From contig OY969554.1 of assembly GCA_963700985.1 (NCBI GenBank), forward strand, positions 1,152,001-1,216,000: a stretch of DNA of 64,000 nucleotides, written 5' to 3'. The position numbers and the translations under genes were made by a program. This DNA is from an uncultured Chlamydiales bacterium. Its GTDB lineage: Bacteria > Chlamydiota > Chlamydiia > Chlamydiales > Rhabdochlamydiaceae. Within the stretch, counting starts at the first letter, position 1, and each line of letters starts with the position of its first letter. The notes below the pieces were generated by a model that saw nothing but the letters and a program-made list of their open reading frames with translations, ran no database searches and had not been told where the DNA came from. Positions 1 through 64,000 of this stretch are shown here, in pieces.

Positions 1-582
1 TACATCCACTGCGACGCGGCTTTTTTTGGCATGATTCTCCCCTTTTTGCCCGATGTAGAATCACAGCCTTTTGACTTTAGAGTAGGTATTGATAGCATCG
101 CGATCAGCGGCCACAAGATGATCGGCACTCCCTACCCTTGCGGCGTTGTGCTTACCAAGAAGTCGAACAACGAAAAGATCGCCTCCTCTGTTGAATATCT
201 CGGCATCAACGACAATACACTAGCAAGCTCGCGCAATGGGATCTCTCCCCTATGTCTTTGGCTAGAGATAAACTGCGCAAAAGAAGGGAAATTCCAGGAA
301 ATCGTCCAAGATTGCATGGAAAGAGCAGGCTATGCGATTAACAAGTTTAGCGAGATGGGCATCAAGGCTTGGAGAAACAAAAACTCCTTCATCGTGGTTT
401 TTCCGCGTCCTTCTGAAAAGCTCGTCAGAAAGTGGCAAATGGCCGTGCAAGGCGAGATCGCCCACATCATTACACTGCCGCATATCACGCACAAACTAAT
501 CGATTTAATCATTGGGCAAATAGCCGCAGATTTGAAAAAGAACAAACACCATAAAAAAAATCTACCCACGATTCTTCCCTAG
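1..582 (+). CDS. PLP-dependent group II amino-acid decarboxylase (histidine/serine decarboxylase-like), 5' end outside window
   Basis: Frame is open from base 1 (YIHCDAAFFGMILPF); SISGHK-type PLP lysine motif (AISGHKMIG), SRNG motif. Confidence 0.8.
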   Translation, partial: YIHCDAAFFGMILPFLPDVESQPFDFRVGIDSIAISGHKMIGTPYPCGVVLTKKSNNEKIASSVEYLGINDNTLASSRNGISPLCLWLEINCAKEGKFQEIVQDCMERAGYAINKFSEMGIKAWRNKNSFIVVFPRPSEKLVRKWQMAVQGEIAHIITLPHITHKLIDLIIGQIAADLKKNKHHKKNLPTILP

Positions 583-620
583 AGTTTGATTTGCTGCGCA
601 GAGGAAGAAGCACAGAATAA

Positions 621-1892
621 ATGGACTTTTCAAAAAAACAGGGTCGAACAGTCCTTTTTGCGGTCACCATAGGGAACCTTCTCGAATGGTATGAAATCTA
701 TCTATATGTCTATTGGGCACCCATCATTGCAAAGATCTTCTTCAACTCTCAATCACAACTCGTCAACCTAACGCATACCCTTTTGATCTTTGCGATAGGG
801 TTCCTAGCACGCCCTCTTGGTGGTGTTTTTTTTGGAAGGCTCGGCGATCGCATCGGGCGCCGGAAGTCTCTAATTCTTTCGCTTGTCGTTATGACAATCC
901 CCACTTTTGCCACAGGTCTTTTGCCCACCTATGCCCAAATCGGCATGGCAGCACCCATCCTTCTACTTTGTATGCGTATTATGCAGTCTTTCCCGGCCGG
1001 CGGAGAGTTGCCTGGCGCCATCTGCTATCTCTATGAAAGCGCAAAACTCGATAGGCGTCGCTACTTATGCAGTTGGGCTGCTGTTGGCTTCCAAGTTGGG
1101 ATTCTGCTCAGTACCATTGAGTGTTTTCTTCTGGAAAAAACTCTCTCCCCTGAAGCGCTGATCTCCTGGGGGTGGAGGCTCTCGTTTTTAGTGGGTGGAA
1201 TCATTGGGCTCGGCGGTCTTTTCTTGCGTTATCGCCTGCATGAAACGCCCCTTTTTAGAGAGATGATGACCCATGAAAAGGTGGTCAAAGAGCCTCTGTG
1301 GGAAGTGTTGAATAAACACAAAAAAGGCATTCTGATGGGGATTCTCTTCTGTGCTTTTAACTCTTCGGCTTTTTACCTGCTCACGGTCAATATCCCCAGT
1401 TTTTTGGGGGAACTCCTAGATACAACTTACGAAGACAATCTGATTATCACCTGCATAGTCTTAGTGTGTATTACCGTCTTACTCCCTTTTTTCGGAAAGC
1501 TCGCAGACAAATACAATAACAAGAAAATGATTGTGGGAGCAGTAAGCGGCTCTATTTTTCTGCTCTATCCCCTATATCTTTCTATTCACTACTCCTCGGT
1601 ATTTTTCTTGTCTTTGACAATGCTGATCTTTGCCCTCTTCTTCACGTGCATCTCGGCGTTGATCCCCTTCTTTCTCTCCGAGCTATTCCCCACGCATGTG
1701 CGCTTTACCTGCGTAGGCGTGAGCTTCAATATTGTGGATACGGTGATCGGCGGATTCACGCCCGTTGTCGTGCTCTACTTAACTCGTCTTACCGGAAATC
1801 GAGCTGCCTTTTGTTGGGTGCTCTTGGTTTGCGGCCTACTTTCTCTTGTCGCTTATATGATGATGAAAGAGCGTCACAAAATTGAGACGTAA
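621..1892 (+). CDS. MFS transporter, MHS/ProP-like family
   Basis: GNLLEWYE, RPLGG..FG..GDRIGRR, GGE, ETP motifs; about 12 hydrophobic segments. Confidence 0.9.
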   Translation: MDFSKKQGRTVLFAVTIGNLLEWYEIYLYVYWAPIIAKIFFNSQSQLVNLTHTLLIFAIGFLARPLGGVFFGRLGDRIGRRKSLILSLVVMTIPTFATGLLPTYAQIGMAAPILLLCMRIMQSFPAGGELPGAICYLYESAKLDRRRYLCSWAAVGFQVGILLSTIECFLLEKTLSPEALISWGWRLSFLVGGIIGLGGLFLRYRLHETPLFREMMTHEKVVKEPLWEVLNKHKKGILMGILFCAFNSSAFYLLTVNIPSFLGELLDTTYEDNLIITCIVLVCITVLLPFFGKLADKYNNKKMIVGAVSGSIFLLYPLYLSIHYSSVFFLSLTMLIFALFFTCISALIPFFLSELFPTHVRFTCVGVSFNIVDTVIGGFTPVVVLYLTRLTGNRAAFCWVLLVCGLLSLVAYMMMKERHKIET

Positions 1893-2001
1893 TTAATTTT
1901 TTATTACGGATATTAATAAATTTTATACTAGATTAAATAATCATTATTATTTAAATTTTTGCGTTTGTTTTGTTATAATCTTTCAAGCAAATTGAGAAAT
2001 T

Positions 2002-3477
2002 ATGACATTTATTCAAATTAGAGCAAAAAGTTCCGCAAGTTCTGCCTATCCCTCAAGCATTGAGTTAAGCTTGCTGCCTCCCCAAAAAACATTTTATCTT
2101 CCTTCGGCTTGGCTAAAACATTCATTCTCGTTTGGAAATGCCGCGGATCTTGCTGGTTGTGCCCAGGTTTGTAAATATTGGAATTCGTGTGCTGAGCCGC
2201 TTTTGGCACGTCTTTATCGAGACGTTTTTTTCCCTTCCATTCTCTTAGGAACAGATCTTTTAAAGTTAAGAGGTTATTGCGAAACGCGAAAGGAACTAAT
2301 CTTAGAGAATGTTGAGCAAAATCGCTATGTGGGCAGCGTGCGAGAGATGTTTAAGGGTTTAGGTGACGAACGTCTCCATCATGGAATTTCTCGTTATAGC
2401 AGCCAGTATGGCTCTTTATTTTTTAAACAAACCCGAGAAGCAGCTGATGTGTCGCAGGCCTATGTGCTGAGAGTTAATATGCACACAGGAGCTGTATTAG
2501 ATTGCTTCCCGATGAAACCGAACACCTTTCTGCAGCATCGGCCACATCAAACGCTTGATGCTGAAGTCTATGTGTCTCCAAAAGACGAAGCAGAAGCATT
2601 GTCTCTGGTTAGATGGCGTATACCCAAAGATGAAGAGATCTCCCCTTCAGAGGTAGAACTTAACATTAAAAATTCTTTAAGCCAGTCTTTTTCTGGCGAT
2701 TGTGTTGCCCATCAGATGGGTAAAAAGACCATTCTATTTAACTCTAGAACTGGGAAACACACTGGAGAAATTGAAATATCTTTTGCAGCCATAAAGGAAA
2801 CTCAGCCATTTCCTCAGGTATGTGTTTCGGCAATTTGCCAGCAAAAACTTTGCGTAGTTGTAGCAAAAGAGCATGCATATAAAATGAATGAGAGAAATGA
2901 TAGCCTGCTTATCTTTGATCTTAAAACAGGCCAATATGAGGATGTGTATATTTCGAGTGTTGTGTCGAGCCTGCATATGCCGAAACTCTACGTTACGGCT
3001 CAGTACGTAATTATATATTACCCAAAAAACCCAGACTTAACCGTAATAGATCTGAAAGAACGCACCATATTTAGGATGACTCCTGATATCTTAGTCAACG
3101 CATATCCGTTGAGAATCCAACGCCGCGAAGCTGCTAGAACATCAAATTGCCCTGAGGGAACATCCGCGGTTGACTTTGTAAAGGTGGTCCACTTCTTTAA
3201 TCTGGTGGCCTTAACTGTATTCGGACGCACAAGGATCTATGATTTGGCAACGAGGACACACTTAGCTACCTTGATTCACGCATTTGATGAGTTCTACCAT
3301 GCGGCTTGGCATGATGGGATATTTATGATCGCAGGAAACCGCTCGAGGCGAACTATACAAGAGATAGAAGTCTTTGATTTTGGCTCTCAAGGACCTTATC
3401 AAGCAAATCCGCGCCCTAGCTTGATCGCTGCCTGCTTGAAACCTTTTATCGACTGCTGCTGCTACGTTCCACCTTAA
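2002..3477 (+). CDS. F-box domain protein, putative secreted effector
   Basis: N-terminal LPSAWLKHSFSF...DLAGCAQVCKYWN fits the F-box pattern; beta-rich C-terminal region. Confidence 0.65.
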   Translation: MTFIQIRAKSSASSAYPSSIELSLLPPQKTFYLPSAWLKHSFSFGNAADLAGCAQVCKYWNSCAEPLLARLYRDVFFPSILLGTDLLKLRGYCETRKELILENVEQNRYVGSVREMFKGLGDERLHHGISRYSSQYGSLFFKQTREAADVSQAYVLRVNMHTGAVLDCFPMKPNTFLQHRPHQTLDAEVYVSPKDEAEALSLVRWRIPKDEEISPSEVELNIKNSLSQSFSGDCVAHQMGKKTILFNSRTGKHTGEIEISFAAIKETQPFPQVCVSAICQQKLCVVVAKEHAYKMNERNDSLLIFDLKTGQYEDVYISSVVSSLHMPKLYVTAQYVIIYYPKNPDLTVIDLKERTIFRMTPDILVNAYPLRIQRREAARTSNCPEGTSAVDFVKVVHFFNLVALTVFGRTRIYDLATRTHLATLIHAFDEFYHAAWHDGIFMIAGNRSRRTIQEIEVFDFGSQGPYQANPRPSLIAACLKPFIDCCCYVPP

Positions 3478-4580
3478 GGTTTGCCACCCTTGCCTCCTCC
3501 TCCCACTTGAGATTGAACATTCGCATTACCAGAAACGTGAATGTACCAGCTAATTGCCAGAAGGCCACTGACAAACTGCTGCGTATTACGGCCTGCGACT
3601 GAAAACCAGGTGCCGGCAATAATGCCAAAATCTTCACTGAAGTTATATTCAATCGCTGGCGCTAGATCAAACTCAAAAAAGGAAGGAAACCCCACATCAG
3701 CTGGAGCACCGGCAGTTGTCACGCCTCTTTTTCCTCTAAATGGACTCTTATTTCCATAGAAAGCGACAAGATCTAAAGCAAAGACCCAGTTTTTTGAGAG
3801 AGTAAACTCTAGCCCAATCAGTCCGGTATAATTATCCCCAGGCTTAACCGTGCCCCGCGTGCCAAATCCTCCCCCATATGAATTGAATCCCTCAACATGC
3901 GTCTTGGTAAAAAAGTCATAATTAAGACTCAAACGTGCGCTTAAATAATAGATGCTGCTGAGATGATAAAGATTCGCAAAAGTAACACCAAATCCCGTGT
4001 CATATGAACCGCTGCCGGTGCTATCGGTGGCGTTTTTATGAGGGCTTAAGTGTTGATATTTACCTGTTGGGAAAATTTCTCTTACGGTTAGTTTGATCGC
4101 TGGATACCAGCTGCCCGGTGTATTCTCTAGTAGTTGAATGTTAAGCGCCGTGGGAAAGTCGCCAAAACGCGTGGCCGATTTGCCTTGTGTGCGCTGATAG
4201 AACATCTGAGGATCAATCTGGAAGTCCATCCATTCTGTTAATCCCACCTGAAAGAAAATCAGCGGATTAAAACTAAAAAAAGTCGGCTGCGACTCGGTAT
4301 GCCAATCGCTTTTATAATACCCAAATATATCCGAGGCAACGAAGTAGGGCTCAAGATAGAGATCGCCCAAAGGCACGACATGTCCTGATGGCGAAAGCAG
4401 CGTGCCTGTAAACCAGGGGCCTACCTCTTCTTCTTGAATAAGGGGGATATCGGGCTGATCACCTATGCGGCAATAAGCTGAAGCCGTAGGTAGCAGCACT
4501 GCAAGCGTAAGCAAGAGCGTACAAGCAAATCTCGAACTTCTAAAAAAATTATTTGTTTCCAACAGAAGAGCCATCTTCAA
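3474..4580 (-). CDS. Putative outer-membrane beta-barrel/transporter-family protein
   Basis: Signal-peptide-like N-terminus, alternating aromatic strands, FPTGKY motif. Confidence 0.55.
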   Translation of the reverse strand: MKMALLLETNNFFRSSRFACTLLLTLAVLLPTASAYCRIGDQPDIPLIQEEEVGPWFTGTLLSPSGHVVPLGDLYLEPYFVASDIFGYYKSDWHTESQPTFFSFNPLIFFQVGLTEWMDFQIDPQMFYQRTQGKSATRFGDFPTALNIQLLENTPGSWYPAIKLTVREIFPTGKYQHLSPHKNATDSTGSGSYDTGFGVTFANLYHLSSIYYLSARLSLNYDFFTKTHVEGFNSYGGGFGTRGTVKPGDNYTGLIGLEFTLSKNWVFALDLVAFYGNKSPFRGKRGVTTAGAPADVGFPSFFEFDLAPAIEYNFSEDFGIIAGTWFSVAGRNTQQFVSGLLAISWYIHVSGNANVQSQVGGGGKGGKP

Positions 4581-4770
4581 CTTATGTATTAATAAATATT
4601 CGAACGGTGGACTAGAGAGAAAAATTTGTCAATATAGAGAGAGTTAAATGAAAATCGAATGATTTTTTATAAAAACAAAATTATAATTTAAAAAATTAAT
4701 AAAGTTGCAAACAGCTCTCACATCAAATAAAATAGATGCAGATTTTTATATTAACTATATTGGAGATTTT

Positions 4771-5832
4771 ATGGTTTCTGCCGCTGGTGCGCAAAATCTA
4801 GGTAATGTTCTCGCAAATCTTGAAGGATTCTTTCATACAGGCTGGAGCGATAAGCCCGATCCCAGAACTGATAAATGCGGTCATACCCATGATTTAGCTA
4901 CTTGGCAAAGCATCGAAAAAGCGGCTCAAGCGGCTCAAACGCAATTCCGTTGTCCCCACTCTGGTGAGCCAATCGATCTCAAAGAGCTCTATCCAAATCT
5001 AGCCTTCAAAAGCGTTTCGGAGCAATTACGCGCTCTGCCAAGATTGCTCATAAAACATGCAGAAACGCAAGAACAAGCCACGCGTACTCTAAGGCTAATG
5101 GCTGAGAAGCTATCGATCGCAGACCGTCGAATTGAAAATCTCAGAACTACAAGTTGGTTTTGGCAGCTGAAAGCAGAAATAGAATGCACAACGATCGCAG
5201 GGTGCGCAAATTATGCACTTTCTAATGAAGAATTAGCAACAGTAGCTAGAAGACCGATTATGCCAAAATCTGGTCCTTTAGATATCCGAGAAATTGCTTT
5301 GAATATTCGCACTGCGATCGAAGATGGCATTCAGCTTATGCCTATTGAAAAACCTCAGCTAGATAAGTGTGGCCATACTTATGACTTTTCAACATGGCAA
5401 GACTTGAATCGCAGGGCTGAAGATAGTGGTAAACCTCTTCAATGTCCCGATTCTCAAGCAGTTTTAGACCCGAAAAAACTTTATCCTAATCTAGCTTTAC
5501 GACATGCGACAGAAGAACTAAGCGCGCTTGCAGAAATTCTCGAAAATCAAGTAAGAATATCCAATAGAAATCGAGCTAACCTAGAACTAATGCAGAGACA
5601 AATAGCGCTCAAAGAAAGACAGCTTGAAAATCTTACGAGCACGAGTTGGTTTTGGAGATTAGATGCTGAGATCTGGGGCAAAGATTTATCAAAAAGTAAA
5701 AATTATGGTCTTTCAGATGAAGAGTTAGCAATTCTTGATCAGAGACCAGAATTTGAAGTCCTGCCAGAAGTAGATCTTTCTCTTGTTCGTCGTGAACCCG
5801 AAGAAAGAAAAGAAGCAATGGGAAAATCATGA
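4771..5832 (+). CDS. Tandem double U-box/RING-like protein, putative E3 ligase effector
   Basis: Two copies of P..DKCGHT.D..TW...CP.S...D...LYPNLA, each followed by a coiled coil and TSWFW.L.AEI; ATG 4771 has GGAG upstream. Confidence 0.7.
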   Translation: MVSAAGAQNLGNVLANLEGFFHTGWSDKPDPRTDKCGHTHDLATWQSIEKAAQAAQTQFRCPHSGEPIDLKELYPNLAFKSVSEQLRALPRLLIKHAETQEQATRTLRLMAEKLSIADRRIENLRTTSWFWQLKAEIECTTIAGCANYALSNEELATVARRPIMPKSGPLDIREIALNIRTAIEDGIQLMPIEKPQLDKCGHTYDFSTWQDLNRRAEDSGKPLQCPDSQAVLDPKKLYPNLALRHATEELSALAEILENQVRISNRNRANLELMQRQIALKERQLENLTSTSWFWRLDAEIWGKDLSKSKNYGLSDEELAILDQRPEFEVLPEVDLSLVRREPEERKEAMGKS

Positions 5833-6173
5833 GCTACACTCCTTCAATCTCGAGCCGCCAAGTCAATGGTGTCGATTTAGTATACTTAGAAAAACGCAAT
5901 GCTTTAGGCGAAGTGGAGCAGAGTATTGAATTCTGTCCAGATCAGCTTTCTTCTGCGGATCAATTAACCTTTTATCGCTGCCTGTGGCAAAAGGTCAATA
6001 CAGATCAAGCCGAATTTGATTCAATCTTGCGTAGCACAATAGCTGAGCATCCACAAGCAGCGCCAGCTCCTCGCTTCAATTTATTTTGCTCGCTTGGAAC
6101 ATGTCTTTGCGATTTCATTTCTATGATCTGGGATAAGATCTCTGCTTTTTTTGCCAGCTGCTGCAAAAGCTAA
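5829..6173 (+). CDS. Hypothetical protein with Cys-rich amphipathic C-terminus
   Basis: 114-aa ORF coupled (ATGA) to the U-box gene; ends FFASCCKS. Confidence 0.6.
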   Translation: MSYTPSISSRQVNGVDLVYLEKRNALGEVEQSIEFCPDQLSSADQLTFYRCLWQKVNTDQAEFDSILRSTIAEHPQAAPAPRFNLFCSLGTCLCDFISMIWDKISAFFASCCKS

Positions 6174-6260
6174 GCTAGGCTTGATGCGATTTCTTTTTCA
6201 TCGTGAAAAGATTCCAAACGTCTTAGAATAGCTCTATTAATCTAAGGGCATTCAATAAGC

Positions 6261-6470
6261 ATGAAATATATTTTTCTGATTTTGATTAAAGCCTACCAGC
6301 TGATGGTGTCGCCTTTTATTGGCAAGAGCTGCCGCTTTTACCCGAGCTGTTCCGATTATGGAATGGAGGCGATTCGAAAGCATGGTGCCTTGAAGGGCGG
6401 CTGGCTGGTGGTAAAACGTCTAGGGAAATGTCATCCTTGGTACCCAGGTGGCGTTGACGAAGTTCCCTAA
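6261..6470 (+). CDS. yidD: Membrane protein insertion efficiency factor YidD
   Basis: CRFYPSCSDY...HGALKG...CHPW.PGG.D.VP. Confidence 0.95.
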   Translation: MKYIFLILIKAYQLMVSPFIGKSCRFYPSCSDYGMEAIRKHGALKGGWLVVKRLGKCHPWYPGGVDEVP

Positions 6471-6480
6471 AAATAGCTTT

Positions 6481-7800
6481 TTATCGATCTGGGATCTCGA
6501 GGGTTTTACCTAAGCGGAGGCGTTCACTTTCTAAGCGATTGAGCCGCATGATCGAATCGACGGTGACGCGGTATTTGCGGGCAATCTTCCAGAGATTATC
6601 ACCAGCTACTACTGTGTGCGTGCGTCGCTTGGTCGACTTGTTAGGCGTCGCTTTGCCTTGGGAGGTATTGGCTTTACGCATTTCCAATGGGCTTGCCTCT
6701 ATGAACGCATCTGCCAATACCTCTGGGGTAGCTTGGGGAGCTGCGGCCGCAATCGATTCAGATGGTGGTGGCACGAGGTGAGGTGCAAAGCGGTGCAAAG
6801 TTGCAAGGTGATCGTATGGTTCAGGCACCACCTCTGTGGCACTAGTATAAAGCAGGGTAGCGGCTTTTTTCCAGACAGCATCGCAGCGCGGGCTGACAAT
6901 TAAGTCGCGCGCAAAGGTGATCAAAGCTGGATAGTTACTCGGCAAGATGTCGAAAAGTGTGAGCACTTGGGCATCGCTCATACGCTTAAAGGTATATTCT
7001 AGATCGGTTTCCAAGAAAATTTTAGCAGCAATAGTAGAGCGCTGATCGAGATAATCGAGCAGTAAGCTGCGGCGTTTTTCAAGCGAGAGATCTTGTGCTT
7101 GGCGCTGCTGCTCTGTAAAACTATTTAGAACGTTCCAATCGCCTTGAGCCAGCATCTCAACCAGAACTTCCCTTTCCATTTTGAGGCCGGTACGAGTGAA
7201 AAGCAGGAAAAGCGTATGGAAATGTGGGGTGAGGTAAAAAGCTTCGAGAAGTGAAGGGTCGCGGGGGAAGTGGTTGCGCTGGATCTCAAAGAAGAGTCCC
7301 TGCGAGGTAAAAGGCCACTTTTCTGTGCGAGCGTAGTGCTGGATCGCATCATATTGAAAGTCGGCCAAGCTAGGGAAAATAATTAACGGGATCTGTTCTT
7401 CGCCCTGGGCATTGCGAAAGGGAATAAGCCGTTTTTGAATTTCAAGGCCGCCTAGCGCACGCTCGAGGTTGAAATGGTGAAAGGCAACCAAGCAAGAAAG
7501 AGCTAGATCGCGTCTTGTATATCCATCTTCAATGAGTTCTTTATTATCCAGCCGCAGCAAGAGATCCTGGAAAGAGAGCATCGAATAGGCGCGCAAAAGC
7601 TGCTCATTGGTGATAATAGGAACAGAGCGCTCTTTAGCTATGGGCTTAAGCTCGATAGGCACCGAAACCTCTCGCTCTTTTAATACGGAATAGACGAAGG
7701 TCGCCAGCAGAAGAATATTTAGTGTTCCGCTGACAATAAGGATCTGCGTGAGCTTGCGCGTACGCTGAATGAGTGGGGCTTCTAACGAACTTTTAGACAT
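6481..7800 (-). CDS. Membrane-anchored LysM domain protein
   Basis: N-terminal TM; C-terminal HTVVAGDNLWKIARKY LysM motif. Confidence 0.9.
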   Translation of the reverse strand: MSKSSLEAPLIQRTRKLTQILIVSGTLNILLLATFVYSVLKEREVSVPIELKPIAKERSVPIITNEQLLRAYSMLSFQDLLLRLDNKELIEDGYTRRDLALSCLVAFHHFNLERALGGLEIQKRLIPFRNAQGEEQIPLIIFPSLADFQYDAIQHYARTEKWPFTSQGLFFEIQRNHFPRDPSLLEAFYLTPHFHTLFLLFTRTGLKMEREVLVEMLAQGDWNVLNSFTEQQRQAQDLSLEKRRSLLLDYLDQRSTIAAKIFLETDLEYTFKRMSDAQVLTLFDILPSNYPALITFARDLIVSPRCDAVWKKAATLLYTSATEVVPEPYDHLATLHRFAPHLVPPPSESIAAAAPQATPEVLADAFIEASPLEMRKANTSQGKATPNKSTKRRTHTVVAGDNLWKIARKYRVTVDSIMRLNRLESERLRLGKTLEIPDR

Positions 7801-7857
7801 AAGTAGGGTTTTGTGGTATCTTCATCACTTTAGCAATTTGTTGAATAAAGGTAGAGT

Positions 7858-9948
7858 GTGAAAGTCCCTTTATCCTGGTTGAAAGATTTTGTTAACCTAA
7901 AGCTCTCGCCTGACGAGATCGCAGCTACGCTTACAACCGGCGGGCTCGAAGTCGATAAAATTGAAGAGCTGGACGGCGACATCGTCTTTGAAATTTCGCT
8001 GACGCCCAATCTGGGCCACTGCATGAGCGTGCTTGGAATTGCACGCGAACTCGCTGCACTTAAAAATTTAAAGCTCACCTCCCCTCCGCAAGAATTTAAA
8101 GAAGACGCACAGCATAAGATTCAGGACATGATCTCTGTGGAGATTAAAGATAGCGCGCAATGCTTTCGTTATGCCTGCCGACTGGTGATGAATGTGAAAG
8201 TCGGCCCCTCGCCTGATTGGATGGTTAAACGTCTGGAAGCGTCGGGTGTGCGAAGCATCAACAATGTGGTAGATATCACCAATTATGTGATGCTCGAACG
8301 AGGACAACCGCTGCACGCCTTTGATTATGACAAGATCGCAGGAAAAAAAATCTGCGTATCTTCAAACATGTCCTCTAGCGTGTCTTCAAGCGTGTCCTCT
8401 AATTCCAACTCCTCTTCGCTTAAAGCACTGGATGAAAAAACTTATGAGATCCCAGAAGGTGTGCTGCTAATTACAGACGCCAAAGAGCCTCTTGCCTTCG
8501 CGGGTGTGATGGGCGGTCATGACTCCAGTGTTACTGAAAACACAAAACGTCTGCTGCTGGAATCAGCTTTCTTTACTCCGCAAGCCGTACGCAAAGCGAG
8601 CAAGCTTCTTCATCTGCGCACTGAATCCTCGCAACGTTTTGAAAAAGAGGTCGATTTTGACGGGATCCCGGCTGCCTTAGATCGAGCTTGCGCACTTTTA
8701 CAAGAGCTCGCTGGCGGCTTGGTAGCCAAAGGCGCTATCGATGAGATCAGCCAACTACAAGCCCCCAAACCGATTGTTTGCCGAATTAATCGCGTCAACC
8801 AGATGCTGGGCACAACGCTGAGTTTGCGTGAAGTGGCAGCTATTTTTGAAAGGCTTCAGATTCAGATTAAACGTGAAGATCAGGATGCCTTGCATGTGAT
8901 TGCACCGAGCTTCCGCAATGATATCAAAACTGAAATCGACCTCATTGAAGAAGTAGGGCGCATCTACGGCTACTCGAATATTCCGCTTGCGCATCCTAAG
9001 CACATTACCTCTCCACTCGACTCTTCTCCGCTTTTTGTATTTGAGAAGAAAATGCGCGAGCAGCTGCTAGAAGAGAATTTACAAGAGTGTATCACCTGCG
9101 ATCTAATTAGCCCCGCTCTTGCGGAGCTAACCGCAGAAGCACCAGATCCCGCATCTTGGATCTCGGTGTTGCAACCAGCCTCAATAGATCAGTCTGTCTT
9201 ACGCACATCGCTCTTGCCAGGTCTTTTGCAAGTGGTAAAACTCAATCGGACACATCAAATCAAAGATGTCTCAGCTTTTGAGATCGGACGCATCCATTTT
9301 AAAGATGGCCCTCATTACAAAGAACAGACCGTCATTGGAATTATCTGCACAGGTATAAGCGCGCCTTACCATTTTGATCCAAAGCCACGCGAAGTCGACT
9401 TTTTCGAGCTTAAAGGCAAAATAGAAAACTTACTTTTAAGCCTCGGTATTACAAATGCTACTTTTGAACAGTCGCACTTGCATAATTTTCACCCTGGAAG
9501 GCAGGCGCGCATTAAAGTCGGAGACGATATCATTGGGTCGCTCGGCGAGATGCATCCTGGCCGGCTACATGTGCTAGATCTTGAGGCCCGCGTCTATTTC
9601 GCCGAGCTCAATCTACATGACCTGATGCGCCTGGAGCATAAAGACTGGAAAGTTGAAGAGCTAGCAGTCTTCCCCGGTTCAGAAAGAGACTGGACGATGA
9701 CTTTAAAAGAGGAAGCGCCTCTCGGGCATATCTTCCAGTTGATCCAATCTGTGCGTTCACCCTATCTTGAAAAAGTCGAGCTGATCGATATCTATCGAGA
9801 TGCGCGCCTAGGAAAAGAGAAGAAAAATGTGACCTTACGCTTCTTTTACCGCGACAAGGAGAAGACGCTTTCTTTCGAGGCGGTTGAGAAGGAACACACA
9901 AATATTGCGGTAGAAGTAGCCAAAAAGTTAGAGCATCTACTACACTGA
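7858..9948 (+). CDS. pheT: Phenylalanine--tRNA ligase beta subunit
   Basis: INNVVDITNYVMLE.GQPLHAFD, DLIEEVGRIYGY, LRTSLLPGLL. Confidence 0.97.
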   Translation: MKVPLSWLKDFVNLKLSPDEIAATLTTGGLEVDKIEELDGDIVFEISLTPNLGHCMSVLGIARELAALKNLKLTSPPQEFKEDAQHKIQDMISVEIKDSAQCFRYACRLVMNVKVGPSPDWMVKRLEASGVRSINNVVDITNYVMLERGQPLHAFDYDKIAGKKICVSSNMSSSVSSSVSSNSNSSSLKALDEKTYEIPEGVLLITDAKEPLAFAGVMGGHDSSVTENTKRLLLESAFFTPQAVRKASKLLHLRTESSQRFEKEVDFDGIPAALDRACALLQELAGGLVAKGAIDEISQLQAPKPIVCRINRVNQMLGTTLSLREVAAIFERLQIQIKREDQDALHVIAPSFRNDIKTEIDLIEEVGRIYGYSNIPLAHPKHITSPLDSSPLFVFEKKMREQLLEENLQECITCDLISPALAELTAEAPDPASWISVLQPASIDQSVLRTSLLPGLLQVVKLNRTHQIKDVSAFEIGRIHFKDGPHYKEQTVIGIICTGISAPYHFDPKPREVDFFELKGKIENLLLSLGITNATFEQSHLHNFHPGRQARIKVGDDIIGSLGEMHPGRLHVLDLEARVYFAELNLHDLMRLEHKDWKVEELAVFPGSERDWTMTLKEEAPLGHIFQLIQSVRSPYLEKVELIDIYRDARLGKEKKNVTLRFFYRDKEKTLSFEAVEKEHTNIAVEVAKKLEHLLH

Positions 9949-9988
9949 AGATTACTAGTGAAATAATCCACGTTATTGAGGGTCAGTT

Positions 9989-18913: not shown

Positions 18914-20311
18914 ATGTCGACAGTAGAAGTGGTAGAGCAACGTCAATCTCCTTTGACGAAGTACCCATCTGCAAGCTGGCGGGAACTTTTCAAGCTTTCA
19001 TTGCCACTTATTGCCGTACTTCTATCTGGCTGCTTGATGAGTTTTTGCGATCGCCTCTTCCTCGCGCATGCCTCTTTTGAGGCCTTCGAGGGGTGCGTGA
19101 ACGCCGCTTACCTATGCATGCTCTTTCAGCTGCCCTGTATTCGCATAAGCAGCATGGCGCAGATCTTCATCGGCTTTCACAAAGGAGCCAATCGCGCCCA
19201 GCTCATCGGAGAGTGTGTGTGGCAAATGATCTGGTTCTCAGTATTTTCTATGCTGATCACTTTCCCAATCAGCCAATTTACAGGTTCATTCTTTCTGGGT
19301 GGCACTGCTATCGAAAAGCCTGCCATGACCTATTTCCAATGCCTTATGTCGGCGAATTTTCTTTTCCCTCTAGGAGCTGCACTCTCCTCATTTTATATCG
19401 CTGAGGGCAAAACAAAAGTGCTCTTTCTCTCCACACTCTGCGCACAGCTATTGAACATCGGCCTTGATTACCTGCTTATTTTTGGAATAGATGGTGTTCT
19501 GGCACCACAGGGTATTTTTGGAGCAGCAATTGCCACCGTCATTGCGCAAGGTTCCTTTTGTGCCATTCTATTTGGAATTTTTTTAAAACGGCGCTATCGC
19601 GATCAATACGCTACGCACAACTACACCTTTAAATGGAAACCCTTCTGGCATTACGTACAAGTGGGCATTCCACGCGCTATTGCGCGTTTAAGCGTTCTGG
19701 TAGCCTGGGCGGCTACAGCTCGTCTAATGACGCTTAAGGGCGGGGATTTCTTAATTGTGCTTTCAGTTGGTGGAACGCTCTTTTTAGTTTTTGCTTTTAT
19801 TAATGAAGGCTTGGGTCAAGCCATCATGACAATTGCCTCAAGGTTGATCGGCGCTAAAGAATATCTATCTCTGCGTAAATTACGGCGCTCGGCTTTTCTT
19901 TTCCTTACACTTTGCATGGCGCTCCTCACACTGCCTTTTATAGTTTTCCCAGATCTTCTTCTCTCTTTCTTTTTTTCAGAGCCTCCATCACTCTCAACAC
20001 AAGCTCTGCTCCACCGTGGGTGCTTTTGGATCTGGATCGCCCTGTTCTGCAATGGTTTCAATATGATTGGCTTTGGCCTGATTTCAGCCGCGTGTGATAC
20101 AGTTTTCCATATGATGGTCAATAGTTTGGTTTGGCTAACAAGCTACCTTCCTGTCTATCTGATCTATGAGCTAACCAACTGCCCACCTGACATCTTTTGG
20201 CTTGTCATTGCGCTTGAAGCGTTCTTGATCGGCCTCATCTTCCATTGGAGAGTAAATCGTAATCACAGCGAACACTCCTCCTTCGAGAAATGCCACGTTG
20301 ATCTCCTCTAG
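18914..20311 (+). CDS. MATE-family efflux transporter
   Basis: LSLP..., DRLFL, LNIGLDYLLIFG...GIFGAAIATVIAQ. Confidence 0.88.
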   Translation: MSTVEVVEQRQSPLTKYPSASWRELFKLSLPLIAVLLSGCLMSFCDRLFLAHASFEAFEGCVNAAYLCMLFQLPCIRISSMAQIFIGFHKGANRAQLIGECVWQMIWFSVFSMLITFPISQFTGSFFLGGTAIEKPAMTYFQCLMSANFLFPLGAALSSFYIAEGKTKVLFLSTLCAQLLNIGLDYLLIFGIDGVLAPQGIFGAAIATVIAQGSFCAILFGIFLKRRYRDQYATHNYTFKWKPFWHYVQVGIPRAIARLSVLVAWAATARLMTLKGGDFLIVLSVGGTLFLVFAFINEGLGQAIMTIASRLIGAKEYLSLRKLRRSAFLFLTLCMALLTLPFIVFPDLLLSFFFSEPPSLSTQALLHRGCFWIWIALFCNGFNMIGFGLISAACDTVFHMMVNSLVWLTSYLPVYLIYELTNCPPDIFWLVIALEAFLIGLIFHWRVNRNHSEHSSFEKCHVDLL

Positions 20312-20410
20312 AAAACAAAATGATGTAAGAGACCAAAGGGAGTAAAAGAACAAAAAAACTTTTTTTGTCTCTTAGGCTTTAATGTTCTTCTGCTTTTCAC
20401 AGGGATGTGT

Positions 20411-20441
20411 AAAAAAAGCTCTCGCCTAGATAGCGAGAGCT
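20411..20441 (-). terminator. Intrinsic terminator for SH2-like gene
   Basis: A7 followed by GCTCTCGC...GCGAGAGC on + strand. Confidence 0.75.
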
Positions 20442-20458
20442 AAAGCTAGCAAATTAGC

Positions 20459-20845
20459 TTAGATAGAAAAGATAGGGCCTTTTAGCATGCGATAAGGCTT
20501 GCACTCTTCAGGAGCACAGTTCAACGCAATTGGAACAAGTTCGCTAATGCGTTCACGGGTCCTAGGACTACCATTGCGGTATAGCCAGCCACTAGCCGAA
20601 AGTTCAATTTTTACTGTTTTATGATGAACTGTTCCATCTGCTTCAACGTAAGAGAGGAAATAGTGGTACATATCTTTTCCAGGACGAAGCATGTAAATAA
20701 AAGGTGCTTCGTTAAGAAGCAGTCTTTCACTTGCAACTTCATCGAGTTCATTCCAAGCAGGATGTTGCTTGATCTCTGTAATTTTCTGCGACATCCATGT
20801 CATCTCCGTAAGGGACAGCGAAGCCTTATTTAAAATTCCTGACAT
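20459..20845 (-). CDS. Stand-alone SH2-like domain protein
   Basis: HPAW....SERLL....YMLRPG...YFLSY....VHH..V.......Y.......ISELV mirrors SH2 order; AGGAGG RBS. Confidence 0.65.
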   Translation of the reverse strand: MSGILNKASLSLTEMTWMSQKITEIKQHPAWNELDEVASERLLLNEAPFIYMLRPGKDMYHYFLSYVEADGTVHHKTVKIELSASGWLYRNGSPRTRERISELVPIALNCAPEECKPYRMLKGPIFSI

Positions 20846-21027
20846 ATCAACCTCCTACATACAAGGTCATTTCATTGAACATCATTACCTGGCTTGCCCA
20901 GGGGGCCATTTATGAATGCATGCGTGTTTTGTTTGCGCAGCGATTCATAAAGAATCGGCAAGGATTATGTGAGTTAAAAATAAAATTGCAAGAAAAAAAC
21001 AGAAAAAAGTTTGAATGTGAAAAAAAA

Positions 21028-24000
21028 TTATGGTGTTGCGATGTTTGCAGTGGAAAAATCTACATGCCCTGTCTTTGGGTTGACGGCTACTTTTAAGCGC
21101 TGTTTACGCTGGAACTGCTGCACTTCATAATAAATCGGAATGATCGGCATCTCGTGCAGAAGGATCTCTTCTGCTTCGCGCAAATAGTTAAGCCGTTGCG
21201 TGCGATCTACCTCTTTGTCCGCGGCATCAAGGCGCTTCTGGTAACGCTCATCTTCCCACTGAGCAAAGTTGACTTTCTCAGAGGCATACCGGAAAGCATT
21301 TAAAGTATAGATTGGATCGTTAATCCACGACTTCCAGCTTATGCCTCCAATTTGGTAATCACCATGTGTCATTTTATCGAAAATAGTATTCCATTCATAA
21401 CTATCAACGCGGCAATGAATCCCAAAAAGTTTTTGCCATTGACGAGCAATGAGTGGTGCGGCCTTGTCAGCTATACCTCCCTTAGTTTGAATAAGAGTAA
21501 TCACTGGAAACTCTTCGCGCGTTATACCTAGCTCCTGTAATGACTCTTCAAAAAGGCGAAGAGCACTCTCACTATCACCATCGACTATTCCTTGGTCATG
21601 AAGCTGTGTGAGGACAAGAGGTAAGGGAGTTATCGCACTTGAACCATCATATCGCAGCTCTTCGATAAGAGACTTTCGATTTAACGCATAGGCGAGAGCC
21701 CTTCTGAGTTTTGGGTGATTAAAAGGAAAAAGCCTAACGTTGAAGACATACCAAAAGATTCGCGGAGTTGAACAATACTCTGCTTTACCCGCTAAGCCTG
21801 TCGTAAATGAAGGGTCCCAAGCTCTTAGAGGACGTCCCACCCAATCGGTTTCGTCATTCTTAAACATCTGAAGGGCCGTATAACTATCATTTTGCGTTAC
21901 AAGCACCTGATCAAGTGAGACTCGTTCTTTATCCCAGTAAAGAGGATTTCTAATCAGTTCATAGCCGTGAGTTACACTACGCTTCTTTAGTTGGAAAGGA
22001 CCATTACAAACATATCCTCGGCCCTCCTGATCTGACCAATTTGGATGGATTTTATCAATCTTATGATTCACAGGAGTATACAAGGTGAGAGCAGCGAGTT
22101 CTAAAAAGTAAGGCGCGGGGTTTTCAAGTTCTACCACGAGCGTACGTTCATTCAGAGCTTTAACTCCAACCTCATCAAGAGAAACACTTCCTTCTTTCGC
22201 GTTTTTGGCATTTTTAATCGCATAGAAGAGATACGCAAAAGTTGTAGAAAAACCCGGCGAAAGAATTTTCTTCCAAGAATACTCAAAATCAAAAGCAGTG
22301 ACAGGATCGCTATTTGTCCAGAGACTATCACGCAAATGAAAGGTATATTGCCGCTTGTCAGCCGAAATCTCAAAACTTTTGGCCAGCGCACACGCTGGTT
22401 TGCCATCGCTGCCAATGCGCATGAGCCCCTCAAAGAGCAGTTCGATGAGTCGTTCAGAGTCTTCGTCCCCTCCGATACGCGGATCAAGCGAGATCGGAAA
22501 GTAAAGATAACTTAAACGCAAGATCTGCTGACTACAGATTTTATGCTGCCAGGTAGATAAGGCCAGCTTTATTATATCTAAAAACTTGCGCTGCCGTTCT
22601 GGGTCGGAGCAATCGTAAATGAAACCGCTGCAATATGACCCTTGAATATCTACGTGCGTAGAACAAAGAGATTTTGGAAAAAGCTCAAGTTCACTCAAGC
22701 TACGCTGAATATACTCTCTAAATGAGACCTCTCGGGCGCGAATCAGCACAAAAGTATTCTCGCCCCTCTTCTCGCTTTTAAAGACGTAACTTTCTCTCTT
22801 GGGAAGCTCTTCTGAGATAGCTTCTAAGAGTAGGCGGAAAAGGGTATGGAGCTGCTCAAGCGGCAATGTAGCTTGGATCTCAATTGGAGTAAGCGCATAG
22901 AAAAAATCTTCCAGAAGATCGGGATGATGAAGCGATGTAACTGGAAATGCCTCTTTAAGTTGAGAAAACTGCTCGACCTGTTGAAGAATCATTCCTCCAT
23001 TATAATCGCGCACCTCACCCACTGCCTTGTTTAAGATCTCCATCACATTCTGGCGAGCGAGATAAAAGTTAACCGAAGAGTCAGCGCGTAAAAGTGAAGA
23101 TTCTTTTGGAATACGCAGGCGGAAAGTGTTTGCTTCTTTGGGATACTTCTTACGCAAATACCCAACGATTTGGACGCGGTCTATTTGGAAATCTGCAGAT
23201 TCATCCCCTTCGCGAAAGAGCTGATCTAAAGATTTAGCATTCTTATGCAGAAGTCTGACTAGCACAATCGTAAAAACTAGATCGCTACCGGATTGCTGCT
23301 CTAAGGTAATCATCACTTGCGGAAGATCTGAGAAATATTTCAACTCTTGGCTTAAGATCAGAATGTTCTTCATGATCTCTTCTTCATTGCGCATCATGAA
23401 CACAGCAGGAATGAGTTTTTCTACGCTCGCTTTAAGTTCGTTCGGCAACAGCCTTTTAAGCATTCCCCTTTCATGTACATCGATTGGTTCGCCATTTCGC
23501 TTTTCAATCTCAAGATAAAGGGTGCGAATCATGTCATGTGGAGACTGATAGACATAAAAAGAGCCTTTTACCGATTGCACGTGAGGAATGATCTTTTGAA
23601 CCGCTAGTAGAATATGTTTCTCTTCAAAGAACTCATTACGATCGAGCAGACAGATTCCAATCATGAGTCCGACTACTGATTTTGTGCCAAAAAGGAATTG
23701 TAAACGCGTCTGGGCCAAACGCAACTTGAGATGCCGCTCGTTTGGAAAGAGGGCTACAGAACGCGCAATGAACTTACGCTTTATATGATGTGCGGCAAGC
23801 ACTTTAGCTAGGTGTCTTGAAGATCTACTTTCCAAAAACTCTTTCGATGAGAGAGCCAGAAGCCGTTTTAGCTCCATGAAAATTGTCTGATCGAAGAGGT
23901 GGGGAAATTTTTTGATGAGGTTTGCGAGATCTTGAAAGATTAGGGGCGCCTTGAAATCATCGGAAAGATTTTTTACTTCAAGATAGCTGCGTGCAAGATG

Positions 24001-24525
24001 AGGAGCACGCATTGCCTGCCGAACTTCTTGAGTGAGTTGCGGCATGTTGTTTTTGAAATCATTGAGCTGCATGGCATCATCCGCGAGGATCTTGACGTGC
24101 ATACCGAGAAAGCTCTCATGCGGTAAATTCTCGAAATGGAAATAGAGATGCTGTGTCGAGAGAATGCTGATTTCTTTATTAGGGATAAGGCGAGTGTGCA
24201 GAAACTGTACAAGCAGTGTTTCTGCTTTATATTGCTTTGATGCCCGGCAGAAGAGAAAAAGCGAGAAAATCTCTGGCACAGTGTCGGGCAACTTTGCGGT
24301 AACGAGAGGAAAAACATCTTCGACCCAGGTAAGAAAATCGTGCTCATCTTCAAAGCAGCTGCGTTTCGGCACGATCTCGCCTAAAACTTCCTCAAAGGAG
24401 CGCAAATACTCCTCTAGAAGAGGAGCGTTTTTTTGATTGCCGAATTGCGGACGGATCCTCCAAAGAAAACATTGCGCGCTATTTTCTTTTGGGGTCCGCG
24501 AAAGTGGAGAGTCTGTGTGCATCAA
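21028..24525 (-). CDS. Fusion of ~670-aa uncharacterised N-terminal region to an OppA-like (SBP family 5) domain; no signal peptide
   Basis: C-terminal SLDP, LFEGL, YTFHLR, W.N.DPVTA.DF.YSW, NGPF, N.Y W, PIIPIY motifs. Confidence 0.8.
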   Translation of the reverse strand: MMHTDSPLSRTPKENSAQCFLWRIRPQFGNQKNAPLLEEYLRSFEEVLGEIVPKRSCFEDEHDFLTWVEDVFPLVTAKLPDTVPEIFSLFLFCRASKQYKAETLLVQFLHTRLIPNKEISILSTQHLYFHFENLPHESFLGMHVKILADDAMQLNDFKNNMPQLTQEVRQAMRAPHLARSYLEVKNLSDDFKAPLIFQDLANLIKKFPHLFDQTIFMELKRLLALSSKEFLESRSSRHLAKVLAAHHIKRKFIARSVALFPNERHLKLRLAQTRLQFLFGTKSVVGLMIGICLLDRNEFFEEKHILLAVQKIIPHVQSVKGSFYVYQSPHDMIRTLYLEIEKRNGEPIDVHERGMLKRLLPNELKASVEKLIPAVFMMRNEEEIMKNILILSQELKYFSDLPQVMITLEQQSGSDLVFTIVLVRLLHKNAKSLDQLFREGDESADFQIDRVQIVGYLRKKYPKEANTFRLRIPKESSLLRADSSVNFYLARQNVMEILNKAVGEVRDYNGGMILQQVEQFSQLKEAFPVTSLHHPDLLEDFFYALTPIEIQATLPLEQLHTLFRLLLEAISEELPKRESYVFKSEKRGENTFVLIRAREVSFREYIQRSLSELELFPKSLCSTHVDIQGSYCSGFIYDCSDPERQRKFLDIIKLALSTWQHKICSQQILRLSYLYFPISLDPRIGGDEDSERLIELLFEGLMRIGSDGKPACALAKSFEISADKRQYTFHLRDSLWTNSDPVTAFDFEYSWKKILSPGFSTTFAYLFYAIKNAKNAKEGSVSLDEVGVKALNERTLVVELENPAPYFLELAALTLYTPVNHKIDKIHPNWSDQEGRGYVCNGPFQLKKRSVTHGYELIRNPLYWDKERVSLDQVLVTQNDSYTALQMFKNDETDWVGRPLRAWDPSFTTGLAGKAEYCSTPRIFWYVFNVRLFPFNHPKLRRALAYALNRKSLIEELRYDGSSAITPLPLVLTQLHDQGIVDGDSESALRLFEESLQELGITREEFPVITLIQTKGGIADKAAPLIARQWQKLFGIHCRVDSYEWNTIFDKMTHGDYQIGGISWKSWINDPIYTLNAFRYASEKVNFAQWEDERYQKRLDAADKEVDRTQRLNYLREAEEILLHEMPIIPIYYEVQQFQRKQRLKVAVNPKTGHVDFSTANIATP

Positions 24526-24638
24526 TTAAGTCAGTTCTGGTGAAGACTATTAAAAAGACAAAAAAGATTTATTTAAATACTTATTTCATCTACTCTAGCG
24601 TTTTCTACTACAAGTTTAACGGAAAGAGAACTCTTTCG

Positions 24639-26279
24639 ATGCTCTTTTTTAAAAAAATAATATCACCTAAACTTAAGACAGCCCTGTTATTTATGTGTCT
24701 ATTTGCATTTCTAGGATGCAGCAAAAATGACAATAGCTCTACATCTTCAAAAAAGTCATCCGGAGATCTTCTTCCAATTAGCTTTGGAACAGAAATCCGC
24801 TCTCTAGATCCGAGCATCGGCATCGATGGTCAGTCCCAGGTTACCATTAAGATGCTTTTTGAAGGACTTATGACATTTGACTTAAAGGGGAATTTAATCC
24901 CAGCTCTTGCTAGGAGTTACAACATTTCTGCAGATCTTAAAACCTACACGTTTACTTTACGTGACTGCAATTGGTCAAATGGTGAACCGATCACTGCATA
25001 TGACTTTGAATATTCCTGGAAAAAAATAATTGGGGGGAATGGAAAGGGATCATCTGTACATAACTACTACCCAATCAAAAACGTTCGAAGCATTATCAAA
25101 GGTGAAAAAAGTGTGGATGAAGCAGGAGTGAAGGCTATAGACGCCAAAACTTTCGTTGTCGAGCTAGAATATCCCGCTCCTTATTTCCTTGAAGCTGTGG
25201 CGACTTGTTCATTTTTTCCTGTAAATGCTAAAATAGACAAAACTTATCCTGAATGGGTAACGCAGGTGGGTGATCTTTTTATCTGTAGTGGCCCTTTCGT
25301 ACTTGAAAAACACAAACATAATGATGAGCTCATTCTGCTCAAAAATCCGGAATATTGGGATGCTGAGCATGTTAAACTCCCCGGCATCAAAATTGCCATT
25401 GTCAAAGAAGCCAACACTCAGCTCATCATGTATGAAAAGGGAGAGTTAGCATGGATAGGCAAACCATTTTCATTACTTCCTCCTGATGCTGTTCCTACAC
25501 TTAAAAACCATCATGAGTTCTGCTTTGTACCTTCTATGGGCGTACACTGGTATTTCATTAACACTGGAATCTTTCCTTTTAATAATAAAAAAATGAGGAA
25601 GGCATTTTCATATGCGATCGATCGCAAAAAAATTACAGATCATGTTGTACAAACAGGAGAGGAGCCAGCTTTTGGAGTTCTTCCTAAAACTTTAGAAATA
25701 AGCTCTGTTCCTTATTTTTCCGATAATAACCTTACTGAAGCCCGAAAGCTCTTTGCGGAAGCTTTGCAAGAATTAGGCATCACAAAAGAGCAACTACCCC
25801 AAATCGTTTTAAGCTATCATACCCACGAGTACCATCAGCGCACCGCACAAGTCATCCAAGAGCAGTGGGAAAATGCTTTTGGCATCCAGGTTAAGCTTGA
25901 ACAAGAAGAATGGAAGGTCCACTATCAAAAACTGCTAAGCGGTAATTATCAAATCGGCTGCATGAGCTGGCATTCCTGGCTGCGCGATCCGATCTACATC
26001 ATGCAGACCTTCCGCTACCGCTTTGATGGGATTAACATGTCTCGCTGGGAAAATCCTCAATATCAGCGCCTATTAGACGCCGCCGAACAAGAGTCTAACA
26101 AAGAAAAACGCCGCGCGATCTTTTTTGAAGCTGAAAAGCTGCTCATGGAAGAGATGCCCATCATCCCAATCTATTTTACCTCGATCTGCTACGCCAAAAA
26201 AAATGGTTTAAAAGACGTCTATGTATCTGATCTTAACCAGATCGATTTTCGCTGGGCTTCCTTTGAAGATCAGCATTAG
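24639..26279 (+). CDS. oppA: Oligopeptide ABC transporter substrate-binding lipoprotein
   Basis: Lipobox FLGC; SLDP, LFEGL, WSNGEPITAYDFEYSW, PIIPIY. Confidence 0.9.
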   Translation: MLFFKKIISPKLKTALLFMCLFAFLGCSKNDNSSTSSKKSSGDLLPISFGTEIRSLDPSIGIDGQSQVTIKMLFEGLMTFDLKGNLIPALARSYNISADLKTYTFTLRDCNWSNGEPITAYDFEYSWKKIIGGNGKGSSVHNYYPIKNVRSIIKGEKSVDEAGVKAIDAKTFVVELEYPAPYFLEAVATCSFFPVNAKIDKTYPEWVTQVGDLFICSGPFVLEKHKHNDELILLKNPEYWDAEHVKLPGIKIAIVKEANTQLIMYEKGELAWIGKPFSLLPPDAVPTLKNHHEFCFVPSMGVHWYFINTGIFPFNNKKMRKAFSYAIDRKKITDHVVQTGEEPAFGVLPKTLEISSVPYFSDNNLTEARKLFAEALQELGITKEQLPQIVLSYHTHEYHQRTAQVIQEQWENAFGIQVKLEQEEWKVHYQKLLSGNYQIGCMSWHSWLRDPIYIMQTFRYRFDGINMSRWENPQYQRLLDAAEQESNKEKRRAIFFEAEKLLMEEMPIIPIYFTSICYAKKNGLKDVYVSDLNQIDFRWASFEDQH

Positions 26280-27917
26280 TTATTCCTGCTCATCCACTCT
26301 CTGTCCACTTTGTCTTTGAAAAGTCTTAATCCCTAAGAGCTGAAGCATTTCATCTGAGCGAACAAGCCAAGCAAAGCCGATCAAGGAGCTGAGAAAGAGT
26401 AAGCCCAAAGCTCCACAATGAAGCATTTGAGCTGAAAGATCTGTTGAAAAAACCACTTCTTTTCCGGTTATAACCGCCAGCGTTGGGTCGTTAAAAAAGA
26501 AATATCCCGCAAAAAGCGTCAAGGTAGAGGCGGAAAGTGTGGCCACGCTAATTTTGATCAAGCCACGTAGAAATGTGCGATCGAAAAGTGAGCCTATGTG
26601 CTGTTGCAAATGTTTTTTGAGATAGAGGAAGTTGAACGCGGCAGCCACGCTTGTGGCAACTGCAATGGCCGAGGCTCCCCAATGGAATAAATAGACGAGA
26701 AGCGTATTGAGCAGGACATTCAGCAAAACGGACAGAATGGCGGCTTTGGTGGGCAATCTAAAATCTTTCCGAGCATAGAATGCTGGCGCGAGTAGCAGCA
26801 CAAAAACTGCAGGTATAAGACCAACTATATATCCCCAAAGGCACAGAAGTGTTTCATAGGTGGCGGTTTGAGTAAAGTCGCCATGTCCATAGAGCAGGTT
26901 AACTATGGCAGCTCCTCCCACAAACAGGGCAAAGGTAGCGGGGAGAATGAAGCTTAAACAGCGGATCAAAGAAGAGTGTAGCAGCTCTCGAAACTTCTCC
27001 CAGTCAGCCGCTTCGCCAGCACGAGATAGAGAAGGAAGAAGAGCTGAGGAGAGCGCGATGCCAAAAAGAGCTAAAGGCAGCTGATAGATGCGAATCGCAT
27101 ACCAGAGATACGCTGGTCCCTCAAGCGAAGCGGCGCGAGCAAAGAGCGCGTCAAGCGTACTATTAACTTGAACAGCTCCTATACCGGCTACTCCCAAGAA
27201 GAAAGGTGAGATGACGCGGCGCATCTCTGCTGAAAAAAGCTTAGGACGGAAAAATTCTTTTAGAGGTAGAGCCTTGCGGAAAAACTCCATGGTCTTTGGC
27301 GCTGTCATCATCCATTGCATGAAAAAAGCTAGAACGATTGCCACCGAAAGTGGTGCCATGGCTTGCATGGCCCCCCGCTCTTTTAGCCACCAGATACCAG
27401 CTATCCAGACAGCGTTGAAGGCCACAGGTGCAAACCCCGATAGAAAAAATTGCTTTTCGCACTGTAAGAGTGCCGCCCCCAAACCGAATAGGCAGATAAA
27501 CAGAATGCCAGGCATCATCAGCATCACTAATTGAAGAATCTGTGCTGTATTCTCCCCCACGCCGATTTTAAGCCAGCCCCACAGACCAACTTCGATGCTT
27601 AAAATTATCACTACCAACAAGACAAGTAAGGAGAAGAAAATGTCTCGAAAAAAACGCGCGCTTTTCTGTTCCGATTGAACGCGCAACGCTTCAAAGTGTG
27701 GAATGAAGCCGTTTGACATCTGCCCCTCACCGAAGAGCCTTCGAATGAGGTTGGAAAAGCGAAAAGCCACCATAAAAGCAGCGACAGCGGGATGGCTGCC
27801 AAAGCACCAGGCCATAGAGAGGTCGCGCAAAAGTCCGGTGACACGACTAAGCAGTGTCCCGGTTAAAAAGTGGAATGCAGATTTAAAAACTGTGGCGGAC
27901 GGCTCTTGTTGCTTCAC
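26280..27917 (-). CDS. murJ: Lipid II flippase MurJ/MviN
   Basis: SRVTGLLRD, AFRFSNLIRRLFGEG, YA.R.YQLP.ALFG. Confidence 0.93.
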   Translation of the reverse strand: MKQQEPSATVFKSAFHFLTGTLLSRVTGLLRDLSMAWCFGSHPAVAAFMVAFRFSNLIRRLFGEGQMSNGFIPHFEALRVQSEQKSARFFRDIFFSLLVLLVVIILSIEVGLWGWLKIGVGENTAQILQLVMLMMPGILFICLFGLGAALLQCEKQFFLSGFAPVAFNAVWIAGIWWLKERGAMQAMAPLSVAIVLAFFMQWMMTAPKTMEFFRKALPLKEFFRPKLFSAEMRRVISPFFLGVAGIGAVQVNSTLDALFARAASLEGPAYLWYAIRIYQLPLALFGIALSSALLPSLSRAGEAADWEKFRELLHSSLIRCLSFILPATFALFVGGAAIVNLLYGHGDFTQTATYETLLCLWGYIVGLIPAVFVLLLAPAFYARKDFRLPTKAAILSVLLNVLLNTLLVYLFHWGASAIAVATSVAAAFNFLYLKKHLQQHIGSLFDRTFLRGLIKISVATLSASTLTLFAGYFFFNDPTLAVITGKEVVFSTDLSAQMLHCGALGLLFLSSLIGFAWLVRSDEMLQLLGIKTFQRQSGQRVDEQE

Positions 27918-27978
27918 TTAAAACCATTGTAAAGTTGCCTCTTTTCTCCTACAATTTAGCTTTTTTTGGAACCTAAAT

Positions 27979-28839
27979 ATGAAAAAAATTCCTGCGGATG
28001 AATTACTCCTCGGTGCGCATACCTCAATTGCAGGCGGCGTACATAAGGCTCTTTTAGAGGGGCAGTCGATCGGCGCCACCACAGTTCAGATCTTCACGAG
28101 TAACCAGCGCCAATGGGCTGGCAGGCCTATTCCCGAAGCTGAAGTCGCACTCTGGTTTAAAACATTAAAAGAGACTGGCCTGAAAAAGATCATGAGTCAT
28201 GATAGCTATCTGATCAATCTCGGTTCTACAAGTGACGATAGCCTGCAAAAAAGCCGCAATGCATTTAAAGAGGAAATTCAGCGCTGCCATTTGCTGGACA
28301 TCACCTACCTAAATTTTCATCCAGGCGCTGCACTTGATGGCACGGAAGAGCAGTGTTTAAACAGGATTTCCGAGAGCTTGCTCGAGATGGAGCCCTTACT
28401 CGCAAAAGGTTCTACACGGCTGCTTTTAGAAGCCACGGCAGGCCAAGGCTCTTCGGTGGGCTACAAATTCGAACATCTCGGCTACATCATCGATCGCGTG
28501 CATAAAAAAATTCCTGTGGGAGTTTGTATCGACACCTGCCATATTTTTTCTGCAGGCTACGACATTCGCACTAAGCAAGGCTGGGATGAGACGTTGAAAG
28601 ATTTTGAGCGCATTGTGGGCCTCAAACATCTCTATGCTTTTCACATAAACGATTCGATGAAACCCCTAGGTTCAAAACGCGATCGCCACGCTCCTTTGGG
28701 CAAAGGTGAAATCGGCTTGGAATGCTTCAACACCATGATGACCCATCCCGATATGCGCGATCTGCCTAAATATTTAGAAACTCCTTTCGGCCCCGACTTG
28801 TGGCGCGAAGAAATCCAAATGCTCAGAGGCCTTGCATGA
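27979..28839 (+). CDS. nfo: Endonuclease IV
   Basis: [33 protein letters not shown]. Confidence 0.96.
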
Positions 28840-30224
28840 AACACACTAAAATTAAAATGATCCAACCGACTGATCTCGGAAAGACGCTCACTATATGCGG
28901 CTGGATTCGGACGATGCGAGAACAGAAGAACTTCGCCTTTCTCGAACTGAACGATGGATCTACTTTAGCTTCGCTGCAAGTGATTGTTGAGCCCTCCCTG
29001 CCCAATTATGCAGAACTGCTGCCCCAATTAACTACCGGAGCCTCCGTTGCCATTACGGGCACGCTTGTGGAAAGTCCTGGCCAGAAACAGAAGTGGGAAT
29101 TAAAGGCACACGAGATCCATCTTTTTGGAACCTGCAGCACGGAAGATTATCCCCTGCAAAAAAAGCGTCACTCATTTGAGTTCTTGCGCACCATTGCCCA
29201 CTTACGGCCACGTACAAACACGCAAGGCGCCGTTTTGCGCGTGCGCAATGCTCTTGCTACAGCTACGCATGCCTTTTTCCAAGAAAAAGGATTTCTCTAT
29301 GTGCATACGCCGATTATCACCGGTTCCGACTGCGAAGGCGGCGGCAAGCAGTTTGCAGTTTCAAGTCTTGATTTAAACAAGCCACCGCGCCTTTCAGATG
29401 GCTCTTTGGATTATTCTCAAGACTTCTTTGGCAAACCGACCTTCCTGACTGTTTCAGGGCAGCTGAACGGAGAAACAGTAGCCTGTGCGCTTTCTGATAT
29501 TTACACCTTCGGACCGACTTTCCGCGCTGAGCCCTCGCAAACCACTAGACACTTAGCTGAGTTTTGGATGATCGAACCAGAAATGGCTTTTGCAGACCTA
29601 GCTGACAATATGGATTGTGCTGAGAGCTATCTTAAGTTTGTGACCCAATATGCGCTTGAACATTGCAAGGAAGATCTAGAACTTTTCGATCAGTTCGTAG
29701 AAAAAGGGCTTCTAGCTCGCCTCACACACGTGGCAACCTCGCCTTTTGTGCGTCTCACTTATACTGAAGCTGTTGATATTCTGAAAAAATCAGGACGCAC
29801 GTTCAATTACCCTGTCGAATGGGGCATGGATTTGCAATCTGAACATGAGCGCTATCTGGCCGAAGAACACTGTAAAAAGCCTGTTATCCTCTATAACTAT
29901 CCAGAAAAAATTAAAGCTTTCTACATGCGCGCAAATGAAGATGGCAAGACGGTAGCTGCGATGGATGTGCTGGTGCCAAAAATTGGTGAAATCATCGGTG
30001 GCAGCCAGAGAGAAGAACGTCTTGATGTCTTGAAAAAGAAGATCGTCGATTTTGGCCTAAAGCCAGAAGACTACTGGTGGTATTTACAGCTCAGACAATA
30101 TGGCACAGTACCGCATGCAGGCTTCGGCGTTGGATTCGAGCGCCTCGTGCTTTTCATTACCGGCATGGAAAATATCCGCGATGTGATTCCTTTCCCACGT
30201 TTCATGGGTAGCGCTGAATTTTAA
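28836..30224 (+). CDS. asnS: Asparagine--tRNA ligase
   Basis: [43 protein letters not shown] overlap with nfo. Confidence 0.95.
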
Positions 30225-31336
30225 GCGCGTCTCTTGAGACCGCCTAACGCCGCGGCGCCCAATCCAAAAACGAGGACGGCCAGCGTGAGGATAAATCCGA
30301 AGTATGGAAGAGATGCCAAGATAAAATAGAAAACTAGCCCCACAGCTAATGCTGTGAGCCGTTTCATATGAAAGTGTGAGCGCTTCAACACCTCTTCTGT
30401 TGCCCACAAAATCGAGAAAATTTTTGCTGTATAAAATCCAATTACGTTAAGTGCAATTAACGTGAGCGCAAAGGGCACTCCAAGAATAGTCATCAGCAGG
30501 AGCAGCGAGGCAAGCGGGAGCAAAATCAGCAGCGTAAGCCCATAAGTTAAGGCCTTTATCGGCTGGCGAGAGAGCGCATCGAGCGCGGCATCGACGTTTT
30601 TAGGAAAAAGACGCAGCAAGATCCATCCGATCACAAAACTATAGATGAAGTTCATCAAGATCACAGCCAGTTTTGAGCCAGCTAATAACTTCTGAATCCA
30701 CCCACCTTTGAACACGCGATGTACAAAAGAGGGATGATGGATAATTTCTCCGCCAATTTTTGCATCTGGTTCGATAATGGCGTCATTGCTACTTCGATAT
30801 TCTACATCGCCGGCTATTGCGGCCTTAGATGAGATGCGCATCTTGCCCACATAAGCAAACAAACGCTCTCCGATCGTGCCAGAGATGCGTAGAGAAGATG
30901 CAGAAACTGAAACATCTTGATCAATTTGAGACGCTAATTCAACACTTCCTGCTGCGCAGACTAAGCCACCTTTAATGCGCGCCGACTGAGCGAGATGGAC
31001 ATTTCCCCCAACAGCGGTAACATTGTTCCCAACACTCCCACTGATAGTTACCTGTCCTGCCAGCACGCGAATGTTATGGTCCACGCGCCCTGACATGTCC
31101 ACATTTCCACCACAGATCAACAAGTCGCCCTTCACATGCCCATCGATGATTATCTGAGAGGCCAGCACATAGACGTCACCTTCGACTGTCCCTGAAATTT
31201 CTACGCTATTTCCCATGGCGAAATAGTTGCCGTGATGCACGGTATCCGCCGATAGAGTTACTAAACCAGAAACACGTTCATCTTCGGCAAAGACCACCGA
31301 GGAAAAGAATAAGAGTGAAATGATTAAACGTAACAT
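30221..31336 (-). CDS. Bactofilin/polymer-forming beta-helix repeat membrane protein
   Basis: Signal peptide; repeated I.G.V.G[DN]V units; C-terminal TMs. Confidence 0.7.
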
Positions 31337-32346
31337 AGAACGCCTCTCTCCTCTTCTTTTTGCTGAAACACGCGCAGCTGCCTTTCAACCAAACCATGCA
31401 AGCTCTCTTTGCAAAGCAGGATCTCTTGTAAAAATCGACCCTCTTTAACACGTAAAAGCTGGCTGACCTCTTCGATATTGAAGAGTGTGATTTGGGGATG
31501 ACGTCCGATCTGTGGATCAACATTGCGTGGCACGCATAGATCGACTAAGAGACGGGTTTGAATGGGCTTTTCATTATTTAATTGCGCCGGTGTGATCAGA
31601 TAGTTGGTCTGATTTGTTCCGCAAATTACGACAGGAAAATCCTGCCAATGATTTAGCATCTGCCAGTCTATCAACTTAAGTTGACGATCAGAGTCTGTTA
31701 GTAGCTCCTGCGCGCTGTAGATCGAGCGTGTACAAAGCGTTAGGTTTTGCACACCCTTTCTTCTGAAAAATGTGAGGATTTTGCGATTAATGGCGGAATT
31801 TCCCACAAAAAGGACTGGGCACTGCTTATCTCCAAACTGTTCAAACAGGTGAAAAAGCGCTGATTCTATGCTGATGCTTCCCTTAGGGAAAAAAGTGGAA
31901 GAGCGAAGCTCCTTGGCAATCTTAAAACTTTTCTGGAAGAGGAAATGCAGTGCGCTAGGCAAAGAGGGACGATACAAAAGCGCATTTTCATAAGCCTTTT
32001 TAACTTGCCGCTGGATCTCGCTTTCTCCTAGGATAACACTGTCTAGGCCCGCCACAACCTTTGCCAGATGCGTAAAGCACTCATCGCCGAAATAAGAATA
32101 GAGATTGTGCTCAAATGGCGAATCGATCTCTTGGCGAAGCAATTGCAAAATCACACTATGCGTGACTGCAAGATCCAAACTACTGAAGTAAATCTCTGTA
32201 CGATGACATGTAGAAAGAAAAAGAAAGCCGAATTGAAGAGCATCTAAGGCTTCCGCGCCAAAAAGTTTGGACGTAGCTTTTGCTAGACGTTCACGTAGGG
32301 AAAGTTCAGAAGACTTAGCATTGATTCCAATCACTCCAACCCGCAT
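31324..32346 (-). CDS. hemA: Glutamyl-tRNA reductase (short chlamydial type)
   Basis: LSTCHRTEIY, GLDS.ILGE.EI..QVK, DL.VPRNVD. Confidence 0.9.
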   Translation of the reverse strand: MRVGVIGINAKSSELSLRERLAKATSKLFGAEALDALQFGFLFLSTCHRTEIYFSSLDLAVTHSVILQLLRQEIDSPFEHNLYSYFGDECFTHLAKVVAGLDSVILGESEIQRQVKKAYENALLYRPSLPSALHFLFQKSFKIAKELRSSTFFPKGSISIESALFHLFEQFGDKQCPVLFVGNSAINRKILTFFRRKGVQNLTLCTRSIYSAQELLTDSDRQLKLIDWQMLNHWQDFPVVICGTNQTNYLITPAQLNNEKPIQTRLLVDLCVPRNVDPQIGRHPQITLFNIEEVSQLLRVKEGRFLQEILLCKESLHGLVERQLRVFQQKEEERGVLCYV

Positions 32347-32457
32347 CGCAAAGCTCCTTTAGCTCGAAAAAAGAAACCTTACTAAACATAAAATTTCAGT
32401 TCGATGCAAGCAAGAATTGCATCTGGTGAGATTCGCAACAAAATTGAGTAGTGATAA

Positions 32458-32496
32458 AACTCAAACTCCACCCTGTTACGGTGTAGAGTTTGAGTT
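32458..32496 (-). terminator. Hairpin downstream of 32520-33065 gene
   Basis: AACTCAAACTC...GAGTTTGAGTT. Confidence 0.6.
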
Positions 32497-32519
32497 AGAG
32501 TTAAACGTGTCTACTGAAT

Positions 32520-33065
32520 CTATGATGATGCGGCTTTAGCTCCAATAATCGCACTGAGTACCGCGACTCCAACAAAATTCAATTTGTCGAGAGTAGCTCT
32601 AGCAAATCCTCCGCCTTGGTCTTGGGGTCTTCGATATTCCTTATGACCATAACCTCTCTCATTACCACCACAGATCTGATCGCAGCCGTTAGATGAACAG
32701 TACTCTAAGCCAGGAATTTCGCGAGTTTGGCCACAAATCTCGACTCTCATTGGATCTCGGTCTGTGCAACTTCTAAATAAACGGATTCCTGCGCAAGGAA
32801 GGCAACAGATGCCACAAAAAATAGAACCGACTATTTGCCTTAAACCGTCACAGCGTCGATCTGATAAGACTGTTACAACTTGTGGAAGAGTGTGATCCAC
32901 ATAATCTTGCGTATGTCCCTGCCAGTCGTCTCTTATCCATCTTCCTTTTTCTTCATCGCGCTGAGGTTGTTGCGTACCAGGTTGCGGCGCTTGGGCTACT
33001 CCTGCTCCTGGCATTACTGGTAATGGGGGCTCATAGCCTCCTGCTGCTCCTACTGGTGGTGCCAT
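32520..33065 (-). CDS. Pro/Cys-rich hypothetical protein with C-terminal hydrophobic tail
   Basis: 181-aa ORF; GGAGTAAGGG upstream; FCGICCLPCAG. Confidence 0.6.
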   Translation of the reverse strand: MAPPVGAAGGYEPPLPVMPGAGVAQAPQPGTQQPQRDEEKGRWIRDDWQGHTQDYVDHTLPQVVTVLSDRRCDGLRQIVGSIFCGICCLPCAGIRLFRSCTDRDPMRVEICGQTREIPGLEYCSSNGCDQICGGNERGYGHKEYRRPQDQGGGFARATLDKLNFVGVAVLSAIIGAKAASS

Positions 33066-33202
33066 ATTCCCTTACTCCTTATTTTTAGGGTTTTTCCGAA
33101 GCAGCAAAGGATATTCTGAGCATTAAATTTTTTACAAGAGATATTGAAGATTTTTTAAAGATTCGAATTGGCTCAAATCTCAACCTCTAAAAAAGTTAAA
33201 AA

Positions 33203-33799
33203 CTAGTCGTTGAGACAAGAGAGGATAGATTCGGTTTCAAAACCACGACGCTGCAAGGCTTGAAAGAGTTTGCCTTTTCCCTCACGTGTGCTCAGATCAT
33301 ATTTTTTAGATAGCTTAGGAATTAACGCTTTGATGCTGCTCTGCTGATCTTCTTTTTTAATACCTGTAAAGGGAAGTGCGCCTTCTTTATGCTTCAATTT
33401 GGCCGCGATCAGAAGAGGCCCCTTGCCTTTTCGCATTTCGCTTCTCACCATCCTTTCGCGCTGCTCAGCATCATTGAGATAGCCTCGCTCTAAACACTTA
33501 TCTATGACTTTGTCGATGGCAACCATAGAGAAGCCTTTTTGGGTAAGTTTTAGGCGCACTTCTTTGGAAAAATAGCTCTTTCTTGCTAGAAGCCTCAAAA
33601 TGCTTTTATAGGCACCTTCTTCTTCGAATTTTTGTAATTTCTCTTTCAATTCCATGAGGGAAAAGCTAGAGCGCAATTCGGACAACTTATTGATAAACAA
33701 ATTTTTGGGAATTTTGCGCCAGATTTCGCCTTCAACTTTAAGCTCGAGATAATCGGGCTCTTCTTCACTAATATTAATTTCTAAGTTCATAGCTACCAA
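33203..33799 (-). CDS. recX: Regulatory protein RecX
   Basis: LLARKSY...E...KL..KG, GYLND, KGP..I..KL, LQRRGF. Confidence 0.85.
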   Translation of the reverse strand: MVAMNLEINISEEEPDYLELKVEGEIWRKIPKNLFINKLSELRSSFSLMELKEKLQKFEEEGAYKSILRLLARKSYFSKEVRLKLTQKGFSMVAIDKVIDKCLERGYLNDAEQRERMVRSEMRKGKGPLLIAAKLKHKEGALPFTGIKKEDQQSSIKALIPKLSKKYDLSTREGKGKLFQALQRRGFETESILSCLND

Positions 33800-33892
33800 A
33801 TATTTACAACAGCCACCATCAAGCTTCTTGGCTCGATTTATACTAAGTTATTTAGGGGTTTTTTATTGCACACTAATTCTTTACAGGTAAAG

Positions 33893-34174
33893 ATGTATCT
33901 TATGGTAGATAAAATCCCGGGTTCACTTCCTCCCACTCCCCAAGGTCCGACACCACAAAGCGGACCTGCTGCACCTTTTTCTGGACAAACCAGCGAAGGC
34001 GGAGATCCTGCACTTGCCTCTTGGAGACAGATGTTTGGAGGACAAGCCTCCGATGCAGAAGTGAAACGCTGTATGGATATGGTGGTTAAAGATGCTGTCG
34101 ATCAGCTTAAAAAACAAGCTGCTAAGTCGCGTGAACTACGTAAAAAAATCCAAAAAGATCTTGAAGAAGGCTAG
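33893..34174 (+). CDS. Small hypothetical protein
   Basis: Pro-rich N-terminus and helical C-terminus; start uncertain. Confidence 0.6.
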   Translation: MYLMVDKIPGSLPPTPQGPTPQSGPAAPFSGQTSEGGDPALASWRQMFGGQASDAEVKRCMDMVVKDAVDQLKKQAAKSRELRKKIQKDLEEG

Positions 34175-34227
34175 AAGATCTTCCTAAGAAGCTTCTAATA
34201 CAAAGCCCGACGTGGTAAACTAGCTCC

Positions 34228-35142
34228 ATGTCTGACTCTACTGCTCAAATAATTTTTGTAAATCCTGAGGAAAAAGGGCTGCGGCTTGATAAGCTTCTCA
34301 CTGCCCGTTTTCCTAACTATTCGCGCACCTATTTTCAATTCCTCATTGAAAAGGGATGCGTTCTTGTGGGCGGACGTGCATTAAAAAAGCGGGAAGAACC
34401 CAAAGTCGGCGAAGAGATCGAGCTCTGTTTTCTTTTAACGCCCGAAATTTCGCTTACTCCTGAGAATATCCCCTTAGATATCTTATACGAAGATGAGCAC
34501 CTGCTCATCATTAATAAACCTGCCGGAATGGTGGTACATCCAGGCCCGGGTCATCCAACCGGAACTTTCGCTAATGCGCTCATCCACCACTGCCAAAATT
34601 TAGTCCCTGTTGATAGTTCTGATATCCGCCCGGGCATCGTCCATCGTTTAGATAAAGACACTTCAGGCGTCATGCTAGCGGCTAAAAGTCAGCTGGCACA
34701 TCAAAAACTGGTCGCACTCTTTTCATCTAGGCAGATTGAGAAATACTATCTAACTGTTTGTGTCGGTTCGCCCAAAGTAGAAAAGATCCAGGAGCCAATC
34801 GGCCGTCATCCCCGCCGCCGTCAAGAGATGGCCGTTTGTGAAAATGGAAGAGAAGCGATCACACTTTGTCGCGTGCTGGCAGAAAAGAACCCACTAGCCC
34901 TTTTGTCCATACAGATTTTAACCGGTAGAACACATCAAATCCGCGTTCATCTGAAGCACATCGGTCATCCAGTTTTAGGCGATTCAGTCTATGGTTCTGA
35001 TAGCATGAATCAAAAGTTTGGAGCAGCTCGCCAATTGCTACATGCCCATCGCCTTAAATTTCTTCATCCTTTCACTTCAAAAGTGATCGATATAACCGCC
35101 CCGATCCCTTCCGAACTTACCAATCTCGTTCCTCTCTCATAG
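34228..35142 (+). CDS. rluD: RluA/RluD-family pseudouridine synthase
   Basis: S4 domain RLDK, NKPAGMVVHP, GIVHRLDKDTSG, TGRTHQIRVH. Confidence 0.92.
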   Translation: MSDSTAQIIFVNPEEKGLRLDKLLTARFPNYSRTYFQFLIEKGCVLVGGRALKKREEPKVGEEIELCFLLTPEISLTPENIPLDILYEDEHLLIINKPAGMVVHPGPGHPTGTFANALIHHCQNLVPVDSSDIRPGIVHRLDKDTSGVMLAAKSQLAHQKLVALFSSRQIEKYYLTVCVGSPKVEKIQEPIGRHPRRRQEMAVCENGREAITLCRVLAEKNPLALLSIQILTGRTHQIRVHLKHIGHPVLGDSVYGSDSMNQKFGAARQLLHAHRLKFLHPFTSKVIDITAPIPSELTNLVPLS

Positions 35143-35237
35143 AGAGGTTAAAAATATAGATTTTATTTGTCGTTTTTCAGTATCGTCAACTATTGACTAA
35201 ACGCTTTTTGCTTAGCGAACTGGGAATTGCTCTGCAA

Positions 35238-35311
35238 GAAATTCACCATAGAGGGCACAGAGAGAGAAAAACAACGCTCTTTTTTACTCTGTGATCTATG
35301 TAGTTAATTTC
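35238..35311. repeat. Degenerate gene-less copy of the CACAGAG inverted-repeat element
   Basis: GAAATTCACCATAGAGGGCACAGAG...CTCTGTGATCTATGTAGTTAATTTC resembles arms at 56872 and 57446. Confidence 0.65.
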
Positions 35312-35348
35312 TTCAACCAATTCGCAATTTTAAAATAAGGATCGCGTT

Positions 35349-35621
35349 ATGAAAGAGTTTGTCGAATACATTGTAAAAAATCTGGTCGACCACCCCGATA
35401 AAGTGCGCATAAATGAAATCGGTGGAACAAATACACTCATCATCGAACTCTCTGTTGAAAAGTCTGATATCGGCAAAATCATTGGGAAAAAAGGCAAGAC
35501 CATCAATGCGATCCGTACCCTGCTAATGTCAGTGGCAAGCAGAAATGGCATTCGCGTTAATCTTGAAATCCTTGAAGAAGAAGGCGGAAAAGAAAGCGCT
35601 GCAGAAGAAAAGCCAGAATAA
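35349..35621 (+). CDS. khpA: KH-domain RNA-binding protein (KhpA/UPF0109)
   Basis: LVDHPD.V, DIGKIIGKKGKTINAIR. Confidence 0.9.
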   Translation: MKEFVEYIVKNLVDHPDKVRINEIGGTNTLIIELSVEKSDIGKIIGKKGKTINAIRTLLMSVASRNGIRVNLEILEEEGGKESAAEEKPE

Positions 35622-35644
35622 GCTTCGAATTTAAATTCGAAGCT
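35621..35644. terminator. Perfect 24-bp palindrome between convergent genes
   Basis: AGCTTCGAATTTAAATTCGAAGCT. Confidence 0.6.
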
Positions 35645-38272
35645 CTAGCTTTCAAGATGTGGAAGGCATGGAGAGATAACCGCTTTACGCGAGTTAATCA
35701 ATCCAGCTTCATATTTCAAAACTGCAATCGGTAAAGATGCTTTTTTAGCACGTATCCTTGAAACAGACGCAAAACTCTCTTTGAAGATCTCTTCATACAT
35801 ATTTGCGTTATCCCCCAAAAACTCTACTTCCATCTTGTGATTTTTGATCAGTGGATGCACACGCAAAGCATTGAGAAAACTATTCAAATGCGCGATCGCC
35901 AATTCCGTGTTAGGAATCCAGATCCAAAGTTCATCTTTATGCTTGTACTCTTGAGCAGCTTTGCCCGCATAAAGATCTTCGGCTCCGCTAATTGTGCTGA
36001 TCATGTGTAAATGCAGGTCGATTTCACCCTTCTCTTTACTGACCTGCAGTGCATCCTCATACCAGGCGGCACGTATGCGTCCTTGATGCTTCTCGAAGGT
36101 CGGAATGTTCTTAAGAAAAAGTTTGGTTTGACCTACGCGGCAGCAGCCATTCTGCTCTTTTGTATCCGCAAAGATTGTAGAGGGCAAGCCTCCTACACAG
36201 AACATCAAGTTATGCTCTACCATCTCTTCTTTCCCGCTATATATTTTGCGGTAGAGTGAATAGGTGTCGGTATCTTGTAAAATGTGATGAGCCGCAGCTG
36301 TAACAAACTTTTCGTCTCGAGGGATGTGATCGAAGGAAATAATCTCCATTTCTTTTCCTGAAATGAGCGATTTCAAACGATTCAAGAGCTCTGCAACACA
36401 TTCGACATCTTTGAAAGAGACTTTGGTGAGTAGATCAGTGTCATCGAAGATCGCAAAGAGGAAATGCAAGTATTCGATAATTTCACGCTGCTTATCCACG
36501 AAGTAATTTTTCTTTTTCTCGATGACTAAATAGCGTTGTAGCAGCCTCTGCAGAATACGTTTGTTCTTCGGTATGGTAAGATCTTTTTCTACTTCTTTTA
36601 TCTGAGCTTGAATCTCAGGCAGCGTCATTCCAGCCGTGCTATAGTTATCATTAATCTTGAAAGCGAGGCTGGCCACAAGCGTATTCGATGATTGCGCATC
36701 GGAAATAAGCGCCATAGGCGGAGAGAAGGTATGAATAGAACTCTTATGGTGATCGATTACGCTGATCACTTCGAGATAAGCGGGAATCTTGGTCTCATCG
36801 CGATTGCAAAAATCGCGCAGTGTGACAGTGCCTAACGTTTGCTTAACAAGTTCACTCGCATAAATGACTCCCAAGGGAATCAAACGTCCATCTTTATCGG
36901 CCGAAGTGACGGTTAGATAAGGGTAAGTCCCAATCTTGCTGCGCACCTCATTGAGATCGGCGTGCGGACTTAAAAAGTGTGCTTGCAAGCCAAAAACATC
37001 TGTTTTGATGCGAAGCGCTACATCCAAACTTTCGACATATTTCCCAATGTTTTGAATTGCATCATCGAGCGCATGGATGATTTTTTCGAGCTGCAAGAAG
37101 ATTTGCGGGCGGTTTTCCAGAAGATACCCGGCCTTATCGAACAGCGAACTTTTTTGGAGCGAGATCACCTGATCGATAAACTCTTGAAAATCGACAATCG
37201 AAAGCGCTTTCATGGCCAGCGCAAAATCTTCAAAGGTGCATTTCAACCCCTGCTTGACTTTCAGCACCTTAACTAGATACTTCTCAAAGTTTGCCTTCTG
37301 ATGCTCATTCAGTTTCTTAACAGGCTGCGTCTCATCTAGGCTGCTCTTAAAAAGAGACTGAAAAAAAGGTTCTAGATCTTTGGTCGAGAGCTTCTCTTTT
37401 GCAAAAAGTGAGATTAGTTTCGCGTGAAGATTATTCTCAAACCAGCGCAAAGCTTGGCTCAGCATCATAATCACCTGATGGACGCTTTCCACATCCATGC
37501 TGCGCCAATCGCCAAGGTAATAGCCGAGCTCATCGACTAAAATCACCGCATTGTGGCTTCTCTCGTGCTCAAGCGTAAGAGAAGATTCATGCGTTTCTTT
37601 TTTATACACGCCTTTTTGCGTCATTAAATCGAGGCTAGAAAGCGCCAATGAACTTTTTGTTTTAGCGAGATTTTGGAAAACATTCTCACCGAAAACTTCA
37701 TGAAAAAGAATTTTGATGTCGATCTGAGCAGGCGGTGTGTTTCCAGGTACGTTCCAAATGTGCATTCCCTCACCGACACGTGCCGCAAAGGCATCTACCC
37801 AACCCCAAAAAGAGGCCACAGTCGTATCGAGATCTGGAGAGGAGTGCGCCGTTACAAAATGGCTACCAGTGTATTTTTTGCCCATTCCAATTGGGAAGTA
37901 GGCTTGATACTCTTCACGGGGAAGATATTTACCTGCAATATGTGCACGTACTTTGTAGTTTTCTTCGGCAGAAATGCCAGAAAGCTGGTTGAGCCATAGT
38001 TCAAAATTAAAAAAAGCGTAAGAATCTAGCACGCGTTCTTGATTGATGCGATCGATAAAATCGAGGACCGCGCCTAAAAGAAAGCAAGGTTCGGAAGCTG
38101 ACTGGATGAGTTTGAGTAGAGCCCGTCCTACCTGCTCACTCTTGCGCATCTCAGTTAATTTTTTAAATTCAGGCGTTTGAAATTCTTTAAATACCTGATC
38201 GAGGTTTCCAAACTGGAAGCGTGAAATGACATAGTCGCCAAGGCTAGTTGGCTTATTTGAACTAGGCGTCAT
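35645..38272 (-). CDS. Large DHH-family protein related to family II (PpaC-type) pyrophosphatase, with insertions
   Basis: AHSSPDLDT, VIDHH, AIFDDTDLL, DTKE...RVGQ. Confidence 0.6.
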   Translation of the reverse strand: MTPSSNKPTSLGDYVISRFQFGNLDQVFKEFQTPEFKKLTEMRKSEQVGRALLKLIQSASEPCFLLGAVLDFIDRINQERVLDSYAFFNFELWLNQLSGISAEENYKVRAHIAGKYLPREEYQAYFPIGMGKKYTGSHFVTAHSSPDLDTTVASFWGWVDAFAARVGEGMHIWNVPGNTPPAQIDIKILFHEVFGENVFQNLAKTKSSLALSSLDLMTQKGVYKKETHESSLTLEHERSHNAVILVDELGYYLGDWRSMDVESVHQVIMMLSQALRWFENNLHAKLISLFAKEKLSTKDLEPFFQSLFKSSLDETQPVKKLNEHQKANFEKYLVKVLKVKQGLKCTFEDFALAMKALSIVDFQEFIDQVISLQKSSLFDKAGYLLENRPQIFLQLEKIIHALDDAIQNIGKYVESLDVALRIKTDVFGLQAHFLSPHADLNEVRSKIGTYPYLTVTSADKDGRLIPLGVIYASELVKQTLGTVTLRDFCNRDETKIPAYLEVISVIDHHKSSIHTFSPPMALISDAQSSNTLVASLAFKINDNYSTAGMTLPEIQAQIKEVEKDLTIPKNKRILQRLLQRYLVIEKKKNYFVDKQREIIEYLHFLFAIFDDTDLLTKVSFKDVECVAELLNRLKSLISGKEMEIISFDHIPRDEKFVTAAAHHILQDTDTYSLYRKIYSGKEEMVEHNLMFCVGGLPSTIFADTKEQNGCCRVGQTKLFLKNIPTFEKHQGRIRAAWYEDALQVSKEKGEIDLHLHMISTISGAEDLYAGKAAQEYKHKDELWIWIPNTELAIAHLNSFLNALRVHPLIKNHKMEVEFLGDNANMYEEIFKESFASVSRIRAKKASLPIAVLKYEAGLINSRKAVISPCLPHLES

Positions 38273-38315
38273 GGTCTTTCCGTTGCTTTAAGTCATTTAA
38301 GAAAAATTAGTATAA

Positions 38316-38388
38316 CGGATCGAGCAGGACTCGAACCTGCGACCACCCGCTTAGAAGGCGGGTGCTCTATCCACTGAGCTATCGATCC
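38316..38388 (-). tRNA. tRNA-Arg(TCT)
   Basis: GGATCGATAGCTCAGTGGATAGAGCACCCGCCTTCTAAGCGGGTGGTCGCAGGTTCGAGTCCTGCTCGATCCG; CCA not encoded. Confidence 0.96.
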
Positions 38389-38463
38389 AAAAAGAACCCC
38401 ATGTTATACCAAACACGAGTGATTTGTAAACATCTCTAAAAGATCATGGTTTCAAGACAGCTT

Positions 38464-39237
38464 CTAAGGAGATAGAGGAGAAGTTGGCGGGTATTCTTCC
38501 CTTCTTCGATAGACTGCTTTTCTATCTTCTTGTGGAATAGGCTTTGGATAATCCAATCTGACAATGTCTAAATTGACTTTATATCTTGGGAAATCTGAAA
38601 TAACTTCTTCAGCTACGCATTCGGCTGACTCACGATCCTCTTCTGAGATTTCGCCGTCATAGTAAAAATACAAATGAAATTCTTTATCTTTCCATTGAAT
38701 CATAGCTGCTCGAAGTGCAGGAGAGACGCTTCCTAATAGAGCTGTGTTCATTGATAAAACAGCACTCGTATAATTAATTTCCTGAAATTCATCATCGCTC
38801 TTTGGTGTTTGCTCTTGTTCAGATAATACGCTTTTCTTTTTCCCCCATTGCCTCTTTTCCTCTCCAAACAATGTACTCATCAACCCCCTCATGTACAACA
38901 TGCCAGCAGCCTTTTCTCTTCGCAGATAGACGATTTCACCTTCCCCTTGAGGAATGGGCTTAGGATAATCCCATCTGAGAATATCTTCTTTGAGTTGATA
39001 ATCAGGATAATCCGATATTACTTCTGTGCCTACACATTGAGCTGAATCACAATCGTCATCGGAGATTTCACCATCATAGTAAAATGACAAATGTATTTCT
39101 TGATCATCCCAATGAATCTTAGCTGCCCTAAGTGCAGGAGAGACTTCTAGCCATAGTGCTCTATTCATCGACAAAATTGCGCCAACTCGATCTATTTTAT
39201 GAAATTCACCGTTATTTTTTTGGTCTTGCGGGGACAA
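38464..39237 (-). CDS. Putative polymorphic-toxin immunity protein with two tandem homologous domains
   Basis: Two repeats of LSMN.AL...VSPALRAA.I.W.D.E.HL.FYYDGEIS.....A.CV..EVISD.P...DYPKPIPQ; acidic; overlaps the toxin stop. Confidence 0.65.
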   Translation of the reverse strand: MSPQDQKNNGEFHKIDRVGAILSMNRALWLEVSPALRAAKIHWDDQEIHLSFYYDGEISDDDCDSAQCVGTEVISDYPDYQLKEDILRWDYPKPIPQGEGEIVYLRREKAAGMLYMRGLMSTLFGEEKRQWGKKKSVLSEQEQTPKSDDEFQEINYTSAVLSMNTALLGSVSPALRAAMIQWKDKEFHLYFYYDGEISEEDRESAECVAEEVISDFPRYKVNLDIVRLDYPKPIPQEDRKAVYRRREEYPPTSPLSP

Positions 39238-39442
39238 TATGAGCTCCTTTTTTGCTATAATGAATCGTTCCTATAGTTGTAGCAAATTTTTCCTTGGTTT
39301 TTTCATCAACAAAATATCCAATAAATTCACCAAAATCAACTCTCTCGCGATAACCAGGTTCACCAAGCACTCCGGCAACTTTTTGTCCTTTTCCCGCATG
39401 CACTTTTAAAAGCTTTTCAGGCTCAGGATGAGTCCAGATTCC
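39212..39442 (-). pseudogene. Truncated C-terminal fragment of an Ntox50-like nuclease toxin
   Basis: GIWTHPEPEKLLKVHAGKG...ERVDFGEFIG...TT.GTIHYSKKGAHIVP; in-frame TAA immediately upstream and no delivery domain. Confidence 0.65.
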
Positions 39443-39557
39443 TTAATTATAATTTCTTATAAAAGAAAAAACGGCGCAAAAGTACTAAGGTTTGAAGTTT
39501 TTGTCAAACAGCTCACAGAGCTTTCAAAGATCGAAGGTCTGATTTTGAGACGGCTTC

Positions 39558-41243
39558 TTAAGGCGCTTGCTCGACGTTTACCGGAGACTGCTCTATTTGC
39601 TCTGAATAAGGAGCGGGAACATCTTGGCTTTGGCTTAACTTACGATAGTCTTCAAACGAATGAATGATGTGAGGGCGAACGAAGATAATAATATTTCGTT
39701 TCTCATCGCGTTCTTTCGTCTTGCTAAATGCTGCCCCAATAACAGGCAGGCCGCCCAAACAAGGAATGCCGCTCTTATGGTGGGATTTGGCATTACGCGC
39801 CATCCCGCTCAACACTAAGAAATGCTTATCGGGAATATGCACATGCGTCACCATATTCGCCTTGGTGGTTCGAATACCGTTTACGGCTGAGCTAGAATTA
39901 TGCAGATCTCCCATGCTTTCGGTGATCTCTTCGTTGATGTCGAGAGTAATGACATCCCCTTCGCCTAGCATAGGTGTAATACTTAAGTTTACCCCGATGT
40001 CGCGATATTCGATATTGGCCGCAGTCTGCTGAGTTTGACCGATCGTCTGAATGACAGATCCTGTGAATGGAATGTTGTCACCGACAAAAATGGTCGAATT
40101 CTTGTTATCCTGCGTGATGATCTTCTGATTCAAGACGATTGTACTGTCGCCGTCCATCTGCAGAGCAGAAACTAAAGAACCTAGAGTAAGATAGGATTTG
40201 CCTTTGTGACGGATGATGTCACCAATTACGCCTAGATCAAAACCATTCCCCAGTGGAACCTGGCCGAGGCCCGTCGGTGTGCTATCGGCATTGATCGATT
40301 TCATGGTTGAAGCAAACTGCTGGCCGCCGTGATCGGGAGAAAAACCTCCCATTCCAAAGCCTAGCTTATCTTTATATTTGCCACCCAAAGCCCACTCAAG
40401 GCCAAATTCCATCGCTTTGCGCACATCGGTCTCAATTACCAATACCTCAATGAAAACTTGGCGTAGAGGCACATCCAGAGAGCTAATCAGCTTTTTTAAA
40501 GCGACAATGGTCTCAGGATCTCCAGAGCAAAGGAGAGAATTTGTCATCTTTACCCACTGCATGGATTGAATGGCGTCGAGCAGTTTGGTGGGTTTTTCGG
40601 GTTGATTGTGTAGATCAGCGGCGATTTTTTTGATCGCCTCATCGATTTCAGCACCTTGATGATATTGTAACTTGTAGACAAAGAACTCTCTTGGCTCAGA
40701 AGGAGTAGCTGAAGGAGCAATAGCCGGTATAATAGGAGGCAGTGCAGGCGTTAAACCTGTTAGGACATTAGCAGGCGGTTGTGTTTTTGCCAGCTCTTGC
40801 AAAGGAGATGGGATAATAGCTTCTTCGACTTTCCTTCTCTCATTAGAGGCGTGATGCGCATCTTTAGACTCTTTTCCACCTTTATGAATGACATAGTAAT
40901 CCTCTTCGCGAGTGACACCCATTCCATGCATCTTGAGCATTTGGATAAGCGCCTTCAGCACATTTTCAGAGGCGACCGGCCGGCCTGATGCAAGCGTGAT
41001 ATTGAATTCAAGTTCTTTACTATTAAAGATGAAGTTCACTTCTGAAATGCGACTAACAAATCGAATGACTTCGATTACGGGCACGTCATTAAAATTGATC
41101 GTGTGTCCGCTCTCTTCTTTTACGATCACGTCTTCAGATGGTGACGCTAAGTCGTCATCACCCAAAGCCATAATCGGCATAACAAAGAGCAGTCCAATTC
41201 CAAGAAGATGTTTTGTGTTTAGTATCGTCATAATTTGTGGCAC
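39558..41243 (-). CDS. Secretin (SctC/GspD family), chlamydial CdsC-like
   Basis: INFNDV...IRFVSRIS..NFIF, LD.PLRQVFIE, EYRDIGV.L.ITP, GIPCLGGLP.IG.AF. Confidence 0.88.
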   Translation of the reverse strand: MPQIMTILNTKHLLGIGLLFVMPIMALGDDDLASPSEDVIVKEESGHTINFNDVPVIEVIRFVSRISEVNFIFNSKELEFNITLASGRPVASENVLKALIQMLKMHGMGVTREEDYYVIHKGGKESKDAHHASNERRKVEEAIIPSPLQELAKTQPPANVLTGLTPALPPIIPAIAPSATPSEPREFFVYKLQYHQGAEIDEAIKKIAADLHNQPEKPTKLLDAIQSMQWVKMTNSLLCSGDPETIVALKKLISSLDVPLRQVFIEVLVIETDVRKAMEFGLEWALGGKYKDKLGFGMGGFSPDHGGQQFASTMKSINADSTPTGLGQVPLGNGFDLGVIGDIIRHKGKSYLTLGSLVSALQMDGDSTIVLNQKIITQDNKNSTIFVGDNIPFTGSVIQTIGQTQQTAANIEYRDIGVNLSITPMLGEGDVITLDINEEITESMGDLHNSSSAVNGIRTTKANMVTHVHIPDKHFLVLSGMARNAKSHHKSGIPCLGGLPVIGAAFSKTKERDEKRNIIIFVRPHIIHSFEDYRKLSQSQDVPAPYSEQIEQSPVNVEQAP

Positions 41244-41363
41244 GCCACGAACATAATAAGACGACCCGTTCTTTTTTTAATAGTAATTTTGAAAAATTTT
41301 TCACTTCCTTGCTAAAAATTTCCATTTTCCTGATAATTGACACGCGACCTGGAGAAAATTTTC

Positions 41364-41873
41364 ATGAAAGCTACAACTATCGACAATCTTGATATGCGCA
41401 TCCATGAGCGCTACGCTCAGGATCAGCAGGCTCTCGATAAGACGTTTATTACTGAAGCACAGCTTCTTTCCCCAAGCTTCGAAAAAGTAGCCACCTCTTC
41501 GATTTACTCTTCTAAATGGGAAGAGCTGTTTGAGATGGGTGTGAAAAATTTGCCATGGGCGGCTTTCTCTCCTCCTCCATCTTATACACGTCAGCCTAAC
41601 CGTTTCTTTTCATACCGGATTCTTCCTTCTATCTTCGTTGAAGCAAGCGATGAGGATGGAGAGCATGATGCGCAAGAAGAAGATCAAGAAAAAGAAGAGA
41701 ATAAAAACGAGATCTTGAAGAAAGCGCTGAATGTCATAAAAGGAAAGAATGAAGATACTTTTCTCTTCGAGCGCGACAAATCCGCAGTCGTCACGCTCCT
41801 CCAGACCGTCCTCAACCTCAACCACATCCTCACCCAAATCAACTCCCGCAAACTCCAATATCAGAAGGGATAG
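41364..41873 (+). CDS. Chlamydial DUF5399 (CT273-like) protein
   Basis: WAAFSPPPSY, acidic stretch, C-terminal SRKLQYQKG; family recalled from memory. Confidence 0.55.
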   Translation: MKATTIDNLDMRIHERYAQDQQALDKTFITEAQLLSPSFEKVATSSIYSSKWEELFEMGVKNLPWAAFSPPPSYTRQPNRFFSYRILPSIFVEASDEDGEHDAQEEDQEKEENKNEILKKALNVIKGKNEDTFLFERDKSAVVTLLQTVLNLNHILTQINSRKLQYQKG

Positions 41874-41914
41874 ATAAAGAAGATATATTGGGTACGTTTT
41901 TTCCTCCTGTTCTC

Positions 41915-42422
41915 TAGACATGTCGGATGGTGCGTCCCGAGGGCGCACCTCCCGCGACCACCTTGAGCCTCACCTCGCTTTGCCAAACCGCGTCCTCGAA
42001 GGCGGAGTGTACACAGTACAACTCCGCACGCCCTTACGGGCTCTTCTGCGGTGCGGTTTTGCTTTGCGATCTGAGGCCATGGGCTGCTCGAGCGCTCACT
42101 TCCCACACCTATCGGTGCGGGCCCCTCCTCGCGTCATCTTGCAGTACCAATTTAAGAAAGCAAGATCTGTTCGTAATGCTTAGAACAGTTCTGCGAAAGG
42201 ACGTGGAAGGGGCCCCAAGCGAAGCTAATGGGGAAGGAAACGCTTTGAGCAGCCCGACGACTCAGATCGCAAAGTAAAATCGCAGCGCAGGAAAGCCGAT
42301 AGGCGGCGGGACAGTGCACTGCACGGACCGCTTCCGAGCACGCGATTTGACGAAGCGAGATGAGGCGCAAGAGAGGCAGCGGGAGACGCGGACACACTAG
42401 TGCCGTGTCTCCGACATGTCTA
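41915..42422. mobile_element. 508-bp GC-rich fold-back (palindromic) element with 13-bp terminal inverted repeats
   Basis: TAGACATGTCGGA (41915-41927) / TCCGACATGTCTA (42410-42422); internal arms pair around ~42168. Confidence 0.75.
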
Positions 42423-42472
42423 AATTTAACTAAAAAGAAGCTATCTTCTCCATACATCTATCTCCCAAAAAC

Positions 42473-43603
42473 TTATGCACTTTTGGAGTGAGGGGCCATG
42501 AGGATGTAGGATTCGAGCTCGTTGAGGCTGAGGGGGAAGTTTTTGTGGCCAAAGCCGATGCGCACGTGGCGCTTGCCGTATTCGTAGCAGGCACTGGGCA
42601 CGAGCAGCGCTTTAGTCTTTTCCATGAGATCTGCACAAAAATTCACCGCATCAGCTCTTTTTTTCAGGTGGAGCAGCGCCACACATCCCGCTTGAGGCAT
42701 TTTGCAGTCGAAAAGATCGTGGTACTTCTTTACGAAGTCATGCAACAGCTCTGCGTTGCTACGAACAAGCGCTAAGTTATGTTTGAGAATCTTCTCTCCA
42801 TGTCGAAGTGCAAGTTCTGCGAGAAACTCCGAGGTGCTGCTGCCTGCAACAGTTGTGTAATCTTTAAGTGCCAAGATCTCATGCAGAAGGATCTTTTCTT
42901 TGGTGGCAAGCCACCCTAAGCGCAATCCAGGCAGACCATAAGCTTTCGACATCGAGCCCATGGAGATTCCCTTCTCATAGATATCACAAAACTTAGGCAA
43001 ACGCTCTTGGGGCTCATGTTCTAAACCTGAATAGGTCTCATCGCAAAAGACCAGCAGGCCATTTTCGCGTGCGATTTCTACAATATCAAAGAGCTTCTTA
43101 GAAGGAAGCAAGTAGCCCGTAGGATGCGCAGGCGAGCTCATGATAAGCAAGCGCGTATTTTTGTTGATCAGCTGCTTGAGTTCTGCCGGATCCGTTTCCC
43201 AATCTTTATCTTCTTTAGATTCCCAAAAAGTCACGTCGCATCCGAGCGAGCGTGGAATTTCATAATACGGCTGGAAGCAAGGGGTCTGGACAATTATATG
43301 ATCCCCTTTTTTTAAGGCTGTCATCAAGAAGAGAAAAATCGCTTCTTCTGAACCTGTTGTAACTAGCACTTGATCGGGGTTAATCTGTGTGTATTCTTTA
43401 GAGATCGTCTTACGCAAAGCTTCTCCACCTTTAGGGGGAACGTAGCCCAGCTTAAGCTCTTTAAATTGCTTCTCCGCGCTCTTTTCATATCCTAATAATT
43501 CGCCAATTGAAAGAGGCTCGCAATCGGAGGTCGATAGCGAATAGGGCGAAGCGAATTCATACTGCTCAAAATATCTCAAGAGCTTGTAATGCGGAAAGTG
43601 CAT
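42473..43603 (-). CDS. Aminotransferase class I/II, PLP-dependent
   Basis: TTGSEEAI, P.HPTG, DETY, SMSKAYGLPGLRLGW. Confidence 0.9.
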   Translation of the reverse strand: MHFPHYKLLRYFEQYEFASPYSLSTSDCEPLSIGELLGYEKSAEKQFKELKLGYVPPKGGEALRKTISKEYTQINPDQVLVTTGSEEAIFLFLMTALKKGDHIIVQTPCFQPYYEIPRSLGCDVTFWESKEDKDWETDPAELKQLINKNTRLLIMSSPAHPTGYLLPSKKLFDIVEIARENGLLVFCDETYSGLEHEPQERLPKFCDIYEKGISMGSMSKAYGLPGLRLGWLATKEKILLHEILALKDYTTVAGSSTSEFLAELALRHGEKILKHNLALVRSNAELLHDFVKKYHDLFDCKMPQAGCVALLHLKKRADAVNFCADLMEKTKALLVPSACYEYGKRHVRIGFGHKNFPLSLNELESYILMAPHSKSA

Positions 43604-43690
43604 AGGTATTCCAGGGTTATTTATTTGGTTCTTTAATCCCCTGTTACCAGAGCACAAATTAGTAAACAATAGAAGGTCTATTGGATTGAG

Positions 43691-43716
43691 AAAAAACCGC
43701 GACCGGAGTCGCGGTT
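43691..43716 (-). terminator. Intrinsic terminator after porin gene
   Basis: AAAAAACCGCGAC-CGGA-GTCGCGGTT. Confidence 0.75.
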
Positions 43717-43730
43717 AAGAAATAACAATC

Positions 43731-44939
43731 TTAGAAGTTGAAGTCAGCATGCAAGGTCAAACCTTGAAAGCTCAAATCTCCATGCGAAGGCACAACAGTG
43801 AGGATATCATCATCGGAGGCAGTTATCCCTGTTGCGACGTCTAAAATACGGCCATCATGGGAAAAGGCAAGTTCAAAGAGCTCGTTCTGCTGGAACCACT
43901 CTGAAAGTTCATAGCAAGCACGCAGTGCGATGTGATACTTGTCATTACACAGCCCTTTTTCCCACTGAAACCCAGCCGCCGTTTCGAGGTTAGCACGCAC
44001 ACGGTTGAAATCTCTTTTGACGGTGATATTTACTGGTGTGAGAGTTGTATGGATGTTTGGCCTGAATCCATTAAAACTCTCTTTTACATCAAATCTTCCA
44101 TAATTGAGCGACCCACCAACACGTCCAAAGAATCCCCAACTAGGAGTAAAGTGCCAGAGCAGGTCTGCGCCAGCTACTAACCCACCGCCTTTATACTCTA
44201 AATCGCCCTTGAACTTTGTATGAGCTTCTAAAAAGTCGATAGTAGGAGCGGCGACGGGCGAAAGGTTCAAGAATGTCCAAACGCCATTGTAATTTGCCTT
44301 ATAGTGCTGTTTGATCCACACGCCACGCACACCCATATGCGGACGCAAAGTGATGTTTCGGCTAATGAAGTAGTCTCGTCCTACTTCTAAATCCAATGTG
44401 TCGAAATTCAGCCTCCAGCGAGCTTCAGCAAAAGAAGCCGTTGGGCCGAGCGCTGCAAACCAGTGAGGAATAAGTTGATGCGATGGGACAGTAGTGACAT
44501 CGCCGGTTGGGAAAGTCGAGCCCGTTCTTCTTTGGTGAGCTTTATCATGAAAATAGGTCCAACCCAGTGTCACATCCCACTGATCGAAGTTTTCAAAGCG
44601 ATAACCCAGAGCCACGCGCGCTCCTGGCTTCCACTCGCCATGGATGTCTAAGTCTTTAGCCTTATAGGTAGTTGCATCAGACGAAACGCGAGCATTAGCC
44701 GCGTAAGCTAGATCATCTTCATCTGCACGCCAATAGAGAAACTCGGCTGCAATAAAAGGGCCATTTGCTCTGAGGTGTGAAGGGTTTTTTCCTCCCCAAG
44801 TGCCGCTGATGTTTTTCTGCGTGCTTTCATCTAGTTGAGTGCGCATATCATTTGAGCCACTGCCATCGGCAAAGAGCGAGCCAGTTAAAGCGATAAGAGT
44901 GGTGAGTGCAAATTTTCCAATTTTTGTACTACGTGACAT
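43731..44939 (-). CDS. MOMP-like / Lpg1974-family outer-membrane porin
   Basis: Signal peptide, EFLYWRA, W.PG.R..GY, GDLSFQGLT...F.F C-terminus. Confidence 0.8.
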   Translation of the reverse strand: MSRSTKIGKFALTTLIALTGSLFADGSGSNDMRTQLDESTQKNISGTWGGKNPSHLRANGPFIAAEFLYWRADEDDLAYAANARVSSDATTYKAKDLDIHGEWKPGARVALGYRFENFDQWDVTLGWTYFHDKAHQRRTGSTFPTGDVTTVPSHQLIPHWFAALGPTASFAEARWRLNFDTLDLEVGRDYFISRNITLRPHMGVRGVWIKQHYKANYNGVWTFLNLSPVAAPTIDFLEAHTKFKGDLEYKGGGLVAGADLLWHFTPSWGFFGRVGGSLNYGRFDVKESFNGFRPNIHTTLTPVNITVKRDFNRVRANLETAAGFQWEKGLCNDKYHIALRACYELSEWFQQNELFELAFSHDGRILDVATGITASDDDILTVVPSHGDLSFQGLTLHADFNF

Positions 44940-45082
44940 AGTTCTCCTTTTGGGTTAAAGAATTTCATGACGATACAAATTTATTGATTTGCGTGCAATT
45001 TTTTTGACGCCATTCTGAGAAATTACAATACGTTTTTGGATTGTGCGTGAAAGAAACACGCACATAAGGTTAAAAGAGAGTC

Positions 45083-45865
45083 ATGAATCTATCTCTTGGT
45101 ATTATCGGTGCAGCAGGCAAGATGGGAAAAACCCTTCTGCTCTGCTCTATGAAAGATCCTGAAGTTCAGGTTACGGCCGGATGCGACGCTTTTAACTCTC
45201 CTTACATGGGCAAAGATCTCGGCCAACTGATTGACGGAGAGCTGTTGGGCATAAACTTAAAAGGAAAGATCGACGAGATTGTAGATGCAGCCGATGTGCT
45301 CATCGATTTCTCTCTACCTGCTGCCACAGTTGAAAATGCACGCATCGCTGCTAAGCATCAAAAACCTCTGGTGATCGGCTCTACCGGCCATAGCGTGGAA
45401 ACACAACTTGAACTCGAATCTTTTGCTAAACAAATTCCCCTGCTCTTTTCCCCAAATTTCAGCCTTGGGATGGCTCTTTGCATCGAAGCTTGCGCTTTTT
45501 TCGGCAGGCATCTTAAAGGCTCTTGCTTTGTAGACATCATCGAAACACATCATACCCAGAAGAAAGACGCACCGAGCGGCACAGCACTTGCGCTTGCCAA
45601 AAGCCTCGATTTTGAGCGCATCTGTCCGGGAACACTCTTGGAGCAGCCCCGCAATCAAGAAACTGTGGCCATCCATTCGATCAGATCAGGCGATGTTCCT
45701 GGGGAACACCGCATTATTTTCGAGTGTCAAGGAGAACGGATTGAGATCAGACATGAAGCTCTTTCCCGAGATGCCTTTGCTAAAGGGGCAATTCGAGCAG
45801 CTAAATTTCTAGCTCACTGCTCACCTGGGCTTTACACCATGAAAGATCTACTACATGCATTCTAA
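45083..45865 (+). CDS. dapB: 4-hydroxy-tetrahydrodipicolinate reductase
   Basis: GAAGKMG, IDFS, GSTG, ETHH.QKKDAPSGTA. Confidence 0.95.
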   Translation: MNLSLGIIGAAGKMGKTLLLCSMKDPEVQVTAGCDAFNSPYMGKDLGQLIDGELLGINLKGKIDEIVDAADVLIDFSLPAATVENARIAAKHQKPLVIGSTGHSVETQLELESFAKQIPLLFSPNFSLGMALCIEACAFFGRHLKGSCFVDIIETHHTQKKDAPSGTALALAKSLDFERICPGTLLEQPRNQETVAIHSIRSGDVPGEHRIIFECQGERIEIRHEALSRDAFAKGAIRAAKFLAHCSPGLYTMKDLLHAF

Positions 45866-46373
45866 GACCGTTTATCTCTCACTTGGCAGTAACCAAGGCG
45901 ATCGTATTTCTATTTTGCAAAGCGCATTAAAAGAGATCCAAGCGCTCCCCTCTATTGAGCATTTCAAAAGCTCGCGTTTTTATCAGACCTCGCCGGTCAG
46001 CCCTATTCCTCAAAATGATTTTATCAATGCAGCTTGCTCCTTCGCATGCAAGCTTTCATCCTCCGAGCTCTTCCAGCATTTGCAAAAGATCGAAAAAAAT
46101 CTTGGCAAGACTCCCAAAGCTAAGAATGCACCGCGCCTGATCGATATTGATATTCTGCTCTATGACGAGCAGTGGATCGATACCCCTGAGCTTAAAATCC
46201 CTCATCCTGGTTTAAAAAAACGTCTTTTTGTTTTAATCCCTCTGTCCGATCTCACTAAAAAACTTATGATCCCTCAGGCGAATGGCAATGTAGAGCAGCT
46301 TATCCTTAAAGATTATTTACTTAATTTCCCCAATCGTAATCAGGAAAAAATCTCTTTAGTAACAGACCTCTAA
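45855..46373 (+). CDS. folK: 2-amino-4-hydroxy-6-hydroxymethyldihydropteridine diphosphokinase
   Basis: LSLGSNQG, PRLIDIDIL, IPHP...R.FVL.PL. Confidence 0.94.
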   Translation: MHSKTVYLSLGSNQGDRISILQSALKEIQALPSIEHFKSSRFYQTSPVSPIPQNDFINAACSFACKLSSSELFQHLQKIEKNLGKTPKAKNAPRLIDIDILLYDEQWIDTPELKIPHPGLKKRLFVLIPLSDLTKKLMIPQANGNVEQLILKDYLLNFPNRNQEKISLVTDL

Positions 46374-46499
46374 AAGAAAATCATTTACAGGATGTGCAGG
46401 ATGAAGAAAAAGCTGCTTCCTGTTATTTATATCTCTTCTATGCCCTAAGCTAGCCTGCTCTTGAATAAAAGAGAGAAAAAGCTCATCCTGAATGACACT

Positions 46500-47342
46500 A
46501 TGAAACGCGTACCCGTAAAAAATTTCTTCATCGGCGATAAAGAGCCACTTGCTGTCATGTGCGGCCCCTGTGTAATTGAAGGGGAAGATGCTGCACTTTT
46601 TGCAGCTGAAAAGCTAAAAGAGATCTTCTCTGCTCTGCGCATCCCGCTCATTTACAAATCGAGCTACGATAAAGCCAACCGCTCTTCCCACGGCTCATTT
46701 CGCGGTCCGGGGCTGGAAGAGGGCCTGCGCATTTTAGAAAAAATCCAAAAAGAGTTTGATCTTCCCGTTCTAACTGATGTGCACTCTCCTGAAGATGCTA
46801 AGGCTGCAGGTTCCGTATGCGATATTATTCAGATTCCCGCTTTCCTCTGCCGCCAAACCGATCTGCTTACGGCCGCCGGTGCATCAGGCGCGGTCATCAA
46901 CGTCAAGAAGGGTCAATTTATGGCGCCCTGGGACATGAAAAACGCCGTTGAAAAAGTTCTAGCTACGAATAATGAGAAGATTATTCTCACCGATCGTGGC
47001 ACGACTTTTGGATACAACAATCTTGTCTCCGACATGCGTGCGATTCCCATCATGCAGAGTTTTGGCTTCCCCGTCTGTTTTGATGCTACGCACTCTGTGC
47101 AGCTCCCCGGCGGACATGGTCACTCCTCAGGCGGACAAAGAGAGTTCATTCCCATTTTAGCTAAAGCTGCCATTGCAGCCGGCTGCAACTGTCTATTCCT
47201 TGAAGCTCACCCAAATCCAGCGCTTGCTAAAAGCGATAAAGATTCGGTGGTGGCTTTTGCAGAGCTGCCTGCGCTTCTCGAACAGCTTCTGCGTATCTAC
47301 GAAGTCATCCACGGAACAACTGCATGCTCTTCCGTCGGGTAA
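46500..47342 (+). CDS. kdsA: KDO-8-phosphate synthase
   Basis: GPCVIE, KSSYDKANRSS, QIPAFLCRQTDLL, FDATHSVQ. Confidence 0.97.
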   Translation: MKRVPVKNFFIGDKEPLAVMCGPCVIEGEDAALFAAEKLKEIFSALRIPLIYKSSYDKANRSSHGSFRGPGLEEGLRILEKIQKEFDLPVLTDVHSPEDAKAAGSVCDIIQIPAFLCRQTDLLTAAGASGAVINVKKGQFMAPWDMKNAVEKVLATNNEKIILTDRGTTFGYNNLVSDMRAIPIMQSFGFPVCFDATHSVQLPGGHGHSSGGQREFIPILAKAAIAAGCNCLFLEAHPNPALAKSDKDSVVAFAELPALLEQLLRIYEVIHGTTACSSVG

Positions 47343-47944
47343 CCCTCTATACCTTCCTCTCTTTTGGCTTTTTAACGCTGCTCTGGGTTGGCCATATTAG
47401 CTACGTAAAAGAGACAGATATTCAAACCTATAAAAAGATGAAAAATAGGCATGAGATCGCCTCCACGCCTCAGGTTTTCACAGCCTCTACTCATCAGACA
47501 CGTCAAGGCGTCCGTAAGGATATCTGGTTTACACAAGAAGATAAAAACCGTTTGCACACACGCATCGAAAGCGCTTCTTCTCTGCTAACTATCCAACCAA
47601 AAGAACATAACTTCGAAGTCGTTGAAGAACTGCAGAAGATCCACTGCTGGATGCAAGATCGCATCTATGTGGGTGAAGGCGGCAAGCTGATGCAACAGAT
47701 GCGTTATATCGAAGCAGACAAAGGCACCTATCTCTATACAACCCAGCAGTTTTTAGCGCAGACCGTCATCCTCTCGCTCTTTCGTCTGCCCGGACACACT
47801 TTGCAGATCGATCAAGACCAATCAGCTGCATTTATCAGAGGAATTGCGCAAGATGTTTCTTTTTCTGTTTCCGGAAAATCCTCACAGTTCCAAGCTAAGA
47901 ACTTTAAAGCGCAATTTTCCAAAACCCCAGGTAGCAACTTATGA
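47324..47944 (+). CDS. Membrane-anchored protein, putative LptC-like
   Basis: Single N-terminal TM; position in kdsA-lptB operon. Confidence 0.5.
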   Translation: MLFRRVTLYTFLSFGFLTLLWVGHISYVKETDIQTYKKMKNRHEIASTPQVFTASTHQTRQGVRKDIWFTQEDKNRLHTRIESASSLLTIQPKEHNFEVVEELQKIHCWMQDRIYVGEGGKLMQQMRYIEADKGTYLYTTQQFLAQTVILSLFRLPGHTLQIDQDQSAAFIRGIAQDVSFSVSGKSSQFQAKNFKAQFSKTPGSNL

Positions 47945-49407
47945 AAAAGCGGATCTTAGCTCTTCTATTTGGCGTGAGCACTCTGTATGCCGCCACTCCC
48001 GAAACAGATTCGGCAGCCCTCTCTTCCTCCAACGCAACCTATGATGGAAACGCCTTGGTTCTAACAGGCCATGTCCTGCTTGATCATGGTTTAGGCAAGA
48101 TGGCGGCAGACGAAGCAAAACTTCAAAGGCAAGAAACAGGCAAAGATTTTCCTTTCTCATTGATTCAACTCGTCAAAAATGTCCAGCTGAGCATGAAGGG
48201 CGGCGCTCAAATTAACTGCGATGGAGCCGACCTAGACTTCACGAGCTTAAAAGGCCTTCTCTCTGCGGAAAATGGTGGCAAAGTTGTCTACACAGACAAC
48301 CTTAAAAAAGGCCTTTTTCGCTTACTGGGTAATAGCGTAGAGCTTAAAATCTCTAAACGTGAAGTCGATCAAAAAAAATCGGATTTTGAGATCGATACCA
48401 TCTTGGCCAAAGAAGATGTCAATATCGAGTTTGCAAAAGGCTTTTCATTACAAGCGCATCAAGCTCTCTATCGAAAAACACCTATTAAAGACGCTTCTTC
48501 AGAGGAATTTCAAGGCGCTGTCACAGCTTATCCAAAAGACGCAGAAAACCCATGTCGCCTGACTCATGGAGAGGATCTCATCGACGCAGAGTCGGTAGAT
48601 TTAGACCTTGTGCACTCCAAGCTCGCTCTCTTGCATCCAAAAGGCATGCTAACTTCGCGGCTTATGCCAGGCATGCAAAAAGGTGAGTTAAAATTCACCT
48701 GCGATCACCTGCTTTGGGATCATCTCAAAAATGCGCTTACGCTTAAAGGACACGTGAACGTGCTCGAGAGCGTCATCGGGAAGCTGACATCCGAAGGTGA
48801 GCTTGAGATTGTACACACGCAGCAAAAGCAAGGAAAACTGCTTAAGTCGATTAGCACAATTGGCACAACTTCGATGAGTTTTAAAGACGAAAACGGAACT
48901 GTCCACCATCTAAAAACACATGGACCATTTCTCTTCGATCGTAAACCGTTGCGTGCTACTTTTGAAAGCCCTAAGAAGAAAGGCGGTCTTGTTAGCCCAG
49001 AGAAGCAAATTTATTATGAGACCGAAGCCCTCTCTCTTTATGCGAACCAAGCGATCATAGAATATACCGCGGCTCAAGGGCATCTCAGACCCACAGCCTT
49101 ATCACTCAGTGGCAACGTCCGCCTCTTTTCTGTGGATGAGAAAAAACCGCGCTGTGCTCTGGCCGATCGCGTAAGCGTTTCTACCAATACCCGCACGCTT
49201 ATCTTAGCTGCGAATTCTGGTAAAAAAGTGCTCTTTGTGGATGATTCTCAATCTTTGCGCATCGCAGCCCAAGAGATTCACATTACGCGTGATGCAAAGA
49301 CGGGCGAAGAAAAAGTTCAAGGCGTAGGCAACGTACAGTTTTCACTCACAGATGAAGAAAACGGCCTGCTTAAAAAAGTTTTCCCTAACTATAAGAGCCC
49401 CACATGA
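47941..49407 (+). CDS. Exported beta-rich protein, putative LptA/OstA-like
   Basis: Signal peptide; repeated L.L.G.V motifs; upstream of lptB. Confidence 0.55.
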   Translation: MKKRILALLFGVSTLYAATPETDSAALSSSNATYDGNALVLTGHVLLDHGLGKMAADEAKLQRQETGKDFPFSLIQLVKNVQLSMKGGAQINCDGADLDFTSLKGLLSAENGGKVVYTDNLKKGLFRLLGNSVELKISKREVDQKKSDFEIDTILAKEDVNIEFAKGFSLQAHQALYRKTPIKDASSEEFQGAVTAYPKDAENPCRLTHGEDLIDAESVDLDLVHSKLALLHPKGMLTSRLMPGMQKGELKFTCDHLLWDHLKNALTLKGHVNVLESVIGKLTSEGELEIVHTQQKQGKLLKSISTIGTTSMSFKDENGTVHHLKTHGPFLFDRKPLRATFESPKKKGGLVSPEKQIYYETEALSLYANQAIIEYTAAQGHLRPTALSLSGNVRLFSVDEKKPRCALADRVSVSTNTRTLILAANSGKKVLFVDDSQSLRIAAQEIHITRDAKTGEEKVQGVGNVQFSLTDEENGLLKKVFPNYKSPT

Positions 49408-50135
49408 GTCACGACCCTATTCTTATCGCTGAAGAATTAGCTAAAAACTACGGGGATAAACCTGTGGTTAATGGTCTCTCTTTGTCGGTTGACAAAGGCG
49501 AAGTAGTTGGCCTTCTCGGACCCAATGGAGCTGGTAAAACCACAGCGTTTTATATGACCATTGGCCTTATTCGCCCAGATAAAGGACGCGTCTTTTTCAA
49601 AGGAAAAGAAGTGACTAACCTGCCTGTGCACGAGCGAGCGCATATGGGCATGGGCTATCTCGCCCAAGAACCTTCTATTTTCCGTCAGCTCACAGTTGAA
49701 GAGAACATTCTCTGCATTTTGGAGACCCTGCCCATTAGTGTTGAGGAGAGAAGACGCCGCTTAGACGAGCTGCTCTGTGAGCTTCATCTCGAAAAACTGA
49801 CCAAGAAAAGAGCCGCCACCCTCTCTGGAGGCGAACGCCGCCGTCTGGAGATCACGCGCGCGCTGGTTACTCAGCCCTCCCTGCTGCTCTTAGACGAGCC
49901 ATTTGCCAACATCGATCCCTTAGCGGTTAACGACGTGAAACAGATGATCCGCCACCTTAAAAACAAAGGCATCAGCGTGCTGATCACAGATCACAATGCC
50001 CGCGAGATCTTTTCTATCGTGGATAAAAGCTACCTCGTACGTGAGGGAAAGGTGCTGATGTCTGGCTCGGTCGATGAACTTTTAAATAGTAAAGAAGCCC
50101 GCTTGTCTTATTTTGGTGAAGACTTTAGATTGTGA
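49404..50135 (+). CDS. lptB: LPS export ABC transporter ATP-binding protein
   Basis: GPNGAGKTT.FY, YLAQE.SIFR, LSGGERRR, LLDEPF, ITDHN. Confidence 0.95.
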   Translation: MSHDPILIAEELAKNYGDKPVVNGLSLSVDKGEVVGLLGPNGAGKTTAFYMTIGLIRPDKGRVFFKGKEVTNLPVHERAHMGMGYLAQEPSIFRQLTVEENILCILETLPISVEERRRRLDELLCELHLEKLTKKRAATLSGGERRRLEITRALVTQPSLLLLDEPFANIDPLAVNDVKQMIRHLKNKGISVLITDHNAREIFSIVDKSYLVREGKVLMSGSVDELLNSKEARLSYFGEDFRL

Positions 50136-50164
50136 TTTTATAGACCATCTAAAGGGAGAGCTCT

Positions 50165-50566
50165 ATGTCACCACGAAGCGCCGAAGAGATCGTTGCAGAT
50201 TATTACACAGGTCTTGAAGAAGCCATTCTAACTGGCAAACTCAATCCCCACAGAATGCATTTCGCTGATGATATCATCATCCATGGAGCTGAAGGCCGCA
50301 TTGAAGGCAAGGCTGCTGCCATGAAGCTGCTGGAAGAAAAGCTCATACCCGCTTTTACAAAGATTTCGATCAAACACAAGTTCGTCGACAAGAGTTCTGT
50401 CTGCACGATTGTAGATTGCCACGCCAAGCATAATCATCAGATCATTCCCGCCGCTGATTGGCATAGAGTCAAAAATGGTGTGATCTATGAAATGTATGTT
50501 TTCAGCGACTCTGCCAAATTAGTGCAGGCCTTTAACGCCGCTACTAAACTCAAAAAATCCGCTTAA
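50165..50566 (+). CDS. SnoaL/NTF2-like protein
   Basis: FADDI......I.GK, V.NG.I.E......D pattern. Confidence 0.7.
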   Translation: MSPRSAEEIVADYYTGLEEAILTGKLNPHRMHFADDIIIHGAEGRIEGKAAAMKLLEEKLIPAFTKISIKHKFVDKSSVCTIVDCHAKHNHQIIPAADWHRVKNGVIYEMYVFSDSAKLVQAFNAATKLKKSA

Positions 50567-50568
50567 GT

Positions 50569-51903
50569 TTAAGAGACTGCAAGTTCGTTTTGCAAACGAG
50601 AAATGACTTCTTCGATGGTGAGGCGCTTGGAAGGATTTTTAAATAACATATCCTGAATGAGCCGCCTTTCAAAAGATGCGTCTTTCTCGGGTATTGGATA
50701 GTCTCCAGGAACAGGCCTCTTTCCGTATAAAAACTCATGAAAAGTCGTTCCAAGAGAGAAAATATCAAACGAGAGTTCTCTGGGGCTAGGGTTTTGACCT
50801 CGACATTCAGGTGGCACATATCCATTGGTGCAACATTCAATTTCGTTCTTGTCTCCGGGAGTAAAGACTCCACCATAGTCATTTAAAACTACTTGAAGTT
50901 GATCATCTAGCAAAAAGTTATCTGGTTTAATATCGCCGTGGCCAGCTTTTTGCCTATGTAAAACTGCAATGGATTCGGCCATGCCGAGCATAATTTGCAG
51001 TTTCTCTCTGTGTGTTACACTGGTATATGTGGAGCTTTTTATTAGCTTTTGCAAACTTCCTCTGTAAAAAGGCATGTAAATGTGCAGTTTTTTGCCTCCC
51101 CTTTTCGAAGTAAATGCTTCTGAAAATGAGATAACATTAACCTGCCTTTCTTGATTTCCAAAACGCTTGAGTTGTGCGATGTCGACCTCTGCCACCTTTG
51201 GATTTTTGCTTACTTTTATGGTTGCGCGAACGACCAAGCTTCCATCCAAAAGATTTTGTGCATATTTGACATCTTTCATATATCCACTTCCTACTAAGCG
51301 ATCTCCACGGCTTGTTTTATTGTATGTAAAATAAATCCCCGTTCGATCTCGATAGAGGGTTCTCTTAAGACCCGTTTCTTCAGGCTTCAACCAGATTCCC
51401 CTTTCAGGCGCTAAGGTCAATTCATTAAGCCGGCGTGCGTAGGTAACAGCTTCTCGTAATTCCTTATCAGAGACATTTCGAATTGGCTGACTAAACCGCG
51501 TTGCGATCTCTTTTTTACCTTTGATAAGTTTCTTTGCTACTTCTCGATTTATCTGATCTTTTGTCGAATCTAAAGCTAGAGGAAGAGCATGCATTAGCTG
51601 TGAAGAGTGTAAAAGCTTTACTGCACGGGCGGTTTCTGTAGCTGGATCTGTTAGGAAGTGGAAAAAACGGAAAACAGCTTTGTACACCCGTATCCAAAAA
51701 CTATCCATTTTTTCCCATTCCAGGGTTTCACGTGCCAGACCAATGGCTCCGAGCAAGTTTGAACGCGTCTCTAAAGAGACTGGCTGACTTCTAGCTAGGG
51801 CTTGTTTGATTCTTTGCGTTAATCCACAAAGGGCCGTAACAGCCTGATCTGCATCCATACTTGTGCGGATCCTGGGTAAAGCCGGAGAAATGACATTTGT
51901 CAT
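50569..51903 (-). CDS. Eukaryote-like Ser/Thr protein kinase, putative effector
   Basis: VGSGYMKDVK, HGDIKPDNFL, DYG, T.GY.PPE, DIFSLG, P.KR.T. Confidence 0.85.
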   Translation of the reverse strand: MTNVISPALPRIRTSMDADQAVTALCGLTQRIKQALARSQPVSLETRSNLLGAIGLARETLEWEKMDSFWIRVYKAVFRFFHFLTDPATETARAVKLLHSSQLMHALPLALDSTKDQINREVAKKLIKGKKEIATRFSQPIRNVSDKELREAVTYARRLNELTLAPERGIWLKPEETGLKRTLYRDRTGIYFTYNKTSRGDRLVGSGYMKDVKYAQNLLDGSLVVRATIKVSKNPKVAEVDIAQLKRFGNQERQVNVISFSEAFTSKRGGKKLHIYMPFYRGSLQKLIKSSTYTSVTHREKLQIMLGMAESIAVLHRQKAGHGDIKPDNFLLDDQLQVVLNDYGGVFTPGDKNEIECCTNGYVPPECRGQNPSPRELSFDIFSLGTTFHEFLYGKRPVPGDYPIPEKDASFERRLIQDMLFKNPSKRLTIEEVISRLQNELAVS

Positions 51904-52033
51904 AATTACAAATAATTATTAATAATAAATATAATTATACAATATTTAATACTATTAATCAATTATTTGTTTAAATCTTAAGCCACTCACTATTAACAAC
52001 TTAATATATGTAATTGAAAATGAACTAAGTTGC

Positions 52034-53126
52034 TTATTGAGAGATATTTAAGTCTACGAGAGCTTGTTGGACTTGGTCCACCGAAAGAGTGTAAAGACAT
52101 TCGCTGCGCTTACTTCCCCCACAGCCATCCATAAAGCAAGGTCGGCATGGGAAAGCCTGGGCTACGACTTTGGCTTGAGGGTGCTGCCATGGCCCCCAAT
52201 TCTGCTCAGAAGAAGGACCAAAAAGCGCGACGACTGGCGCTTTTAAAGCAGATGCCATATGCAAAGGCACCGAATCGACGCAGATCAAACAGCGCGACAT
52301 ATCGATAAGCGCGCCAAGTTCTTTAAGCGTAATCTTACCACCTAGATCGAGCGCTGCATCTGCTGGGAGATCTTTTAAGATCTCTTGCACAAAGGCACGC
52401 TCGTCTGCATCCGGCCCAGATGAGATAATAATTTTGCCGCCCAGTTTACGGATCAGCGAAGCGGTAAAGCTAGGCGGAGGACATTTGAAACGCCATCTTG
52501 AAACGGGGTGAATCAGAAAGAAATTTCCCTCTTTTATTCCATGTTCTTGCAGGCATTTTTGCATCTTTTCTCGCGCTGCAGTAGGCACATGGAAAGTAAG
52601 CTCCTTTTCATCCGTTTCAGGAAAGATTCCTATTCTGCGTAAAAGGTCGAGCTGACGCTCTACCGTATGCCGCTGTCCATTGGGCGTCTTTGCCATGTGG
52701 GTATAGATGCTTCGCTTTCCCCTAAAACCTTTATTTTGAGGATCGAAACCGGCTCGAAAACGACTCTTAGAAAAGAAAGCTACAAGCGCTCCGCGATCGC
52801 CTTCGGTTAGATTCACCACAAGGTCATACCCAGCTTTGCGAATCTGCCACAAAAGCTTCGCTTCTTTCCATAAACGCGTGAACAGTGGAAGTTTTTTGAT
52901 CTTGCGGTCATACAGGAAAAAATTTTTAATCGCCGGATGCCCTTCAAGCATCGGCAAAGTCTCGGCATAGATCAACGCATCGATCTCAGCAGCAGGAAGT
53001 CTTTTTTTTTAATAGAGAAAAAACGGGCGAGGTTAGCAGCACATCGCCGTGGTGGCGCAGCTTAACTATTAGAATTCGTTTGACCTCGGAAAGGTCTGGA
53101 TAGTCCCCGTAATTTTTGAAGCTCAT
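52034..53126 (-). pseudogene. GT9 LPS heptosyltransferase (RfaQ-like), frameshifted in an A9 run
   Basis: N-terminus [34 protein letters not shown] from ATG 53126 is one base out of frame with the DSVPLHMA/LFGP-containing ORF. Confidence 0.8.
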
Positions 53127-53201
53127 ATTGTGAATGAGAATAATTTAGCCCCTTCATATAATACAAGGCAGTTTCAAAACATTTCACGGAGAATAGACAG
53201 A

Positions 53202-53627
53202 ATGGCTCACGAACAGACAATTTCCATTATTAAACCTGACGCAGTCGCTGCTAATCACATTGGCGATATCATTTCCCGCTTCGAAAAAGCCGGATTGAAA
53301 ATCGTGGCAGCCAAAATGCTTCATCTGACTTCAGATCAAGCTAAAGGTTTCTATGCTGTGCATGCACACCGTCCTTTTTTCCAAGAGCTGATTACATTTA
53401 TGGTTTCAGGTCCCTGCCTGATCATGGTTCTTGAAGGACAAGACGCCGTGGCAAAGAATCGCACACTGATGGGCGCTACAAACCCAAAAGAAGCGGCTCC
53501 CGGCACAATCCGTGCGGATTTTGCTAAAACAATCGATAAAAATGCCGTACACGGTTCAGATAGCGCAGAAAACGCTAAGACGGAGATCTCTTTCTTCTTC
53601 CGTCCGAATGAGATTCTCTCTCGCTAA
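53202..53627 (+). CDS. ndk: Nucleoside diphosphate kinase
   Basis: [25 protein letters not shown]. Confidence 0.97.
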
Positions 53628-53643
53628 AAGTCTATGGTTCAAA

Positions 53644-53671
53644 TTAGAAGCTGTTTTAAGACAGCTTCTAA
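53644..53671. terminator. Bidirectional hairpin between ndk and porin
   Basis: TTAGAAGCTGT...ACAGCTTCTAA. Confidence 0.7.
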
Positions 53672-53686
53672 GCTGTGCGCGGTAGA

Positions 53687-54886
53687 TTAGAACTTGAGGC
53701 AGGCTCTCACGGTTAAACCTTGGAAATTGAGATCGCCATGTTTCTCATTTTCTTCTATGATTTCCCCTAATGAACCGGTGGGTGCGCCTCCGATTGTGGG
53801 ATCGGGATCAAATACAATCGTGCTAAGCTCATTTTGTTGAAACCATTGGCCCAATTCATAAAATGCGCCGATAGAGAGATGGGAGACACGAGACTTATTG
53901 CGGCCGAAGAAAGTTTCCCACTGCAGTCCAAGTTGTTCTTCAAGATTGACCCTATTTGTCCAGAAGTGGTTTCTATATTCAAAGGTTCCGCTAATAATTT
54001 CAGTCATTTCTGCGTTTAATCGAGCTGTGTTGAAATTTTGTTTTAAGTCAAAGCGTCCTCTAATAATGCTTGCGGAAAGGGAACCAAAAAGATTCCACTG
54101 TTTAGAGAAATGCCATTGAAACTCGGAGCCAGTGCGTAACCCGACGCCATTAAAATCATTCTTCGCATTCATACCTGTATCAGGGAAAAGAATGTCGTTA
54201 TCAACATTCAAAGCTCTGTATACGATCTTGTATTTTTGATCGATAAGTGCACCTCTTAAGCCCACATAAGGTTTTACGGAAAGGCGCTTGCTCAAAAAGA
54301 AGTTGCGCCCAAGGCTCAGATCAATCGTATTAAAATGGAGTCTCCAGTTCCCCTTCGCAACATATATATCTCCCAAAAACCCCGGCAGCCATTTGCCGAT
54401 AAATTGTGTTTCGCCGCTCATGATGACGGGAATAGACATACTGTAATGACCATGCGCGCTCGTGTGAAATCGGGTCCAATTGGCAAAAAGCTCCAACGCA
54501 TCAGAAGCACCGAACATATACCCGGCGCCAATTCGAAAACCGGGATCCCAGTGAAAATGCAGGCGTTTTTTGGAATCTGCATTGATTCGTCTTGTTGGAG
54601 ACACGATGTCTATCGATACTTTCGAGGTGAGATCGAGATCATCCTCTTCAGCTTGCCAGTAGAGAAAATCCCCCGTAAGGAAGAATCCGCCTTCACTAGA
54701 ATATGCAGGATTTTTTCCACCGAGAGTGCCGTGTACATTTCGTTCAACAATCGATTTAGAGTCTTCAGAAGTGAAGGTCTCTGACTCTCCGGACGACGCC
54801 ATGTCTGCGTAAATGGCACAAGAAGAAAAAATAGCTGCTGAACCCAGAGCTAATTTGAGTGCAGTTGAAAGAGCATCGCGTCGCAT
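53687..54886 (-). CDS. MOMP-like / Lpg1974-family outer-membrane porin (paralog of 43731-44939)
   Basis: DFLYWQA, WDPGFRIGAGY, HGDLNFQGLT...L.F. Confidence 0.8.
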   Translation of the reverse strand: MRRDALSTALKLALGSAAIFSSCAIYADMASSGESETFTSEDSKSIVERNVHGTLGGKNPAYSSEGGFFLTGDFLYWQAEEDDLDLTSKVSIDIVSPTRRINADSKKRLHFHWDPGFRIGAGYMFGASDALELFANWTRFHTSAHGHYSMSIPVIMSGETQFIGKWLPGFLGDIYVAKGNWRLHFNTIDLSLGRNFFLSKRLSVKPYVGLRGALIDQKYKIVYRALNVDNDILFPDTGMNAKNDFNGVGLRTGSEFQWHFSKQWNLFGSLSASIIRGRFDLKQNFNTARLNAEMTEIISGTFEYRNHFWTNRVNLEEQLGLQWETFFGRNKSRVSHLSIGAFYELGQWFQQNELSTIVFDPDPTIGGAPTGSLGEIIEENEKHGDLNFQGLTVRACLKF

Positions 54887-54975
54887 AGAACACCATTAAA
54901 AATGTTAAAAACACAGATTAAATATTTCTTTACATAACTTTGCAAGGCAAAACGATGTGCTACTCAAATGTCCTC

Positions 54976-56778
54976 TCAGATCCTCTTTTGAAGAGCTTCT
55001 ACTTCTTGACTTAAGCCTAGAGGAAGATGCTTTCCAAAGATTTTGAAATAATCGCGAATCCCTTCCACTTCTTTAGTCCACTCACCTTTATCGATGCGAA
55101 AGAGTTCTTGAAGCATATCTTTACTGAGGTTCAGTCCGCTTAAGTCTAATGCGCCCTCTGAGGGCACCCAACCTAGAGGAGTAGAAATGGCTTCATCTTT
55201 GCCCGAGGCGCGCTCGAAGATCCACTTAAGAACGCGGATATTCTCTCCAAAACCTGGCCAGAGAAATTTTCCATCTGGAGATTTTCTAAACCAGTTAACT
55301 TGATAGATGCGCGGCAGTTTACTCGGCTCAATTTTTTTGCCCATATCTAACCAGTGTTGGAAATAGTCACCCATGTTGTATCCGCAGAAAGGCAGCATTG
55401 CAAATGGATCGTGTCTGAGCTTGCCAACTTCTCCTTTTGCGGCAGCGGTGGTTTCAGAAGAGAGACTTGCACCGAAAAAAGTGCCATGTTGCCAGTTAAA
55501 TGCTTCCACAACTAGTGGCACGGTGGTGCTTCGTCTACCTCCAAAAATAATGGCAGAGATGGGCACACCCTCTGGATTATTCCACTCGGAATCTAAAATT
55601 GGACATTGACTTAAGGGTGCAGTGAAACGCGCATTCGGTTGAGCGGCTTTGGTTCCTGAAGCTGGGGTCCAGGCCTGGCCCAACCAGCTGGTAAGATGTT
55701 CAGGTGGCTTTGGGGTCATGCCTTCCCACCACACATCTTTATCCGCGGTCAAGGCCACATTCGTGAAAATGGTGTTTTTTTCGATCGATTTCATCGCATT
55801 GGGATTAGAATCATAAGCTGTTCCTGGCGCCACACCAAAAAAACCGGTTTCAGGGTTGATCGCAAATAACCTGCCATCTGGACCAATCCTCATCCATGCT
55901 ATGTCATCGCCAACACATTCGACCTTCCAGCCCTTCAAAGTGGAACTCAGCAGCGCTAAATTAGTCTTGCCACATGAAGAGGGAAAAGAGGCCGCAATGT
56001 ACTTTTTCTCGCCTTGTGGATTGGTTACGCTGATGATAAGCATGTGCTCCGCTAGCCACATATCATCTCTGGCCATCACCGAGGCAATGCGCAGCGCAAA
56101 ACACTTTTTTCCCAAAAGCGCATTTCCCCCGTAACCACTGCCAAAAGACCAGATGCTCTTTTCTTCTGGGAAGTGGACGATATGCCGTTTATCAGGCGCG
56201 CAAGGCCAAGCCACATCTTTCTGACCAGGTTCCAAAGGTGCACCCACAGAGTGCATGCAAGGCACGAAAAAACCATTCTTAAGCACATCGAGCACCTTTT
56301 TTCCCATGTGCGTCATGATCTTCATGTTCACCACAACATAGGGGGAATCTGTCACCTGCACGCCAATGTGACCAATCGGCGAATCGGGAGCGCCCATGCT
56401 GAAAGGAATGACATACATCGTGCGGCCGCGCATGCACCCTTTAAAAAGACCCTTTAAGATCTTGTGCATCTCTTGGGGATCTTTCCAATTATTGGTAGGG
56501 CCTGCTTCTTCTTGAGTTTTAGAACAGATGAAAGTCGATTCTTCCACGCGTGCCACGTCATCTGGATGCGAACGACACCAGAAACTTCCAGGGCGCTTTG
56601 CAGGATTTAATGCGACAAACACACCCTTGTCGACCAGCTCTTGACAGATCTTGTTATATTCGCTCTCGGATCCATCGCACAGATGCACATCTGCGGGATT
56701 GCAAAGCGCAATGGCCTCTTCAACCCATCGAATAAGCTCTTGATTGCTCGTCCACTTGCGAAGTTTTTCTGCAAACAT
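54976..56778 (-). CDS. pckG: Phosphoenolpyruvate carboxykinase (GTP)
   Basis: [46 protein letters not shown]. Confidence 0.96.
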
Positions 56779-56871
56779 AAGTAAATCCCGCTTATCTGTT
56801 CTTGATTGAGGATACTAAGATTTTGTGAATTGGCGATCAAATCAAAACAGAGAAAGAAGAAAAACAGAAGA

Positions 56872-57476
56872 ATTTCACCACAGAGTCACAGAGAACACTG
56901 AGTGAGAAAAAAGTCATTTTTTGCAGGTGAAACAAAAAATGACATCCTCTCGCCGCGTAAACGTCGGCGAAGAGTCAATAATTCACAAACTGACACGCTG
57001 AATGCCGTTCTTAAGAAGAGGGACATTGAAATTCAAAATTAAACCTGTTCTACACTTTAGAAGCCGAAGATAGGTAAGTAACTGAGCTGTTAATATTGGG
57101 CTAGTTGCTTCGACAGCTTTTATTTCTACTACAATTTCGTTCTCAATGAGAAAATCAATTCGATAACCCCCTTCTAATGTCACACCTTTATAGATAAGTG
57201 GTAACGGTTTTTGTCATTCAAAGGAAATCTGTCTAATTTCAAATTCTCGCGCAAGACACATCTCATATGTAGACTCTAACAATCCCGGCCCGAGGTGCTT
57301 GTGTACTTCTACGGCAGCGCTAATGATTTTTCCCGTTTTCTCAATTTCCATAGTCGCTCTCAAAAAATCGTTCTACCCAATATTGCGGCAAAGCCGCGAG
57401 AGTTTTCTCTTTTCGTTTCACTTACGAAAAGAGAAGGAATTTCTTCTCTGTGCTCTCTGTGGCTCTGTGGTGAAAT
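56872..57476. mobile_element. GxxExxY cassette bounded by 31-bp inverted repeats
   Basis: ATTTCACCACAGAGTCACAGAGAACACTGAG (56872-56902) versus reverse complement of 57446-57476 ATTTCACCACAGAGCCACAGAGAGCACAGAG, 3 mismatches. Confidence 0.75.
56983..57351 (-). pseudogene. GxxExxY (PD-(D/E)XK-like) protein with in-frame TGA at codon 46
   Basis: MEIEK...[15 protein letters not shown]...FE*QKPLP...YRIDFLIE...VEIKAV...AQLLTYL...GLILNF; TGA at 57214-57216. Confidence 0.88.
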
Positions 57477-57496
57477 CTTTATTCTTTCAAAAAAAA

Positions 57497-58591
57497 TTAG
57501 AGAGCGTTTTTGCGCTTTTTGAATTTGTCCAGGTATTCCAGAGCTTTGCCCGTGCCTAAGCAGACGGCAAGCAATGGATTTGGAGCGACGATAACTGGAA
57601 GGCCTGTCTCTTTAATCAGAGATTTATCTAGCCCTTTGATCAATGCGCCACCACCTGCGAGTACCATGCCGCGCTCGACGAGGTCGGCTGCAAGTTCTGG
57701 AGGGCACTTTTCTAGGGTTAGTTTAACGCCTTCGATAATCTGCTGAATAGGTTCAGCTAGACATTCGCGGATTTCAACTGAGTTGATTCTTTTGGTGACT
57801 GGCAAGCCCGCTACTTGGTCACGGCCACGCACTTCCATCTCCAGCTCATGATCTCCCAGGGGATATGCAGAGCCGATAGTCATTTTAATCTCTTCGGCAG
57901 TTCGTGGGCCAATCATGAGATTATAGGTGCGACGCATGTAGTTAACGATGCACTCATCGAACTCATCACCGGCGATGCGCAAGGAACGCGATTCAACAAT
58001 ACCGCCTAGTGAGATAATCGCGATTTCTGTTGTACCGCCGCCGATGTCGATAATCATATTGGCAGCTGGTTCATGCACAGGCATGTCGACGCCAATGGCC
58101 GCAGCCATCGGCTCTTCAATCAGAAGGACTTCTTGAGCTCCGGCTCTGAGGGCAGAATCTTCCACGGCTCTTTTTTCTACGCCGGTGATTCCAGAGGGAA
58201 CTGCGATAAGAATTTTTGGACGAAAGAGGCTACGAGCAGGCGTTACGCGCTTAAGCAGAGCTTTAATCATGCCTTCGGCAATTTCAAAGTCGGCAATTAC
58301 GCCATCTTTCATAGGACGAACGGCCAAGATTTTGCGAGGTGTTTTTCCGAGCATGGCTTTGGCTCTATGTCCAACGGCCAGAACTTCATTTGTAGTAGGA
58401 TCAACTGCCACCACTGAGGGTTCAGCCAACACAATGCCCTTTCCGCGGACATAAACGAGTGTATTGGCGGTTCCTAAGTCGATGCCGATATCGCTGGGGA
58501 AAAACCCCGCGTAAGTACCGCATTTGGCAATGAAAGCCTGTCCGGCTTTCAGAATGACATTTTTATAATTCTGTTGATTTGAACTATTCAT
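57497..58591 (-). CDS. mreB: Rod shape-determining protein MreB
   Basis: [32 protein letters not shown]. Confidence 0.97.
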
Positions 58592-58597
58592 GAAATT

Positions 58598-61500
58598 TTA
58601 AGTTTTAAGAAGCTCTAATACATCTTCCCAAGTGAGCTTGGATATAGCCTCATCATCGCAGCTCACCACTTTCTTGACTAATCCTTTTTTCCTCTTCTGC
58701 ATTTCGGCAATTTTCTCTTCAATCGTACCTAGAGTGATTAATTTATAGGCAGATACAGAATTTTTTTGTCCGATACGATGTACGCGGTCGGTGGCTTGGT
58801 TTTCAACAGCTGGGTTCCACCACATGTCATAATGGATGACCGTATCAGCCCCAACCAGGTTAAGGCCAGTGCCTCCCGCTTTGAGAGAAACTAAGAAAAC
58901 AGGAATCGAAGCGTCATCATTGAATTTTTTTACAACTTCGAGACGATTTTTGCTCGAACCATCCAAATATTCGAATCGAATACCCTTTTGCTCAAAGTCA
59001 GCGCGCATGATTTGAAGCATGCGGGTGTATTGGCTAAAGATAACCGTTTTGTGCTTTCCATCGATCAGAGTTTGCACCAGATCAAGGAGCATCTCATATT
59101 TGGAAGAATCGCCCGATTCGGGTTTTTCTTTTGCAAAGATAGCTGGGTGACAGCAGATCTGCTTAAGACGAGTGAGCGTCGCCAGCACGTGGATTTGTAC
59201 GCGATCAAAGCCATCGCGCTGCACAAGCTTCGTGAGCTCATCTCGGGCTGAGGCCGCATATGAACGGTAGAGATCTTGCTGTACGTCGCTAAGCTGACAG
59301 TGATAGACGATTTCGGAAACAGGCGGCAGGTCATCTAATACATCCACCTTCATACGTCTTAAGATGAAAGGCGCCACTTTTTTACGCAGGTATTCTAAAT
59401 TCTTAACTTGTTCAGGCCCGCTTACACGCACATATTTTTCAACGAAACGCTCATATCCGCTTAAAAAACCAGGCATGAGGAAGTCAAACAGACTCCAGAG
59501 CTCATCCAGAGAATTCTCAATAGGCGTACCAGAAAGAATCAAACGGTGCTCGGCTTGCACCATTTTGACAGACTTAGCATTACGCGTTCCACGGTTCTTA
59601 ATATGTTGAGCTTCATCGAGAATCACATAAGAAAATGGAACAGCCTTGTAACTCTCAATATCTTTTTGAAGCAGGGTGTATGAAGTGATCACAACATCGT
59701 GCTGCACGAAGTTTTCGATCAGCTTCTTACGCTGCGAGGGCACTCCATCAATGACAAGCGCCTTGATGCCGGAATTAAACTTATGAAACTCTTCCTTCCA
59801 GTTATAAAGAAGAGAAGTAGGACAGACGATTAGTGAAACTTTCTTTCCGCGTCCATGTAATTGAGAAATGGCAACAATTGCTTGCAACGTTTTTCCCAAG
59901 CCCATGTCATCGGCCAAAATACCATTTAGGTACATCAAGCGCAGGCGTTCAAGCCACTTTACCCCTTCGCCTTGATAGGTGCGAAGAGTAGCCTTTACTT
60001 CGGTTGGAACAGCCGAGAAGGAGAGCTGTTTTTCGCCTAGCATCTGCTTGCGGATTTCTAATAATTTCTTCGAAATCGTGATCTCAACTGGCAAGCCTTC
60101 GAAGGAGTCTGCATCGATATTGGCTAAACTCCATAGCGGCCTTTCGATCTTGTGATCTTCTAAGGTTAAAATGCCAAGCTCGTCGAACACCTGAACAATG
60201 TTTCCGATTCTCTCTAAATCGAGTACGAGAATCTTAGCCATCTTGCCACCTTCGGAAGCTTTCTTGAGCTTCGACTTAGGTGATTCGAGTTCGATAAAGG
60301 CCTTTTTGGAGGCGACGCATTCCCAGAGTTGATCCAGTTTTACCCCTTTTAGTGAACCCTCTACCTTGAGATCGATCTCATACATATCGATGCGTTCAGT
60401 TGGAGTAAGATTCAGCTTGAACTTTGTCTGGTCATAGATGAATTGATCGAGAAGATTTTGCGGACAGTTAAACTTCACGCGGTCTTGATGACGTGGAATG
60501 AGATCTGTCATGAACTCTACAATCTTTTTATCCGACTTGGTGACATATGCGCCCATCTCAGGATTGAAAATAAAGTCTGAAAAGAGATCTTCGATGATTT
60601 TGCGCTCTTCCACCAGATTACGCGCTAGCACTCCATCATCAGATACAAAAGAAGAGACATGTGCATAGGCAAGTTGCGTTGATGCAGCTGGAATCTTGTG
60701 TTTGTCATAATGGAAATGCACCACGGCATCTAGCTCTCCATTTAAGAAAGAGAGATCGCAGCTAGCTTTCACTTGGCCCACATAAGGCAGAGTGACAAAA
60801 TCTTCAATTACTTGCTGGTTAGCCACATCAGTAAAACGGCTTAGCTCGGGCAGCGCATTCTCAACAAAAGTTCCAAAAAGGGGCTGCGGAATTGTCATCT
60901 CACGAATCGGATGAAGATTGCGTAGATGTAAGCGGGTGATCTGTGGGGCAAAACGGTAGTAGGCATTGCGGTAGAGCATACCTGGTTTAGCGCACTCAAA
61001 AAACTTCGCCTCTTCGAGCTGCACGATCTGCGTGTCGACAATAAGCGTAGGATTTAAAAGGATTTTGGAAGTCGGAGGCGGAATGTACTCAAGTGCAAAA
61101 CGGAATTGCGCGGGCTGCAGCGAAAAGCGCAAAGGCGACTCCAAACTACTCTCATATAGACCAGTTAAAACAGGCAGCTCCTCATCTTGAGGAGAAAATC
61201 CACGGCGCAGTGCATCTTCTGACGCAAGCTCGAAAGCTTTCGCCAAAATCATGCCAAAAACTTCTCCATCGATACTGGCGGCACGTTGAGCGCGCTCGGA
61301 GCCAATTGAGTCGGGAAAGCGCGCGTGATCCATGATCATCCGTACAATTTCTTGCTGGGCTGCGTCAAAAGACTCTATTGAAAAACGGAAGCGCTTGCTT
61401 CCAATAAAGAGCAGCTCGCCATAGCGCATTTTTTCCAGGAACTGCTTCACATGAGGAATATGCAGCGGTTTTGAACGCGAAGGCAGACGCAGCGCCAATT

Positions 61501-62107
61501 GAATCTCAACCAGATTTTTCCCATCTTTATCGCCTTGTGTCAGCGGCGTAAACACCAGCGAAAACTCAGCGGGATCGATCTCATATTTTTCTGGAGCGCG
61601 AAAGAAGGGCGAAATAGCCAAAAGCTCAGCGGACGTGACATACTCTTGCAGTAGCTGCTTTTGGAATTGTTCTTCTTGTCTTTGAACTTCTTTACTCTCT
61701 GCTTCTTTGATCTTCAGCATCAGATCCGCTTTCTCTTCGACATCGAAGTCTTCTTCTTCGGACATCTGCTTGAAGTCTTCCCCTTTAGAGAAGCTAACTA
61801 AAATACGGTCGAGGTGCTCTTCAATATAATAGAGTAGTGCCGCCAGATGCTGGCAATCGTAGTTATAAGGACAGTCGCAATCTGAATCGATTAGCTCGCA
61901 CTCTTCACGATCGATCTCAATTTGACATTCATAAGTATTCTCAAATTGCCCGCAGATTCGACCGACGATACGCATCACACGGCCGTCCAGTTGCATCAGT
62001 TTGGCGGAAACAACCTTACTTTTCTCAAAAAGTTCTTTTCCTTCTTTGACAATATTCGAAGAAAAATCTTGTTTTAGCTTACGAAAGTTGAGCATGCGCC
62101 TATCCAA
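58598..62107 (-). CDS. SWIM zinc finger + SNF2 helicase
   Basis: CDCPYNYDCQH; LADDMGLGKT, DEAQ, QATDRVHRIG. Confidence 0.95.
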   Translation of the reverse strand: MDRRMLNFRKLKQDFSSNIVKEGKELFEKSKVVSAKLMQLDGRVMRIVGRICGQFENTYECQIEIDREECELIDSDCDCPYNYDCQHLAALLYYIEEHLDRILVSFSKGEDFKQMSEEEDFDVEEKADLMLKIKEAESKEVQRQEEQFQKQLLQEYVTSAELLAISPFFRAPEKYEIDPAEFSLVFTPLTQGDKDGKNLVEIQLALRLPSRSKPLHIPHVKQFLEKMRYGELLFIGSKRFRFSIESFDAAQQEIVRMIMDHARFPDSIGSERAQRAASIDGEVFGMILAKAFELASEDALRRGFSPQDEELPVLTGLYESSLESPLRFSLQPAQFRFALEYIPPPTSKILLNPTLIVDTQIVQLEEAKFFECAKPGMLYRNAYYRFAPQITRLHLRNLHPIREMTIPQPLFGTFVENALPELSRFTDVANQQVIEDFVTLPYVGQVKASCDLSFLNGELDAVVHFHYDKHKIPAASTQLAYAHVSSFVSDDGVLARNLVEERKIIEDLFSDFIFNPEMGAYVTKSDKKIVEFMTDLIPRHQDRVKFNCPQNLLDQFIYDQTKFKLNLTPTERIDMYEIDLKVEGSLKGVKLDQLWECVASKKAFIELESPKSKLKKASEGGKMAKILVLDLERIGNIVQVFDELGILTLEDHKIERPLWSLANIDADSFEGLPVEITISKKLLEIRKQMLGEKQLSFSAVPTEVKATLRTYQGEGVKWLERLRLMYLNGILADDMGLGKTLQAIVAISQLHGRGKKVSLIVCPTSLLYNWKEEFHKFNSGIKALVIDGVPSQRKKLIENFVQHDVVITSYTLLQKDIESYKAVPFSYVILDEAQHIKNRGTRNAKSVKMVQAEHRLILSGTPIENSLDELWSLFDFLMPGFLSGYERFVEKYVRVSGPEQVKNLEYLRKKVAPFILRRMKVDVLDDLPPVSEIVYHCQLSDVQQDLYRSYAASARDELTKLVQRDGFDRVQIHVLATLTRLKQICCHPAIFAKEKPESGDSSKYEMLLDLVQTLIDGKHKTVIFSQYTRMLQIMRADFEQKGIRFEYLDGSSKNRLEVVKKFNDDASIPVFLVSLKAGGTGLNLVGADTVIHYDMWWNPAVENQATDRVHRIGQKNSVSAYKLITLGTIEEKIAEMQKRKKGLVKKVVSCDDEAISKLTWEDVLELLKT

Positions 62108-62325
62108 TAAGACATTATAACCCCTCTCCTACTCCTTCGCATCCGCTTAGGAAATTTGAAAGATTCACGATTTTCGGTAGTTTCTCCATGCTTTTACATT
62201 TTTTCTTTAACTCTCGCAACAAAAAATCTGCCAAAAATCTAAATCCTCAGTAGAAAATTCATTTCTTTGTCGAAAAAGGATGAAAAAAAAAGCTCAGAAC
62301 TTTAATGTCTTTCTTTTGATTTATT

Positions 62326-62397
62326 GCGGGTGTAGCTCAGTGGTAGAGCATCACGTTGCCAACGTGAGGGTCGTGAGTTCGAACCTCATCACCCGCT
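62326..62397 (+). tRNA. tRNA-Gly(GCC)
   Basis: GCGGGTGTAGCTCAGTGGTAGAGCATCACGTTGCCAACGTGAGGGTCGTGAGTTCGAACCTCATCACCCGCT. Confidence 0.96.
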
Positions 62398-62416
62398 ATA
62401 TCTTTTAGGAGACTCA

Positions 62417-63757
62417 ATGGAAAATCAGCCTGAAGCGCACCAGTTCTCGAATGATGCTGTAAGCGTGACCATCCACCATAAACCCAATTGCCGCGTGGAA
62501 TATGAGGTTGACGCTAGGCCCTCTTTAGTGAGACAAGCGCATCAGAAAGCTGTTCGAATGCTAGCTAAAGAAATCTCGCTGCCTGGTTTCCGCAAAGGAA
62601 AAGCTCCAGAAGAACTCATCGTTAAAAAATTCCCGAACGACTTAGATAAAGCTTGGCAAGAAGCTATCGCTGAGTTGGCTTATCGCGAATGTGCGAACCT
62701 CGCACGCGTGACTCTTTTAAATAAAGACACCAGAATCACCTTTAAGATGAGCAGCCACTCTCTACAAGATGGCGCTAAACTCTTCCTTACTTTTGAAACC
62801 CAACCTCAACTTCCTAATATCGATCCTAAAGTGATCCAACTTAAAGATGTTGTCCGGCCAGAAGTGAATGATGAGAAAGTCGAAGAGACCATCAAACAAG
62901 TACAACTCTTCTTTGCAGAATGGAAAGAGATCACAGATCGTCCAGTTAAAGAAGGAGACTTCGTTCTTCTTGATGTCGACGTCATTGAAGAAGAGCCTGC
63001 TGCACGCCTCTTTGCAAATACACGCTTTGAAGTTACGCCAAAATCTATGGCAGAATGGATGCGCAAACTCGTAATTGGAATGAATAGCGCCGAACAGAAA
63101 GAAGGCGTCAGCGTTCCAGATGAAGACGCAAAAGCAGAAGACAAAGCTCAGCTAAAGCCTAAAAAAGTACGCATCACCTTAAAAGCCATCGAAAATGCCA
63201 CCGTTCCTCCAATCGATGAAGAGTTCGCTAAGAAACTCGGTGTAGACACTCTCGAAGATTTGCGTAAATCGTTGCTTCAGCACCTTAATAAGCAAGCCGA
63301 TGCCCATGTGCAAGAGAAGCTACGTGAACAACTCAATGAGATTCTGCTCAATCAGTTCCCCTTTGATCTGCCCAGCAGCCTGATCGAAAAAGAAACTCAA
63401 TTCCGCATGAAACAGCTCCTTGAAGACACTCATTTCCAAAAAGAGTGGCAAGCGATGAAAGACGAAGAGCGCAAAAAGATGGTAGAATCTGTCTATACAC
63501 AGTCAGAAAAAGCCGTGCGCCTCTTTTACCTCTGCCGTAAGGTTATTGCAGATGCAAAACTCACTATCACTGCAGCTGACATGCCTAAGGCCCCAACTAA
63601 CGCTCTCGAAGCGCTCATGACCCCGCAGCCTAACTTCCATGCTCATGAGCACTCCGAAGTACGACAAGCCGAGACCTACTCGCGCCTCGTCCTCGAAAAG
63701 GCCGAAGACTACCTCATCTCCCACGCCACCAAATCCCCTGCCCTCACCTCCAAATAG
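62417..63757 (+). CDS. tig: Trigger factor
   Basis: LPGFRKGKAP ribosome-binding motif; RPVKEGDFV. Confidence 0.93.
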   Translation: MENQPEAHQFSNDAVSVTIHHKPNCRVEYEVDARPSLVRQAHQKAVRMLAKEISLPGFRKGKAPEELIVKKFPNDLDKAWQEAIAELAYRECANLARVTLLNKDTRITFKMSSHSLQDGAKLFLTFETQPQLPNIDPKVIQLKDVVRPEVNDEKVEETIKQVQLFFAEWKEITDRPVKEGDFVLLDVDVIEEEPAARLFANTRFEVTPKSMAEWMRKLVIGMNSAEQKEGVSVPDEDAKAEDKAQLKPKKVRITLKAIENATVPPIDEEFAKKLGVDTLEDLRKSLLQHLNKQADAHVQEKLREQLNEILLNQFPFDLPSSLIEKETQFRMKQLLEDTHFQKEWQAMKDEERKKMVESVYTQSEKAVRLFYLCRKVIADAKLTITAADMPKAPTNALEALMTPQPNFHAHEHSEVRQAETYSRLVLEKAEDYLISHATKSPALTSK

Positions 63758-63806
63758 CGGAGAGCAGATTTTGGTTTATTCAGGGATTGCTTCCTCTTAG
63801 TTAAAT

Positions 63807-63870
63807 ATAGACATGTCGGGGGTTCGGAGAGGGACACGTGAGTGCTCTCCTGAACCCCCGACATGTCTAT
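63807..63870. repeat. 64-bp miniature palindrome with the same termini as the 508-bp element
   Basis: ATAGACATGTCGGGGGTTC...GAACCCCCGACATGTCTAT, perfect 19-bp IR. Confidence 0.85.
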
Positions 63871-64000
63871 GGAGATACAACAAACATATCTCCCACATAC
63901 TCCTCTTCACCAATTCAAATAAAGTAACAGAGTCTTGCCATAATAATCGGAAGAACGGCAATATACTGATATTACCACCTTGGAGGGATATGTACTCGAT

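Follow-up and report, generated by a model that had tools for sequence, protein, structure and literature searches.

A chlamydial contig contains a segment of DNA whose two halves appear to pair with each other from end to end, and the question it raises is whether such a structure is a mobile repeat or an RNA gene kept by selection. The segment was picked out in the 64,000-nucleotide stretch of contig OY969554.1 analysed here (the window), from an uncultured Chlamydiales bacterium of the Rhabdochlamydiaceae, by a reading of the letters alone that left both possibilities side by side. The features on which the argument draws are listed below, with coordinates in the window.

41915-42422, no strand: the foldback element as a whole (508 bp), a repeat copy that is both non-coding and non-autonomous, judged from its structure and from copies in its own and related genomes
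41915-41927, + strand: left terminal inverted repeat TAGACATGTCGGA, 13 nt, 100% complementary to the right one; its first 12 nt are the conserved terminal motif of the family
42410-42422, - strand: right terminal inverted repeat, the left motif on the opposite strand
41929-41949, no strand: left subterminal local hairpin, "module A", a stem-loop in the fold immediately inside the terminal repeat
42385-42409, no strand: right subterminal local hairpin, "module B", from the fold and module typing
41915-42154, no strand: left arm, homologous to one of the long terminal arms that enclose the transposase remnants in the copy from genome G006 (element positions 37-240 align, 77-78% identity)
42155-42187, no strand: central loop of ~33 nt, the position where longer relatives hold a gene (in the same genome, DUF2442 in a copy of 1,038 bp; in G006, IS5-type transposase remnants)
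42188-42422, no strand: right arm, homologous to the other G006 terminal arm (element positions 274-508 align, 74-76% identity)
41967-42077, no strand: palindrome inside the left arm (41967-41991 with 42053-42077), an alternative local hairpin; RNAalifold favours the local pairing, with several pairs changed on both sides
42258-42367, no strand: palindrome inside the right arm (42258-42283 with 42342-42367), alternative local pairing seen with RNAalifold
41337-41873, + strand: upstream neighbour, a DUF5399 protein gene whose stop lies ~41 bp before the element
42473-43669, - strand: class I/II aminotransferase gene on the downstream side, which converges on the DUF5399 gene and stops ~50 bp beyond the element
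63808-63869, no strand: a "mini" copy of 62 bp, the second family member in the window; it consists of the two termini plus a short module and folds as a perfect hairpin with 28/28 aligned pairs Watson-Crick

The 508-base hairpin is real, and the coordinates that the sequence-only reading had assigned to it are correct. The 13-bp terminal repeats, with TA at both extremes and the palindrome GACATGTC inside them, are 100% complementary (41915-41927 against 42410-42422), and the arms pair around an axis found at 42168.5, where a near-constant axis of ~42168 had been proposed. The pairing covers 41962-42005 with 42328-42371 (44 nt, 82%), 42039-42089 with 42247-42297 (51 nt, 82%, including the perfect 14-mer 42062-42075 with 42261-42274) and 42112-42126 with 42208-42222 (15 nt, 80%, including the GGGCCCCT pair). 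The + strand folds at -300.8 kcal/mol against -186.9 +/- 7.7 kcal/mol for 100 shuffled sequences (z -14.7), none of which was as stable, and the - strand folds nearly alike at -305.3 kcal/mol (z -15.4). Each arm also holds an internal palindrome, which the earlier reading had missed. The subterminal modules belong to a small number of interchangeable types, and the window copy has a different one at each end. With a GC fraction of 0.59 the element stands above its genome (0.448) and its left flank (~0.43). It encodes no credible protein, as had been supposed: the ORFs inside it are of 81-116 aa, those of other copies vary in position and strand, and many indels separate the copies.

A search for further copies, suggested at the outset as a check, places the element in a multi-copy family dispersed through its own genome and those of its relatives. 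The 2.07-Mb genome that carries it has eleven, of which three are full copies: the window copy and those at 320 kb and 1000 kb. The other eight, grouped as shorter or fragmentary, are a cargo-bearing copy of 1,038 bp, two minis (62-74 bp), a 298-bp form and four fragments or solo ends. The copies diverge by 15-30% from one another. All 11 are intergenic and 10 of them lie 26-98 bp from the 3' end of a gene; where the flanking genes are in tandem, the copy is closer to the upstream stop in 6/6 cases. The cargo of the 1,038-bp copy, held in its loop, is a DUF2442 gene, which was considered as part of the mechanism and set aside, its homologue in G001 being an ordinary DUF4160-DUF2442 pair with no foldback around it.

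Beyond this genome, 24 others of the same bacterial family were searched and 11 of them carry the repeat, among them 5/5 of the same genus; it is absent from 16/16 genomes of the order's other families. In two congeners exact matches to the terminal 12-mer number 25+22 and 25+28 (~50 each), compared with 0 for its reversed control, and exact terminus pairs are all spaced 46-723 bp apart. Across 18 aligned copies the termini are nearly invariant, with many indels between the copies; size variants span 46-1,314 bp, end modules are swapped and truncated copies occur. The arms are homogenised within lineages, some copies are 95-96% perfect palindromes, and near-perfect palindromes of 470-580 bp are found in some genera. 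Some arm branches in G001 are only 0-0.02 long, and some copies sit at contig ends, a pattern that suggests recent amplification in relatives. The presence of the element also varies by site: in G003 and G002 the DUF5399 and aminotransferase genes lie ~60-75 bp apart and element-free, sites judged empty by gene adjacency, the intergenic DNA being too diverged for base-by-base alignment.

No named family had been recognised from the letters, and none was matched in the searches made; blastn of the element against known plasmids and phage or viral contig collections found no match, and of 83 viral loci that contain the 14-mer none resembles the element beyond it. A 14-mer scan of species genomes yields names rather than a distribution, since among the matches listed only 17 of 80 loci are true family members. 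The element itself was found in five DNA metagenome runs from two studies, with both junctions confirmed by contigs in the best run; no contig in these runs joins the two flanks across the element, and no RNA run is among the runs listed.

We therefore take the element to be a MITE-like mobile repeat, with a probability of roughly 0.85. The mobile-unit half of the sequence-only reading is borne out by a family that is multi-copy and dispersed, whose presence varies, which includes deleted and cargo-bearing forms and which is linked to an insertion sequence (IS) in two other genera. The window copy is a decayed copy of a gene-less repeat family dispersed among genomes of one environmental chlamydial family, and as such a fairly ordinary selfish repeat.

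The link to an insertion sequence comes from genomes G006 and G022. The 1,314-bp copy in G006 (C72:7544-8857) has an exact TAGACATGTCGG at each end and 269-nt arms that are mutually identical at 258/267 positions, and the two arms of the window element match the G006 arms at 74-78% identity. Between these arms lie three collinear transposase remnants, of which one matches DDE_Tnp_4 (27.5 bits, cut-off 24.8) and two match transpos_IS5_4 (positions 160-210 and 213-285 of 285, E 2e-5 and 2e-13). The N-terminal remnant is identical to the transposase of an IS in G022 at 24/48 positions (E 3e-13), and complete metagenomic IS copies match the same three blocks at 45-75% identity. With its 269-nt arms and ~58-nt outer repeats, this is the only gene-bearing foldback copy whose gene is a transposase, and the gene is degraded. 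A search for a transposase gene bounded by the termini, which the earlier reading had recommended, returned degraded IS5-type remnants in one G006 copy and no intact gene between TAGACATGTCGG termini, that is, no autonomous copy, in the genomes examined.

In G022 at least eight foldback ends bear a ~58-nt outer repeat, the first ~35-40 nt of which are the terminal repeat of an active IS present at no fewer than ten contig ends; the N-terminus of the transposase of this IS matches HTH_Tnp_4 (E 1e-15). Foldback termini and IS termini both start with TAGAC, and in a hand alignment the foldback terminus of G006 and G022 matches one variant of the IS terminus at 13/17 positions with one gap; the window copy agrees with the foldback motif over its initial ~12 nt only. 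The family is physically linked to an IS5-type gene and to IS5-type termini in two other genera. The G006 gene could be nested or captured in the loop, as DUF2442 is in the window's genome; two genera share the arrangement in which a ~58-nt IS end lies outside the foldback, which argues against a one-off nesting. A candidate inner IS terminus in G006 scored 56 against a shuffled maximum of 51, a difference that is not significant and to which the coding part contributes most. Long arms are not normal for the IS itself, since its normal copies are of ~0.9 kb (903-955 bp) with terminal repeats of 17-18 nt (35-73 nt in a few) and TAGACATGTCGG is found in 0/80 metagenomic loci encoding relatives of the transposase. 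At the DNA level the IS end occurs in 6 of 30 other genomes of the family, and of these G022 alone has the foldback family.

The genomes that carry the foldbacks were searched for the enzyme itself. DDE_Tnp_4 (PF13359) is present in 2 of the 11 element-bearing genomes, G006 and G022, and gave 0 matches in G000-G005. These six represent the window's genus and comprise its own closed genome as well as the two congeners with ~50 termini each. In that closed genome tblastx with five complete IS copies found no match, with a positive control that worked, and the multi-copy ORFs include no transposase-like repeat gene; two near-identical small ORF pairs are, judged by their sequence, ordinary proteins. 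A regular expression for the IS terminus was discarded there, its 73 matches at 2 mismatches being too loose for meaning. In G001 and G004, 16 unpaired termini were checked, and none has a transposase-like ORF beside it.

On these data the full account that we favour, and to which we give somewhat better than even odds, is that of a MITE-like foldback moved in trans, with an IS5-type partner. The element, on this account, is a non-autonomous foldback transposon, composed of two ~240-nt inverted arms ending in TAGACATGTCGG and a ~33-nt loop, with no gene. A transposase supplied in trans would act on the TAGAC termini and move copies by cut-and-paste, with insertion into AT-rich intergenic DNA, mostly shortly 3' of stop codons. 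The best candidate for this enzyme is a Harbinger-like transposase of the IS5 family (HTH_Tnp_4 plus DDE_Tnp_4, NCBIfam transpos_IS5_4), and we infer that the copies of the window's genus owe their movement to such an enzyme. The near-complete pairing would then belong to the DNA, arising from long terminal inverted repeats with arms kept alike within each lineage, rather than being an RNA structure under selection. As no such transposase is present in the genome and the copies lie 15-30% apart, the window copy is taken to be an immobile relic.

The alternative that survives best, and which retains an appreciable minority share of the probability, is that the foldback is a selfish palindromic repeat in its own right. 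Its contacts with IS5-type elements would then be secondary (an IS or gene nested or captured in the G006 loop, a foldback nested in a G022 mini-IS), and its spread would be due to a different enzyme, since lost or not recognised, or to a palindrome mechanism based on replication or recombination. This would suit the copy-rich G001 and G004 and the window's closed genome, none of which has DDE_Tnp_4, DDE_3 or DDE_Tnp_1, and it would suit the 80 normal IS relatives, none of which has the motif or long arms. Capture of a gene in the loop does occur, as DUF2442 demonstrates, and the homogenisation of arms within lineages together with palindromes of 95-96% hints at a hairpin-copying process. Against it, the termini have their TAGAC start in common with the IS, and in G006 and G022 the resemblance to the IS terminal repeat extends inward; the combination of an outer ~58-nt IS end with the foldback architecture occurs in two genera, and no alternative candidate enzyme was found beside any terminus.

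The preferred reading, a foldback moved in trans by an IS5-type transposase, might also be taken further. The foldbacks may represent an undescribed IS5-type transposon architecture with two TAGAC cleavage or binding sites per end, one outer and one inner, with long structured arms between them and with the arms copied from each other during transposition, for example via a single-strand hairpin intermediate or by arm-to-arm conversion. If true, this would explain the near-perfect palindromes, the concerted evolution of the arms, the 46-74-bp minis and the pick-up of genes in the loop. We regard it as rather doubtful.

The TA at both extremes of the element had suggested an IS630-type target, that is, an IS630/Tc1-mariner MITE that inserts at TA, duplicates the TA and is moved by a DDE_3 transposase. 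The flanks give this some colour: across 44 copies they are mostly of the form A/TA...TA/T (slashes mark the boundaries), with a left flank ending in A in 41/44 and a right flank beginning with T in 40/44, and four copies in the window's genome have flanks like cTA/TAG...CTA/TAg. The window copy itself is flanked by tc/.../aa, without the usual A...T. Nevertheless, TA stands outside both ends in only 3/44 copies, whereas the inner TA is invariant. No copy-specific target duplication of 2-4 bp was found at boundary offsets 0-3 in the 44 foldback copies, nor was one found in 39 IS copies; the sole repeated bases at the boundaries are the terminus's own invariant TA/AT, and because the terminal TA is invariant it is inseparable from the repeat itself and uninformative on duplication. 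DDE_3 gave 0 matches in G000, G001, G004, G015 and G010, five of the six element-bearing genomes tested, and its two loci in G022 are both without the termini or similarity to the element. The transposase remnants that actually lie between termini are IS5-type. The IS630 hint is not supported, and we consider such a MITE distinctly unlikely; a TA target is presumed here for the IS5-type movement. The outer flank consensus is specific to each genome. A palindromic target was also considered and rejected, since the left/right flank symmetry seen across genomes vanishes within them (by permutation, 38 observed in G001 against a mean of 38.6, and 36 against 27.6 in G004, with 347/5000 permutations as high).

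Less likely again is a primarily functional role for the structure, as an RNA gene or as a long hairpin under selection, for instance one that terminates transcription in both directions or stabilises transcripts between convergent genes. The fold is very stable, the window copy does lie between convergent genes, 10/11 copies in its genome are near a 3' end, and both-sided changes occur in 34/138 rod pairs and 49/104 alifold pairs. Against this, a cmscan search of 41500-42900 against Rfam (E<=1) gave one chance-level match, outside the element; the two strands fold equally; and in 18 copies the share of paired rod cells is 87.2%, compared with 86.0% in the shuffled control, while the covariation score is 0.120 and that of the control 0.106, i.e. 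almost no covariation beyond the conservation of the arms. The observation that many mismatches are transitions and so compatible with wobble pairing stands for its first half (29/48 mismatched arm positions in the window copy) and needs qualifying for its second, as only 12 of these would be wobble pairs on the + strand (12 G.T, 17 A.C, 19 transversion-type); over 45 copies, with 415 G.T, 396 A.C and 977 transversion-type mismatches, there is no preference for G.T above A.C. Two congeners have an empty orthologous site, and variants of 46-1,314 bp with swapped modules and truncations fit a decaying repeat rather than a gene. A comparison of the window copy with the 1000-kb copy, in which 22 substitutions fell at 302 paired sites and 30 at 107 unpaired sites, was rejected as evidence for selection on pairing because the structure had been derived from one of the two sequences compared. 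Any side effects of the element on termination would be secondary.

Least credible is an identity as a REP/REPIN-type repeat, with a RAYT (Y1, IS200-like) transposase as the agent of spread: the 46-74-bp minis are REP-sized perfect hairpins and Y1_Tnp genes with flanking palindromic repeats occur in G001 and G010, but those repeats are unrelated to the element, these Y1 genes have no TAGACATGTCGG of note within 3 mismatches and no similarity to it, Y1_Tnp has no match in G000, G004 and G015, and the element has symmetric terminal inverted repeats instead of the one-sided GTAG or CGTC tag given for REPs in the portion of PMC3733652 used here. A separate REP/RAYT-like system exists in two relatives.

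For annotation, these results mean that GC-rich hairpins of this family in environmental chlamydial genomes should be masked as repeats and not called as RNA genes or regulatory signals. Copies lie at contig ends in several metagenome-assembled genomes and so help to account for fragmented assemblies. The family also indicates that this chlamydial lineage once had active cut-and-paste elements, even where the transposase gene is gone. Scenarios of genome reduction for these symbionts have been built on transposase counts (PMC9723776, in the part of that work drawn on here), and such counts would overlook relics of this kind. A chlamydia-native pair of transposase and terminus, if shown to work, could be a possible genetic tool, and the tolerance of 500-bp palindromes in these genomes raises a question about their palindrome-processing nucleases.

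Among known systems, REPs are described in the part of PMC3733652 cited above as palindromes of 20-40 nt with a tag, GTAG or CGTC, at one end. The foldbacks resemble REP/REPIN sequences as hairpin-forming intergenic repeats, with minis of similar size, but differ in their symmetric TAGAC... termini, present even in the minis, in having no Y1 gene linked to them and in full copies more than 10 times longer. With IS5-family, Harbinger-like insertion sequences they have in common the TAGAC start, a degraded IS5-type gene inside one foldback and the IS terminal repeats on the foldbacks of one genus. ISL2-group elements are given as 914-991 bp long, with 19-23-nt repeats and a transposase of ~275 aa that is sometimes in two frames (PMC3196728, in the section relevant here); the first ORF of the transposase relatives found in this work, of ~135-145 aa, fits a two-frame transposase. 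Unlike the normal IS copies, of 903-955 bp with 17-18-nt repeats and TAGACATGTCGG in 0/80 loci, the window element is gene-less and has arms of ~240 nt.

According to the passages of PMC12730594 considered here, relatives in the PHIS superfamily make duplications of 0, 2 (TA) or 3 bp. The eukaryotic PIF/Harbinger ("Tourist-like") MITEs resemble the foldbacks in that the DDE_Tnp_4 fold family is related, non-autonomous copies outnumber autonomous ones and a TA-containing, AT-rich target is plausible; they differ in that the host here is bacterial, a 3-bp duplication is not seen and the foldback architecture is different. Bacterial MITEs are non-autonomous deletion derivatives of insertion sequences, named examples being Correia/NEMIS, ERIC and RUP. 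Like them, the foldbacks are small, gene-less and hairpin-forming, with terminal inverted repeats, dispersed intergenic copies, presence/absence variation and size variants. Unlike them, they are without a demonstrable target duplication and, in most carrier genomes, without a partner transposase; they are longer than most (450-600 bp), paired nearly end to end and GC-rich relative to the host, and they have interchangeable subterminal hairpin modules and arms homogenised within lineages.

The hairpin in the window is a decayed MITE. The end-to-end foldback claimed in the sequence-only reading at window 41915-42422 is present as described, and a repeat finder returns a perfect 13-nt inverted pair at its two ends and inner arms nested on one axis, two of them 44 and 51 nt long (both 82%) and the others 15 nt (80%) and 12 nt (83%). 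As a single strand in either orientation the element folds into one long rod, and none of 100 dinucleotide shuffles approaches its energies (-300.8 and -305.3 kcal/mol; z-scores -14.7 and -15.4). Its GC content is 0.59, against 0.448 for the genome, and each arm contains an internal palindrome that RNAalifold favoured as a local hairpin. Its relatives in the closed genome (G000; 2,067,302 bp) and its neighbouring genes are as follows.

Foldback copies in G000 and genes neighbouring the window element
window 41915-42422: full-length copy (window element)
320128-320595: full-length copy
1000089-1000597: full-length copy
G000:C1:802719-803756 (locus L093, 1085-2122): longest copy, 1,038 bp
window 63808-63869: 62-bp mini (two termini and a short module), a perfect hairpin 54 bp downstream of a 473-aa ORF
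a second mini, 74 bp
other members: one 298-bp form and four fragments or solo ends
window 39558-41243, minus strand: secretin (GspD-like) gene
window 43731-44939, minus strand: Legionella-major-OMP-like protein gene

The search for further copies thus gave three full copies in G000, where identity to the window copy is 73-84% and no member is therefore recent. Among 40 related genomes the family occurs in 11 of the 24 from the same bacterial family, including all five of the same genus, and in none of the 16 from other families of the order; as far as sampled, it is confined to one family of environmental chlamydiae. The genes around the window element (DUF5399, the secretin and the Legionella-OMP-like protein) are likewise in keeping with an environmental chlamydia. 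We counted 47 and 53 exact matches to the terminal 12-mer TAGACATGTCGG in two congeners (reversed control, 0). At the orthologous site, the DUF5399 and aminotransferase genes lie 60-75 bp apart with no element between them in congeners G003 and G002, an empty site at the level of gene order and spacing, the intergenic DNA being too diverged for a base-level one. In congener G001 the same stop codon is followed ~40 bp later by a foldback copy, which we read as a separate insertion because its end modules and downstream neighbour differ. Multi-copy and absent from its site in two congeners, the element is best read as the MITE-like mobile unit, one of the two readings first proposed. No named family had been recognized, and the literature likewise gave no description in the portions consulted, which include parts of PMC9723776 and PMC3733652.

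We collected 44 terminus-bounded copies (18 from G004, 17 from G001, six from G000 and one from each of three other genera), which range from 46 to 1,038 bp and all fold strongly. End modules, local hairpins that fall into a few interchangeable types, sit directly inside the termini; between the window copy and its nearest relative the core is ~85% identical but the end modules are swapped. An A ends the left flank in 41 of the 44 and a T begins the right flank in 40, the window copy being an exception; a palindromic flank symmetry apparent across genomes was gone once each genome was considered by itself. At no boundary offset did we find a copy-specific target duplication of 2-4 bp. Several copies in G001 (L081, L083 and L084) adjoin the same ~45-nt sequence, which includes a hairpin with a 9-bp stem followed by a T-rich run; this sequence is a further short repeat or else a site favoured for insertion.

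All 11 G000 copies are intergenic. A gene 3' end lies 26-98 bp away in 10 of them, and between tandem genes the upstream stop is the closer one in 6/6; only the latter bias is suggestive, since about three quarters of intergenic regions hold a 3' end anyway. The copies might affect transcript termination or stability. Three truncated copies (1580596-1580893, 2058470-2058547 and 721827-721970) lie within a few kilobases of genes from a single large paralogous protein family (ORFs 1576890-1579100, 2059796-2062597 and 713330-716632 among them), which may be chance.

The foldback is a DNA palindrome and not an RNA structure. A structured RNA kept by selection had been offered as the alternative, with mismatches fitting wobble pairing. 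Over 45 copies, arm mismatches comprise 415 G.T, 396 A.C and 977 of transversion type (12, 17 and 19 in the window copy), and therefore neither wobble pairs nor one strand is favoured. Across 18 aligned, oriented copies, 87.2% of cells are paired in the rod, compared with 86.0% when partners are shuffled among sequences, and the covariation score is 0.120 against 0.106 for the shuffles; Rfam gave no match for the window element. The RNA reading is not supported. Arm-to-arm complementarity is 72-87% in copies longer than ~160 bp, barring two at 95-96%, and 86-100% in the four minis. A tree of 68 arms clusters by genome, with both arms of one copy as sisters in three genera; the arms have therefore been homogenized or re-made at the DNA level.

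The mobilizer is unproven; the candidate with the best support is an IS5-type transposase. In G022, from another genus of the family, at least eight foldback ends carry an extra ~58 nt outside the motif, again starting TAGAC. The first 35-40 nt of this outer stretch recur at no fewer than 10 contig ends and lead into a ribosome-binding site and an ORF whose first 110 residues match HTH_Tnp_4 (E 1e-15) and NCBIfam transpos_IS5_4. This IS5-family insertion sequence, seen in a metagenome-assembled genome from contig ends with no full copy assembled, terminates at least 10 contigs (L336, L342, L346, L350, L353 and others) with ends 98-100% identical, and is apparently active. DDE_Tnp_4 occurs in five of the 24 family genomes, none of the window's genus, and one match lies exactly between two foldback arms (G006:C72:7544-8857, in another genus). 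That copy bears the exact motif at each end, and its 269-nt arms (258/267 identical) enclose three collinear IS5-type transposase remnants, broken by a small nested palindrome. The palindromic insert (L369 ~1790-2060), bounded by a ~17-nt inverted repeat within the degraded gene, probably represents another mini-repeat family. Both arms of the window element align to the G006 arms (74-78% identity over ~220-235 nt each), with a ~33-nt loop in place of the ~780-bp centre.

The G006 copy may be a long-armed IS, or equally a foldback whose loop has captured an IS or had one nest in it. Capture in such loops does occur. The 1,038-bp G000 copy holds a DUF2442 gene (Pfam E 1e-23) whose G001 homologue belongs to an ordinary DUF4160-DUF2442 pair; a ~60-bp direct duplication of arm sequence from next to the loop flanks the G000 gene, which looks to have been captured by the element. 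The search for a gene bounded by the motif, proposed earlier, gave the G006 remnants. None of 16 unpaired termini has a transposase-like ORF beside it, and exact paired termini are 46-723 bp apart in all pairs.

Other enzymes fare less well than the IS5-type transposase. G000 has no multi-copy transposase-like ORF. DDE_Tnp_1 is absent from four of five genomes tested, its sole match (G010) being unlinked to the termini. The IS630-type origin suggested earlier is not supported: DDE_3 is absent from five of six element-bearing genomes tested and unlinked in the sixth. Y1 transposases were rejected, as they are present in two relatives within their own unrelated palindromic repeats. These IS200/RAYT-like genes, one inside inverted arrays with 176-nt arms at 76% (L238, G001:C1:322386-325715) and one flanked likewise by 57-nt arms at 96% (L237, G010:C33:13709-17053), represent a REP/RAYT- or TIRYT-like system of these chlamydiae that is distinct from the foldback family.

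The normal form of the IS was taken from 80 metagenomic loci encoding relatives of the IS5-type transposase. Most of the 45 TIR-bounded matches (one locus counted twice) span 903-955 bp, most have terminal repeats of 17-18 nt (consensus TAGACYTCTTYSGAAAC), and the first ORF encodes ~135-145 aa; a few 1.4-kb forms have composite ends of 35-73 nt with an inner TAGAC site. Since the normal IS has short terminal repeats and none of the 80 loci carries TAGACATGTCGG, the long arms are peculiar to the foldback family. For Harbinger relatives, duplications of 0, 2 (TA) or 3 bp are reported in the part of PMC12730594 consulted. The metagenomic IS copies match the published form of ISL2-group elements, as far as given in Table 2 of PMC3196728.
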